Positions 1 to 48,192 of a DNA stretch of 48,192 bases are shown here, in pieces. Position 1 is the stretch's first letter, and each line of letters begins with the position of its first letter. The position numbers and the translations under genes are program-made. The notes beneath the pieces are model-generated. The model was not told the DNA's origin. It made no database searches and saw only the letters and a list, made by a program, of their open reading frames with translations. The DNA is from an uncultured Alphaproteobacteria bacterium (GTDB lineage Bacteria > Pseudomonadota > Alphaproteobacteria > HIMB59 > GCA-002718135), in the NCBI GenBank assembly GCA_902541435.1, contig CACBQR010000001.1, positions 124,240 to 172,431 on the forward strand, given 5' to 3'.

Positions 1-243
1 AAACGAGGAACACATTATTTAATTGCTGATAAATTTGAAGGTCCATGGAATTTAGCACCTGGTCCTTATTTAACAACAAACTCTGAAATAGAACTTTATG
101 CTGGTAGAATTGTTGAAAAAGATAATAAATTTTTCTTTATGGCTTTTTTACATGATGATGAAGATGGAAATTTTATTGGTGAAATATCAGATCCAATTCC
201 AATAAATTTTGACAAAGATGGTTTAATGAATTTAAACTTTTAA
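1..243 (+). CDS. C-terminal part of a five-bladed beta-propeller glycoside hydrolase (GH32/GH68, beta-fructofuranosidase/levansucrase-like); 5' end lies outside the window
   Basis: Not in the ORF track. Frame 1 is open from base 1 to TAA at 241-243: KRGTHYLIADKFEGPW...LYAGRIV...FMAF...GNFIGEISDPIP. This resembles the last blades of clan GH-J enzymes. Confidence 0.6.
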   Translation, partial: KRGTHYLIADKFEGPWNLAPGPYLTTNSEIELYAGRIVEKDNKFFFMAFLHDDEDGNFIGEISDPIPINFDKDGLMNLNF

Positions 244-1094
244 TTAATATTTCTCCACGAATATTCTGGTTTAAATCCTAATACTTTTTTCGCTTTCTCA
301 TTACTTAATAAAGTTTTATTTTTTCCAATCTCTCCTTTAATTTGAATATTTGGAAATACTTTATCTAGAAGTAATTTATTATCCTTCTCCATAACAGTAT
401 CATCTGCAGCTATAATAAAATTATCAGCACCTTTTAAATTACTTTCCATAGCTAAGAGACAGGCTTGTGCCACATCTCTAGCATCTATATATCCCCAAAA
501 GTTCCATTTCCTTAGAAATGGATCGTTTTGAAATGATTGAAATTGTTTGTAATCATGCTCTTCCATTATATTCGAATAGCGCAGTCCAAATATTTTCATG
601 TCTTGATCTCTCCTGCAATATTGTCTAGCCATTTCTTCGCCAATAGCTTTTGAAAGTGAATAGCTTGACTCTGGACGTGGGAGATATTCTTCATCTACAG
701 GGACATATGGAGGATATTTATCAAAAGGTAGGCCGAGAACAGTTTCACTTGATGCCCATACAATATTATTTATTTTTAAAACTTTAGCTGCTTGAAAAAT
801 ATTGTAAGTACTTAAAATATTTATTCTAAAAGTTTTATGATTGGTTTCTAAACCTGGAGCAGGAATAGCTGCTTGATGAATTATAGCATCTATTCCATTA
901 ATACGATCATCTATTTCAGATACAGATTCAATTGCTTCACCAAAATTTTCTAAATCAACTTTTGTAAAAGGAACCTCTAATTCAGGGTGATTAACTAAAT
1001 CTACATTGAATACCCTGTAATTATTTTTCAATAATAACTTAATTGTTGCTCTACCTGCTTTACCTGAACCACCTGTTACTAAAATATTCTTCAT
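240..1094 (-). CDS. NAD-dependent epimerase/dehydratase (extended SDR)
   Basis: N-terminal TGGSGKAG Rossmann motif, ASS catalytic Ser, YSLSK (YxxxK). Confidence 0.9.
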   Translation of the reverse strand: MKNILVTGGSGKAGRATIKLLLKNNYRVFNVDLVNHPELEVPFTKVDLENFGEAIESVSEIDDRINGIDAIIHQAAIPAPGLETNHKTFRINILSTYNIFQAAKVLKINNIVWASSETVLGLPFDKYPPYVPVDEEYLPRPESSYSLSKAIGEEMARQYCRRDQDMKIFGLRYSNIMEEHDYKQFQSFQNDPFLRKWNFWGYIDARDVAQACLLAMESNLKGADNFIIAADDTVMEKDNKLLLDKVFPNIQIKGEIGKNKTLLSNEKAKKVLGFKPEYSWRNIN

Positions 1095-1167
1095 TAGGAT
1101 TACTTTAATAATTTTTTAATAAAGAATCATTAATTTTTTGATAATTATAATAAAAATAGGAGATTTT

Positions 1168-1599
1168 ATGACTGAATATATTTTAGAAGCTGGAGGAACA
1201 ATGGCATTTACATTCCATGTTTTATTTATGCTTTTTAATTTGTTTATTATTTATCAATTTTATTTCAATGATAAATTCTTTAATGAATTAGGTTTTTCAA
1301 ATGATGAGCCTAAATTAGTTTTTAGAGGTCCTCTAGGTGCAGTTTTTTTAACAATGTTGTTAATGTCTATATTGCTAACTTTTGATGTTACTGGAAATAC
1401 TTATGATGAAAATGTTGTACAATACAAATTTTGGTACTCATTTTTATTTATGCTTATGGCCATAGCTTTAATTAGTTCAGTAGTTAGATACTTTAATCTT
1501 GTAAATAATTATGGAATTACTCCAAATATTAGAGGAGTTATATTCCCATTAGTTGGACTCGTATTAATTATTCTTAGAACGATTTTTGAAGGTTATTAA
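1168..1599 (+). CDS. hypothetical 4-TM membrane protein
   Basis: ORF track 1138..1599. The ATG at 1168 is preceded by an AGGAG Shine-Dalgarno, so it is the preferred start. Four hydrophobic segments. Confidence 0.75.
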   Translation: MTEYILEAGGTMAFTFHVLFMLFNLFIIYQFYFNDKFFNELGFSNDEPKLVFRGPLGAVFLTMLLMSILLTFDVTGNTYDENVVQYKFWYSFLFMLMAIALISSVVRYFNLVNNYGITPNIRGVIFPLVGLVLIILRTIFEGY

Positions 1600-1607
1600 T
1601 ATTAATT

Positions 1608-1631
1608 ACAAGCGGTTAAATAACCGCTTGT
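1608..1631. terminator. bidirectional intrinsic terminator hairpin
   Basis: Perfect inverted repeat ACAAGCGGTTA-aa-TAACCGCTTGT between convergent genes ending at 1599 and 1633, with T/A-rich flanks. Confidence 0.8.
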
Positions 1632-1632
1632 T

Positions 1633-2025
1633 TTAATTAAAATAAGTTCTTATTTTATTTCTAGATGCAAAATGTAAAATTATTGAAACTATAAAAAAGA
1701 ATAAGACAAAGTAATATTCTCTAATTTCAACTTGACTTGTATAAAAAACAAAAAACCCACAAATAGTTAAAGATTTTATATAAATATCAAGAAATTGGAT
1801 TGGAAATAACTTTTCTGATTGAAAGAATAAATATCTAAAGCCAAAATATGCAAATGTTAGAAATACAGATAATCTTACGGAAGCCACACGATGATATGGT
1901 ATCTCTTGTCTTTCAACGATATTTAATGGAAAAAAGATGGTAACACCTATAATTTCTGCAATTACGAATGCTAATGCCCACAGACTTAGTAAGCCTATTA
2001 TTATTTTAGCTAATGATCTTGCCAT
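1633..2025 (-). CDS. hypothetical 4-TM membrane protein
   Basis: 130-aa ORF with four hydrophobic stretches and no recognisable motif. Confidence 0.7.
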   Translation of the reverse strand: MARSLAKIIIGLLSLWALAFVIAEIIGVTIFFPLNIVERQEIPYHRVASVRLSVFLTFAYFGFRYLFFQSEKLFPIQFLDIYIKSLTICGFFVFYTSQVEIREYYFVLFFFIVSIILHFASRNKIRTYFN

Positions 2026-2034
2026 ATAAAATAA

Positions 2035-2070
2035 GGCCTTTTTTTAAACAGGGTTTTGACCAACCTATTT
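2035..2070 (-). ncRNA. candidate H-type pseudoknot 5' leader (preQ1-I-riboswitch-like architecture)
   Basis: Minus strand reads AAAUAGG-UUGGUCAAAAC-CCUGUUU-AAAAAAA-GGCC. This gives a 7-bp P1, loop GGUC pairing with the downstream GGCC, and an A7 linker. It ends 9 nt before the ATG at 2025. Confidence 0.35.
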
Positions 2071-2137
2071 ATCATTTTATCCAAAGATTCAAAAAAAATA
2101 TATAATTTTCAAATTGTTAGCAGAAATCAAAGTTTTT

Positions 2138-2533
2138 TTATTTAAAATTATTTTTGACTGGTGAAAAATACAAAAGAATTAAAATTGCACCACTAATCAA
2201 ACCACCTATTTGATCAAGCATTCCACTAAAAGCAGTATAGATAACGGAACCACTAAAATAATTTAGAACTATTCCAGCAACTACTAAAAATAAATAGAGT
2301 GGTTTGCCATAAGAAATAAATCTATAAAGTAAATTTAAAGTAAATAGATATAAAAAGAATAAACTAATTGATACAATTCGAGAAAAATTTTCAAAATTAG
2401 ATAGTAATCCATCATTTAAATTTTTATAAAGATTAGAAATTTCTGATGGTTGGTACATAGATGATATAACCATTAAAATTATAACAATAAAGTCTAATAG
2501 AATTAAATTTTTAAAAATTTTTTCAATTTCCAT
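2138..2533 (-). CDS. hypothetical 4-TM membrane protein
   Basis: 131-aa hydrophobic ORF. Confidence 0.7.
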   Translation of the reverse strand: MEIEKIFKNLILLDFIVIILMVISSMYQPSEISNLYKNLNDGLLSNFENFSRIVSISLFFLYLFTLNLLYRFISYGKPLYLFLVVAGIVLNYFSGSVIYTAFSGMLDQIGGLISGAILILLYFSPVKNNFK

Positions 2534-2643
2534 AATAATTATAAATTGTAATTAATATATTATCTTGCTTAGATATGTAGTTTGAATATTACAATAATAT
2601 TATTTTAATCTATTTAAAAAAAATTAGAGTTTGAAAATTATAT

Positions 2644-3006
2644 TTACCACATTGAATGGATAATATCTGAACTATTAATTTTTATTAAATTTTCACATTT
2701 ACTTTCAAAATCAATGAAATTATCTCTAAAAGTTGCACCATTGTTTTGTGCTTGCTCAAAATGATTATCTATTCCAGATTGGCTTTCATAAACCTCTGTT
2801 AAGATTAGAGACATATTACCTGTTTTATTACCATCTTTGAATTCAGGGCCTATAGACCAATTTAGCATCAGAAGTGCTTTATCACCCTCCTTTGTATGTG
2901 TTTCATTCATCCATTTTGTATGATCTTCTGCAATTCTTTTTGCAATATCATTTAGTTCAGGTTTAAAAATCCATAAATACTGAAGTTGTTTTTTATTTTG
3001 AAACAT
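2644..3006 (-). CDS. hypothetical soluble protein, possibly dimeric alpha/beta-barrel (ABM-like) fold
   Basis: AAGGAG SD upstream. The pattern LTEVYESQSGIDNH resembles the E-x-Y...H motif of ABM-like barrels. Confidence 0.65.
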   Translation of the reverse strand: MFQNKKQLQYLWIFKPELNDIAKRIAEDHTKWMNETHTKEGDKALLMLNWSIGPEFKDGNKTGNMSLILTEVYESQSGIDNHFEQAQNNGATFRDNFIDFESKCENLIKINSSDIIHSMW

Positions 3007-3060
3007 ATTTTCTCCTTTTTTTAAATAATACTAATTAATTAACAAAATCTCTCAAACAAA

Positions 3061-3900
3061 TTATTGTTGAGAATTATTTTCTAATGTTTGAACATGAATA
3101 TCTAAGTTTTCTATGATAGCATCATTATTGATATTTCCATAAAAAACACCTTTAATAGGTGATGCGTAACTAGCATCAAGCCCACATGAAACACGTACGT
3201 ATCTTTCATCAGGACTGCATTTATTTGTTGGATCAAATCCTACCCAACCTAAGTCATTTATATAAAATTCAGCCCAAGCATGAGTAGACTGAAATTCTGA
3301 AGAATGGGAATTATTGTGCATATAACCATTTACATATCTGGCTGGAATTCCTAATGTTTTTGCGGCCGCAATCATAATATGTGCTTGATCCTGACAGACA
3401 CCTTTTTTCTGTTTAAATGCTTCAATTGCTGTTGTTTGATTATTTGTGGTTAAAGGCTTGTATTCAATTTTTTCAGCTACTAAATTCATCAGATTATGAG
3501 ATGTTTCTAAATTTTCATTTTCTTTAAAACCATTTTTAGCTTCAATGGCTAAATTTTTTATATCAGCATTTGCTTTTGTTAAATTTGATTCCCTTAAGTA
3601 AACTAATGGATCTATTTTATCAGAAACACTATGGTAAATTCCTTTTGTATCAAATGTTTCTACTTTTCCAAGAACTGTAAATTGTATTTTTTTTACCTTG
3701 TTTGTATTTGTAAAACTTTGAATATTATTAGCCTCACCATCTTGATAAATTTTTGATTTTTTGGCTGAGTCATTATGGACATTCCACTCTAAAATTTTTA
3801 GACCATTATATTCTGAAGGATACAATTTAGTAGTTTGAATTAATCCTGAAACTGGATTTTTATATTCATATTTAGTTGTGTGTTCAATGATTAGTTCCAT
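3061..3900 (-). CDS. bacterial transglutaminase-like protein (Bact_transglu_N plus core)
   Basis: Starts MELIIEHTTKYEY (ATG at 3900, just after the alpha-E stop). Catalytic triad motifs GVCQD, THAWAE and GFDPTN. Confidence 0.92.
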   Translation of the reverse strand: MELIIEHTTKYEYKNPVSGLIQTTKLYPSEYNGLKILEWNVHNDSAKKSKIYQDGEANNIQSFTNTNKVKKIQFTVLGKVETFDTKGIYHSVSDKIDPLVYLRESNLTKANADIKNLAIEAKNGFKENENLETSHNLMNLVAEKIEYKPLTTNNQTTAIEAFKQKKGVCQDQAHIMIAAAKTLGIPARYVNGYMHNNSHSSEFQSTHAWAEFYINDLGWVGFDPTNKCSPDERYVRVSCGLDASYASPIKGVFYGNINNDAIIENLDIHVQTLENNSQQ

Positions 3901-3901
3901 A

Positions 3902-4837
3902 TTAATTAAAAAACTCCTTATGTATTTCGTTATCAACACTAGATATTTTTCTAATAAATTGTGTTACAAATTGATGAAGACCATATTCAACAATAGTTTC
4001 TATTTTTTCTTCTTGAATTTTAGTATTTAGATCTTTTAAATTATTATAAATTCTTCCAACTTTTTCTGGACTACATGTTAGGTTAGTTAAATGTTTGACA
4101 ATATTTTGAATACAAAAACTTAAAGATCTAGGACAATTACTATTTAAAACTAAAAAATCAGCTATTTTAGTAGCAGTAATATTGCCATCGTATGCCCATC
4201 GAAAAGCTCTAAAAGAAGATAAAGAACGAAGCAATATACTCCATTGCATATTATCGATATTACCACCTACATATTGAGGTTTAGGTAATAAAACAAAATA
4301 CTTTACATCTAATAATCTGGCAGAATTATCTGCCCTTTCAATAAATAAACCTAGAAAAAGAAAATTATAACCATCATTTCTAAGCAGTGAACTTAACGAC
4401 CCTCTAAATAAATTTACTTGCTCTATTGTCCACTCAGTAAGGTCAGGTAAATCAGATTTAGTAAATTTTTTTTCTTTTAAGTTTAATATCTCTTGATAAG
4501 TTTTATTAATTGCTAACCATGACTCAGGGGTAAAGGAAGTTCTAACAACTAATGCATTATTTCGGGCATTAAGAATGCAATTGTAAACAGATGAAGGATT
4601 ACTTTCATCAAAAAATAAATAATCTTCAACATTTCTTTGTTCAATTGTATCATATTTATTTTTATATCCTTCAATTGCTCCAGCGGCAGATAAGACTGAT
4701 TCCCATTCATTATTATAACCACTAGGATTTGGGAAAAGAGACATTCTATAACCAACATCCAAGAGTCTTGCTGTTGTTTCAGCTCGTTCCATATAACGAC
4801 TTATCCAATATAAATATTCTGCAGTTCTACTTAACAT
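3902..4837 (-). CDS. alpha-E domain protein (DUF403)
   Basis: MLSRTAEYLYWISRYMERAETTARLLDV and a second ER motif FIERADNSARLLDVKY, plus PRSL. Confidence 0.93.
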   Translation of the reverse strand: MLSRTAEYLYWISRYMERAETTARLLDVGYRMSLFPNPSGYNNEWESVLSAAGAIEGYKNKYDTIEQRNVEDYLFFDESNPSSVYNCILNARNNALVVRTSFTPESWLAINKTYQEILNLKEKKFTKSDLPDLTEWTIEQVNLFRGSLSSLLRNDGYNFLFLGLFIERADNSARLLDVKYFVLLPKPQYVGGNIDNMQWSILLRSLSSFRAFRWAYDGNITATKIADFLVLNSNCPRSLSFCIQNIVKHLTNLTCSPEKVGRIYNNLKDLNTKIQEEKIETIVEYGLHQFVTQFIRKISSVDNEIHKEFFN

Positions 4838-4846
4838 TTTTATACC

Positions 4847-6256
4847 TCATTCAGCTAAAACCCATGTGTCTTTAACACCACCTCCTTGGCTAGAATTTAC
4901 AACAAACGAACCTTCATTCATTGCAACTCTAGTCAAACCCCCAGAACTTAATTGAGCTTGCTCTCCAATTAAGCAAAATGGTCGTAAATCTACTCTTCTT
5001 CCCTCAACTTGATTTTTAATAAGTGTTGGTGAAAATGACAGATCCAGTAAAGGCTGTGCTATATATCCCTTTGGATTTGTTGAGAGTTTTGTTTTAAATT
5101 CATCTATAGAAGATTTAGAGGATTTTGGACCTATTAACATTCCATAACCTCCAGATCCATCAACTTCTTTTACTACAAGTTCATTTATATTATCTAAAAC
5201 ATATTTTAATTCTTGTTCTTTTTCACAATTCCAAGTTTCAACATTGTCTAGGATTGGTTGTTCACCAAGATAAAATTTGATCATCTCAGGCACATAAATA
5301 TAAATTGCTTTGTCATCAGCAATACCTGCGCCAGGAGCAGAACAGATATTGACACCACCTGTTCTATAAACATCCATAATTCCTGGAATACCAATTACAG
5401 ATTGTGGATTAAAACATAGAGGATCTAAAAAATCATCATCTATTCTTCTGTATACAACATCTACTCTCTTTGGGCCATCAACTGTTTTCATATAAAGATA
5501 TTTTCCTTCAACAAATAAATCTGTTGATTCAACCATTTCAATACCCATTTGATCTGATAAAAAACTATGTTCGTAATAAGCGCTATTTAACGGTCCAGGT
5601 GTAAGTAACACACATACGGGTTCTGAATTTTCACATTTAATAGGAGCTAAACTCATTAAAGTTTGTAAAAGTCTTGTTGGATAATCATCAATTGGTGTGA
5701 CTCTGTTATTATGAAATAAATCAGGAAACATTCGCATCATTATTTCCCTATTTTCTAACATGTAAGAAACACCACTTGGTGTTCGACAATTATCTTCTAA
5801 AACAAAATAATCATTGGGACCTGTTCTAACTAAATCAATACCAATTATAGGACTATAAATATCTCTGGGAGGTGAAAAACCAATCATTGAAGGTTCAAAT
5901 GATTTTTTTTTGTAAATAATTTCTTTAGGAATTATATTTGCTTTTATTATTTCACCTTGATTATAAATATCAGCTAGAAAAGCATTTAGTGCTTTAGCTC
6001 TTTGAATTACCCCTCTTTCTAACTTTAACCATTCAGTATAAGTAAATATCCTTGGAATTAAATCAAACGGAATAATTCTTTCTCTTGCAGTTTCATTATT
6101 TGTAGAAAATGTAATTCCAATATTTCTAAAATGAGTTTCAGCTTCAGCATTCTTTTCAAGAATAACTTTTGAAGTCATTTGATCTAACCAATCATTAATA
6201 TTGTTATAATGTTTCCTTATAACTGACTGAGATTGATACATTTCGTTAAACATCAA
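4847..6256 (-). CDS. circularly permuted type 2 ATP-grasp protein (DUF404/DUF407), predicted peptide/amide ligase
   Basis: ERIIPFDLIPR, VLEDNCRTPSGVSYMLENR, SAYYEHSFL, RRIDDDFLDP, GSGGYG, VVNSSQGGGVKDTWVL. The true start may be the ATG at 6253. Confidence 0.95.
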   Translation of the reverse strand: MMFNEMYQSQSVIRKHYNNINDWLDQMTSKVILEKNAEAETHFRNIGITFSTNNETARERIIPFDLIPRIFTYTEWLKLERGVIQRAKALNAFLADIYNQGEIIKANIIPKEIIYKKKSFEPSMIGFSPPRDIYSPIIGIDLVRTGPNDYFVLEDNCRTPSGVSYMLENREIMMRMFPDLFHNNRVTPIDDYPTRLLQTLMSLAPIKCENSEPVCVLLTPGPLNSAYYEHSFLSDQMGIEMVESTDLFVEGKYLYMKTVDGPKRVDVVYRRIDDDFLDPLCFNPQSVIGIPGIMDVYRTGGVNICSAPGAGIADDKAIYIYVPEMIKFYLGEQPILDNVETWNCEKEQELKYVLDNINELVVKEVDGSGGYGMLIGPKSSKSSIDEFKTKLSTNPKGYIAQPLLDLSFSPTLIKNQVEGRRVDLRPFCLIGEQAQLSSGGLTRVAMNEGSFVVNSSQGGGVKDTWVLAE

Positions 6257-6314
6257 GCATTAAATCTCTTGAGATTTGAAAAGAATAATTTTTATTATCT
6301 AACTTTTTAAACAT
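6246..6314 (-). CDS. candidate 22-aa leader ORF (MFKKLDNKNYSFQISRDLMLDV) overlapping the start of the ATP-grasp gene
   Basis: ATG at 6314 preceded by AGAAAGG. The stop at 6246-6248 lies inside the first codons of the ATP-grasp gene, in a different frame. Confidence 0.35.
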   Translation of the reverse strand: MFKKLDNKNYSFQISRDLMLDV

Positions 6315-6380
6315 AGTTATAACAAACCTTTCTTATCCGTTATAATTCATGCCTAGCTATGGAAATTAATAATAAGATCC

Positions 6381-6433
6381 GCGTTCCTTCAGCTTTAGCT
6401 TACTTCCGATCTGTAAAATACAGATTGAACGAT
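6381..6433 (-). ncRNA. glutamine-I riboswitch (glnA RNA motif), aptamer 2 of tandem pair
   Basis: Minus strand AUCGUUCA-AUCUGUA-uuu-UACAGAU-CGGAAGUA-AGC-uaaa-GCU-GAAGGAACGC. P1 is CGUUC/GAACG, followed by P2 and an E-loop AGUA/GAA in P3, matching the glnA consensus. Confidence 0.88.
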
Positions 6434-6447
6434 TTAATAACTTGCAT

Positions 6448-6500
6448 GCGTTCCTTCAACTTTCGTTTACTTCCGTTTTGAATTATTCAAAATGAACGAT
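6448..6500 (-). ncRNA. glutamine-I riboswitch (glnA RNA motif), aptamer 1 of tandem pair
   Basis: Minus strand AUCGUUCA-UUUUGAA-uaa-UUCAAAA-CGGAAGUA-AAC-gaaa-GUU-GAAGGAACGC. The core is identical to aptamer 2, and the P2 and P3 stems covary. Confidence 0.88.
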
Positions 6501-6555
6501 GAAAAATTAATAATAAAACTTATTGATATTATAAAATGAATAAGATCATAGTCTG

Positions 6556-6574
6556 ATATGCAAAAATTGCATAT
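6556..6574. promoter_or_regulatory. palindrome, possible operator or weak terminator upstream of the riboswitch
   Basis: ATATGCAA-aaa-TTGCATAT. A minus-strand TATAAT lies at 6528-6533. Confidence 0.3.
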
Positions 6575-6615
6575 ATTAAAAAATAGTTTATAGTATGGAA
6601 AATTATTAAAAATTA

Positions 6616-8712
6616 TTAATCAAGACTAATATTTAAAATATCAACTAAACCAATTGGATTAATTGAGTATAAAAGTAAATCGTTATATGAAATAGACTCA
6701 AAAGGATTAACACTCAACTTGAGATTTGAAGGCTTATCAATAAAATTAATAATTTTATTAATATATTCTCTATCTATTGAATTTTGCAAATTGATATCAT
6801 TATTTATTTCTTGCAAAATAAATTCAATAATTTCTTGTTTATTTAAGCCATACATCTCTTCTAAAAAAACAAATATTCTATCTGTTAAACCTTCATCTAT
6901 TAATTCAATATCAAATGAATCAAATTTAAATTCATTGGTAAAATATTCAATAAGCTCATTATCATTATTGAGATTAAGGGAGTTAAGGTCAAGATTTGAA
7001 AATATTAAATTTGAATCTATTTTAAAAGCATCATGAACAAATGTTGTAAAATTAAGATTAAATTTATTTTCTTCATAATCAATTAATGATTTTATATCAA
7101 AATCAAATATTATATTATCATAACCCAATAAATTTAAATACATATCTGTTTCAGAATCAAAGTCTGAAAAATAACTATTTTTGAAACTTAAATCTAAAGA
7201 GATTGGAAATAATAAATCTCCCATTTGAATCGTATTGTAATTAGATATTTCATAAAGTTCAGCATTTAAAGTAATATTTTCAAACTTTTCATTATGCCAA
7301 AAATTTTTAGTTGAAAATTTATCTAAGGATTTAAATATTGACAATGCAAAATCGGGATCATTGATGTCAAATACAGACATATATTGAGGTCTATTAAACT
7401 CTAAGTTTTGTATTGAAACCATCTCACCGGCTTGTTCATAATCAATTTCATTAAAATAGAAATCTGTAACTAGAATTTTATCAAATTTCATATTATCGAA
7501 ACCATTAAATTCTAATTTATTCCATTCGCCATAATAGTCTATATCATCAATTTTAACTCCATTAATTTTGAAGTAATCAAAACTAATTGTATCAAAAACA
7601 TAAAAAATATTTTCTAAACTATCAAAATAGTTAAATTCAATTAAATCTATTGAGTATAAGAAATCATAAATTAAACTTGAATTTTTTATGTTTAAATTTG
7701 AGATTTCAAAATGATCAATAAAATGTTCAATTTCATTTTCTTTTACGGTATAATTTTTAACAATAAATTTATCAAATAAATTTATATCTAATTCATTGTT
7801 TAACTTAATTTTATTAATTGCATAATAATCTAAGTTTAATATTGTGATTTCACCTATTTTAAAGACTGATATACCATCATCATATGAAATATTTTTGATA
7901 GTAAAACTATTATCATCAATAAATTCAAAAACATCATATTCTAATTCAGAATTTTCAAAAAATTCTTTAATTGTATTTTGTGATATCTCTATGTTAAAAA
8001 ATTCTTCTATAAAATTAGTATTATCATTGTTAGAATTTAAATTGTCTGAACCTACAAACTGATTGTTTGCAAATAAACCTTCTGTTACTGTTCCATCAGA
8101 AGATGTAAATTTTCCATAACCACTATATTCACCATTTTTAAATTCTCCTTCATAAAAATCACCATTTACAAAAGTAAAAACTCCGTATCCATTATAGTCA
8201 TCATCTAGAAATTGACCTTCATATATATTTCCACTAGCTAAATAAAGTATTCCAAAACCGTTTCTTTCATTGTTTTTATATTCTCCTTCATAATATTCCC
8301 CATCAGGAAAAGTATATTTTCCAAATCCATGATATTCGCCTTCTTTCCAATCACCTTCATATACACTTCCACTGCTAAATTGATAAATACCAAAACCGTC
8401 TCTTAAATCATCTTTGAAATCACCATTGTAAATATCTCCACCTGCAAAAGTATAGACACCTCTACCATTAAATAGATCATTTTTATAGCTACCAATATGA
8501 GAATCTCCGGCATCAAATATTGTATTTCCTTGGCCACTGAAATAACCATTTTCGAATTGTCCTATGTATTTATAGCCTTCACCATCCCATGTACCAAATC
8601 CATTATCACAATTACCTTTAATACAATTAGCTAATAAGTAATTAAAATTAATAAAAATTAAAATCAAAAAAATAAAAAGAGAAATATATTTTTTAATTAA
8701 GTACATTTGCAT
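6616..8712 (-). CDS. secreted MORN-repeat protein with a large acidic beta-rich C-terminal region
   Basis: Signal peptide, CIKGNCDNGFG cap, and about 7-8 tandem 23-aa Y-x-G-x-F/W-x4-G-x-G repeats. Confidence 0.85.
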   Translation of the reverse strand: MQMYLIKKYISLFIFLILIFINFNYLLANCIKGNCDNGFGTWDGEGYKYIGQFENGYFSGQGNTIFDAGDSHIGSYKNDLFNGRGVYTFAGGDIYNGDFKDDLRDGFGIYQFSSGSVYEGDWKEGEYHGFGKYTFPDGEYYEGEYKNNERNGFGILYLASGNIYEGQFLDDDYNGYGVFTFVNGDFYEGEFKNGEYSGYGKFTSSDGTVTEGLFANNQFVGSDNLNSNNDNTNFIEEFFNIEISQNTIKEFFENSELEYDVFEFIDDNSFTIKNISYDDGISVFKIGEITILNLDYYAINKIKLNNELDINLFDKFIVKNYTVKENEIEHFIDHFEISNLNIKNSSLIYDFLYSIDLIEFNYFDSLENIFYVFDTISFDYFKINGVKIDDIDYYGEWNKLEFNGFDNMKFDKILVTDFYFNEIDYEQAGEMVSIQNLEFNRPQYMSVFDINDPDFALSIFKSLDKFSTKNFWHNEKFENITLNAELYEISNYNTIQMGDLLFPISLDLSFKNSYFSDFDSETDMYLNLLGYDNIIFDFDIKSLIDYEENKFNLNFTTFVHDAFKIDSNLIFSNLDLNSLNLNNDNELIEYFTNEFKFDSFDIELIDEGLTDRIFVFLEEMYGLNKQEIIEFILQEINNDINLQNSIDREYINKIINFIDKPSNLKLSVNPFESISYNDLLLYSINPIGLVDILNISLD

Positions 8713-9286
8713 TTTCTAACACCGTCCTTCTAGGAGTCCAAGATTTTTGATTAGCATTTCTAATTAAATCTATTACAAATTGAGGATCAATTTTTCTTTC
8801 AATAAATAATGATAACATATTAATTATGTCTTCTCTTGTATTATTATCAATGAAAATTATGTACTCAGCTAAACCACCGAAATATTCATAATCTTTATTA
8901 TCAATGATATCTTGTAAAAATTCTTTTTCGTAAGAAACAATTTCAAACGTTATATTAGACCCCTTTTCCATTGTTCTTTTTTTACCAGAGATAAAAGCAT
9001 ATAAGCAAGCATCCCAACAAGTATTAATTATATGTGTGTCTAAATCAAAATCAATTATTACATCAGAAAATTCTATAGCATCACTTTCTCGTTCAAACCA
9101 AACATCATCAAAAATAATTCTTTTAATTTCATTATCTGACAAAATTTCTATAAAATCATATGTATAATCATCTGTAAGTTTACCTGTTAAAGTTAAATCA
9201 TTTGAATTAATTTTGTAATCCAATCCATATGTGGTTTTAGTTATGAAAAAAAAACTTATAAAAATTAAGAATAAGTATCTATTCAT
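8693..9286 (-). CDS. exported ClpP/crotonase-like (COG3904-like) protein, degenerate active site
   Basis: Signal peptide. Paralogous to 9279..10151 (DTH...C..AC...GKK.T.EKG...DP.F.I...W.PRR..L), but lacks the SxGG, Ser and GFH motifs. Confidence 0.7.
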   Translation of the reverse strand: MNRYLFLIFISFFFITKTTYGLDYKINSNDLTLTGKLTDDYTYDFIEILSDNEIKRIIFDDVWFERESDAIEFSDVIIDFDLDTHIINTCWDACLYAFISGKKRTMEKGSNITFEIVSYEKEFLQDIIDNKDYEYFGGLAEYIIFIDNNTREDIINMLSLFIERKIDPQFVIDLIRNANQKSWTPRRTVLENANVLN

Positions 9287-10151
9287 TGATAAAATTTGAG
9301 TTTAACAATTCTGATCTTCTAGGGTACCACATTCCATCTGATTCAGCTCTTAAAGTTTTAATTGCAAATAATGGATCAACTCCTCTTTCAAGTAAAAATT
9401 GAAGCTGTCTAAATACATCTTCTTGTGTATCATCTACTAACCAAGACATAAAGTCAAATTCATCTTCATAATTATCAATGTAATATTGATAGTAATCTTT
9501 TATATCATCTGCTTCCCAATAACTTCTATGGAAACCAATTTTATAGCCTTTTTCAAGTGTTTTTTTATTTCCAGCCAGTAATATAGTTGCACACATACTA
9601 TAACAATCAAAAGCATGAGTATCAATGTTATAATCAATTATTAAATCTGCAATATTAAATGCTTCATCAACTAACCCACCTTTACTTTTAAGTATGAGTT
9701 TATTAATATTTTTATTTTCTTTTAATATAATTTTGAATTCCTCATATAATCCTGTTTCAATCAGACCTTCTAAAATTAAATTATTGCCTTCTACATAGAG
9801 ATTATAAAGTTCATTTTGCTTAACATCATCATTATAATTAATATTGTCATTTTCTTCATGCTTAGGATTATTAGAAAAATATTGTGGAAATTTTATTAAA
9901 ATTTCTTCATCTAAAAGATTAAAATATTCAGAGGAATAAATTTCAATATCTTTATTTAATAATTCTAATTGAAATTCTAATGCATGATTTGTCATTTCTT
10001 CGTTTTCACCAAACCATTTATTTTTTTCGTTCCAATCTTCAAAATTTTCAATATTACTTGAATTGATGGCAATAGGAGAGATGATGATTATTAAAAATAT
10101 TAATATTCTTATCATAAAGAAAATATATACATATCTGTAAATAATTAACAA
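9279..10151 (-). CDS. exported ClpP/crotonase-like (COG3904-like) protein
   Basis: Signal peptide, LKSKGG, CYSMC and IGFH motifs. The start may be the second Met (MIRILIF). Confidence 0.75.
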   Translation of the reverse strand: MLIIYRYVYIFFMIRILIFLIIIISPIAINSSNIENFEDWNEKNKWFGENEEMTNHALEFQLELLNKDIEIYSSEYFNLLDEEILIKFPQYFSNNPKHEENDNINYNDDVKQNELYNLYVEGNNLILEGLIETGLYEEFKIILKENKNINKLILKSKGGLVDEAFNIADLIIDYNIDTHAFDCYSMCATILLAGNKKTLEKGYKIGFHRSYWEADDIKDYYQYYIDNYEDEFDFMSWLVDDTQEDVFRQLQFLLERGVDPLFAIKTLRAESDGMWYPRRSELLNSNFINE

Positions 10152-10165
10152 ATAAAATACTTAAA

Positions 10166-10876
10166 TTATGTAAAATCTCTAAGAGACTTGTTTAGGGAAA
10201 TATAAGAAAAATAACCCGTACAAATCAACCAAATAATTAATACTATTGTGTCATTTATTATTAAATTTATTTCAGATTTTGTAACAAGTCTTAAAGTTGT
10301 TGCAGACCATATTACTGTAAAAAAAATAGTTAAATTTCGATAAGATTTAACTCGTAATGGATGAACAAACTTAAAAGGGATAAAAGTCAATACAGATAAA
10401 ATAATTATGACTATAAGGTTTATCCAAGTATTTGAATTTAATATGAAAAAATATAAAACTACAATATTCCAAATTGCAGGGAAGCCTCTAAAATAATAAT
10501 CATCAGTTTTCATATTAACATTAATAAAAGTGTACAAAGAAACAGCAAATATTATAGCAGGCATAATAATTTCAAAACCACTTGGCACTAATTGAAACCA
10601 ATAAATCATTAAAGCTGGATTTATTACATAGTTAAGATAATCAACAATACTGTCTAAAATTATTCCATCTAAATTTGGTGCTTTCTCTTCAACACCTACT
10701 CTTCTTGCTAATGTACCGTCTATTCCATCAACAAGCAATGCTAACCCTAACCATAAAAAAGCTCCAGTTTGATCATTATTTAATATTGATATTAAGGCAA
10801 GAAAACCAAGTATAGCTCCAGAACCTGTAAAGGCATGAACACCCCATGCAGATATTTGATCTTTATTAACTTTCAT
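10166..10876 (-). CDS. pcs: phosphatidylcholine synthase
   Basis: AWGVHAFTGSG start, CDP-alcohol phosphotransferase motif DGIDGTLAR...DGIILDSIVDY, F.GFPAIWN and FVHPLRV. Confidence 0.88.
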   Translation of the reverse strand: MKVNKDQISAWGVHAFTGSGAILGFLALISILNNDQTGAFLWLGLALLVDGIDGTLARRVGVEEKAPNLDGIILDSIVDYLNYVINPALMIYWFQLVPSGFEIIMPAIIFAVSLYTFINVNMKTDDYYFRGFPAIWNIVVLYFFILNSNTWINLIVIIILSVLTFIPFKFVHPLRVKSYRNLTIFFTVIWSATTLRLVTKSEINLIINDTIVLIIWLICTGYFSYISLNKSLRDFT

Positions 10877-10971
10877 AAAATGTTTAATCCTTTATCATTA
10901 AAAACAGAGAAAATAAAATTTTTGAAAAAAATAAGGAAAAATTAAGATTTTATGAGATTATAAATTTATAT

Positions 10972-11350
10972 TTATAATAAATTTATTATATCATTATCGC
11001 CTTCAGCAAAATTATAATTTTTAAATTCATTTTTTGTAACCCATGCTGAGTCCTCATGTTCATTTAAATAAATTTCACCACTAACATGAGAGCATATAAA
11101 ATAATGTAATTTTACATTTATTTTGTCATCTTTATAGTATTCTTCACCTAATTTATTTTTTATATTTATTTCTATATTAAGTTCTTCTTTTAATTCTCTT
11201 TTAAGTGCTATTTCAAAGCTTTCACCTTTCTCTACTTTTCCTCCGGGGAAACTCCCAACTTAAGCCCATATGCTTATCTCTATTTCTTTGAGCAATAAAA
11301 AATTTATTATCTTTTATAATAATCGCAGCAACAACATCGAATTTATACAT
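10972..11350 (-). pseudogene. mutT: MutT/NudG-family Nudix hydrolase interrupted by a +1 frameshift
   Basis: Not in the ORF track. MYKFDVVAAII...WEFP, then an extra C (GGGG at 11245-11248 on +), then GGKVEKGESFEIALKRELKEELNI (Nudix box) to TAA at 10972. The span is 379 nt = 126 codons + 1. Confidence 0.85.
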
Positions 11351-12828
11351 TAATTGGTATTATCACGAATAAACTGATTTGCTTTTTTTATTATATGATT
11401 CTTCCTCTCTGTATTCATCTTATCATAAATATTAACCATCATATTTAAACGTGGATTAGATTGAAAAAATTTTCTATTTTTATGAATAAAACGCCAATAT
11501 AATCCATCCATAATATCATTCCAATTACCTCTTTTAAAATTCATCATTTTCATAAAATAACTTGAGCCACAAATATAAGGTTTAGTGCTAAATATACCAC
11601 CTTCACTAAACAAACCCATACCGTAAACATTAGGTGACATTACCCAATCTGAGCTATCAACAAACATTTCCATAAACCATTTATAAACTTCATTAGGCTT
11701 AATTTCACATAAATTCATTATGTTACACAAAATCATTAATCTCTCAATATGATGGGTATATCCATATTTTTGAGCATTTTTAATTGAATGATCTAAAGGA
11801 TCTAAACCGGTGGTGCCATCATACCATTTATTCGTAAGAGAGTTTTTATGCTTAAAAAAATTATTTTCTTCTAATTGTTGATCATAATTTTGATAAATTC
11901 CTCTAATGAATTCTCTCCATCCAATGATTTGTCTAATATAACCCTCATAAGAATTGATTTTAATTTTATTTTCAACTTTTTTAATTTTCTCAATGATAAG
12001 TTCTGGTGTTAACAAACCTAAATTAATCATTGGGCTAAGCGCACTGTGGAATAAAAAATTATTATTGGTGTCAACAGCATCTTCATAATCACCAAATAAA
12101 TTAAATTTTTTAATAATAAAATAATCTAACCATTTAACCGCATCATCATATGTTGTAGGTAGCCAAAAATTATCAACTTCACCGGGATGATTTTTAAAAA
12201 TTTTATTTATTTGTTGTTTTAAAGCTCTTGTATGCTTTGTTTCTTTTGCAGTAATCATTTCCGGTACTTTGATACCATTAGGAAGTTTTTTTCTATTATC
12301 TTCATCAAAACTCCACTTTCCACCTTTAGGTTTATTATTTTCCATTAAGATATCTATTTTAGTACGAGCAATTTTATAAAAATTTGCCATAAAAGGTTTT
12401 TTTGTTTTACTTAAATAACTTTTAAACTCCTCTCTTGAGTTCAAAAACATAGGTGATTGAATAAAAGTCAGTTTAATTTTATTTTTTTTACATAATGTAC
12501 TTATTTTTTTTTCAAAAAATTTATCTTCAATTTCAAATGAAGTTAATTCTTTGTAATTATTTTTTTTTATAAAATTTTCTAATTTTTTTTCGTAAGATAT
12601 TTTAAAATCCTTATCTAAATCAATATAATTTACCTTAAACTTATTTTTTTTTAATTCATCAGCATAAGATCTCATTGAGGATAAGAAAAGAATTAGTTTT
12701 AATTTATGGTGTTTTTGAAAAGTGCAAAGATCGAAACTTTCACACATAAAAAAAGTTGAATCTTTATGTTTGCTTAGGTATTTTTGAGGGAATAATTGAT
12801 TTCCTAGAATTAAAAATAAACTTTTCAT
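11350..12828 (-). CDS. cryptochrome/photolyase family protein (PhrB/CryB-related bacterial (6-4) photolyase type, lacking FeS cysteines)
   Basis: LILGNQLF, HHKLKL, GGKWSFDEDNRK, LFHSALS, RQIIGWREF, HHIERLM, DWVM.PNVYGM and TKPY motifs. Confidence 0.9.
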   Translation of the reverse strand: MKSLFLILGNQLFPQKYLSKHKDSTFFMCESFDLCTFQKHHKLKLILFLSSMRSYADELKKNKFKVNYIDLDKDFKISYEKKLENFIKKNNYKELTSFEIEDKFFEKKISTLCKKNKIKLTFIQSPMFLNSREEFKSYLSKTKKPFMANFYKIARTKIDILMENNKPKGGKWSFDEDNRKKLPNGIKVPEMITAKETKHTRALKQQINKIFKNHPGEVDNFWLPTTYDDAVKWLDYFIIKKFNLFGDYEDAVDTNNNFLFHSALSPMINLGLLTPELIIEKIKKVENKIKINSYEGYIRQIIGWREFIRGIYQNYDQQLEENNFFKHKNSLTNKWYDGTTGLDPLDHSIKNAQKYGYTHHIERLMILCNIMNLCEIKPNEVYKWFMEMFVDSSDWVMSPNVYGMGLFSEGGIFSTKPYICGSSYFMKMMNFKRGNWNDIMDGLYWRFIHKNRKFFQSNPRLNMMVNIYDKMNTERKNHIIKKANQFIRDNTN

Positions 12829-12923
12829 GGATATTTAAATAGTAAGTTATTATAAAATTTATATGATTTATTAAATTTAATTACTTATTTTAGACAATTT
12901 TTAATTATAATGACTGACAAATA

Positions 12924-13433
12924 ATGATCAAATTAATAAAATTATTAGTAATTCCCTCAATTATTATTTTTGCACTAATTTCATGTAATACCACATCTCC
13001 AAATAAGGTAAAAAAATCTGATGCACAAAAAGTAACTAATATTGAATATGGAACAATCAAAACATCTCTTCCAGTAAAAATTGAAGGTGAAAGTGATTGG
13101 ATTGGAGCAACTGCTGGAGCAATGATAGGAGGTCTTTTAGCATCTCAAATATGTGGAGAAAAAGAAATTTTAGGAACTAAGTGTCAAGATATTGCTTTAG
13201 TGTATGGTACTATTGGAGGAGCTGCAATGGGCTCAGTAATACAAGCTAAAATTGGTAATCATGATGGCTTTCAATATATAGTGAATATTGATGAATGCGG
13301 TAATGACATTTCTAATTGCCAAAATGATCAAGAAAAAGCTTTTGTACAAGGAGATGATAATGCTCTTCCAAATGGTCAAAGAGTTGTAATTATTTATGGA
13401 GATGTAATAAGAGTTATGCCTTATGAAGAATAG
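12924..13433 (+). CDS. outer-membrane lipoprotein, SlyB/Pcp-like glycine zipper
   Basis: Lipobox LISC and glycine-zipper helices GATAGAMIGG and GTIGGAAMG. Confidence 0.8.
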   Translation: MIKLIKLLVIPSIIIFALISCNTTSPNKVKKSDAQKVTNIEYGTIKTSLPVKIEGESDWIGATAGAMIGGLLASQICGEKEILGTKCQDIALVYGTIGGAAMGSVIQAKIGNHDGFQYIVNIDECGNDISNCQNDQEKAFVQGDDNALPNGQRVVIIYGDVIRVMPYEE

Positions 13434-13451
13434 TTTTAACTATAACTAGAT

Positions 13452-13535
13452 ATGAACAAGAAAAATTTGTATGCAGCTATTGGTATTGTATTTATCTTTG
13501 CTGCTTTAAATTTAACTATATATTTTTTCTATTAA
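13452..13535 (+). CDS. candidate 27-aa single-TM small protein
   Basis: Not in the ORF track. MNKKNLYAAIGIVFIFAALNLTIYFFY fills the gap between co-directional genes and stops 3 nt before the next ATG. Confidence 0.5.
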   Translation: MNKKNLYAAIGIVFIFAALNLTIYFFY

Positions 13536-13538
13536 ATT

Positions 13539-13745
13539 ATGGTTATCAGAAGAAAATCTAGTATTTATAAAAAATTATATGAAATAAATGGTCAAAAAAT
13601 GATGTTCGGTCACGATAATATACATTTTAAAACAATTAACTTACCAGCAAAACAGAGATACAAAAATCTATGCAGTAAATTTGGTTTAAAAAAATTAAAT
13701 CTTCAAGTAAAAAAAATTTTCAAATATTCAACATTAATTAAGTGA
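13539..13745 (+). CDS. hypothetical basic 68-aa protein
   Basis: Its stop overlaps the next start (GTGA), which suggests translational coupling. Confidence 0.5.
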   Translation: MVIRRKSSIYKKLYEINGQKMMFGHDNIHFKTINLPAKQRYKNLCSKFGLKKLNLQVKKIFKYSTLIK

Positions 13746-14719
13746 AAAATATTGCAATAATTGGAGCTGGGATGACTGGCTTATCTCTTGCTTATAATCT
13801 TCAAGAACATAATATTACAATTTTTGATAAATCATGGAGACCAGGAGGAAGAGTTTCTACTAGAAAGCATGATAATTATTTTTTTGATCATGGCGCACAT
13901 TATCTATCGACAAATCATTCTGTAAATCAATTAAATGAAGTAATAAGTAGATATAACTTGGGACAAGTAATAGAAATAGATTTTGCAACAGATTATTTAA
14001 ATAATAAAAAGACTAGAAAAAAAATTATTATTGGTCAAAATGGAATGAATTCTATTCCAAAAGCTATTTTTGATAATATTAAAGTAAAAAGTTATTTAAG
14101 TTCAAAAATAATTAGAATTTCAAAAAATAGTAATGATCTCTTCTCACTATTTTCTGAAAAGGAAGAATTTAAAGATTTTGATTATGTTTTAATGTGTATA
14201 CCTTATTTACAATCTAAAGAACTTTCAAAAAACTTGATTGATTTTACCAAGATTATTAGTGAGCCATCTTATGATCCCATACATACTGTAATGTTATGCT
14301 ATAAAGATAATATTAACATTGATATTAAAGCTGGATTAAATCTTCATAAAGATATTAGTTTTTTTATGAATCAAAATATCAAATTTAATGAATTATCACA
14401 TGATTGTTGGGTATTAAATATGAGTTCTGAATATACAAAAAATAATATTGATATAAACATGGATGCACTAGAAAAATATGCTCAATCAATATTTGAAGAA
14501 ACATTTGATATAAAGAATAAAATAAGTTTTATTAAATCACACAGGTGGTTATATGCACAAACAAAATTGAGTTACAATACTATCTCAAAAAAAAATTGGA
14601 TTAATTCTAAAGATAATAAAATATTTTTAAGTGGAGACTGGGTTTTAGGAAAAAGTCTAAGTGATGCCTGGGATGCAGGTGAAAAATTATCTCATTATAT
14701 TAAGATTTTATCTGTTTGA
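13742..14719 (+). CDS. renalase-like FAD/NAD(P)-dependent oxidoreductase (COG3380)
   Basis: IIGAGMTG, GGRVSTR, FDHGAHY, HRWLYA and GDW motifs. Confidence 0.88.
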   Translation: MKNIAIIGAGMTGLSLAYNLQEHNITIFDKSWRPGGRVSTRKHDNYFFDHGAHYLSTNHSVNQLNEVISRYNLGQVIEIDFATDYLNNKKTRKKIIIGQNGMNSIPKAIFDNIKVKSYLSSKIIRISKNSNDLFSLFSEKEEFKDFDYVLMCIPYLQSKELSKNLIDFTKIISEPSYDPIHTVMLCYKDNINIDIKAGLNLHKDISFFMNQNIKFNELSHDCWVLNMSSEYTKNNIDINMDALEKYAQSIFEETFDIKNKISFIKSHRWLYAQTKLSYNTISKKNWINSKDNKIFLSGDWVLGKSLSDAWDAGEKLSHYIKILSV

Positions 14720-14721
14720 TA

Positions 14722-15912
14722 TTAAATATTAAAATATCTTTTAATATTTTTAGCTGCTTGTCTTATTCTTTGAGTATTTTCTACTAGACCAATACGAACA
14801 AAACCCTCCCCTCCTTTTCCAAAAGCCAAACCAGGCGCTACTGCAACATCAGCGTTTATCATTAAATTTTTCGCAAACTTCATAGAACCCATTTTTTTAT
14901 ATTTTTTTGGTAAAGGGGCCCATACAAACATTGATGCCTCAGGCTCTGGAATTTCATCCCAACCAGCCCTTTCAAAAGATTCTATTAAAACATCTCTTCT
15001 TTTTTTATAAGTCTCTCTTATTTCTTCTACACATCTTTGAGATCCATTTAAAGCAGCAGTGGCTGCTACTTGCACAGGAGTAAAAGCACCATAGTCTACA
15101 TATGATTTAATTTTTGTTAATGCTTCAATTAATGTTTTGTTTCCAACAGCAAAACCTATTCTCCATCCTGCCATTGCATAAGTTTTAGATAAAGTCGTAA
15201 ATTCAACAGCTATGTTCTTAGCTCCATTAACTTCTAATATTGATGGAGGTGGATTTTTACCAAAATAAATTTCAGAATAAGCTAAATCAGATAAAATATA
15301 AACTTGATATTTTTTTGCAATTTTTACTAATTCTTTATAAAAATCTAAATCAACTATCTGAGCTGTTGGATTAGAAGGAAAAGAAACAATAATAACTTTT
15401 ATTGAAGAGTATTTTTTTAAATTATTAACAATATTTGATAAAAATTTGTTTCTATCGAAGTTTCCATTATAAAATGTTCTTAAAGGAGTTAATTTTGCTC
15501 CGGCAATCATAAAACCATATGGATGAACAGGGTATGATGGATCAGGGCATAATATCCTGTCTCCTCTTGAAGTTATAGCTTGTGCTAAATTTGCTAAACC
15601 TTCCTTTGAACCAATTGTTACTATAATTTCACTTGATGGATTTAAATCAACATTAAATCGTTTTTTATAATATTTAGCTTGAGCTTTTCTTAATCCATTA
15701 ATGCCTTTTGAAACTGAATAACGTCCAACACCTGGTTTATCTATAACTTCTTTTAATTTCTGTCTTATGTGAAGAGGTGTTGGCATATCAGGATTGCCCA
15801 TGCCAAAATCAATAATATCCCTACCTTCTGATCTTAGTTTCATTTTCAATGAATTTATCTCCCCAAATATATATGGGGGAAGTCTATTAATTCTTTCAAA
15901 TTTAGATTTCAC
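14722..15912 (-). CDS. alaC: PLP-dependent class I/II aminotransferase, AlaC-like (often annotated LL-DAP aminotransferase)
   Basis: RLPPYIF, IIDFGMGNPD, VTIGSKEGLA, FPSNPTA, DLAY, LSKTYAMAGWRIG and IKSYVDYG closely follow AlaC. Confidence 0.85.
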   Translation of the reverse strand: MKSKFERINRLPPYIFGEINSLKMKLRSEGRDIIDFGMGNPDMPTPLHIRQKLKEVIDKPGVGRYSVSKGINGLRKAQAKYYKKRFNVDLNPSSEIIVTIGSKEGLANLAQAITSRGDRILCPDPSYPVHPYGFMIAGAKLTPLRTFYNGNFDRNKFLSNIVNNLKKYSSIKVIIVSFPSNPTAQIVDLDFYKELVKIAKKYQVYILSDLAYSEIYFGKNPPPSILEVNGAKNIAVEFTTLSKTYAMAGWRIGFAVGNKTLIEALTKIKSYVDYGAFTPVQVAATAALNGSQRCVEEIRETYKKRRDVLIESFERAGWDEIPEPEASMFVWAPLPKKYKKMGSMKFAKNLMINADVAVAPGLAFGKGGEGFVRIGLVENTQRIRQAAKNIKRYFNI

Positions 15913-15995
15913 TTTTTAAGCAATAATTAATTATTGATAATAATACTAGTTTAAATAAAATTGATTTTTAATAATATTATTCCTATTTTTATATT

Positions 15996-16700
15996 GTGAT
16001 TAAATTATTTTACTATTTTTTACCATTTATTGTAATGTTTCTACCAAGTTTATGGGTAAATTATATTTTAAAAAAATATAATAAAATTTTACCTGATATG
16101 CCTTTCACTGGCAGAGAACTTGGAAAAAAAATCCTCGAAGAAGAAAACATTACCAATGTATCAATTAATCCTATTCAGCAATTAGATCATTATAACCCTA
16201 AAGAAAAAAAAATACATATCGCTACAGATAAACTTGATAAAAAAAGTATTACAAGCATTGCGGTTGTTGCACACGAAATTGGTCATGCAATTCAAGATAA
16301 AGAAAAATACAAACCACTTATTCTTAGACAATCATTAATTGAAAAAACAATGATCTTTCAAAGAATTGGCTCGTTTTTATTAATTATAGGACTACCGTCA
16401 ATTTTTGCCTTCACCAAAAGTCCATTTATCACCCTTATTGCTGGGATAATAATAATGGGATGTTTATCTACAAATGTGCTAATCCATTTGATTACTCTTC
16501 CTGTAGAATTTGATGCAAGTTTTAAGAGAGCCTTACCAATACTCAAAAGATTTGTTCCTAGAGAGAATATGCACCAATGCAAATCCGTTTTAAGAGCTGC
16601 TGCATTGACATATTTAGCTCAATCCATTGTAAGTATATTTAGATTAAAAATAATACTGTTATCTTTTATCAATATTTTTAAGTCAATTATAAGAAGATAA
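15996..16700 (+). CDS. membrane zinc metallopeptidase (YugP/Zn_peptidase_2)
   Basis: DHYNP, AHEIGHAIQ (HExxH), TLPVEFDAS.RA and AAALTY. Confidence 0.9.
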   Translation: MIKLFYYFLPFIVMFLPSLWVNYILKKYNKILPDMPFTGRELGKKILEEENITNVSINPIQQLDHYNPKEKKIHIATDKLDKKSITSIAVVAHEIGHAIQDKEKYKPLILRQSLIEKTMIFQRIGSFLLIIGLPSIFAFTKSPFITLIAGIIIMGCLSTNVLIHLITLPVEFDASFKRALPILKRFVPRENMHQCKSVLRAAALTYLAQSIVSIFRLKIILLSFINIFKSIIRR

Positions 16701-16748
16701 TATTTTTCTCTTTAAATAAAATGGGAAATTTATTAAGTTAGATAATTA

Positions 16749-19361
16749 ATGAATTTAAGTGAAAAAATATCTTTAATACTAGTAGATAAAGGTTTTTCTT
16801 TGTCTCCAAAAAAAAATACTGAAGATTTAATCAATTCTGGCACAGAATTTCACAAAAGTAATGAAGACATCAAAATTGCAGAACAACATGGTATCGCAGA
16901 TCAAATTTTTATTCTTTTAAAAGGTGAGGCTGAATATGTAAAATATCATAATAATGTTTTTTATAAATTAGCAACATTAAAGAATGCAGGGTCACCTCTT
17001 GGTATTTCATGCCTAAATGCGCCAGGTAGATATATGTCAGATATATTTATTAAAGGTAATTCAGAATATATTTCTATTAAAATAGAAAAGTTAAAAGAAT
17101 TGGAAGAAGTAGATCCGGATTATGCAAGTTTTTTTTATTCTTTTTTATTATTTGAATCAATTAATTTAATATGGTCATCTCGCAATTTAGAAAAACCCAT
17201 TGAACACAAAAACATTAATTTAGCTGATGGTGTTAAAACTGGTGGAGATATTGTAAATACCAAAAGAATTAAAAATTCAGCATTTTTAGCTTTTCTTGAT
17301 GATAACGATTTAGATGAATTAATACATTACGCAAACGTTAGATTATTTTCATCTGGTGAATTTATAACATTAGAAGGTAAAAATTCTGATGGAATAAATA
17401 TTTTGTTAAAAGGTAAGGTTGAAGCCTCTTTTAAAAATTTAAAAGATGACCAATTAGAAAACAATTCAAGATCAATAGCTAGACCAGGAGTAGCATTGTC
17501 CTTATCTTCAGGATTACATGAAATTGAATCACCCTACTCCTTAAAAGCAACAAGAGATACAACGATATTAAAATTCTCAAATGAATTTATTGATAATTTA
17601 ATTAAAACCAATCCAGAATTGGCAATCAAATTTTTTAAAAGACAATTATGGCAATTAGGACGGTATATTCAAAGTTCAACAGGCTTAACAACCTATCCAG
17701 CTAAAAATGAAAAAGAGTTTTTTCAATATTTATTAAATGATAATTCTGCAACAATACCAAGTAATTCCAAACTTTATACAATACCTCATTTATTAGAAAA
17801 TCATTTAACTCATTCTTTAGCATTCGATACAATTTATGATTTAATTATCACAGGTAATGATGATGAAAAATCTATAGCTAGTTTAATGATTGATGCATTG
17901 AGTGGCATAGAAAGAAAAAATAGATTTTTCAAACAACTAAACAAAATATACAACAGAGTTGCAAATTCATATGATTCAATAAATAAACAAGCATTACAAA
18001 AATTAACAAATTCAGATTTTATAAAAGCTTTTGATCAAGTACCTTATGTTATTAAAGGTATGGAGAATTTACCTGATGAAGCCACAAACATATTTTTTTA
18101 TAATCATTTGGCAAGCATTGAAGAAAATGGTTTAGCTAATGGACATCAATTTAGTATAGATAGTCACTTTATAAGTGCAAAAATTTTATTTCCAAAATAT
18201 GGTGATGGTGGTCAAAGAATTGCTCGATATTCTAGAAATACTGAATTCTGGAGATATAATTATTATGAGAATTTAGATTATATTTTTGTCCATACACCAG
18301 AATCAGATTATTTAAATGAAACTCAAGAACAAAAAAAGAAAAGAAAAAGTAGATTATTTATCGAAACTCAAAATATATTTGATCAAAACAGACCTTTAGT
18401 TATAGCACCAGAAGGTACATCTGAAACTGAAGATAATTTAACTCCAAATTCCCCAGGTCCATTAAAACCAGGTGCATTTTTATTAGCAGCCCAATTAAAA
18501 CCAGAGCCCCTTCTTGTTCCAATTGCATTAGCAAATTTTGATTATTCAATTTCTGATACTATTTATTCAGCAGTTATTAAAGAACCAATAAAAATAAAAG
18601 ATTTTGTAAATGATATGAAAAATAAAAAAGAGTTAGAAAATTTTTTATCTAAATATAGAAAAACTTTTAGAACATATGTTGAGGAAGCAATTGAATTAGC
18701 AAAATCTGCTTCAAAAAATAAAATTAATTATGAAGATGTGGTTAGTAACTTAAATTTAGTAAGCCCTATTGAGGAAGAATTTGAAGCAGACGTGAGAGAA
18801 TTAGAAATTAAATTACATTCAGATCAATATAAAAATAACAAAATAGTCTTATTTGGAAGTTCAACATTTAGAGACTGGGAAAATGCAAAAACTGATTTGT
18901 CATTTGATAGTTTATTAAATTTAGGATTTGGTGGTTCCACATTAGTATCATGCCGAACCTATTTTAATAGAATAGTAGTCCCAAATAATCCTGACAAGAT
19001 GATTTTTTATGCAGGTGATAATGATATAGGTAGCGGAATGAGTGCTGAAGATTTAGAAAATGAATTTTTATTATTTGCTTCTGAAGTTAATGAAAAATTA
19101 CCTCATACATTATGTTTTTTTGTTTCTATTAAACCAAGTGTATTTAGAAATAATTATTTAAATACAATATTAGATGCAAATAAACGAATTAAAAACAAAA
19201 TTGAGAATTTTAGTCAATGGCGCTATATTGATCTTTGCTCTCCTATGCTTGATGCTGGATTTGAAAAATTTTATTCAGAAGATCCATTACACATGAATGT
19301 GCTTGGTTACAGTCTCTTAAGTAAATTAATTAGAGATGAAATCTCGAAATTTACAATTTAA
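16749..19361 (+). CDS. multidomain protein: two cyclic-nucleotide-binding-like domains + PlsC-like acyltransferase + SGNH/GDSL hydrolase
   Basis: Two CAP-like beta-roll segments (IFILLKGEAE; FITLEG...INILLKGKVE...LKATRDT). Acyltransferase motifs YNHL, HQFSID, APEGT and LVPIA. SGNH blocks GSS, GFGG, GDND and DPLH. Confidence 0.8.
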   Translation: MNLSEKISLILVDKGFSLSPKKNTEDLINSGTEFHKSNEDIKIAEQHGIADQIFILLKGEAEYVKYHNNVFYKLATLKNAGSPLGISCLNAPGRYMSDIFIKGNSEYISIKIEKLKELEEVDPDYASFFYSFLLFESINLIWSSRNLEKPIEHKNINLADGVKTGGDIVNTKRIKNSAFLAFLDDNDLDELIHYANVRLFSSGEFITLEGKNSDGINILLKGKVEASFKNLKDDQLENNSRSIARPGVALSLSSGLHEIESPYSLKATRDTTILKFSNEFIDNLIKTNPELAIKFFKRQLWQLGRYIQSSTGLTTYPAKNEKEFFQYLLNDNSATIPSNSKLYTIPHLLENHLTHSLAFDTIYDLIITGNDDEKSIASLMIDALSGIERKNRFFKQLNKIYNRVANSYDSINKQALQKLTNSDFIKAFDQVPYVIKGMENLPDEATNIFFYNHLASIEENGLANGHQFSIDSHFISAKILFPKYGDGGQRIARYSRNTEFWRYNYYENLDYIFVHTPESDYLNETQEQKKKRKSRLFIETQNIFDQNRPLVIAPEGTSETEDNLTPNSPGPLKPGAFLLAAQLKPEPLLVPIALANFDYSISDTIYSAVIKEPIKIKDFVNDMKNKKELENFLSKYRKTFRTYVEEAIELAKSASKNKINYEDVVSNLNLVSPIEEEFEADVRELEIKLHSDQYKNNKIVLFGSSTFRDWENAKTDLSFDSLLNLGFGGSTLVSCRTYFNRIVVPNNPDKMIFYAGDNDIGSGMSAEDLENEFLLFASEVNEKLPHTLCFFVSIKPSVFRNNYLNTILDANKRIKNKIENFSQWRYIDLCSPMLDAGFEKFYSEDPLHMNVLGYSLLSKLIRDEISKFTI

Positions 19362-19374
19362 ACTTTAATAAAAA

Positions 19375-20397
19375 TTAAATTTTAATTTCTTTTCTTAGTT
19401 TATCAGATTTATATGAATTGAAGACTAATGATAAACTCTTTATGTTATCTTCACCACTGGTGTCGTGTTCAATATTATTTATTAGTGAGTCAATGAAATG
19501 TTTGTGCGTATTGATTACACTTTCTTGAATTTGATCCCAAGGTTTTGAAATCCATTTATATTTCTTTGGTTTTCCATCATAAATCTTCTTCTTATTATTT
19601 TTGTGAAGAGTAATTTTGTAATTGTAGTCTAAATCAATTGAGCCGTTAGAGAATTCTAAATTAATTAGAGTTTGAGCAAATCTGTCTGGTTTTTTTATTG
19701 AAGAAATAGATGCATCAACAATAGTAATACTGTTATTTCTATTTCTTATCAGGGATATAAAATCGGTTTCACCTTTAAATTTATTATTTGTATTTTGATT
19801 TACTGTATAAATACTTTTTGCTTCTCCCATAAAAAATCTACTTAAATCAAATAAATGGATTCCTACATCTAGGGTTAAATACTCTTTTAAATCGTATAAA
19901 TATGTTTGATTGGTATATCCAACAGGATTTGCATGTCTAAAAGATATCTTGGCATAATGTGGTTTCGTTAACTGCTCTTTATTTATAATTTCTTTTAATT
20001 TTAATAGAGGGCTTTGCCATCTAAAATTCTCATGAACCATAAGTGGTGTTTTATTTTTTTTATATAAAGAAACAATTTTTTTTGCATTTGATAAATTTTC
20101 AGCAAATGGCTTTTGTATAGAAGTTGGAATTTTATACTTAGATAAAATTTTTCCAATATATAAGTGTGTCTCCATTGTTGTTACAACATCAACAAAGTCA
20201 ATTTTATGTTTTTTTAACATTAATTCTATAGATGAATAAGAATGCAAAATGTTAAATTTAGATTTGAATTTATTAGCTTTTTTTATATCTAAATCACAAA
20301 CACATATTATTTCTATGTTTCTTAATTCTTTCCAAGCTAAAACATGATTTTCAGCAAAGAAACCGCAACCGATTAATGCTCCTTTTAATTTTTTCAT
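19375..20397 (-). CDS. apsD: D-apiose dehydrogenase (Gfo/Idh/MocA family)
   Basis: LKGALIGCGFFA, QKPFA, PLMVHENFRWQ, D.GIH..D..RF, PW..IQESV and TSG.DN match ApsD as recalled. The gene is coupled to apnL. Confidence 0.75.
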   Translation of the reverse strand: MKKLKGALIGCGFFAENHVLAWKELRNIEIICVCDLDIKKANKFKSKFNILHSYSSIELMLKKHKIDFVDVVTTMETHLYIGKILSKYKIPTSIQKPFAENLSNAKKIVSLYKKNKTPLMVHENFRWQSPLLKLKEIINKEQLTKPHYAKISFRHANPVGYTNQTYLYDLKEYLTLDVGIHLFDLSRFFMGEAKSIYTVNQNTNNKFKGETDFISLIRNRNNSITIVDASISSIKKPDRFAQTLINLEFSNGSIDLDYNYKITLHKNNKKKIYDGKPKKYKWISKPWDQIQESVINTHKHFIDSLINNIEHDTSGEDNIKSLSLVFNSYKSDKLRKEIKI

Positions 20398-22235
20398 TTA
20401 TCTTCTACAAATTTGATTTCTAATGGTTCAAATGCATAAGGATTTGAATCTTTTTTAAAGTTAAAAAAAGAAAAATCATTATTAAAAATATCAGTATAAT
20501 TTTTTAAATTAAGCTTGTATTGATTACTGAAATTTATTTCAGGAATAATAATTTCCTTTTTTTGTTTTGAGGAATTGACAAATAAATAATAATTTTTATT
20601 ATTTAGTATAATTTTTAATCCATACACTTCGTTAACTGGATTAAATTTAAAAATTTCTGAATTTGTTAATGAAATAAGAAAATTATTTAAATGATACAAT
20701 GGTCTTTTGGTATTATCTTTATTTAATATTCCGTGATGCCCATAAATAGAATTAAAAGTAAAAAATTTTGATTCTTTATTTATTGATTGAATAAAAATTG
20801 CCAGTGTCCAAGTTAGTGAAAATAATTGATCATGCCTTGGATCGCTATCAGCCATTTCTAATCTTATTTTCTTTTTATTACTTACAAGACTTTCACCATA
20901 AGGATTGAAATGCATACCAATAGAAATTGGACCAATATGAACATCAGTACTTTTAGAAAAATTTTTTAAAGTTTTAAGGATATAAGGTATAGTTTCAGGT
21001 GTATTTAACACACCAAAATCACTAGAATCATGAACAATTGGAGTGAATGAAAAACTAACCAAATCATAAAACATTTTTGGTCTCTTTCTATTTAATTCTG
21101 TAAAATTAGTGACCATTCCAGAAACAATTTGACTATTAGAAAATATTTTTTTCGCTATTTTATAGTATTCATTTAATTCTGGAACTTTAGGCCATTCACC
21201 AGCTGGTTGAAAACTATTCAAATATATTTTAGGACAAATTAAAATTTTATCTAAATTAATAGTATTTTCAGCTACAAAATTATAAATTTTTGTTAACTCT
21301 TCTTCAGGATCATTAGTATGATCAACTAAAGCTACAAGAAACACCTTTTTGTCAGAACTTGAAGTTATACTCTTAAAATCTTCAGTAAAATCAATAAGAT
21401 AGTAATAATAATCAAAGTTTTTTATTAAATTATCATCAGGAAGAATTGGAGAATCAATTTTTATACCAATTTTAGGGAATTTATAGGAAGTAGTATGATC
21501 AATTTTTACAATATTCATAGATGGAAATGATCTTTGTTTTTTATTTTCTACATCTATTTTAACAGTTTGAGAGAATTTAGACCCCCTTTTTTCTAAATAT
21601 GGAAAAGGATTTAATAAAGAACCACTATATATTTTGTAAGAAGCATCACCCCAATTTCTTTGATCCTCCATTTCAAATAAAATACCCTCGAAATTAATAT
21701 TAACCAACAAACTATTGTCTAAAGTATAAGAAAGGTTTTTAAATTTAAAAAATGGTTGGTCGGGTTTTATATTTTCTGGAAATTTTTTTTTCTCTTCTAA
21801 ATCGTTACCTTTTTTTACAATGATGTTTGAACCAACATGATTTTGTAATGGAATTAATAAATTAAAACCTATTCTATTAGTCCAAAAATCAGTTAAAAAT
21901 TCTCCTTCAGAAGATAGAGTAATAGAATTTTCAGAAAATAATATTACATTTCTTGTTTTAAGAACTTCATCTATACCATATTCTAAATCGAATATATATT
22001 CTAAGGATGTATCAAAGTTCTCTTCATAATTTAGAATTTTAGGATCATAGTTATTCCAATTTTTGTCTCTTACCAAAAATGATATCATCTTTAAAATTTG
22101 AAAATTTTGAAAAGATATATTTCGAAAAAAAAGATTATCTTTTAATAAGGTAAAATTATTATTTGAATTTTTTATAAATTTTTCATCCAACAATTTAGAG
22201 TTATACATATAATTTTGATACTGATTTATAATCAT
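20394..22235 (-). CDS. apnL: D-apionate lactonase-like protein
   Basis: FLVRDKNW, TNRIGF, FEMEDQRNWGDASYKIY, FTELNRKRP, PIVH and DPRH motifs. The start is probably the second Met (MYNSK). Confidence 0.75.
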   Translation of the reverse strand: MIINQYQNYMYNSKLLDEKFIKNSNNNFTLLKDNLFFRNISFQNFQILKMISFLVRDKNWNNYDPKILNYEENFDTSLEYIFDLEYGIDEVLKTRNVILFSENSITLSSEGEFLTDFWTNRIGFNLLIPLQNHVGSNIIVKKGNDLEEKKKFPENIKPDQPFFKFKNLSYTLDNSLLVNINFEGILFEMEDQRNWGDASYKIYSGSLLNPFPYLEKRGSKFSQTVKIDVENKKQRSFPSMNIVKIDHTTSYKFPKIGIKIDSPILPDDNLIKNFDYYYYLIDFTEDFKSITSSSDKKVFLVALVDHTNDPEEELTKIYNFVAENTINLDKILICPKIYLNSFQPAGEWPKVPELNEYYKIAKKIFSNSQIVSGMVTNFTELNRKRPKMFYDLVSFSFTPIVHDSSDFGVLNTPETIPYILKTLKNFSKSTDVHIGPISIGMHFNPYGESLVSNKKKIRLEMADSDPRHDQLFSLTWTLAIFIQSINKESKFFTFNSIYGHHGILNKDNTKRPLYHLNNFLISLTNSEIFKFNPVNEVYGLKIILNNKNYYLFVNSSKQKKEIIIPEINFSNQYKLNLKNYTDIFNNDFSFFNFKKDSNPYAFEPLEIKFVEDK

Positions 22236-23448
22236 TATATTCTGATATTAAATCTGATTTATTTTTTTTATATTTTGTATTTTTGATTAAACTTAAAAAA
22301 ATAAGTTCTCGTTGAGCAAAACTACCTCCAAGATATTTAAATTGTGATTTAATTATATTTTCGTTTAATAATTCATTTGTTTTCATACTGTGAATGATTG
22401 GCCTTAAGTAATTAATATAATTTTCTTTAAAAGAATTTTCTAAATAATTTTCTTCCATTCTCTCTTCAAGTTGCTGAAAATAATCTTGGTCATTATAGTA
22501 TAAGTAATAAAAAATAAGATGATAATCAATGAATGGAAGTATGTGTTGATTTTTAAAATATTCAGCATAATCTTTTAATTTATCCATTCTTTCTTTAACA
22601 TCCACTCCTTTGTAATGAAGTCTTAATAAAAAAGAACAAGCATTGCAAAAATCTAAATAAAAAATTTCAGAAGAAGAGAAATAATTATCAAATAGTTTTA
22701 AACTTTTCTCATATTCTTGATTGTAAAATAATATTAGTGATTGGTGCCACCATATATGTCTTTTTATTGGTCCATAAATTGACCAATTAATTTTATTAAA
22801 ATTGTCATTGTTATTAATTGAGTCGTTATTCTCATTATCATGTACATGCAAAAGAGCGTGCCAACTCCACAAATCATTTGATGATTGTTTTAGTGAATTT
22901 AAGGCTAAAAGCTTAGCTTTATCAATTATATTATTTTCTTCAAAAGCATAACTAGTCATCCCTAATAGTAAATTATAATGCTGATCATTTTCAGACCACT
23001 TACTTAGTATTTCCTCATGTTTATTTAAAAATTTACTATCAATACCCAAGAAAATATTATTAAAATGAAATAATCTGATTGCAAAAATATCTTTGGGATT
23101 ATTTTTTATAATTAATTCCAATTTATTTAATAAATTTTTTAAATCATTTTTAATCCAGAGATTTACTATCTCTAAATATTGATGAAAATAATCATTTAAT
23201 TCATCAGTGGAAATTGATTTTAATGTTTCTCTAGCTAATGAAATTTTTTGTACATCTCTAGAAAAAAGCAATAAAACTATTTTTAATAATTTTGGAGCAT
23301 TAAATTCTGGTTTTTTTTTAATTAATTTGTTAGTTTTATAAAAAGCATCTTTCTTAAAATAAATATATGAATCGATACATTCTTTGAAACTATTTATTTC
23401 ATCATCTTTATTACTATCTATCCATTTATAAAAATAATTATTTTGCAT
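22201..23448 (-). CDS. TTC38-like tetratricopeptide repeat protein
   Basis: W..HA..HV, HIWWH and GGS.AQR motifs typical of the TTC38 family. Confidence 0.75.
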   Translation of the reverse strand: MQNNYFYKWIDSNKDDEINSFKECIDSYIYFKKDAFYKTNKLIKKKPEFNAPKLLKIVLLLFSRDVQKISLARETLKSISTDELNDYFHQYLEIVNLWIKNDLKNLLNKLELIIKNNPKDIFAIRLFHFNNIFLGIDSKFLNKHEEILSKWSENDQHYNLLLGMTSYAFEENNIIDKAKLLALNSLKQSSNDLWSWHALLHVHDNENNDSINNNDNFNKINWSIYGPIKRHIWWHQSLILFYNQEYEKSLKLFDNYFSSSEIFYLDFCNACSFLLRLHYKGVDVKERMDKLKDYAEYFKNQHILPFIDYHLIFYYLYYNDQDYFQQLEERMEENYLENSFKENYINYLRPIIHSMKTNELLNENIIKSQFKYLGGSFAQRELIFLSLIKNTKYKKNKSDLISEYNDYKSVSKLYV

Positions 23449-23490
23449 TTACTAATAATACACATAATCTAACGATGTTAAATATTAATA

Positions 23491-24381
23491 TTATGAATTA
23501 ATATTTAATCTCTTTCTTGTAATTTCTTTATTTAATTGAAGTTCTCTGTAAGAAATTAGAAGCACACCACAAAAAATTACAGAGGCACCTAACCAGGTAT
23601 AAAAATCAGGTTTATCACTAAAGACAAAATATCCAATTATTGATGAAACTACTAAGCCTAAAAATGAATAAGGTTGAGTCATAGTTACATCAACTAATTT
23701 ATATGCATGATTTAATGCAATATGTAGTATAGTTCCTGACATTGCAGCACATAATATAAAAATAATTGTTTTTGAGCTTGGCTGATCCCAAAAATATATA
23801 ACTAATGGAAATGAAAAAAGACTCATATAAACATACTGGTGTGATAATATTGTTATAGCACTATCATCCTTAGATACTTTTTTAGTTAAAATTATAACTA
23901 CTGACCAAATTAGCGATGAAATAAGCGCCATATATATTCCAATAGAAATATCTATAATACCGGGTCGCAATATTATTAACATTCCTAGAAAACCCATCAC
24001 TAATGCAATTGACCTATATAAATAGATTTTTTCTTTTAAAAATATCACAGCTAAGATTGTAACAATGATAGGAACTATAAAATGAATGGCTGTCATTTTC
24101 TCTAATGGAAGCATAGCTAAAGCTGCAAAACCAAGTAGCATTGCAGGTAAGTTTAGTGCTGACCGTAAAATATGAATTTTTAAATTTTTTGTACTAAATA
24201 CTTCAAATTTTGTTTTTAGAATGTAAGGGGTGATGATTAAAAATCCAAAGAAAAAACGTAAAAAACCAGTTGTAAATACATTTAATTCTTCTTGAGCTAA
24301 TTTTATAAATGTACCCATAAGAGTACCAAAAATAATTGATATAATAATTAAAAAAATTGCAAATTGATTATTGTTTAACAA
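23491..24381 (-). CDS. DMT/EamA family transporter
   Basis: About 10 TM segments, with LKEKI...GFLGMLIILRPG and FSDKPD motifs. Confidence 0.9.
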   Translation of the reverse strand: MLNNNQFAIFLIIISIIFGTLMGTFIKLAQEELNVFTTGFLRFFFGFLIITPYILKTKFEVFSTKNLKIHILRSALNLPAMLLGFAALAMLPLEKMTAIHFIVPIIVTILAVIFLKEKIYLYRSIALVMGFLGMLIILRPGIIDISIGIYMALISSLIWSVVIILTKKVSKDDSAITILSHQYVYMSLFSFPLVIYFWDQPSSKTIIFILCAAMSGTILHIALNHAYKLVDVTMTQPYSFLGLVVSSIIGYFVFSDKPDFYTWLGASVIFCGVLLISYRELQLNKEITRKRLNINS

Positions 24382-24476
24382 ATAATATTCCTACCTAAAA
24401 AGAATTAGAATAATCATAACACAATTTTTCCTTATTTATATCTATATTAAAACAAAATTTGATTATATTTGAAAAA

Positions 24477-24554
24477 TTGTGGCACTTTTCAAAAGAATAG
24501 TTCTTTTTTTCATAACATTAATTTTCATTATAATTCTCCTTGTAGGTGCCACGA
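24477..24554. repeat. intergenic inverted-repeat element, copy 1 (GTGGCAC...GTGCCAC)
   Basis: GTGGCAC at 24479-24485 and GTGCCAC at 24546-24552, extendable to 11 bp with G-U pairs on +. Related to the element at 28475-28543. Confidence 0.6.
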
Positions 24555-24574
24555 CTTCATTTTAAGATTAGAAA

Positions 24575-24994
24575 ATGTTAAATCTACAAGATGAATTGAT
24601 AATTTCTAATAATGGACAGGGAATGTATGAAATTACAAATAATATTCATGATTGGATTGTAAAAAATAATATAATTAAAGGTCAGCTAAATTTATTTATA
24701 CAACACACTTCTGCCTCATTAACAATCATGGAAAATGCTAGCCCCGATGTTTTAGTTGATATTAATTCTTTTTTTCAAAAAATAGTTCCTGAAGATTCTT
24801 CATTATATAAACACGGTTTTGAAGGAGATGATGATATGCCTGCTCACATAAAATCTATGCTTACTCATACCTCATTAACAATTCCTATAAACAATAAAGA
24901 AATGCAATTAGGTATCTGGCAAGGAATATATTTAATTGAACATAGGTATAGTAAATACCAAAGAAAAATAATTTTAAGTTTTGTGGGAAATTAA
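24575..24994 (+). CDS. yjbQ: YjbQ/UPF0047 family protein
   Basis: HTSASL, ENA.PDV, EG.DDMPAHIKS and LG.WQGIYL.EHR. Confidence 0.92.
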   Translation: MLNLQDELIISNNGQGMYEITNNIHDWIVKNNIIKGQLNLFIQHTSASLTIMENASPDVLVDINSFFQKIVPEDSSLYKHGFEGDDDMPAHIKSMLTHTSLTIPINNKEMQLGIWQGIYLIEHRYSKYQRKIILSFVGN

Positions 24995-24996
24995 AT

Positions 24997-26151
24997 TTAC
25001 TGATTTCTAACAGTAACTAGGAATAATGCTGTATTAATAAACCAGATAAAACATAAAAGTTGCACATTAAATGTTAATCCAAAATAATCTGCTGAAAAAC
25101 CAACCAACGCAGGTCCGATTAAAAAACCGCCCATTGCTAAAGTACTTAAATTAGCTGCAGTAGTATTTATATTTTGTTTTGTTTGCCTTAGGGCATACCT
25201 TATAACAACAGGATAGAAATTAGATGAGCAAATTCCTATAATGAATATTCCAATTAAAATAATATAAGGATTAAATGTTAAAATAGAAATAAAAAAAATA
25301 ATACATCCTATTAAACCCAAATATCCTCCAACAAATTTTTCATTGATCAATTTTATTAAAAATGATCCTGAAAATCTTCCTAATGACTCTCCACTACCCC
25401 AAGCAACAACGGCCAAAGTTGCAAAAAATACTGTTGTCTTTAATTCTTTTTCAAACCAAACTGCTGACCAATCACCTACTATTCCAACTGAAGCATAAAA
25501 TATAAATAAATAAATTCCAAAAATTAATATTTTAACTTCAGGTAATTTAAATTTTTCTGATTTATCAATATTATCTTTATTTTTAGGAAAAGCATATATG
25601 CGAATAAGAAAGAAACCTAGTATTCCAAATAAAGAAAGTAAAAAAAATAAATAAGAGGTATCGATATTGTAATATTGCCAAATAGATGAAAATATTGCTC
25701 CACATAAAAATCCAAAACTTAAAAATCCACCCCATAGAGGTTGTAAGATTTTTCTTGTCTCCCTTTCAGCTATTCCAGTTACTGCTGTGCATGTTGTATA
25801 AAATAATCCTACACCAAAACCACAAGGAATTGATGCTAATATAAAATGAAACGAATTTTGTGAAAAAATTATAATAATTGGAAATATGGAGAATATTAAA
25901 ATTCCTAATGATAAAGTATTTTTTGAACCTATTTTTGGTATTATAATTCTACCAGCAAATTGACTAAAAATAATTTGAATTGCTGAAAATAGCATAAAGA
26001 AAAAACCCAATGACGTGCTAGCCATTTCAATTTTATTGATAAAATATGGTAAATGGGCAATGGTGTTACCCCAAATAAATAAAGGAACAAATATCGATAT
26101 ACAAGCGCTAATAAAGCCTCTTAAATAAACATCTTTAAAGTATTCGTTCAT
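24997..26151 (-). CDS. MFS transporter
   Basis: About 12 TM segments, with DWSA, GR..G and G.LIGPALVG motifs. Confidence 0.85.
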   Translation of the reverse strand: MNEYFKDVYLRGFISACISIFVPLFIWGNTIAHLPYFINKIEMASTSLGFFFMLFSAIQIIFSQFAGRIIIPKIGSKNTLSLGILIFSIFPIIIIFSQNSFHFILASIPCGFGVGLFYTTCTAVTGIAERETRKILQPLWGGFLSFGFLCGAIFSSIWQYYNIDTSYLFFLLSLFGILGFFLIRIYAFPKNKDNIDKSEKFKLPEVKILIFGIYLFIFYASVGIVGDWSAVWFEKELKTTVFFATLAVVAWGSGESLGRFSGSFLIKLINEKFVGGYLGLIGCIIFFISILTFNPYIILIGIFIIGICSSNFYPVVIRYALRQTKQNINTTAANLSTLAMGGFLIGPALVGFSADYFGLTFNVQLLCFIWFINTALFLVTVRNQ

Positions 26152-26200
26152 TTTATTTTATATGAATAAATTGATTTATAAATTAAACTAAAATTATTAA

Positions 26201-27382
26201 ATGAAACTACCAATTAATAATAATTCTCCGATCAATTTGTTAATTTTGTCATCAATCGCTATGCCTATCGCTTTTAGCACTTGGATGGTTTTGTTAAATA
26301 ATTTTTCCGTTGAAAGAGCTAACTTTACTGGAGTAGAGATTGGTATACTGCAAAGTATAAGAGAGATACCTGGTTTTTTAGCTTTTACTATTATTTTTTT
26401 ATTATTTTATTTTAAGGAACAATATTTTGCTATTTTTTCGTTAGCGTTAACTGGTTTCGGTGTTGCAATAACTGGCTTTTTACCAACTATATATGGTTTG
26501 TACTTTACAACAATAATTATGAGTACTGGCTTTCACTATTGTGAAACAGCAAAAAATTCTTTAAGTCTGCAGTGGCTATCTAAAGAGGAGGCTCCCCCCG
26601 TTTTGGGAAAGTTAATAGCTGTTAGCTCAATTACATCTTTAATTTTATATTGTATTATTTGGAGTTTATTAGAAATCTTTAACTTAGATTATAAATTTAT
26701 TTTTTTAATTGCAGGATTAATATGTATTTTTATATCTTTGTACCTTTTTATTTATTTTCCCTTTTTTGAAATTAAAAATAAGCAACACAAAAAAATAATA
26801 CTTAAAAAAGAATATTCTCTTTACTACATTCTAATTTTTTTATCAGGGGCGAGAAGACAAATTTTTGTTGTTTTTGCAGCCTTTTTAATGGTTGAAAAAT
26901 TTGGTTATTCAGCATCACAAGTTACTTTATTATTTTTAGTTAATTATATTTTTAATTGGTTTTTTGCGGAACGAATTGGAAAATTAATAAACATTTTTGG
27001 TGAAAAAAAGTGTCTTATATTTGAGTATATAGGCCTTGTTATAGTATTTACATCATATGCATTTGTTACAAATGCGTATGTTGCAGCTGGTTTGTATATT
27101 ATTGATCATATGTTTTTTGCTTTAGCTATAGCAATCAATACATATTTTCAAAAAATAGCTGATCCGAAAGATATTTCAAGCACTGCTGGAGTTTCATTTA
27201 CTATAAATCACATTGCGGCTGTATTTATACCTGTGATTTTAGGATTTATCTGGATTAACTCTCACTCATTAGTATTTCTTATTGGATCTTTTTTTGCATT
27301 TCTTTCATTAATTGCATCTTTTTTTATTCCTAATTCATTGCATAAAATTAAAAAAAACTTAGCAGAATTTACAACTTATTAA
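26201..27382 (+). CDS. MFS transporter
   Basis: About 12 TM segments, with QSIREIPGFL, LSGARRQIF and FTINHIAAV motifs. Confidence 0.88.
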   Translation: MKLPINNNSPINLLILSSIAMPIAFSTWMVLLNNFSVERANFTGVEIGILQSIREIPGFLAFTIIFLLFYFKEQYFAIFSLALTGFGVAITGFLPTIYGLYFTTIIMSTGFHYCETAKNSLSLQWLSKEEAPPVLGKLIAVSSITSLILYCIIWSLLEIFNLDYKFIFLIAGLICIFISLYLFIYFPFFEIKNKQHKKIILKKEYSLYYILIFLSGARRQIFVVFAAFLMVEKFGYSASQVTLLFLVNYIFNWFFAERIGKLINIFGEKKCLIFEYIGLVIVFTSYAFVTNAYVAAGLYIIDHMFFALAIAINTYFQKIADPKDISSTAGVSFTINHIAAVFIPVILGFIWINSHSLVFLIGSFFAFLSLIASFFIPNSLHKIKKNLAEFTTY

Positions 27383-27575
27383 ATAAGTGACATCTATTAA
27401 ATTGGTCACGAAATCTTGAATCTTCTTTAATATATAGTCTAAATCCTATTTTTGTCTCTCTAATTATTATATAAATTCCACTACCAACAATAATTAATGA
27501 TCCTATAATTTCATAAATATCTGGAATATCAGCAAAAAATAAATAACCTAAAATTGCTCCAGATATTAATTGTGT
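27369..27575 (-). pseudogene. 3' remnant of a DMT/EamA transporter gene
   Basis: Start-less frame TQLISGAILGYLFFADIPDIYEIIGSLIIVGSGIYIIIRE aligns by eye with the C-terminus of the DMT at 30827..31681 (VGYAFFGDLPD...SGIYIFIRE). An in-frame TAA lies immediately upstream. Confidence 0.8.
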
Positions 27576-27585
27576 TTAGTAAATA

Positions 27586-28371
27586 TTAATTTTTTCTTAT
27601 TGTTTCATTATAATGATTATTTAATACTAACAGATGTTGATAGGCTTCATGATCAAAGTCATCTTTTGCTACCTTATCTATTTTAAAATTATTATACATA
27701 TCTTCCCCCCTGACGCAAATAGCACTATCATTTTTACTTTTTAATTGCTTCATATCAGTAGAAATAAATTGAAAATTTAAACCTATTCTTCGGTCATTAC
27801 TAGAGTTTGGTTGGGATGCATGTAATGTTAGACCATGATGAAAAGAAACTTCCCCAGGTTCTAGTGGACATGATACTGCATTATTTATATCAACATCTTT
27901 TACAGTTTGACCTCTAGATAAAACATTATTTTTATCTTCAGTTGAATGATGTTCAAAAAAACCATTTTTATGAGAGCCTGGTATCATTTGCATACACCCA
28001 CTTTGATCATTAGCTTTTGATAAAGCAAGCCATGCACTAACTTGATTTTCATTATTATCAAAACCCCAATAGGTAAGATCTTGATGCCAACTTACATGTG
28101 TTTTTGTGTTTGGTTCTTTTATTATAAAAGTTGCATTATATAATAATATATTTTTACCAATTATTTCTTCGACAAAATCAAGCAATATTTTATTAGTTGC
28201 GATTTCATACACCCATTTCATTATTGTATAAGTTTTCACAATATAATGAAGTTTACCTAGTTTTTTTTCTGAGTCTTCTAATTTATTTCTAAAAAAATTT
28301 GCTTCTTTTGCATTATAAATTTTTAATGGTGAAAAATAGCCATTTCGATTATAAAAATCTTTCATACTCAA
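27586..28371 (-). CDS. phytanoyl-CoA dioxygenase (PhyH) family Fe/2OG oxygenase
   Basis: WHQD, PGSH and LHAS.PN.S.DRRIG. Confidence 0.9.
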   Translation of the reverse strand: MSMKDFYNRNGYFSPLKIYNAKEANFFRNKLEDSEKKLGKLHYIVKTYTIMKWVYEIATNKILLDFVEEIIGKNILLYNATFIIKEPNTKTHVSWHQDLTYWGFDNNENQVSAWLALSKANDQSGCMQMIPGSHKNGFFEHHSTEDKNNVLSRGQTVKDVDINNAVSCPLEPGEVSFHHGLTLHASQPNSSNDRRIGLNFQFISTDMKQLKSKNDSAICVRGEDMYNNFKIDKVAKDDFDHEAYQHLLVLNNHYNETIRKN

Positions 28372-28474
28372 AATATTATTTAAATTGATTATTTATTCAA
28401 TAAAAATTGACAATAAATAAACCAATTAAACAAATAATTAATAAATCAAATATTAAAACAAATTCCATATTGGT

Positions 28475-28543
28475 TGTGGCACTAATTCTTTATGGATAGA
28501 ATACATTTACTCACTAAATATATATTGGTAGATTAGTGCCACA
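28475..28543. repeat. intergenic inverted-repeat element, copy 2
   Basis: Perfect 12-bp inverted repeat TGTGGCACTAAT (28475-28486) / ATTAGTGCCACA (28532-28543) with a 45-nt spacer. Confidence 0.65.
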
Positions 28544-28597
28544 TAATCTATGTACAAAATAATTTAGGCATAAATTGAGTTAAAAAGAGGCAAATTT

Positions 28598-29506
28598 ATG
28601 AAAAAAATCAGTTGGGTAACACATGAAGATTATGACATTTCTCTGCCTGAAAATCATAAATTTACTGCCAGTAAGTTTTCAGATTTGTATAATGAATTAA
28701 AAAATTTAGATTTTTATCATCGTGCAAACATTCTAAGTCCTCAAAAAGCAAGTGTTGATGAGGTTTCTATATGCCATGATTTAGATTACGTATTAAAAAT
28801 TAAAAATGGTACTTTATCTGATAAAGAAATAAGAAGATTGGGTTTTAAATGGTCAGAAAAACTTTCTAATCGTTCCTTTTTAGCAGTTAATGGAACACTA
28901 TTAACATGCAAAGAAGCAATTAATAATGGTATAGCAAATCATTTAGCAGGTGGCACACACCATAGTCATAGAGATTTCGGATCAGGATATTGTGTTTTTA
29001 ACGATATGGCTTATGCTTCATTACATTTAATAAGAGCGCATAAAGTAAAAAAAATATTAATTTTTGACACTGATGTGCATCAAGGAGATGGTACGGCTTC
29101 AATTCTTAAGGATAATGATAAAATTTTTACATGTTCTATTCATTGTAAAAATAATTTTCCCTTTAGAAAATCAAAAAGTGATATGGATGTTGAATTAGAT
29201 GATAATTTAGAAGATTATGAGTATTTAGAAATATTAAATCAAACACTTAATAGTTGTTTAAAAAATTTTAACCCTGAACTAGTAATTTTTGATACAGGAG
29301 TTGATATTCATAAAAATGATAAATTAGGAAATTTAAAAATAACAACTGAAGGACTATTAAAAAGAGATATTACAGTGTTAGAATTTTTTAAAAATAAATC
29401 AATTCCTATTGCGACAGTAATAGGTGGTGGATATTCAAATGATAAATTAGAGTTAGCTAAAAGACATAGTTTAATTTTTAAAGCTACATCAATGGTTTTC
29501 GATTAA
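28598..29506 (+). CDS. Zn-dependent histone-deacetylase-family deacylase
   Basis: GGTHH, GYCVFND, DTDVHQGDGT, GVD...D.LG and GGGY. Confidence 0.92.
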   Translation: MKKISWVTHEDYDISLPENHKFTASKFSDLYNELKNLDFYHRANILSPQKASVDEVSICHDLDYVLKIKNGTLSDKEIRRLGFKWSEKLSNRSFLAVNGTLLTCKEAINNGIANHLAGGTHHSHRDFGSGYCVFNDMAYASLHLIRAHKVKKILIFDTDVHQGDGTASILKDNDKIFTCSIHCKNNFPFRKSKSDMDVELDDNLEDYEYLEILNQTLNSCLKNFNPELVIFDTGVDIHKNDKLGNLKITTEGLLKRDITVLEFFKNKSIPIATVIGGGYSNDKLELAKRHSLIFKATSMVFD

Positions 29507-29911
29507 TTACATTTTAAAATAACTACCAGTATTGACTTGTCTTTAAAGAGATATTCAAAACAAAAATTTTTAAACGAATTAAAATGATTATTTATAATTT
29601 CTAAATTTTCTTTATTATGATCTAAAAAAATATATTCAAATATAATTTTTTCAACAATATCCTTAGAAAAAATTGGCATTGTAATTATTTCTCCATCATT
29701 AAATATTGATTTTAAAAAAAATACATCTGAGTCACTATCTAATTTAGAAAATGAATTTTTTTTTATCAGGAAAAGAACATTTTCATTCCAATCATTCTTT
29801 TTAAGATCAAAAAGTATATTTAAATCTTCAAGGTTTATTAATTTATTTGAATCTAAGGCGTGAGTATTTAGTGATAAAAAAATAAAACATAAAAAAAAGT
29901 AATTTTTTCAT
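29503..29911 (-). pseudogene. hypothetical secreted protein with a +1 frameshift in a T8 run of its signal peptide
   Basis: Not in the ORF track. Removing one base from the A8 run at 29891-29898 gives MKKLLFLCFIFLSLNTHA-LDSNKL...VILKCN (135 aa). The span is 409 nt = 136 codons + 1. Confidence 0.7.
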
Positions 29912-29979
29912 AAAAACAAGTGTGAATTAAAGAACGATACTGATAGATATATTAATAATCTTTTAATTTTCAAATATTT

Positions 29980-30834
29980 ATGAAAACAAGAAATAAGGGT
30001 CTTTTACTATCATTTGTTGGGGTTTTAATTCTTAGCCCTGATAGTTTATTTATTAGATTAGTAAATTTAGATGATTTTAGTTTAATATTTTATAGAAGCG
30101 CTTTACCAATTGTTACGATATTAATATTTCTCATTTATACTTACAAAAGATCTTTTCTTAAATCATTTTATCTAATTGGAGTGCCAGGTATAATCTACGC
30201 TATTCTCTATGCTATAACGCATATTTGTTTTGTGTATTCAATTCAAAATACTGCAGTAGCTAATACATTGGTTCTGATTGCATCAGCTCCCATTTTTGCT
30301 GCATTATTTTCAGTTTTTATACTTAAAGAAATACCAAGTCTTTTTACATGGATAGTTATTTTAATTGCTATGCTTGCAATGATAATCATTGGAATAGGAA
30401 GTTTTACATCTACAGGATTATACGGAGATATTATGGCTCTAATTGTAGCAATAGGAATGGGTTTTAGTATGGTTCTTGTTAGATTATTTAAAAATAAAGA
30501 TTTGGTACCTGCGTGTTTATTAGGATGTTTAATATCAGCTCTTTACGCTCTACCTTTTGGAATAAACTTTAATTTAAATAATGATCAAATTTTATTTCTT
30601 TTTATAATGTGCTTATTAATACTACCTATTCCATTTATGATTTTGACAATTTCTCCTAAATTTACTCCAGCACACGAAGTAGCACTAATATTTTTATTAG
30701 AAAGTGTTTTAGGTACTGCTTGGGTTTGGTTTGTTATAAATGAAATACCTCCTCTAAATACAATTATAGGAGGAGCCCTACTGCTTGGATCTGTTACAAT
30801 ATTTATTTATCAAACAACTAGAGATACTAACTAG
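29980..30834 (+). CDS. DMT/EamA family transporter
   Basis: About 10 TM segments, with LSPDSL.IR, P.FAA.FS...LKE and NE.P motifs. Confidence 0.9.
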   Translation: MKTRNKGLLLSFVGVLILSPDSLFIRLVNLDDFSLIFYRSALPIVTILIFLIYTYKRSFLKSFYLIGVPGIIYAILYAITHICFVYSIQNTAVANTLVLIASAPIFAALFSVFILKEIPSLFTWIVILIAMLAMIIIGIGSFTSTGLYGDIMALIVAIGMGFSMVLVRLFKNKDLVPACLLGCLISALYALPFGINFNLNNDQILFLFIMCLLILPIPFMILTISPKFTPAHEVALIFLLESVLGTAWVWFVINEIPPLNTIIGGALLLGSVTIFIYQTTRDTN

Positions 30835-31681
30835 TTTTTTTAATCTCTTTTCTTTCTCTAATAAAAATATAAATACCGCTAAAAACAATCAAAGATAATC
30901 CTAAATAAATCCAAATATCGGGCAAATCACCGAAGAAAGCATATCCAACAAGTATATTTGTGGAGATCTCAAAATAACCCAAAGGAGCTAGTTTAGAAGC
31001 TTCTCCAAGTCTTAAAGAAAGAATTATTAAAAAATGTCCTAAAGTTCCAATTAAAGCTAATAAGATAAGTAATAATAATTGTCTTAAATCTAAATTTATC
31101 CAGTAAAAAGGAACAATAAGAGATATAAAAATACAACCTACGATACCTGTAAAAAGCAAAGTAACAACAGCACTATCTGTAAAAGATAATTTTCGAGTAT
31201 AAATTATGTAAAAAGCGTATGAAATTCCTGCTGCAATAGCTGAGAAAGATGCGAAATTAATTTCTATAAAACCTGGTCTTATAATAATCATAACACCAAA
31301 AAACCCAATCAAAACTGCAGCCCATCGATGAATTCCAACTTTTTCTTTTAAATAAAAAATTGATAATATTGTCACTATTATTGGAGAGATAAATGCAAGC
31401 GTTAAAGCTTCTGCTAAAGTTATAACTGAAATTGCATAAAAGAAAAAAACGGTAGATAAAAATAAAAAAAAACTTCTAAATAGCTGTACTGAAATTGTTT
31501 TAGGAAAACTAATTTCTTTTCTAAAAAATATAAATGCTAGTGGAAAACTGACTAAAAGCATAAAAAAATATCTACCCCAAACAACTTGTATGAAATGTAT
31601 TTCTGAAGATAGATATTTTGCAATACCATCCATGAAAGGTAATAACAGCCAACCTGATATATTAAGAATATATGCTAACAT
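30827..31681 (-). CDS. DMT/EamA family transporter
   Basis: LKEKVGIHRW..V.IGF.GV.IIIRPG and ASKLAP motifs. Confidence 0.9.
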   Translation of the reverse strand: MLAYILNISGWLLLPFMDGIAKYLSSEIHFIQVVWGRYFFMLLVSFPLAFIFFRKEISFPKTISVQLFRSFFLFLSTVFFFYAISVITLAEALTLAFISPIIVTILSIFYLKEKVGIHRWAAVLIGFFGVMIIIRPGFIEINFASFSAIAAGISYAFYIIYTRKLSFTDSAVVTLLFTGIVGCIFISLIVPFYWINLDLRQLLLLILLALIGTLGHFLIILSLRLGEASKLAPLGYFEISTNILVGYAFFGDLPDIWIYLGLSLIVFSGIYIFIRERKEIKKTS

Positions 31682-31686
31682 TAATT

Positions 31687-32088
31687 TTATTTAAAAGATG
31701 ATGGATCACAAATCTTACAAATTAAATCTCCAATTGATTTTTTAGGATTATAAGTTTGATAGAAAATATCTTTTGCAGAAATATTATTTTCAGATAAATA
31801 TTTTTCTATTTCCCAATAATACCTAAAACATTTTGAACATTGTGCAGCATTTTCTTTATGTGATGGTTTATATATTTCATTCCAAAGTTTGGACATTTCA
31901 TTTTGCTTATCAGGAGAAATATTTTCTGAAATAATTGATGGAATATCCATAAAACACTTAGCGCATTGTATTTCAGATGTTACATTTTTATATGGTTCAT
32001 CTTTATAGTTTTTTCCTATAGTAGTTTTACCAATATATTTATCTGAACTACAATTTGGGCAAAAAAAATTGATTTTATTGTTAAGCAT
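31687..32088 (-). CDS. hypothetical double zinc-ribbon protein
   Basis: Four CxxC motifs: CPNC, CAKC, CSKC and CKIC. Confidence 0.7.
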   Translation of the reverse strand: MLNNKINFFCPNCSSDKYIGKTTIGKNYKDEPYKNVTSEIQCAKCFMDIPSIISENISPDKQNEMSKLWNEIYKPSHKENAAQCSKCFRYYWEIEKYLSENNISAKDIFYQTYNPKKSIGDLICKICDPSSFK

Positions 32089-32148
32089 TTTATTCTATGA
32101 ATAAATTTTCATAACATTTATAAATAAACAATAGAATTATTATTTATA

Positions 32149-33024
32149 ATGAACCTATATCTTTCATATCTATTTATCTTTTTTTGGAGTAGTGCTTTTA
32201 TAAGTGGTCAATTTATTGTGCAATCAGCAAGCCCTTTTGCAGCACTATGTTTTAGGTTTTGTATTGTAAGTGTATTTTTTTTAATTTTTTCTATTATTTT
32301 TAGGGAAAGAATAAGAATAAATCGAAATTTAATCTTTCAAGCTATGATTACTGGAATTCTTTTTCATGGATTTTATTTAGGTGGAGTATTTTTTTCTTAT
32401 TCTATGGGACTTACTGCAACATTATCTGCGTTAATTGTATGCCTTCAACCTATTTTAACAAATATTCTAAGTGGACCTATTTTAAAAGAAAAAGTTACTG
32501 TTAAGCAATGGATAGGAATATTTTTTGGTTTTTTAGGCACTATATTAGTTATAGGTTATGATATTGGAACAGAAATCCCAACAATAGGTGTTATTGCTTC
32601 TATTGCTGCACTTTTAGGAGCAACTTCAGCTACTATTTGGCAAAAAAAATTTACTCATGAAATCAGTCTTTCAGTTAATAATTTTTATCAAGCATTAAGT
32701 GCTGGAATATTTTTATTTATAATTTCACTTTTTTTTGAAATATCATTTATTAATTTTGATAAACGTTTTATTTTATCAATTTCTTGGCAAATTATTATGG
32801 TATCCTTTGGAGCTTACGCAATTCTAATGTTCTTGATAAAAAATGGAACAGCTTCTAAAACATCAAGTCTCTTCTTTCTAGTACCTCCAACTACAGCTGT
32901 GATGGCTTGGTTTGTATTAGGTGAAAAATTATTATTAATAGATATTATAGGGTTGTTAATTTGTACTTTTGGTGTTTATATAGCAACTCGAACCAATGTG
33001 AGTAAAAATGTACATAATTCTTAA
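32149..33024 (+). CDS. DMT/EamA family transporter
   Basis: WSSAF, LQPILT and FLVPP.TA...LGE motifs. Confidence 0.9.
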   Translation: MNLYLSYLFIFFWSSAFISGQFIVQSASPFAALCFRFCIVSVFFLIFSIIFRERIRINRNLIFQAMITGILFHGFYLGGVFFSYSMGLTATLSALIVCLQPILTNILSGPILKEKVTVKQWIGIFFGFLGTILVIGYDIGTEIPTIGVIASIAALLGATSATIWQKKFTHEISLSVNNFYQALSAGIFLFIISLFFEISFINFDKRFILSISWQIIMVSFGAYAILMFLIKNGTASKTSSLFFLVPPTTAVMAWFVLGEKLLLIDIIGLLICTFGVYIATRTNVSKNVHNS

Positions 33025-33355
33025 AACACTAATCAGTGCAATTATTATTGTTGCTGTTTCAGAAATAGCTAAAAAATATACTTGGACTGCTGCAATTATT
33101 GTTTCTTTACCATTGACTTCACTATTGGCATTTGTTTGGTTGTATTGGGATACAAAAGACTATCAAAAAGTTATAGATCTCTCTTATAGCACAATTGTTA
33201 TGACTTTACCTTCAATAGTATTTTTTATTGTTTTACCAATACTTTTAAAATTTAAACAAAACTTTGTTTTCTCTCTGATATTTTCAATAATTAGCACTGC
33301 AATAGCTTATGCTATTTTTATGTTTATAATTAAAAAATTGAATTTTAATTTTTAA
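33008..33355 (+). CDS. DUF3147-like small membrane protein
   Basis: K..ISA.IIVAVSEIAK and SLPLTSLLA..W.Y pattern. Confidence 0.75.
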   Translation: MYIILKTLISAIIIVAVSEIAKKYTWTAAIIVSLPLTSLLAFVWLYWDTKDYQKVIDLSYSTIVMTLPSIVFFIVLPILLKFKQNFVFSLIFSIISTAIAYAIFMFIIKKLNFNF

Positions 33356-33530
33356 TTATATTATCTTTATTCATTAAAATTGGCCTTCCATCATGTGCAG
33401 TATTTAATGGATAATAATCACCATTATATTTAACACATAATGTTAAACCATTTCTTTTTTCTTTACCTAAATTTACCTCTAAATCGACTATTACTAATTC
33501 AGTTTTTTCTAAAACTTTAATAATTTTCAT
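33345..33530 (-). CDS. hypothetical 61-aa protein
   Basis: AAGGA SD upstream and protein-like composition (PLNTAHDGRPILM). Confidence 0.7.
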   Translation of the reverse strand: MKIIKVLEKTELVIVDLEVNLGKEKRNGLTLCVKYNGDYYPLNTAHDGRPILMNKDNIIKN

Positions 33531-33590
33531 AACTATCCTTTCAAAATATATAAATATATTTAGTAAATACTATAAGATGTATCAAGTTTT

Positions 33591-34385
33591 ATGATTAGAG
33601 TTTTACTTATATTTATTTTAATATTCTTGATTAAGAATGCTCTAGCTAATGATAAACATATAACCATAGCAAGCACAACTTCTACACACGATACGGGTTT
33701 ATTAGAATATATTAACAAAGAATTTGAAAAAAAATATAAAATAAAAGTCAGAGCATTATCTCTTGGAACAGGACAAGCAATTAAAGTTGCAATGGATGGA
33801 AATGTAGAAATTTTATTAGTTCATCATAAAAAATCAGAGCTAGAATTTATGAATAAGGGATATGGCACCCTAAGATATGATTTGATGTATAATGATTTTG
33901 TCTTGATAGGACCAAAAAAAGATAACAAAACATGCTCTTCAATTGAAAATAAAATGATTGAAATTAAAAAATCGAAATTATCATTTGTATCAAGAGGTGA
34001 TATGAGTGGAACACACAAAAAGGAAAAAGAGCTTTGGGAACTAGCAAATATAAAAATACCATTTAAAGAAAATTGGTATCTCAGTGTTGGTCAGGGAATG
34101 GGCTCAACATTATTAATAGCTAATCAAAAGAATGCGTACACTCTTAGTGATCGTAGCACTTGGATAGCTTTTAATAAAAAAGAAAATCTACAAATTGTCT
34201 GTGAAAATTTACCACCATTATTTAATCAATATGGGATAATTTTAGTAAGCAATAAGATAAATAATAATTTAAATATTGAAGAAGCTAAAAAATATATTGA
34301 TTGGATTACATCAGAAGAAGCTAAAAAATTGATTAATAATTATCGAGTAAATGGAAAACAATTATTTTACTTTAATCATAATTAG
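33591..34385 (+). CDS. tupA: tungstate ABC transporter substrate-binding protein
   Basis: ASTTSTHDTGLL, GTGQA, MYNDFV.IGP, FVSRGD.SGTH.KE, GQGMG and YTLSDR.T. Confidence 0.85.
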   Translation: MIRVLLIFILIFLIKNALANDKHITIASTTSTHDTGLLEYINKEFEKKYKIKVRALSLGTGQAIKVAMDGNVEILLVHHKKSELEFMNKGYGTLRYDLMYNDFVLIGPKKDNKTCSSIENKMIEIKKSKLSFVSRGDMSGTHKKEKELWELANIKIPFKENWYLSVGQGMGSTLLIANQKNAYTLSDRSTWIAFNKKENLQIVCENLPPLFNQYGIILVSNKINNNLNIEEAKKYIDWITSEEAKKLINNYRVNGKQLFYFNHN

Positions 34386-35164
34386 TTAATTCTACCAAAA
34401 AATGTTAATCTTGCATTTTCTGAAAGCATTGCGCCCTCTTCTTCATTATAATTAAGTGTTACTAATATTCTTGGTTTTTCAGACTCTACCGGTGTTACAC
34501 GATGCAAATAATTTCTACCATAAAATAATATAAGAGTACCGGCATCAACATCTGCTTTTTGTGGTAAAATTTTTCTATCTAAAATATCTTTAATATATGA
34601 TTTATCGATATAGTTTTCTGAAAAATTTCTACCTTTACTAACATATTCAAATTCACCACCTTTATCTGATGATTGTATCATTAAAGTGATAGCAAATGAT
34701 GCATTATCAAAATGCCATCCTAACTGTTGTGATTTTTGATAATAATTATAATTTATAGAAGATAAGGTATCACTGTATGGATAAATATCTTTTAAATTTA
34801 AGACACCTTTTAAAAAATTTTTAAAAATATTTGATTGATATAAAATATTTAATTTTGATTGCTGATTTAACAGATCATGAGGTACACAACCTTTATCACT
34901 AACGATCTCTCTATTTAAAGGATCATTTAAGTCACTTAATTTATTTTGTTTATTAAGTAAGATAGTATGATTTTGAGAACAATAGAAAGCTTGATCTCGT
35001 AATCCATGTGCTTCAGTAATTAATTTACTTAAGCAGTCTTTTGTTAAAAAATCATTTAATATTAGTATAGATTTTTTTTTAATTTCATCTTTGCAATATT
35101 GTATATATTCATCGCTATCTATTGGATGTTTTGACTGATTAACTATATCAATTATGGTATTCAT
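34382..35164 (-). CDS. Fe/2OG oxygenase, BesD/HalD-related hydroxylase type
   Basis: LGWHFD, GGEFEY and GRNYLHRVTPV (HxD...H facial triad). Confidence 0.75.
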   Translation of the reverse strand: MNTIIDIVNQSKHPIDSDEYIQYCKDEIKKKSILILNDFLTKDCLSKLITEAHGLRDQAFYCSQNHTILLNKQNKLSDLNDPLNREIVSDKGCVPHDLLNQQSKLNILYQSNIFKNFLKGVLNLKDIYPYSDTLSSINYNYYQKSQQLGWHFDNASFAITLMIQSSDKGGEFEYVSKGRNFSENYIDKSYIKDILDRKILPQKADVDAGTLILFYGRNYLHRVTPVESEKPRILVTLNYNEEEGAMLSENARLTFFGRIN

Positions 35165-35234
35165 TACTGACTTAATACTTATATACTAAAGTTGTAGATG
35201 TTAAATTTAAAAAATTTATATATATTTATTCAAT

Positions 35235-36623
35235 ATGGTTTGGAATTTTCAAGATAGTTATACGAAACTACCTAGTATTTTTTATAGTAAAGTTAATCCT
35301 GAAAACTTTAGTAATAAAAAATTAGTTTTGTTTAATAGTGATCTTGCAAGGGACTTAAATTTAGATTTTAGTAAATATGATGATGATGAAAAGTGTAATA
35401 TTCTTTTGGGAAAAAATAAATTAAATAAAAATTACTTTTCTCAAGCTTATGCCGGTCATCAATTTGGAAATTTTACAATTTTAGGCGATGGTAGAGCTGT
35501 AATTATTGGTGAACATATTACTAATAATAAACAAAGGGTAGACATACAGTTAAAAGGATCAGGACAGACACCCTACTCTAGAAATGGAGACGGAAAGGCT
35601 GCATTAGGTCCAATGATAAGGGAATACATATTGAGTGAAGCTATGCATAATCTTGGCATATCATCAACCAGAGCACTGGCTGTTATTACTACAGGTGAAA
35701 ATGTATTGCGTGATAGATTAGAGCCTGGTGCAATTTTAATTAGAGTTGCGAATTCGCATATTAGAGTGGGAACTTTTCAATTTGGAAGCCTTTTAAAAAA
35801 TAGAGAGGAATTTCAAAACTTTATATCTTATACAATTTCAAGGCTTTATCCTGATATAGATAATAATAATGATAAATATTTAAAATTTTATGAGACAATC
35901 TGTGATTTACAAATTAAGTTAGTCGTAGATTGGATGAGAGTTGGTTTTATTCATGGTGTTATGAATACCGATAATATGTCTTTATCTGGTGAAACTATAG
36001 ATTATGGTCCAGCAGCATATTTGGATGAATATAATCCAAAAAAAGTTTTTAGCTCAATTGATAAAATGGGAAGATATTCTTTTGAAAATCAATCAAAAAT
36101 AACGTTGTGGAATTTAGCAAGATTTGCTGAAACTTTTCTTCATTTAATTGATTCAAATGAAAAAAAAGCAATTAAAAAAATCGAAGATATATTAAATAAA
36201 TATAAAACATTGTTTGATCAATCTTGGTTAATAATGATGTCTATGAAATTAAATTTAGATACTAATAATAATAATGAAGAAATTGTTAAAGAATTTTTAG
36301 ATTTGATGCATATTTATAAACTTGATTATACAAATACATTTTTAGATTTAGAAAATAATACTCTTGATAAAAATATTTTTAAAAATTGGGAAGAAAAATA
36401 TAAAAATAATAAAATAAGAAAATTTAAAAATGTTAATCCTCAAATTATACCTAGGAATCATATTATTGAAGAAATAATTAATGAAGTGTACAACAATAAT
36501 TACAGTCAATTATATGAATTTGAAAAATTACTAAAAAATCCTTATGAGAAAATAGGAAATAAAAAATATATTACCCCACCTCTTGAAAGTGAAAAAGTAT
36601 TTGAAACTTTCTGTGGTACTTAA
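35235..36623 (+). CDS. selO: protein adenylyltransferase SelO/YdiU
   Basis: YAGHQFG, LGDGRA, QLKGSG.TPYSR.GDG, HGVMNTDNM, IDYGP and C-terminal TFCGT. Confidence 0.95.
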   Translation: MVWNFQDSYTKLPSIFYSKVNPENFSNKKLVLFNSDLARDLNLDFSKYDDDEKCNILLGKNKLNKNYFSQAYAGHQFGNFTILGDGRAVIIGEHITNNKQRVDIQLKGSGQTPYSRNGDGKAALGPMIREYILSEAMHNLGISSTRALAVITTGENVLRDRLEPGAILIRVANSHIRVGTFQFGSLLKNREEFQNFISYTISRLYPDIDNNNDKYLKFYETICDLQIKLVVDWMRVGFIHGVMNTDNMSLSGETIDYGPAAYLDEYNPKKVFSSIDKMGRYSFENQSKITLWNLARFAETFLHLIDSNEKKAIKKIEDILNKYKTLFDQSWLIMMSMKLNLDTNNNNEEIVKEFLDLMHIYKLDYTNTFLDLENNTLDKNIFKNWEEKYKNNKIRKFKNVNPQIIPRNHIIEEIINEVYNNNYSQLYEFEKLLKNPYEKIGNKKYITPPLESEKVFETFCGT

Positions 36624-38003
36624 TTAAATAGATATTTTGTATCTAAAATTTTTTTGAAAAGGATAAATTGGTTTTTCCCTAAATAAATTTTTAATTCTTT
36701 TAAAATCTTGTGTAACAAATCCATCTGTTAAAATCATAAAATTATCAGCTTTAAGTTTTTTAAGTTCTGGTGAAAGATATCCTGATTTTACAATCAATAT
36801 TTTATATTTTTTTAAATTTATATTTAATTCCCTTAAATCACTCAGATAATGAAAAGGTTTTCTGTATTTAGTAAAAATTACTGTATTATTATTTGAGATT
36901 ACAATCGCATTATCATTTTTTAGATAAAATTTATCAATCGAAATAGAAATTTCCTTTTTTGAGATACTATCTTTTATGACAATTTTATTTTTTTTATTTT
37001 TTAGTTGTCTAAAAATTTCTTCATTATAAATTCCTGCAAATAGTGTGTTCTCTATCTTGTTTTTAAATACGTGCTCTAATACATCAATTCTACTACCTAC
37101 TCCTCCAGCTGTTGGATTGTCTCCGCTATCGGCTAAAATTGTAAATCTTTTTTTATTAACTACATTAAAAATCTTATTTAAATTATAAGATTTCATATCA
37201 TAAACTAAATTAAACCTATTATTCCAATAACTAAGTGCTATTTTCTTACAAACATTTTTACCGATATTAACATCTGTACAATTTACAATTGCAGAAGCTG
37301 TTGCCCTCTTAGTATCAGCCCAAACATATCCTATAAGTAAATTACAATCATTAATCCCATTCAATTTATTAAAAATATTTAGATTTTTATAAATTTTTTT
37401 ACATGGTTCAACTATTGTAGATGACATTTCACCTGAAACTAAAACTGGTATTTTTTCCCAAATAATATGATTTTTTTTATTTTTTAATATTCCATCTATT
37501 AACATTTTCAATGACCTTGAATAAGTTTGCTTAACATCAACGTGTGGGGCTGTTTTATAAGCTGCAAAATAATCAATATTTTTTATAATTGCATCAGTCA
37601 TCTGTCCGTGAAGATCATAAGATAAAGATATTTTACAGTCTTTAGATACTTTAGAGCGAATTTTTTTAATAAAAAAACCTTCAGGATCATTTATACCCTT
37701 AACATACATTGCGCCATGCATTAAAAATAAAATACCGTCTATTGATTTAATTTTTTTTAAATCATTTAAAATATTTTGAATTGTTTTTAAAAAAAATTTT
37801 TTATCTACTGGCCCCCCGGGTAAACTACGATAAAATTTACTAGATATAAAAGTAACATTCTTATATTTAGAATAATTAAAATCTATATATTTTAAAAGTT
37901 TTTTACCACTTATAATTTCAAAATCATTTTCGTCTTGTATTAATGTTGAATATGAACAACATTCAGTGCTTATACCACAAATGAAAATTTTTTTTTTATA
38001 CAC
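36624..38003 (-). CDS. MlrC-like M81 family metallopeptidase
   Basis: HGAM, D.EG, DLHG, YKTAPHVD, DSGDNPTAGG and VKSGY. Confidence 0.88.
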   Translation of the reverse strand: MYKKKIFICGISTECCSYSTLIQDENDFEIISGKKLLKYIDFNYSKYKNVTFISSKFYRSLPGGPVDKKFFLKTIQNILNDLKKIKSIDGILFLMHGAMYVKGINDPEGFFIKKIRSKVSKDCKISLSYDLHGQMTDAIIKNIDYFAAYKTAPHVDVKQTYSRSLKMLIDGILKNKKNHIIWEKIPVLVSGEMSSTIVEPCKKIYKNLNIFNKLNGINDCNLLIGYVWADTKRATASAIVNCTDVNIGKNVCKKIALSYWNNRFNLVYDMKSYNLNKIFNVVNKKRFTILADSGDNPTAGGVGSRIDVLEHVFKNKIENTLFAGIYNEEIFRQLKNKKNKIVIKDSISKKEISISIDKFYLKNDNAIVISNNNTVIFTKYRKPFHYLSDLRELNINLKKYKILIVKSGYLSPELKKLKADNFMILTDGFVTQDFKRIKNLFREKPIYPFQKNFRYKISI

Positions 38004-38012
38004 TAATTAAAA

Positions 38013-38567
38013 TTAAGAAATAATTTTATTTTTAGCAAATATATCAACAAGATAAACTAAAATAATATGATGAGACATTTCAATAAAATTATATTGATCA
38101 GAATTTATATGAAAATTAACATTTCCATATTTTGATAGTGGGTTATTTTTTTTGAAACCACTCAAGGTAATCAATTGAATTGAATTTTTTTTACAATATT
38201 TTGCTGCATTAACAATGTTTTTTGAAGTTCCACTACTACTAATTAAGATCATCATATCATTTTTATTTAGGTAAGCTTTTATTGCTTCTACTACCCAATT
38301 TTCATAACCATAATCATTTGCAAAACATGTTATTAAATTTGCATTATTAAAAGTAGATGAATTAACTCTAGCTACTTTTGCAAAGTCTACACTAACGTGA
38401 CTAGCTATTGAAGAGCTACCGCCATTACCAACTATATAAACTTTTCCTTTTTGTTTTTGTGTTTTTTTTATCAAATTAATTGATTTTTTAAATAATTTGT
38501 CATCAGTATTTAATAGCAAATTAAAAATGGACTTACTGTAATTATTAAATTGCTCTCTATGTTTCAT
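38013..38567 (-). CDS. SIS-domain phosphosugar isomerase (GmhA-like)
   Basis: GNGGS..IASH, NDYGYE, ISSSG.SKN and E..H. Confidence 0.85.
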   Translation of the reverse strand: MKHREQFNNYSKSIFNLLLNTDDKLFKKSINLIKKTQKQKGKVYIVGNGGSSSIASHVSVDFAKVARVNSSTFNNANLITCFANDYGYENWVVEAIKAYLNKNDMMILISSSGTSKNIVNAAKYCKKNSIQLITLSGFKKNNPLSKYGNVNFHINSDQYNFIEMSHHIILVYLVDIFAKNKIIS

Positions 38568-38901
38568 TATTTTTAATATTATCTATTTTTGCTGCTAAAA
38601 TAAAATCATTTATTGATAATCCATTTATAGCATGTGTATGGACCATTACTAAGCAATATCCCCAACCAATAGATATATCAGGATGGTGGCCTTCTTTTTC
38701 GGCAATTTCTCCAACTTTATTTGCAAATGATATAGCTTTATTAAAATTGCTAAATTTATATTTTTTGAAAATCATTTCTTGATTATCATTAACTGACCAT
38801 TCATTAAGTTCAGATAAAAATTTACTAATTTCTTGAAAATCTAATTTAGGAGTATTACCATTACATGGCTCACACTTTCCTGAATATAGAGGTTTATTCA
38901 T
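38557..38901 (-). CDS. phhB: pterin-4-alpha-carbinolamine dehydratase
   Basis: C.PC, AE.EGHHPD, THAI.GLS.NDFILAAKID. The ATG at 38901 is preferred over 38913. Confidence 0.9.
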   Translation of the reverse strand: MNKPLYSGKCEPCNGNTPKLDFQEISKFLSELNEWSVNDNQEMIFKKYKFSNFNKAISFANKVGEIAEKEGHHPDISIGWGYCLVMVHTHAINGLSINDFILAAKIDNIKNNET

Positions 38902-39847
38902 AAAATCTTGCACCTTGTTGATTTAATTCAATAGAATATAAACTAGTTGTGGCTGTTATGTACAAAATATTTCCTTCCACTCCTCCAAATTCTAAATTTG
39001 ATACTAGTTCTGGAACTATAAGTTGTCCAATTAATTCATTTTGAGTATTAAAACATTTAACTGCTTTTCCAGCACTAGTCCAAACATTTCCATCTTTATC
39101 ACACCTAAAACCATCGGAAAAAAAAGGTTTAAAATCATAAACTAATTTTCTATTCATAGGTAATCCATCAATCATATCATAAACATACAAATGTTTGATA
39201 TTTTCTCCTGTATCAGCAACATATAATTTTTTTTCGTTAGGAGATATGGCAATACCATTAGGTCTATCAAGATCGTCTATCATAACTTTTAAAGTTTTTG
39301 ATTTAGGTTCAAAAGAAAACACATTACAGCCACCATATTCTTGTTCGCCAGGATATCCCTCGTAATCCGATAAAATACCATAAGGTGGATCTGTAAACCA
39401 AATTGTATTATCCGATTTCACAAATAGATCGTTTGGAGAGTTAAGTTTCTTACCATTATAACTATCAACTAAAATTTCCACTTCTAAATTATCGTTAGTT
39501 TTATAAATGCATCTACCTCCATGCGAACAAGAAATTACATTCTCTTCTTTATCAATAGTATTTCCATTACAATAATTTGAGGGATTTTTATATTCAGTAA
39601 TTGAACTATTTGATAACTTTAACATCCTATTATTTGGTATATCGCTCCAGACTAATGTATCTAAATGAGGAATATAAGCCGGTCCTTCTCCCCATAACAT
39701 TCCAGAAAAAACTTTTTTAACTTCAGTAGACTTTACATAGTTATTGAATTGGTCAGTATTTTCTACATGTTCATTAAATTTATTTTTGTAAGCATAACTT
39801 GGATTTCTTGGATCTAAATCAGCAGGTAATAATTTTTTATCTGACAT
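38894..39847 (-). CDS. SMP-30/gluconolactonase family protein
   Basis: EGP, WSDIP, NSPND, FTDPPYG, PNGIA.SP and DG...D..GN.W. Confidence 0.92.
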   Translation of the reverse strand: MSDKKLLPADLDPRNPSYAYKNKFNEHVENTDQFNNYVKSTEVKKVFSGMLWGEGPAYIPHLDTLVWSDIPNNRMLKLSNSSITEYKNPSNYCNGNTIDKEENVISCSHGGRCIYKTNDNLEVEILVDSYNGKKLNSPNDLFVKSDNTIWFTDPPYGILSDYEGYPGEQEYGGCNVFSFEPKSKTLKVMIDDLDRPNGIAISPNEKKLYVADTGENIKHLYVYDMIDGLPMNRKLVYDFKPFFSDGFRCDKDGNVWTSAGKAVKCFNTQNELIGQLIVPELVSNLEFGGVEGNILYITATTSLYSIELNQQGARFYE

Positions 39848-39848
39848 A

Positions 39849-40784
39849 TTATACTTCTACACCTTTTTGTTTTTTTTGTTTATCAATTAATTGTTTTGGG
39901 AAATTTTTTGCTCTTAATTTAATTTTTGCATCTTTTTCAATTAATTTAATAATACTAGTACTAAATGATCTTTCACCTAAATTTTTCATTCCAAGTTTAA
40001 ATTTTTTACTTAGATAATTCCCCAGTTCTAATTTTATATTTTTTCCAAGTTTATTAAAAAGATTTATATCTTTATTGACTAGATCCATTGTAAATCCAAC
40101 ATCATAACTGCCTCCAAGTATAACCTTAGTTTCAGTTTCATTAACAAAACTATTTCCAGAGCTTATTTTTATAGCTTTATACGTTAAACCTAAATCAATT
40201 TTATTTTTTTTTGCAACACTTAAAGCCTCACCTATACCTACTAAATGTAATGATGCTAAATAATTTGTAATTACTTTTAATATTGAGGCATTTCCAATTT
40301 TGCCACAGTATAAAATTTCATGACCAAGCAATGATAAAATTGGGAAACATTTTTTGAAAGTTGATTTTTTGCCAGCAGCTAAAATAGATATATTTCCTGA
40401 TTTAGCTCTATGCTCTCCTCCAGTAATTGGACATTCTAATACTCTTCCACCTTTAGAAATTACTTTTTTGGATAAGCTAATCATGTCATTTTTATCTGTA
40501 GTGCTCATCTCAATCCAGATATGTTTTTTAGTTAAATATTTTAATATGGTTTTTAAAACTTTGCTAACCGATTTTGGCGAAGGTAAACAAGTTATTATAA
40601 TATCACTCTTTTCGGTTAATTCTTTTAAAGTTTGACAAGGCTCGTTTTTTAATTTTTTTAATCTTGAATATGATTTGTCATTTTTGTCATAAACAAATAC
40701 ATTATTATTTGATTTTAATAAATTATTTGCAAGGTTTGAACCAACATTTCCAATCCCTATGAAACCAATAGTGTCCAATCTCAT
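39849..40784 (-). CDS. beta-hydroxyacid dehydrogenase family NAD(P)-dependent oxidoreductase
   Basis: GFIGIGNVG, MST, CPITGG, KVITN catalytic Lys and SSGNS. Confidence 0.88.
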   Translation of the reverse strand: MRLDTIGFIGIGNVGSNLANNLLKSNNNVFVYDKNDKSYSRLKKLKNEPCQTLKELTEKSDIIITCLPSPKSVSKVLKTILKYLTKKHIWIEMSTTDKNDMISLSKKVISKGGRVLECPITGGEHRAKSGNISILAAGKKSTFKKCFPILSLLGHEILYCGKIGNASILKVITNYLASLHLVGIGEALSVAKKNKIDLGLTYKAIKISSGNSFVNETETKVILGGSYDVGFTMDLVNKDINLFNKLGKNIKLELGNYLSKKFKLGMKNLGERSFSTSIIKLIEKDAKIKLRAKNFPKQLIDKQKKQKGVEV

Positions 40785-41533
40785 ATATTAATAGTCATAC
40801 CATCATATCCAGGCACAACGTTTGGTGGACATTTATCTTTGAGCTGTTTTTCATCAAGAAGTGCTGTCATATGAGTAAACACTGTTTTTTTTGGTTTAAT
40901 ATAATTTATAAATTCCATAACTTGTTCAAATCCTGCATGTGCTGGATGAGGATCTTCTCTTAATAAACCCACAATCCATAAGTCTAAATTTTTTAATTTA
41001 TCAATATCTTCATTATAAAATTTTTTTAAATCAGTAGAATAAGCAAATTTTCCAAATTTGTAAGTTTGAACATCTATAGATCCATGATTGTGTTTAAATG
41101 TTTCAATGTTAGTTCCATTAATGGAAAAATTGTTTTCTAAGTTTTCAATTTTCATAAATGGTAAGTAATCTTTTTCACCTTTAAATATATATTTATAAAA
41201 AATTTCCATTTTAGATTTCATTTCTTTTGGCATGAAAGCAGGTATAATTTTTTGATTTATTAGAGACATTGCACGCATATCAGGTAAACCTGATGTATGA
41301 TCTGAGTGTTCGTGTGTGTATAAAACTGCATCTATATTTGTGCATTGAATATTATAGAGTTGCTGTCGTAAATCTGGACTTGTATCAATTAATATATTGT
41401 TATTATTATCTTCTATTAGGACTGATGATCTAGTCCTAAAATTTCTTTTATTATTTAGATCAATGTTACCATGTCTATTCCATGCTAAAGGTGAACCAAA
41501 AGATCCTCCACAGCCTAAAATTGTTATTTTCAT
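40781..41533 (-). CDS. MBL-fold metallo-hydrolase (PhnP-like)
   Basis: LGCG.S.G.P, IDT.PDLRQQ and THEHSDH (HxHxDH). Confidence 0.92.
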   Translation of the reverse strand: MKITILGCGGSFGSPLAWNRHGNIDLNNKRNFRTRSSVLIEDNNNNILIDTSPDLRQQLYNIQCTNIDAVLYTHEHSDHTSGLPDMRAMSLINQKIIPAFMPKEMKSKMEIFYKYIFKGEKDYLPFMKIENLENNFSINGTNIETFKHNHGSIDVQTYKFGKFAYSTDLKKFYNEDIDKLKNLDLWIVGLLREDPHPAHAGFEQVMEFINYIKPKKTVFTHMTALLDEKQLKDKCPPNVVPGYDGMTINI

Positions 41534-42315
41534 TACAGATAATTATCTCTTTTAGCTTTCGTAAACAAATTAAAAAAATTATTATCAGTGATTTTTTCGA
41601 ATTCTTCTAAGGATAATTTAAAAAAATTTGCCAAATATTCAGCTGTGTATTTTACAAAAGATGGCTCATTAACTTTACCTCTCATTGGTTCGGGTGCTAA
41701 AAAAGGACTATCAGTTTCTATAAGTATAGAATTTAAAGGAGCATTCTTTATTATATCTCTTAAATTTGATGCATTTTTAAATGTTATTATTCCAGAAATA
41801 GAAATGTAGTAGTTATTCTCTAAACAAAAATTTAATAGTTGATTTGAACCAGTGAAACAGTGAAAAATTAGTTTTAAATTATTTGATTGATAATTTTTTA
41901 AAATATCTACAATTTCTTTTTCAGAATTTCTTTGATGAATAATAATTGGTAATGAATGTTTTATTGAAGCTTCAATATGGGTTTCAAATACTTGTGTTTG
42001 TTCTTTAAGAAATTGATCACTGCGATACAAGTCAATACCTGTTTCGCCTATTCCTATTACTTTTTCGTTATTACAGTATTGATCAAAGTTTTGTAATTCA
42101 ATTTGGTTCATTGATTGAACATCACTTGGATGAAGTCCATATGAAAGATAAATAGAATTATAATTTTTTATTAAATTTAAATGATCCTGAAAATCTTTAG
42201 GATTGGTATTGATTGATAATATTGAGCTAATATTATTTTTTTTGGAGTTATTAATTATATTCTCAAAATTTTCTGATAATTTTTTAAAATTTAAATGACA
42301 ATGTGAGTCAATCAT
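41533..42315 (-). CDS. tatD: TatD family nuclease
   Basis: IDSHCHL, GLHP, IGETG.D, HCFTG and ETDSPFLAP. Confidence 0.95.
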   Translation of the reverse strand: MIDSHCHLNFKKLSENFENIINNSKKNNISSILSINTNPKDFQDHLNLIKNYNSIYLSYGLHPSDVQSMNQIELQNFDQYCNNEKVIGIGETGIDLYRSDQFLKEQTQVFETHIEASIKHSLPIIIHQRNSEKEIVDILKNYQSNNLKLIFHCFTGSNQLLNFCLENNYYISISGIITFKNASNLRDIIKNAPLNSILIETDSPFLAPEPMRGKVNEPSFVKYTAEYLANFFKLSLEEFEKITDNNFFNLFTKAKRDNYL

Positions 42316-43828
42316 TCAATATTCTTGGAAATATTGGTTCTGGATTATTTATTTTTATATTTTGATTTATTAGTTTAGTGAAGTTCTCAAATTTTTTATT
42401 GTCCATATTATAGTTAAAAATATTAAGAATTTTTTTAGAACTAGTTGGTATAATTGGATAGAGCATTATAGCAGATTTAATAATTATATTTGTAACTATA
42501 AATAAAACTTCTTCCATTCTAATTTTATTTGTTTTTTTTAGTGTCCATGGTGCTTGAGTATCAACATATGCGTTACCGGCAGATATTAACTCCAAGACAG
42601 ATTTAATTGCTCTATCAATTTGTTGTTTATTCATAAAGTTACAATATTCATCAAATTTATTTTGAAAAATATTAATTAAATCCTTATCTTCATTGGTTAA
42701 ATTTTCTGCTTTTTTTAGTAAAGAATCATTATTTTTTACAGCAAATGATGAAATCCTTTGTACTAAATTACCAAAATTATTCGATAAATCTGCGTTAATT
42801 CTATTTGCGATTGCTTTTTTTGAAAAATCTCCATCATTCCCAAAAGGTACTTCTCTAAATAAAAAAAATCTTATTTGATCCAAACCATATTCATCAATTA
42901 TTTCATAAGGGTCAATGACATTACCAAGTGATTTAGAAATTTTTTGTCCTTCATTAGTCCACCAACCATGTGCAAATATTCTTTTAGGTGGCTCGATACC
43001 TGCGGCCATTAAAAAAGCTGGCCAATAAACTGCATGAAATCTTAATATATCTTTCCCCACAATATGTGTTGCGGGCCAAAATTTATTATAATTATTATTA
43101 TTTGTATCTGGATAACCAATTGCGGTTAGGTAGTTACATAATGCATCAATCCAAACATACATCACATGCTTAGAATTATTTGGAACTGGAACTCCCCAAT
43201 TAAAAGTTGTTCTTGAAATAGACAGATCTTTTAATCCACCTTTAATGAAACTTAATACTTCATTATATCTCGTTTTTGGCAAGATTGATTCTGGATTTTT
43301 TTCATAATAATCGATTAACTTATCTTGCCATTCTGAAAGTTTAAAAAAATAACTCTCCTCCTTTACCCACTCTACAGGCGATCCATTATCCGTCACATAT
43401 TTACCATCAATCTTTTTTAATTCATTTTCCAAATAAAATGCTTCATCTCTAATTGAGTACCAACCTTCATAATTTGAAAGATATATTTGATTATTTTTTT
43501 CTAATTGCTTCCAAAGTTCTTGTGAAGCTTTAATATGTCTTTCTTCAGTAGTTCTTATAAAATCATCTATTTCACATCCTAAAAAAGGTATTAAATTAAT
43601 AAAATTTTCTGAAAGTTTATCGACGAATTCTTTAGGTTTTAAGTTTGAATTAATAGCAGCTTTTTCTACTTTTTGTCCATGCTCGTCTGTACCTGTTAAA
43701 AAGAATACATTGTTTCCTAATAATTTATTATATCGCGCAATAATATCGCAAGCTATACTTGTATAAGCATGACCTATATGAGGAATATCATTAGTGTAGT
43801 AAATCGGAGTAGTTATATAAAAATTCAT
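42308..43828 (-). CDS. metG: methionine--tRNA ligase (short form, no C-terminal OB domain)
   Basis: ITTPIYY, HIGH, TGTDEHGQK, GKDILRFH and KISKS. Confidence 0.97.
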   Translation of the reverse strand: MNFYITTPIYYTNDIPHIGHAYTSIACDIIARYNKLLGNNVFFLTGTDEHGQKVEKAAINSNLKPKEFVDKLSENFINLIPFLGCEIDDFIRTTEERHIKASQELWKQLEKNNQIYLSNYEGWYSIRDEAFYLENELKKIDGKYVTDNGSPVEWVKEESYFFKLSEWQDKLIDYYEKNPESILPKTRYNEVLSFIKGGLKDLSISRTTFNWGVPVPNNSKHVMYVWIDALCNYLTAIGYPDTNNNNYNKFWPATHIVGKDILRFHAVYWPAFLMAAGIEPPKRIFAHGWWTNEGQKISKSLGNVIDPYEIIDEYGLDQIRFFLFREVPFGNDGDFSKKAIANRINADLSNNFGNLVQRISSFAVKNNDSLLKKAENLTNEDKDLINIFQNKFDEYCNFMNKQQIDRAIKSVLELISAGNAYVDTQAPWTLKKTNKIRMEEVLFIVTNIIIKSAIMLYPIIPTSSKKILNIFNYNMDNKKFENFTKLINQNIKINNPEPIFPRILND

Positions 43829-43829
43829 T

Positions 43830-44813
43830 TTATTGAGTTAAAAAATTTAATATAAATATTTTTTTATCAAGATTTAAACTAAATAATTCTTTTTGGTTAT
43901 TAGTTAAATAATCAAATCTATCAATAAGATTTTTTTTGGTAAGATTTGTCGACAAAGACTCTAACTCTAGATAATTTGGCATATTAATCAAGCTTTTATC
44001 ATCTCTATTTACTTTTAGCTTATTAGCAACAATTAGAATAAATTTAAGCATTGATAAATAATTATTAAATTCATCATTAGTAAGTTTTGATAAAATATTA
44101 GATAAATTTATTTTATGATCATCTAGATCATTTGATAAAAGACATTTAATTGATAATTGGAAAATATCCAAGAAATCATTGTTATAATATAGAATAGTAG
44201 TTCCTGGTGATCCATAAGTTAATTCAAAGTAAAAATTTATTTCTTCATTGGATATTTCATCAATATTATCATTAATAATATCAGTAAAATTAGTTAAATT
44301 ATGAGTATTAAATTTAATTTTTAAACATCTTGATCTAATTGTTGGCAAAAGTAATGAAATTTGGTTTGATATTAAAAAAATATATGTATTTTCTTTTGGT
44401 TCTTCTAAGATCTTGAGCATACTATTTGCAGAACTAATGTTTAAATAATCAGCAGAATCAACAATAACTATTTTAGAAGAATTTTGAATTGTTGTTGTTG
44501 AATTTAAAAATGTTTTTAATCTTCTAATTTGTTCAATTGTAATATTAGATTTAATTTTTCCAGTTTTGCTATCAATCTCTTTTTCAATTATTTTTATATT
44601 TGGATGTGTATTATTTTTAAATAAATTTAAATGATGTTCTAAATTACTATCTTTAAATTCTATATTTATAATATTTTTTACTAATTTGTTTAGAAAAGTT
44701 CTTTTACCTATACCGCTTAATCCATGAATTATAATTGAATTTGGAAGATTATTTGATTTGTATCTTTTAAGGAGATCACTATACTCTTTTTCAAAACCTA
44801 TTAATTCAATCAT
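43830..44813 (-). CDS. holB: DNA polymerase III delta' subunit
   Basis: G..GIGK, AN..LK.LEEP and TIRSRC, located between tmk and metG. Confidence 0.9.
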   Translation of the reverse strand: MIELIGFEKEYSDLLKRYKSNNLPNSIIIHGLSGIGKRTFLNKLVKNIINIEFKDSNLEHHLNLFKNNTHPNIKIIEKEIDSKTGKIKSNITIEQIRRLKTFLNSTTTIQNSSKIVIVDSADYLNISSANSMLKILEEPKENTYIFLISNQISLLLPTIRSRCLKIKFNTHNLTNFTDIINDNIDEISNEEINFYFELTYGSPGTTILYYNNDFLDIFQLSIKCLLSNDLDDHKINLSNILSKLTNDEFNNYLSMLKFILIVANKLKVNRDDKSLINMPNYLELESLSTNLTKKNLIDRFDYLTNNQKELFSLNLDKKIFILNFLTQ

Positions 44814-44816
44814 TAA

Positions 44817-45428
44817 TTATAACTTTAATTTTTTAATAATATTTTTGTGAATTATATCTTTAGATAAAGAAGCATCAACCGTTATATATCTTTTTGGATT
44901 TGCTATTTTTTTATATCCTTGAATTACTTTTTGATGAAATAATAAGTTAGATTTATCGTACTTGTTTTTAAACTTCCTCTGTTTTAATCTTTGAATTATT
45001 TCTTTTGGATTAATTTTAAAAATAAATGTATAGTCAGGAAAAAAATTGTTTAGAAGTTCTTTGTGTAGTTTTTGACACCTTTTAATTCCAAATTTATTTA
45101 CATATCCTTGATAAACAAAGGATGAATCTGCATATCGATCTGAAATGACGATCTTTCTTTTTTTAAGATTAGGAATAATTACTTGATTTATATGATTTGA
45201 TCTAGCTGCCATAAGAAGAAGCAATTCTTCTAAATTATTAATTGTAGATTTATTATCCAAAATTAATTTTCTTAACTTTTCTGCAAAATTAGTACCTCCA
45301 GGTTCTCTAGTGATAATAAAAGGAATTTTATTTTTTTTTAAATATTTTGATAAAAGCAATATTTGAGATGACTTTCCGCTAGCTTCAGGTCCTTCAAAAG
45401 TAATGAATAAACCTTTATTTGATTTCAT
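44817..45428 (-). CDS. tmk: thymidylate kinase
   Basis: FITFEGPEASGKS, TREPGG and SDRY.DSS..YQG. The ATG at 45428 is preferred. Confidence 0.95.
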   Translation of the reverse strand: MKSNKGLFITFEGPEASGKSSQILLLSKYLKKNKIPFIITREPGGTNFAEKLRKLILDNKSTINNLEELLLLMAARSNHINQVIIPNLKKRKIVISDRYADSSFVYQGYVNKFGIKRCQKLHKELLNNFFPDYTFIFKINPKEIIQRLKQRKFKNKYDKSNLLFHQKVIQGYKKIANPKRYITVDASLSKDIIHKNIIKKLKL

Positions 45429-46548
45429 CCAAACTTCTTCCAAAAATTAAGTATTTTGCAGCGGCAAAAATTTTAAATAAAGGGTTGATTTCAGATACAT
45501 CTTTTTCAGCAATAAGTGGCACTTCTATTTTTGGCTTTCCCTCTATATTTATAATTAATTTTCCTAATTCATCACCTTTTTTAACTGGGGCAGATATTGG
45601 TTTTGTATATGTAATAGAAGAATTCATTAATTGAATTTGGTCAAATGATAATGTTGATACTAATTTTTGAGCACTAATTAAATTAATACTACTCTCACTA
45701 CCCAGCCATACATCAACTTCTTTAATAAATTGATCTTTTTCAACTAATGTTTGTTGCGAAGTTTGATTAAATGCCCAATTTATTAAATTAGAAGATTCAT
45801 TTAATCTTGATCTAGAACTATTGGTACCATTAATAACAACTGTAATCCTTCTATCATTTCTTAATGCTGTAGCAGCTATTCCCCACCCGGATTCTTTTGT
45901 AAAACCTGTTTTTAGTCCATCTGCTCCTTGAACTTGATATAAAAGTTTATTTCTATTTGGCTGAGTAATATCATTATAAGTAAACTCTTCCATTTTGAAA
46001 TATGTATAAAGTTCTGGAAAATCTCTAATTATTGCATTTGAAAGAATTCCAAGATCATAAACAGTGGAATAGTGATTATCATCAGGCCAGCCAGATGAAT
46101 TAACAAAATTTGTATTTGTCATTCCTAAACGTTCTACATAAACGTTCATAAGTTTAGCAAAATCTTCTTCAGTACCACCTAAACATTCTGCTAAAGCTAT
46201 AGAAGCATCATTACCAGATTGAACAATTATACCTTTTAATAAATCATCAACTGTTACATTATCATCTATCTCTAAAAATGTTCTGGAACCTCCCTTTTTA
46301 TAAGCTTTAGGGGACACTCTACATTCATTAGAAATTGCAAAATTGGTATTCTTTATTCTATCAAAAGCAACATAAACAGTCATGATCTTAGTCATTGATG
46401 CTGGTATAACTTTTGCATTGGAATTTTTTTCAAAAAGAACTTCATTTGTATCAAAATCAATGACAACTGCTTGCTCTGCCTTTGTATCAATGGCGTAAAG
46501 TTTTAAAGAAATAATAAAATATAAAAAAAAGCTAAAAATTTTTACCAT
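45415..46548 (-). CDS. dacA: D-alanyl-D-alanine carboxypeptidase
   Basis: Signal peptide, with SMTK (SxxK), SGN (SxN) and KTG motifs. Confidence 0.95.
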   Translation of the reverse strand: MVKIFSFFLYFIISLKLYAIDTKAEQAVVIDFDTNEVLFEKNSNAKVIPASMTKIMTVYVAFDRIKNTNFAISNECRVSPKAYKKGGSRTFLEIDDNVTVDDLLKGIIVQSGNDASIALAECLGGTEEDFAKLMNVYVERLGMTNTNFVNSSGWPDDNHYSTVYDLGILSNAIIRDFPELYTYFKMEEFTYNDITQPNRNKLLYQVQGADGLKTGFTKESGWGIAATALRNDRRITVVINGTNSSRSRLNESSNLINWAFNQTSQQTLVEKDQFIKEVDVWLGSESSINLISAQKLVSTLSFDQIQLMNSSITYTKPISAPVKKGDELGKLIINIEGKPKIEVPLIAEKDVSEINPLFKIFAAAKYLIFGRSLDEIK

Positions 46549-46583
46549 AAATATTAATAATTCTTAATTATGACCTTTATTTG

Positions 46584-47519
46584 TTATTCAATAAGAATTT
46601 CATTTTCCTTATAACCTTTTGAGATAAAGTATGAAACCAAATTATTTGCTTCTGTATTTTCTAAAGGACCAATAATCACGTCATATTTGGAATTATTTTT
46701 TTCAGAAGTATATTTTAGATTATTATCATAATTATCTAATACTGATCGAATACTCTCATAGTTTTCAAACCCAGTAACTCTTAAATACAATTTAAAATCA
46801 GTTATTTTTTCTGATTTAAGTTCAATTGGTTCTTCTGTAATTGTAGCAGCTTCATCATTAGTATCCATATTTTCATCAATTTCTTCAATAGATACAACAT
46901 CTGTTGGTGCAGAGGAGATAGTTTCATCAAAATTTTCTTCATTTAATGAATTTGCAACACTCTTCCATTGTTTACTAGCATCAGAAAGTATTTCTACTTT
47001 TACAGTAGCTATTTTAGATTTATAAAATCCAAGAAGTTGTGCAACTTTTCTTGAAACCTGAATAATAACTGCATTATCATCATGTCTATCTATTATTTTT
47101 ACATTTATAGAAAGTCCATTATCCAAGTTAGTTACTTTGACCATACTTGGTATAGGTAATGTTTTATGTCTACCAAGTAACTCTGTAACTTTATTTGTAT
47201 CATTGTTTACAGTTTTAATATTGTGTAATTCCTTACCATAAAAAGAAGAAAGTCCGATTTCCGAATAATTATAATTTTCCTCTGGAATGTAACTAACACC
47301 TTCAATAAAATAAGGCTCACCAACATAATAAAAAATATTATCTTTAGTTTTTTTATTGGTTAATTGATTTTTTTCTTTTTTATCTTCTTTTTTATTGTCA
47401 ATTATTTTTTCTATTTTATTTGTGCTATTTTCTACAACATCAGAAACATTATTTAGATTTAATTCATTACAAGAAAATATAAATAAAAGAAAAATTAAAC
47501 TAATTAGATATTTTATCAC
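46584..47519 (-). CDS. rlpA: RlpA-family lipoprotein (DPBB domain plus degenerate SPOR-like C-terminus)
   Basis: Lipobox IFSC, VGEPY.I.G..Y.P, G.SS.YG and HKTLP.PS.V.VTNL.NG. Located between mltB and dacA. Confidence 0.85.
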   Translation of the reverse strand: MIKYLISLIFLLFIFSCNELNLNNVSDVVENSTNKIEKIIDNKKEDKKEKNQLTNKKTKDNIFYYVGEPYFIEGVSYIPEENYNYSEIGLSSFYGKELHNIKTVNNDTNKVTELLGRHKTLPIPSMVKVTNLDNGLSINVKIIDRHDDNAVIIQVSRKVAQLLGFYKSKIATVKVEILSDASKQWKSVANSLNEENFDETISSAPTDVVSIEEIDENMDTNDEAATITEEPIELKSEKITDFKLYLRVTGFENYESIRSVLDNYDNNLKYTSEKNNSKYDVIIGPLENTEANNLVSYFISKGYKENEILIE

Positions 47520-48192
47520 TTAGGAGACCCACTGATACAGCATAATATGATGAACAATTATAATAAAGAATATTTTTGTAATTAGGATAAACTATGAACA
47601 TTCTTCCATCTATCCCATCAGGCATTATTAATCTAGCTTCTAAATCATCTCTTATTGGTAAAGGATCTCCATTGATCTTTGTAAATCCTAATTTTGACCA
47701 TTCGGATAGAGTTTTAGGAATTGATCTACGTTTAACTGCCCCACAACCTTTGGGGTTGACTTGTTTTATAGAATCAAAAAAAGATGAAGAAATATTTTTT
47801 GGTGGAAGCACTTCTCTACCCCAAGTACTATCATTAGACCATGGATTTTTATCTAATGAAGTTAAATAATTTGCAGTACTAGCAAAAGCATCTGCATAAC
47901 TATTCCATATATCAATACCATCACCATCCCAGTCATATGCAGTTTCTAAAAAAGTTGTAGGGATCATTTGTGTCATACCAACTGCTCCACCCCAACTACC
48001 TTTTAATTCTCCATTAGGAACAAGATTTTTATCTAATATTTCAAGAGCTGCAAATAGTTGTTTTTTATAAAAATCACTTCTTCTTCTATCAAATGCAAGA
48101 GTTGTTATTGCAATTATTGAATTTATTTTTCCTTGATTTCTTCCATAATAACTTTCCATTCCTAAGACAGCTACTATAAATCTGGGTTGTAT
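47500..48192 (-). CDS. mltB: lytic murein transglycosylase (MltB family); 5' end lies outside the window
   Basis: The frame is open to the window edge (IQPRFIVAVLGMESYYG). GSWGGAVGMTQM.PT, D.DGDG and YN.S..YA motifs. Confidence 0.9.
   Translation of the reverse strand: MQPRFIVAVLGMESYYGRNQGKINSIIAITTLAFDRRRSDFYKKQLFAALEILDKNLVPNGELKGSWGGAVGMTQMIPTTFLETAYDWDGDGIDIWNSYADAFASTANYLTSLDKNPWSNDSTWGREVLPPKNISSSFFDSIKQVNPKGCGAVKRRSIPKTLSEWSKLGFTKINGDPLPIRDDLEARLIMPDGIDGRMFIVYPNYKNILYYNCSSYYAVSVGLLSDKISN

Follow-up and report, generated by a model that had tools for sequence, protein, structure and literature searches.

A tandem glutamine riboswitch leads an ATP-grasp ligase operon in one genus of marine Alphaproteobacteria, where glutamine probably represses expression

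Introduction

The locus described here raises the question of whether, and in which direction, glutamine governs a compact operon headed by the gene of an ATP-grasp ligase. The DNA is a stretch of 48,192 nucleotides from an uncultured bacterium of the alphaproteobacterial lineage HIMB59 (contig CACBQR010000001.1), which whole stretch we call the window. The combination of a circularly permuted ATP-grasp protein with an Alpha-E protein and a transglutaminase is said to have been described as a peptide-ligase system by Iyer et al. in 2009, and Ames and Breaker reportedly described, in 2011, tandem glnA RNA motifs that precede glnA and amt genes in marine metagenomic DNA.

Results

Two aptamers in front of a compact operon

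The features with which the question begins are these:

6445-6500, minus strand: glutamine riboswitch aptamer 1 (RF01739, 66.0 bits, E 1.6e-12, model positions 1-53 of 53)
6378-6433, minus strand: glutamine riboswitch aptamer 2 (RF01739, 65.7 bits, E 2e-12, model positions 1-53 of 53)
4847-6253, minus strand: circularly permuted ATP-grasp ligase, 468 aa, ATG at 6253 (CP_ATPgrasp_2, PF14403, E 5e-153; PF04174, E 1.8e-138)
3902-4837, minus strand: Alpha-E protein, 311 aa (PF04168, E 1.2e-86, full length)
3061-3900, minus strand: transglutaminase-like protein of the cysteine protease/amidase fold, 279 aa (Transglut_core, PF01841, E 1.4e-24; Bact_transglu_N, PF08379, E 3.6e-12)

When the whole window was scanned with Rfam cmscan, exactly two matches of any kind reached the gathering score; both were to RF01739 (Glutamine riboswitch aptamer, glnA leader), for which model the cut-off stands at 35 bits, and both were on the minus strand. 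A sequence-only reading of the window had named these sites the glnA RNA motif, in the form of two 53-nt repeats (6448-6500 and 6381-6433) lying 14 nt apart, and the Rfam model agrees on both identity and position, the coordinates differing only by the length of the 3' tail counted. In the cmscan alignment both copies carry the conserved core (CGUUCA, CGGAAGUA, GAAGGAACGC) and have P1, P2, and P3 all paired, with P2 and P3 sequences that differ between the copies, so that the shared core and the covarying stems pointed out earlier are visible there; in the leader alignments P2 and P3 vary again among the aptamers of relatives, the pairing being kept. Judged by these sequence features, the pair is a genuine tandem glutamine-I (glnA motif) riboswitch in the 5' leader of the operon. 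The end of aptamer 2 (6378) is separated by 124 nt from the ligase ATG (6253) on the strand of the operon, whose three genes run in one direction with gaps of 9 nt (ligase to Alpha-E) and 1 nt (Alpha-E to transglutaminase), which arrangement bears out the packed, co-directional operon that had been placed about 125 nt downstream.

Over its whole length the ATP-grasp protein can be aligned with PDB 3N6X (E 1.3e-173). The transglutaminase aligns with PDB 3ISR (E 1.9e-13), including the GVCxD (GVCQD), HAx (HAW), and FDx (FDP) stretches, which we take to be the location of the Cys-His-Asp triad; no solved relative of the Alpha-E protein was found by sequence. The earlier statement that the catalytic motifs are intact has only indirect support, through the alignments to those two structures. 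We placed the start of the transglutaminase gene at the ATG at 3900 on the basis of the domain start and the relatives, while the ORF list uses the GTG at 3939. Of 80 related loci, 78 showed the same order of ligase, Alpha-E, and transglutaminase, and two were cut by contig ends; the three ORFs that follow the transglutaminase gene (120, 131, and 130 aa) gave no Pfam match, and no Anbu gene adjoins the operon.

Linkage of aptamers and ligase across genomes

Of the 116 genomes of the family, 58 contain the ligase, and every one of these belongs to the window's genus (105 genomes, the window's own counted). The operon is accessory there, being absent from three (G002, G032, and G050) of the six members whose completeness is 90% or more. 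Wherever the 5' flank was assembled, namely in 55 of 55 genomes of the genus, the aptamers were joined to the ligase gene. For this comparison we used a 601-nt query spanning the aptamers, the leader, and the gene start, which query gave a single-piece match in each of the 55. Both aptamers were covered in 53 of these, the matches in G086 and G089 starting at query positions 77 and 56, respectively (in G089 from base 1 of the contig); from the matches in G028, G029, and G030 the 5' part of the gene was missing, those in G028 and G030 running from contig base 2. Among the linked genomes, identity ranges from 87 to 99% for the ligase and falls to 79% at the lowest for the leader DNA.

The sequence-only reading had proposed a survey of marine alphaproteobacterial genomes, in which the pairing proved not to be general but to be confined to one genus: the seven sister genera of the family, represented by 11 genomes, lacked the ligase throughout, and a survey of orthologous operons outside the genus gave an Rfam riboswitch match in none of 54 loci. 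Of 26 related loci, some of which end short of that position, one gave a match to the MORN gene upstream of the leader; the upstream neighbour is not conserved, and the riboswitch stays with the operon. In RNA-library contigs from two studies the aptamers are joined to the ligase ORF (X2 record 5, 6069-6541; X7 record 25, 5859-6431), which contigs carry no strand or single-transcript information and may contain DNA; contig X2 extends 137 nt further upstream, beyond the presumed promoter.

Other glutamine leaders of the same genomes

The relative G079 (96% complete) has eight RF01739 matches, arranged as four tandem pairs, one each before glnA, the ATP-grasp operon, and two amt genes. Two such pairs were found in the genome of the window itself, the second located between a P-II gene and glnA. 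On this sequence count the operon would be one of only four glutamine-controlled units of the lineage, beside glnA and the two amt genes. The amt leaders match positions 25-182 of the operon-leader query at 83-86% identity, and most likely the leader of the operon arose by the copying of an amt leader in front of it. Among tandem pairs from marine metagenome contigs, 36 of the 77 sampled share the linker and the 3' element described below; one of 82 tandem instances in the metagenome sample precedes a ligase, whose protein is 98.9% identical to that of the window.

Elements of the leader

Upstream of the ligase we distinguished the following elements:

6556-6574, no strand: palindrome of 19 nt without mismatch, with two 8-nt arms around 3 central nt, some 55 nt upstream of aptamer 1
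6437-6448, minus strand: conserved linker (CAUGC, A, AGUUAU), predicted 5' strand of the P0 helix (RNAalifold, 13 leaders)
6348-6362, minus strand: 3' element (CCAUAGCUA, R, GCAUG), conserved in the leader alignments and predicted to form the 3' strand of P0
6317-6345, minus strand: hairpin with a purine-rich (GAAAGG) loop (MFE -7.0 kcal/mol)
6246-6314, minus strand: leader ORF of 22 codons, ending in a stop codon (6246-6248) that overlaps the ATP-grasp start

Within these genomes, the ATP-grasp, amt, and glnA leaders have the linker, the 3' element, and the hairpin in common, the 3' element being near-invariant across them; the linker begins with a C immediately 3' of the P1 of aptamer 1. The P0 helix between linker and 3' element, predicted by RNAalifold on those 13 leaders, was recovered in the single-sequence MFE folds of three of the four leaders tried, and not in that of the window's own leader. 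Over 56 distinct leaders the P0 positions were paired in 603 of 616 cells versus 11-31% with the partner slid, which controls flatter P0 because the helix was derived from the same sequences; the changes within P0 were one-sided only, with no double-sided covariation.

The translation start region is a possible alternative partner of the 3' element. In the glnA leaders a median of 1.4% of the control windows paired with the 3' element as well as the start region did, which region was the best window in 6 of 14, and in the ATP-grasp leaders that median was 5.3%. The window's own 3' element pairs weakly with the start of the leader ORF (-5.9 kcal/mol; 31% of control windows as good), and within 330 nt the element finds its best duplex partner in the coding region, not at the start site, in most of the amt and ATP-grasp leaders.

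The stem of the hairpin was kept in 16 of 16 distinct leader variants, with pairs changed between groups (G.U, A-U, G-C). No U-tract follows it in the ATP-grasp leader, and the terminator scan calls none there; simple scans of the gene strand from the aptamers to the start codon found no terminator-like site in the scanned ATP-grasp or glnA leaders, and at the amt locus none of the listed terminator-like sites matched a leader hairpin. An ORF of 16-22 codons occupied the next position in 27 of 27 related leaders, with a conserved AUG and a stop that falls between -9 and +5 nt relative to the AUG of the ligase, and contained one early stop in its own frame versus 55 and 63 in the other two; the corresponding shuffle control gave 4.5-15% of shuffles per sequence, and the encoded peptide is not conserved between groups. 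As the leader ORF ends on the start codon of the ligase, we propose that ligase translation is coupled to it. The 124-nt spacer is AT-rich, with promoter-like hexamers at chance frequency (26 versus 24.6 expected over 2900-6800).

Discussion

Direction and mechanism of control

The explanation that, as a whole, we hold to be probable is that the tandem riboswitch leader makes this a glutamine-repressed operon, for which we propose a translational route. That glutamine represses, and that the operon is expressed when nitrogen is scarce, is reasonably likely by analogy, since a leader that nearly duplicates those of amt and has a glnA-like architecture argues for expression at low glutamine. Such expression would fit poorly with a nitrogen store, including the Glu/Gln-based storage peptide that had been suggested for this operon, and better with a function under nitrogen limitation; that peptide and the alternative suggestion, a reversible tagging of N-assimilation proteins, are both conjectural.

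The mechanism is a more tentative matter, and we regard occlusion of the start through P0 as a model that is somewhat doubtful. Excerpts of Klahn (2018), citing Ren (2015), state that, when glutamine binds, the C that follows P1 enters a long-range G-C pair and a short P1-attached helix melts. In the absence of glutamine, the linker after aptamer 1 would pair with the 3' element after aptamer 2, the resulting P0 helix enclosing aptamer 2. Bound glutamine would draw the P1-adjacent C into the long-range pair of the aptamer and melt the P1-attached helix, upon which the released 3' element would cover the start region of the leader ORF, and the translation of the ligase would drop together with that of the leader ORF through translational coupling. 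A broader version of the model, which we think rather unlikely, would make the leader a glutamine-OFF "inverter", wherein the helix melted by glutamine restrains a conserved anti-start element, instead of covering the ribosome site as in the cyanobacterial ON switch; the released element would close the leader ORF and, by coupling, the gene that follows, and one RNA design would serve the whole regulon. The genes glnA and amt (two copies) and the ligase operon would then run without sigma-54, NtrC-type activation, or GlnD, the ligase operon having been drawn in by the copying of an amt leader. If that were true, the product of the operon would serve nitrogen scavenging or reallocation under starvation. 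The two aptamers place the operon within the very small nitrogen-status regulon of a small-genome marine bacterium, beside glutamine synthetase and the ammonium transporters.

The opposite direction, in which glutamine or nitrogen sufficiency would turn the operon on (for a Glu/Gln peptide store, for example, or for protein modification), was the idea of the sequence-only reading and seems to us quite unlikely. ATP-grasp enzymes include polymer-forming ligases, which counts in its favor. So does the literature on related leaders: according to excerpts of Klahn (2018), all glutamine riboswitches examined so far in living cells act as ON switches, with the Synechocystis gifB and the Prochlorococcus Downstream-peptide leaders raising expression upon glutamine or ammonium, and an excerpt of Weinberg (2010) interprets earlier data as down-regulation upon nitrogen depletion. 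The sharing of the linker, the 3' element, and the hairpin with the amt and glnA leaders nevertheless speaks against an ON switch, in that ammonium uptake and glutamine synthetase switched on at high glutamine would make little physiological sense; indeed, for the glnA-linked marine-metagenome copies, whose effect is given as unknown, the same excerpts of Klahn (2018) call negative regulation "reasonable". A recognizable ON design, with the Shine-Dalgarno site paired to the nucleotides that immediately follow P1, was present in 31 of 33 metagenomic tandem leaders, but these are of another type and not of the operon's class. Nitrogen limitation, moreover, induces the operon in other Proteobacteria, as far as the published excerpts cited below go.

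If, as another possibility, repression occurred at the level of transcription, either by intrinsic or Rho-dependent premature termination or by decay of the leader mRNA, translation of the leader ORF would shield the RNA. An untranslated leader ORF is a classic Rho entry point, and by eye a U-rich run comes after the homologous hairpin in the amt2 leader, and a long perfect hairpin precedes a run of U in one of the glnA leaders (G112). We nonetheless judge this route unlikely for the operon, whose own hairpin is without a U-tract and whose leader, like the scanned glnA leaders, yielded no terminator call; furthermore, the stop/start overlap is kept in all 27 leaders despite frame-shifting indels, as translational coupling predicts. 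Very improbable, finally, is an uncoupled pair of aptamers, that is, a stand-alone or decaying duplicate of an amt leader, with the promoter of the operon downstream of 6378. That the leader is paralogous to those of amt is clear, and the AT-rich spacer, with its chance-frequency hexamers, would accommodate such an arrangement, but both aptamers have full-model scores of about 66 bits and are joined to the gene in every assessable genome across the divergence given above. The stems change with the pairing kept, the 3' element, the hairpin, and the leader ORF are conserved as well, and the RNA-library contigs of two studies connect the aptamers with the ORF.

Nitrogen control with and without the protein route

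Repression by glutamine through the leader would operate in genomes where the protein route was not found, Sigma54_DBD and GlnD_UR_UTase each being detected in none of four genomes (75, 96, 92, and 90% complete). In other Proteobacteria the usual regulators of the same operon belong to the NtrC/sigma-54 route. Published excerpts report the operon as NtrC-dependent in Burkholderia, the ligase and Anbu genes of P. putida as up by log2 values of 4.0 and 4.4 on nitrate versus ammonium, and Anbu as up in nitrogen-limited P. putida; within the same limits, these reports agree with the earlier statement that the operon is nitrogen-starvation- or Ntr-responsive in Pseudomonas. For Bradyrhizobium a sigma-54 site is listed upstream of the CP_ATPgrasp_1 gene. 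Against a general nitrogen control of the operon, the sigma-54 promoter pattern had no site in 37 orthologous loci of the Rhodobacterales type. By analogy, the riboswitch most likely stands in for NtrC/sigma-54 control of the operon in the genomes of this genus.

Relation to known systems

With the operon of Pseudomonas, Burkholderia, and Bradyrhizobium the present one shares the three families in the same order and, in the excerpted literature, a link to nitrogen status; it differs from the NtrC/sigma-54-controlled operons, often accompanied by Anbu, in having a glutamine-sensing RNA and no adjoining Anbu gene. The main text of Weinberg (2010) gives PII, GS, GOGAT, amt, and PMT1479 as the targets of the motif, and tandem copies as known, which account is in keeping with the sequence-only reading's description of the motif as typically preceding PII, GS, GOGAT, and amt genes, often in tandem. 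The leader resembles the tandem glnA motifs found before glnA and amt in marine metagenomes in aptamer family, tandem layout, linker, and 3' element, but differs from those of that main text in that the downstream gene belongs to the ligase operon. The Synechocystis gifB riboswitch, as treated in excerpts of Klahn (2018), is of the same aptamer class and is likewise thought to exert control via the post-P1 C and a short P1-attached helix; it has, however, a single aptamer whose helix occludes the ribosome-binding site directly, with glutamine as the ON signal and the glutamine synthetase inactivating factor as the target, whereas the present leader has two aptamers, its P1-attached helix is predicted to reach a distant 3' element, and the outcome is likely OFF. 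The tandem glycine riboswitch (PMC5066625) also has two like aptamers, one amino acid, and a single expression platform, but another fold and ligand, and in the present leader aptamer 2 appears to be nested within the helix of the linker and the 3' element. Among searchable papers, supplements being outside the search, none paired "glutamine riboswitch" with "ATP-grasp" or "transglutaminase", and to that extent the riboswitch-gene pairing is, as had been supposed, undescribed.

A palindrome upstream of the aptamers

The palindrome at 6556-6574 is a candidate operator or promoter element, to judge from its sequence. It is the only site of the window fitting the pattern, versus 0.13 expected; in G079 the motif was not found upstream of amt2, and it does occur about 57 nt upstream of the tandem riboswitch of amt1. 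Among the 27 aligned leaders, the TGCATAT half of the palindrome is kept in all 26 related ones that reach it, L027 being cut.

Tandem Glutamine Aptamers Precede an Orphan Ligase Operon

In the 48-kb window the glutamine-riboswitch aptamer (RF01739) was the sole Rfam family at or above its gathering score, which cut-off is 35 for this model, and it was matched exactly twice. The two aptamers and the genes that they precede are the following:

6445-6500, minus strand, aptamer 1 (RF01739, 66.0 bits, full model)
6378-6433, minus strand, aptamer 2 (RF01739, 65.7 bits, full model)
ATG at 6253, minus strand, circularly permuted ATP-grasp protein, 468 aa (PF14403, E 5e-153)
Second operon gene, minus strand, Alpha-E protein, 311 aa (PF04168, E 1.2e-86)
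Third operon gene, presumed start at the ATG at 3900, minus strand, transglutaminase-like protein (PF08379 and PF01841)

In the printed Rfam alignments each copy has the invariant junction sequences, and the P2 and P3 stems differ in sequence from copy to copy with the pairing kept. The sequence-only reading had therefore described the tandem aptamers correctly in their position and spacing as well as their identity. The operon is tightly packed, with intergenic gaps of 9 and 1 nt if the third gene is assumed to start at the ATG at 3900, at which codon its N-terminal domain begins. The ATP-grasp protein (hereafter the ligase) aligned end to end with PDB 3N6X (E 1.3e-173), which structure was deposited under the name "putative glutathionylspermidine synthase," and the alignment of the transglutaminase-like protein with PDB 3ISR spans its Cys-, His-, and Asp-bearing stretches; for the Alpha-E protein, no solved relative was found by sequence.

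As members of RF01739 the aptamers are ordinary, and tandem copies have been described before; the operon, too, is an orphan system already on record, widespread in bacteria and with no known product. What is new is the pairing of the two, together with its regulon context and the anatomy of the leader, so that an RNA sensor now ties the cluster to glutamine. A glutamine riboswitch associated with an ATP-grasp or a transglutaminase gene was not found in the searchable literature, outside of which scope the gene tables that supplement Weinberg (2010) and Klahn (2018) may list one.

Conservation of the Pairing

For the ortholog survey we took one genome per species, obtaining 80 loci of the 544 confirmed. 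By motif search, the tandem pair lay directly 5' of the ligase gene in all 26 loci, of the window's own genus, with a ligase identity of at least 87%, one of which (L027) is cut so that a single aptamer is visible. The pair was found in none of the 17 loci whose titles read Pelagibacteraceae or Pelagibacterales (73-77% identity) and in none of the 37 of 61-64% identity (Rhodobacterales and others); the Rfam scan agreed, with no match in either set. The association noticed in the sequence-only reading was accordingly upheld within the genus and did not extend to the 54 loci beyond.

Of the 116 genomes in the family set, 105 (the window's own included) belong to the window's genus and 11 to seven other genera; the lineage may lie near the HIMB59 / AEGEAN-169 group. 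The ligase was present in 58 of the 116, every one in the window's genus, and in none of the 11 others. A 601-nt DNA query that starts at aptamer 1 and ends inside the ligase gene was matched in one contiguous piece in 55 genomes; since the matches of the remaining three ligase-bearing genomes lack the 5' part of the gene (those of G028 and G030 begin at contig base 2), riboswitch and operon are joined in all 55 assessable genomes. Within the genus the operon is accessory: of the six genomes with a completeness of 90% or more, three lack it. The pairing is genuine yet rare, and is restricted to the window's genus.

The Glutamine Regulon of the Lineage

The window's assembly, which is 75% complete, contains four RF01739 matches forming two tandem pairs, the second of which is located between the P-II gene and the glutamine-synthetase gene glnA. 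In the most complete relative (G079, 96%), eight matches form four tandem pairs, and these precede the ATP-grasp operon, glnA, and two ammonium-transporter (amt) genes, while in the sister genera tandem pairs occur at glnA and amt only. From this placement in G079, the orphan operon is one of four glutamine-controlled units, the other three of which constitute core ammonium assimilation.

In a sample of 80 marine metagenome contig loci, the 82 tandem instances among the matches listed were followed by amt in 20, by a glutamine-synthetase (GS) or GS-like gene in 12, and by an ATP-grasp gene in one, whose protein is 98.9% identical to the window's; of the rest of these listed matches, 18 were followed by other ORFs and 31 by no ORF or by the contig end. 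According to Klahn et al. (2018), neither the effect of glutamine on the glnA-linked copies from marine metagenomes nor the organisms bearing them were known; the carriers include this uncultured marine alphaproteobacterial family, with the motif in 113 of its 116 genomes.

Anatomy of the Leader

From mid-aptamer 1 to some 60 nt past aptamer 2, the amt leaders match the ATP-grasp leader at 83-86% identity, and the latter is a paralogue of the former. Throughout this class, the amt, glnA, and ATP-grasp leaders have three features in common outside the aptamers:

Linker (CAUGC, A in one to three copies, AGUUAU), opening with the C that adjoins P1 of aptamer 1 on its 3' side
3' element (AUAGCU or AUAACU, a gap of two or three bases, GCAUG), downstream of aptamer 2
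Hairpin, downstream of the 3' element, whose loop is rich in purines

RNAalifold paired the linker and the 3' element of 13 leaders into an 11-bp interrupted helix enclosing aptamer 2, and single-sequence minimum-free-energy (MFE) folds gave the same helix in three of four leaders, the exception being the window's own. The MAFFT alignments set the hairpin and the linker of different leader types a column apart, and the pairs were counted by a script of our own: over 56 distinct leaders, 603 of the 616 helix cells held standard pairs versus 11-31% when the partner was slid by 1-3 nt, which count comes from the same sequences as those from which the helix was derived. All the changes were one-sided and preserved the pair (A-U to G.U, U.G to U-A), with no double-sided covariation among the 56. 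Because of this last result, and of that shared origin, we regard the helix as a well-founded prediction rather than a demonstrated structure.

The hairpin is retained in all 16 distinct variants of the ATP-grasp leader, its pairs changing between groups, and no U-tract follows it in that leader. Directly 3' of the hairpin, a conserved AUG opens a leader ORF of 16-22 codons, whose stop falls between -9 and +5 nt from the ligase AUG in all 27 leaders, often in an overlapping UGAUG or UAAUG. The encoded peptide varies between groups, and in the window's leader an indel has shifted the frame, although the ORF still ends where the ligase begins. Early stops in the 27 leaders together numbered one in the ORF frame versus 55 and 63 in the other frames; such an ORF survives in 4.5-15% of shuffles per sequence. 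This pattern is what translational coupling would be expected to leave.

Nitrogen Control in Other Bacteria and Origin of the Arrangement

Excerpts of the cited literature place the same operon under nitrogen control elsewhere: in Burkholderia cenocepacia it is NtrC-dependent, with fold changes of -8.2 to -9.4 in the mutant table; in Pseudomonas putida the ligase and Anbu genes are upregulated (log2 4.0 and 4.4) on nitrate versus ammonium, and Anbu is likewise up under nitrogen limitation; and in Bradyrhizobium a sigma-54 site is listed 5' of a CP_ATPgrasp_1 gene. The riboswitch constitutes evidence independent of the Pseudomonas and Burkholderia NtrC/sigma-54 data and points in the same direction, toward nitrogen-limitation physiology. 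A general nitrogen control of the operon is not claimed, because our -24/-12 pattern, which matched three times in 158,104 nt of downstream sequence, found no sigma-54 promoter 5' of the operon in the 37 Rhodobacterales-type loci.

In four genomes of the family (G000, the window's own; G079; G038; and G090; 75-96% complete), neither the sigma-54 DNA-binding domain nor the GlnD uridylyltransferase domain was found, and the sigma-54-activator type of AAA domain was represented by only one 448-aa protein; a P-II gene is present and adjoins glnA despite the negative result for GlnD. Since these domains were not found and the operon is under NtrC/sigma-54 control elsewhere, the riboswitch appears to fill the role that protein regulators play in other bacteria.

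The nearest relatives of the operon outside the genus are the Pelagibacteraceae-labelled ones of 73-77% ligase identity. Given this kinship, the restriction of the operon to one genus of the family, and a leader seemingly copied from amt, the simplest history would be gain or retention of the operon, followed by its recruitment to the glutamine regulon through duplication of a resident amt leader.

Direction and Mechanism of Control

Glutamine probably acts as an OFF signal for the operon, which direction we favor mainly because the same leader design drives amt and glnA and because the operon is induced by nitrogen limitation elsewhere. As to how, Klahn et al. (2018) summarize crystallography and NMR by Ren et al. 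(2015), according to which bound glutamine brings about a long-range G-C pair via the C adjoining P1, and a short helix attached to P1 melts; in Synechocystis this attached helix is presumed to mask the ribosome binding site, which arrangement results in an ON switch. In the present class the helix attached to P1 of aptamer 1 would instead be that of the linker and the 3' element. Glutamine would then melt the linker/3'-element helix and set the 3' element free, and the freed element would pair with the start region and occlude it.

This release-and-occlude scheme we put forward tentatively, as a model that may well prove wrong. With the linker barred from pairing, the MFE fold pairs the 3' element with the hairpin-flanking sequence, which is the start region. 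In the glnA leaders the complementarity between the 3' element and the start is strong, with a median of 1.4% of the control windows as good, and in 6 of 14 the start region is the best of 330 nt for the element; in the ATP-grasp leaders it is modest (median, 5.3%); and in the window's leader the pairing is weak (-5.9 kcal/mol, 31% of the control windows as good). These figures come from a rank test weaker than the global search for the best duplex over the 330 nt downstream, which test we dropped since for most amt and ATP-grasp leaders the minimum fell within the coding region.

A live alternative is that transcriptional attenuation or Rho action, and not occlusion of the start, lowers expression. 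Of the sites that a simple terminator scan listed in the amt locus, none was matched to an amt leader hairpin; in the window the scan called no terminator from aptamer 2 to the ATG, and it did not call the glnA leader hairpins on the gene strand; the one hairpin called in locus L090 lies on the opposite strand of a palindrome. Because no terminator was matched to a leader hairpin on the gene strand, intrinsic termination was demoted to a rival of the release-and-occlude model. In the latter, the linker, the 3' element, the hairpin, and the leader ORF together give a concrete model of a glutamine-OFF switch, testable by mutation.

The sequence-only reading had suggested a storage peptide, which idea fits poorly with the likely direction of control. 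Better-fitting functions, both speculative, would be nitrogen recycling or scavenging through protein or peptide turnover, as proposed for the Anbu operons in the excerpts of the literature cited, or the ATP-dependent capture of an amine. The link to nitrogen limitation narrows the search for the substrate, though what the ligase system makes is not revealed by it.

Transcript Data

Marine metatranscriptome contigs from two studies (RNA-library sets X2 and X7) bridge the aptamers and the ligase ORF:

6069-6541, X2 record 5, aptamers and ORF
5859-6431, X7 record 25, aptamers and ORF

The X2 contig extends a further 137 nt upstream, in a relative's sequence. These contigs, which carry no strand, end, or single-molecule information and possibly include DNA, weakly suggest that the aptamers are on the operon transcript. 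The bins at 6544-6700 had no depth in four RNA runs and are uninformative as to the transcript start. In the X7 set, the bin at 6368-6411, inside aptamer 2, had a contig depth of 1296 versus about 24 in the adjacent bins, contig depth being a poor measure; this peak likely represents highly expressed amt or glnA leaders with common aptamer sequence.

Neighboring Genes and Upstream Elements

The operon is flanked on the minus strand by the following genes:

6616-8712, minus strand, MORN-repeat protein, 698 aa, upstream of the riboswitch
2644-3006, minus strand, small ORF after the operon, 120 aa, soluble
2138-2533, minus strand, small ORF after the operon, 131 aa, predicted membrane protein
1633-2025, minus strand, small ORF after the operon, 130 aa, predicted membrane protein

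The MORN protein has six MORN repeats near its N-terminus, the remainder being long and rich in asparagine and isoleucine. As this gene was matched at the same place in only one of the 26 related loci (L020, 50% identity), some of which end short of it, the RNA appears to be tied to the operon rather than to the MORN neighbor. None of the three small ORFs had a Pfam match. The 120-aa gene comes after the transglutaminase gene in 22 of the 26 genus loci, and was found at that place neither in the most divergent group (L026, L028-L030) nor beyond the genus.

A perfect 19-nt palindrome (6556-6574; 8-nt arms ATATGCAA and TTGCATAT flanking TTT) lies about 55 nt 5' of aptamer 1 and is the single match of its motif in the window versus 0.13 expected. 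The same motif occurs about 57 nt 5' of the amt1 tandem riboswitch in G079 (L088, 863-881) and was not found 5' of amt2; it could be a candidate operator, at which a protein regulator would add a layer of control to that of the riboswitch. In the Pelagibacteraceae-labelled operons (L032-L048), which are without the riboswitch, a conserved stretch (TGTCAATTTGGCAA.., GCATAAAATTAA) is located some 45-75 nt 5' of the ATP-grasp start; common to most of the 12 upstream regions printed, it may serve this operon as an alternative control element.

Other Tandem Leader Classes in Metagenomes

The 77 adjacent pairs among the matches listed fell by linker into 36 of the present class, 34 of a second, and 7 of a third. 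The second class (e.g., loci L095, L098, L116, L128, and L152) has a 9-11-nt linker beginning with CATTA or CATTG. Of the 33 listed pairs whose flank is long enough, 31 have the Shine-Dalgarno site paired with the bases that adjoin P1 of aptamer 2 on its 3' side, which pairing occurs in two covarying subtypes; a short ORF follows at once, and the genes 200-330 nt further on include those for an amidase, an epimerase, and a peptide deformylase. By its sequence this class looks like the cyanobacterial ON design in tandem. The third class includes triple-aptamer arrays (L158 and L161) along with L099, L134, and L169; in it are also leaders that precede genes for short glutamine-synthetase-like proteins (233 and 336 aa), whose GS domains are partial.
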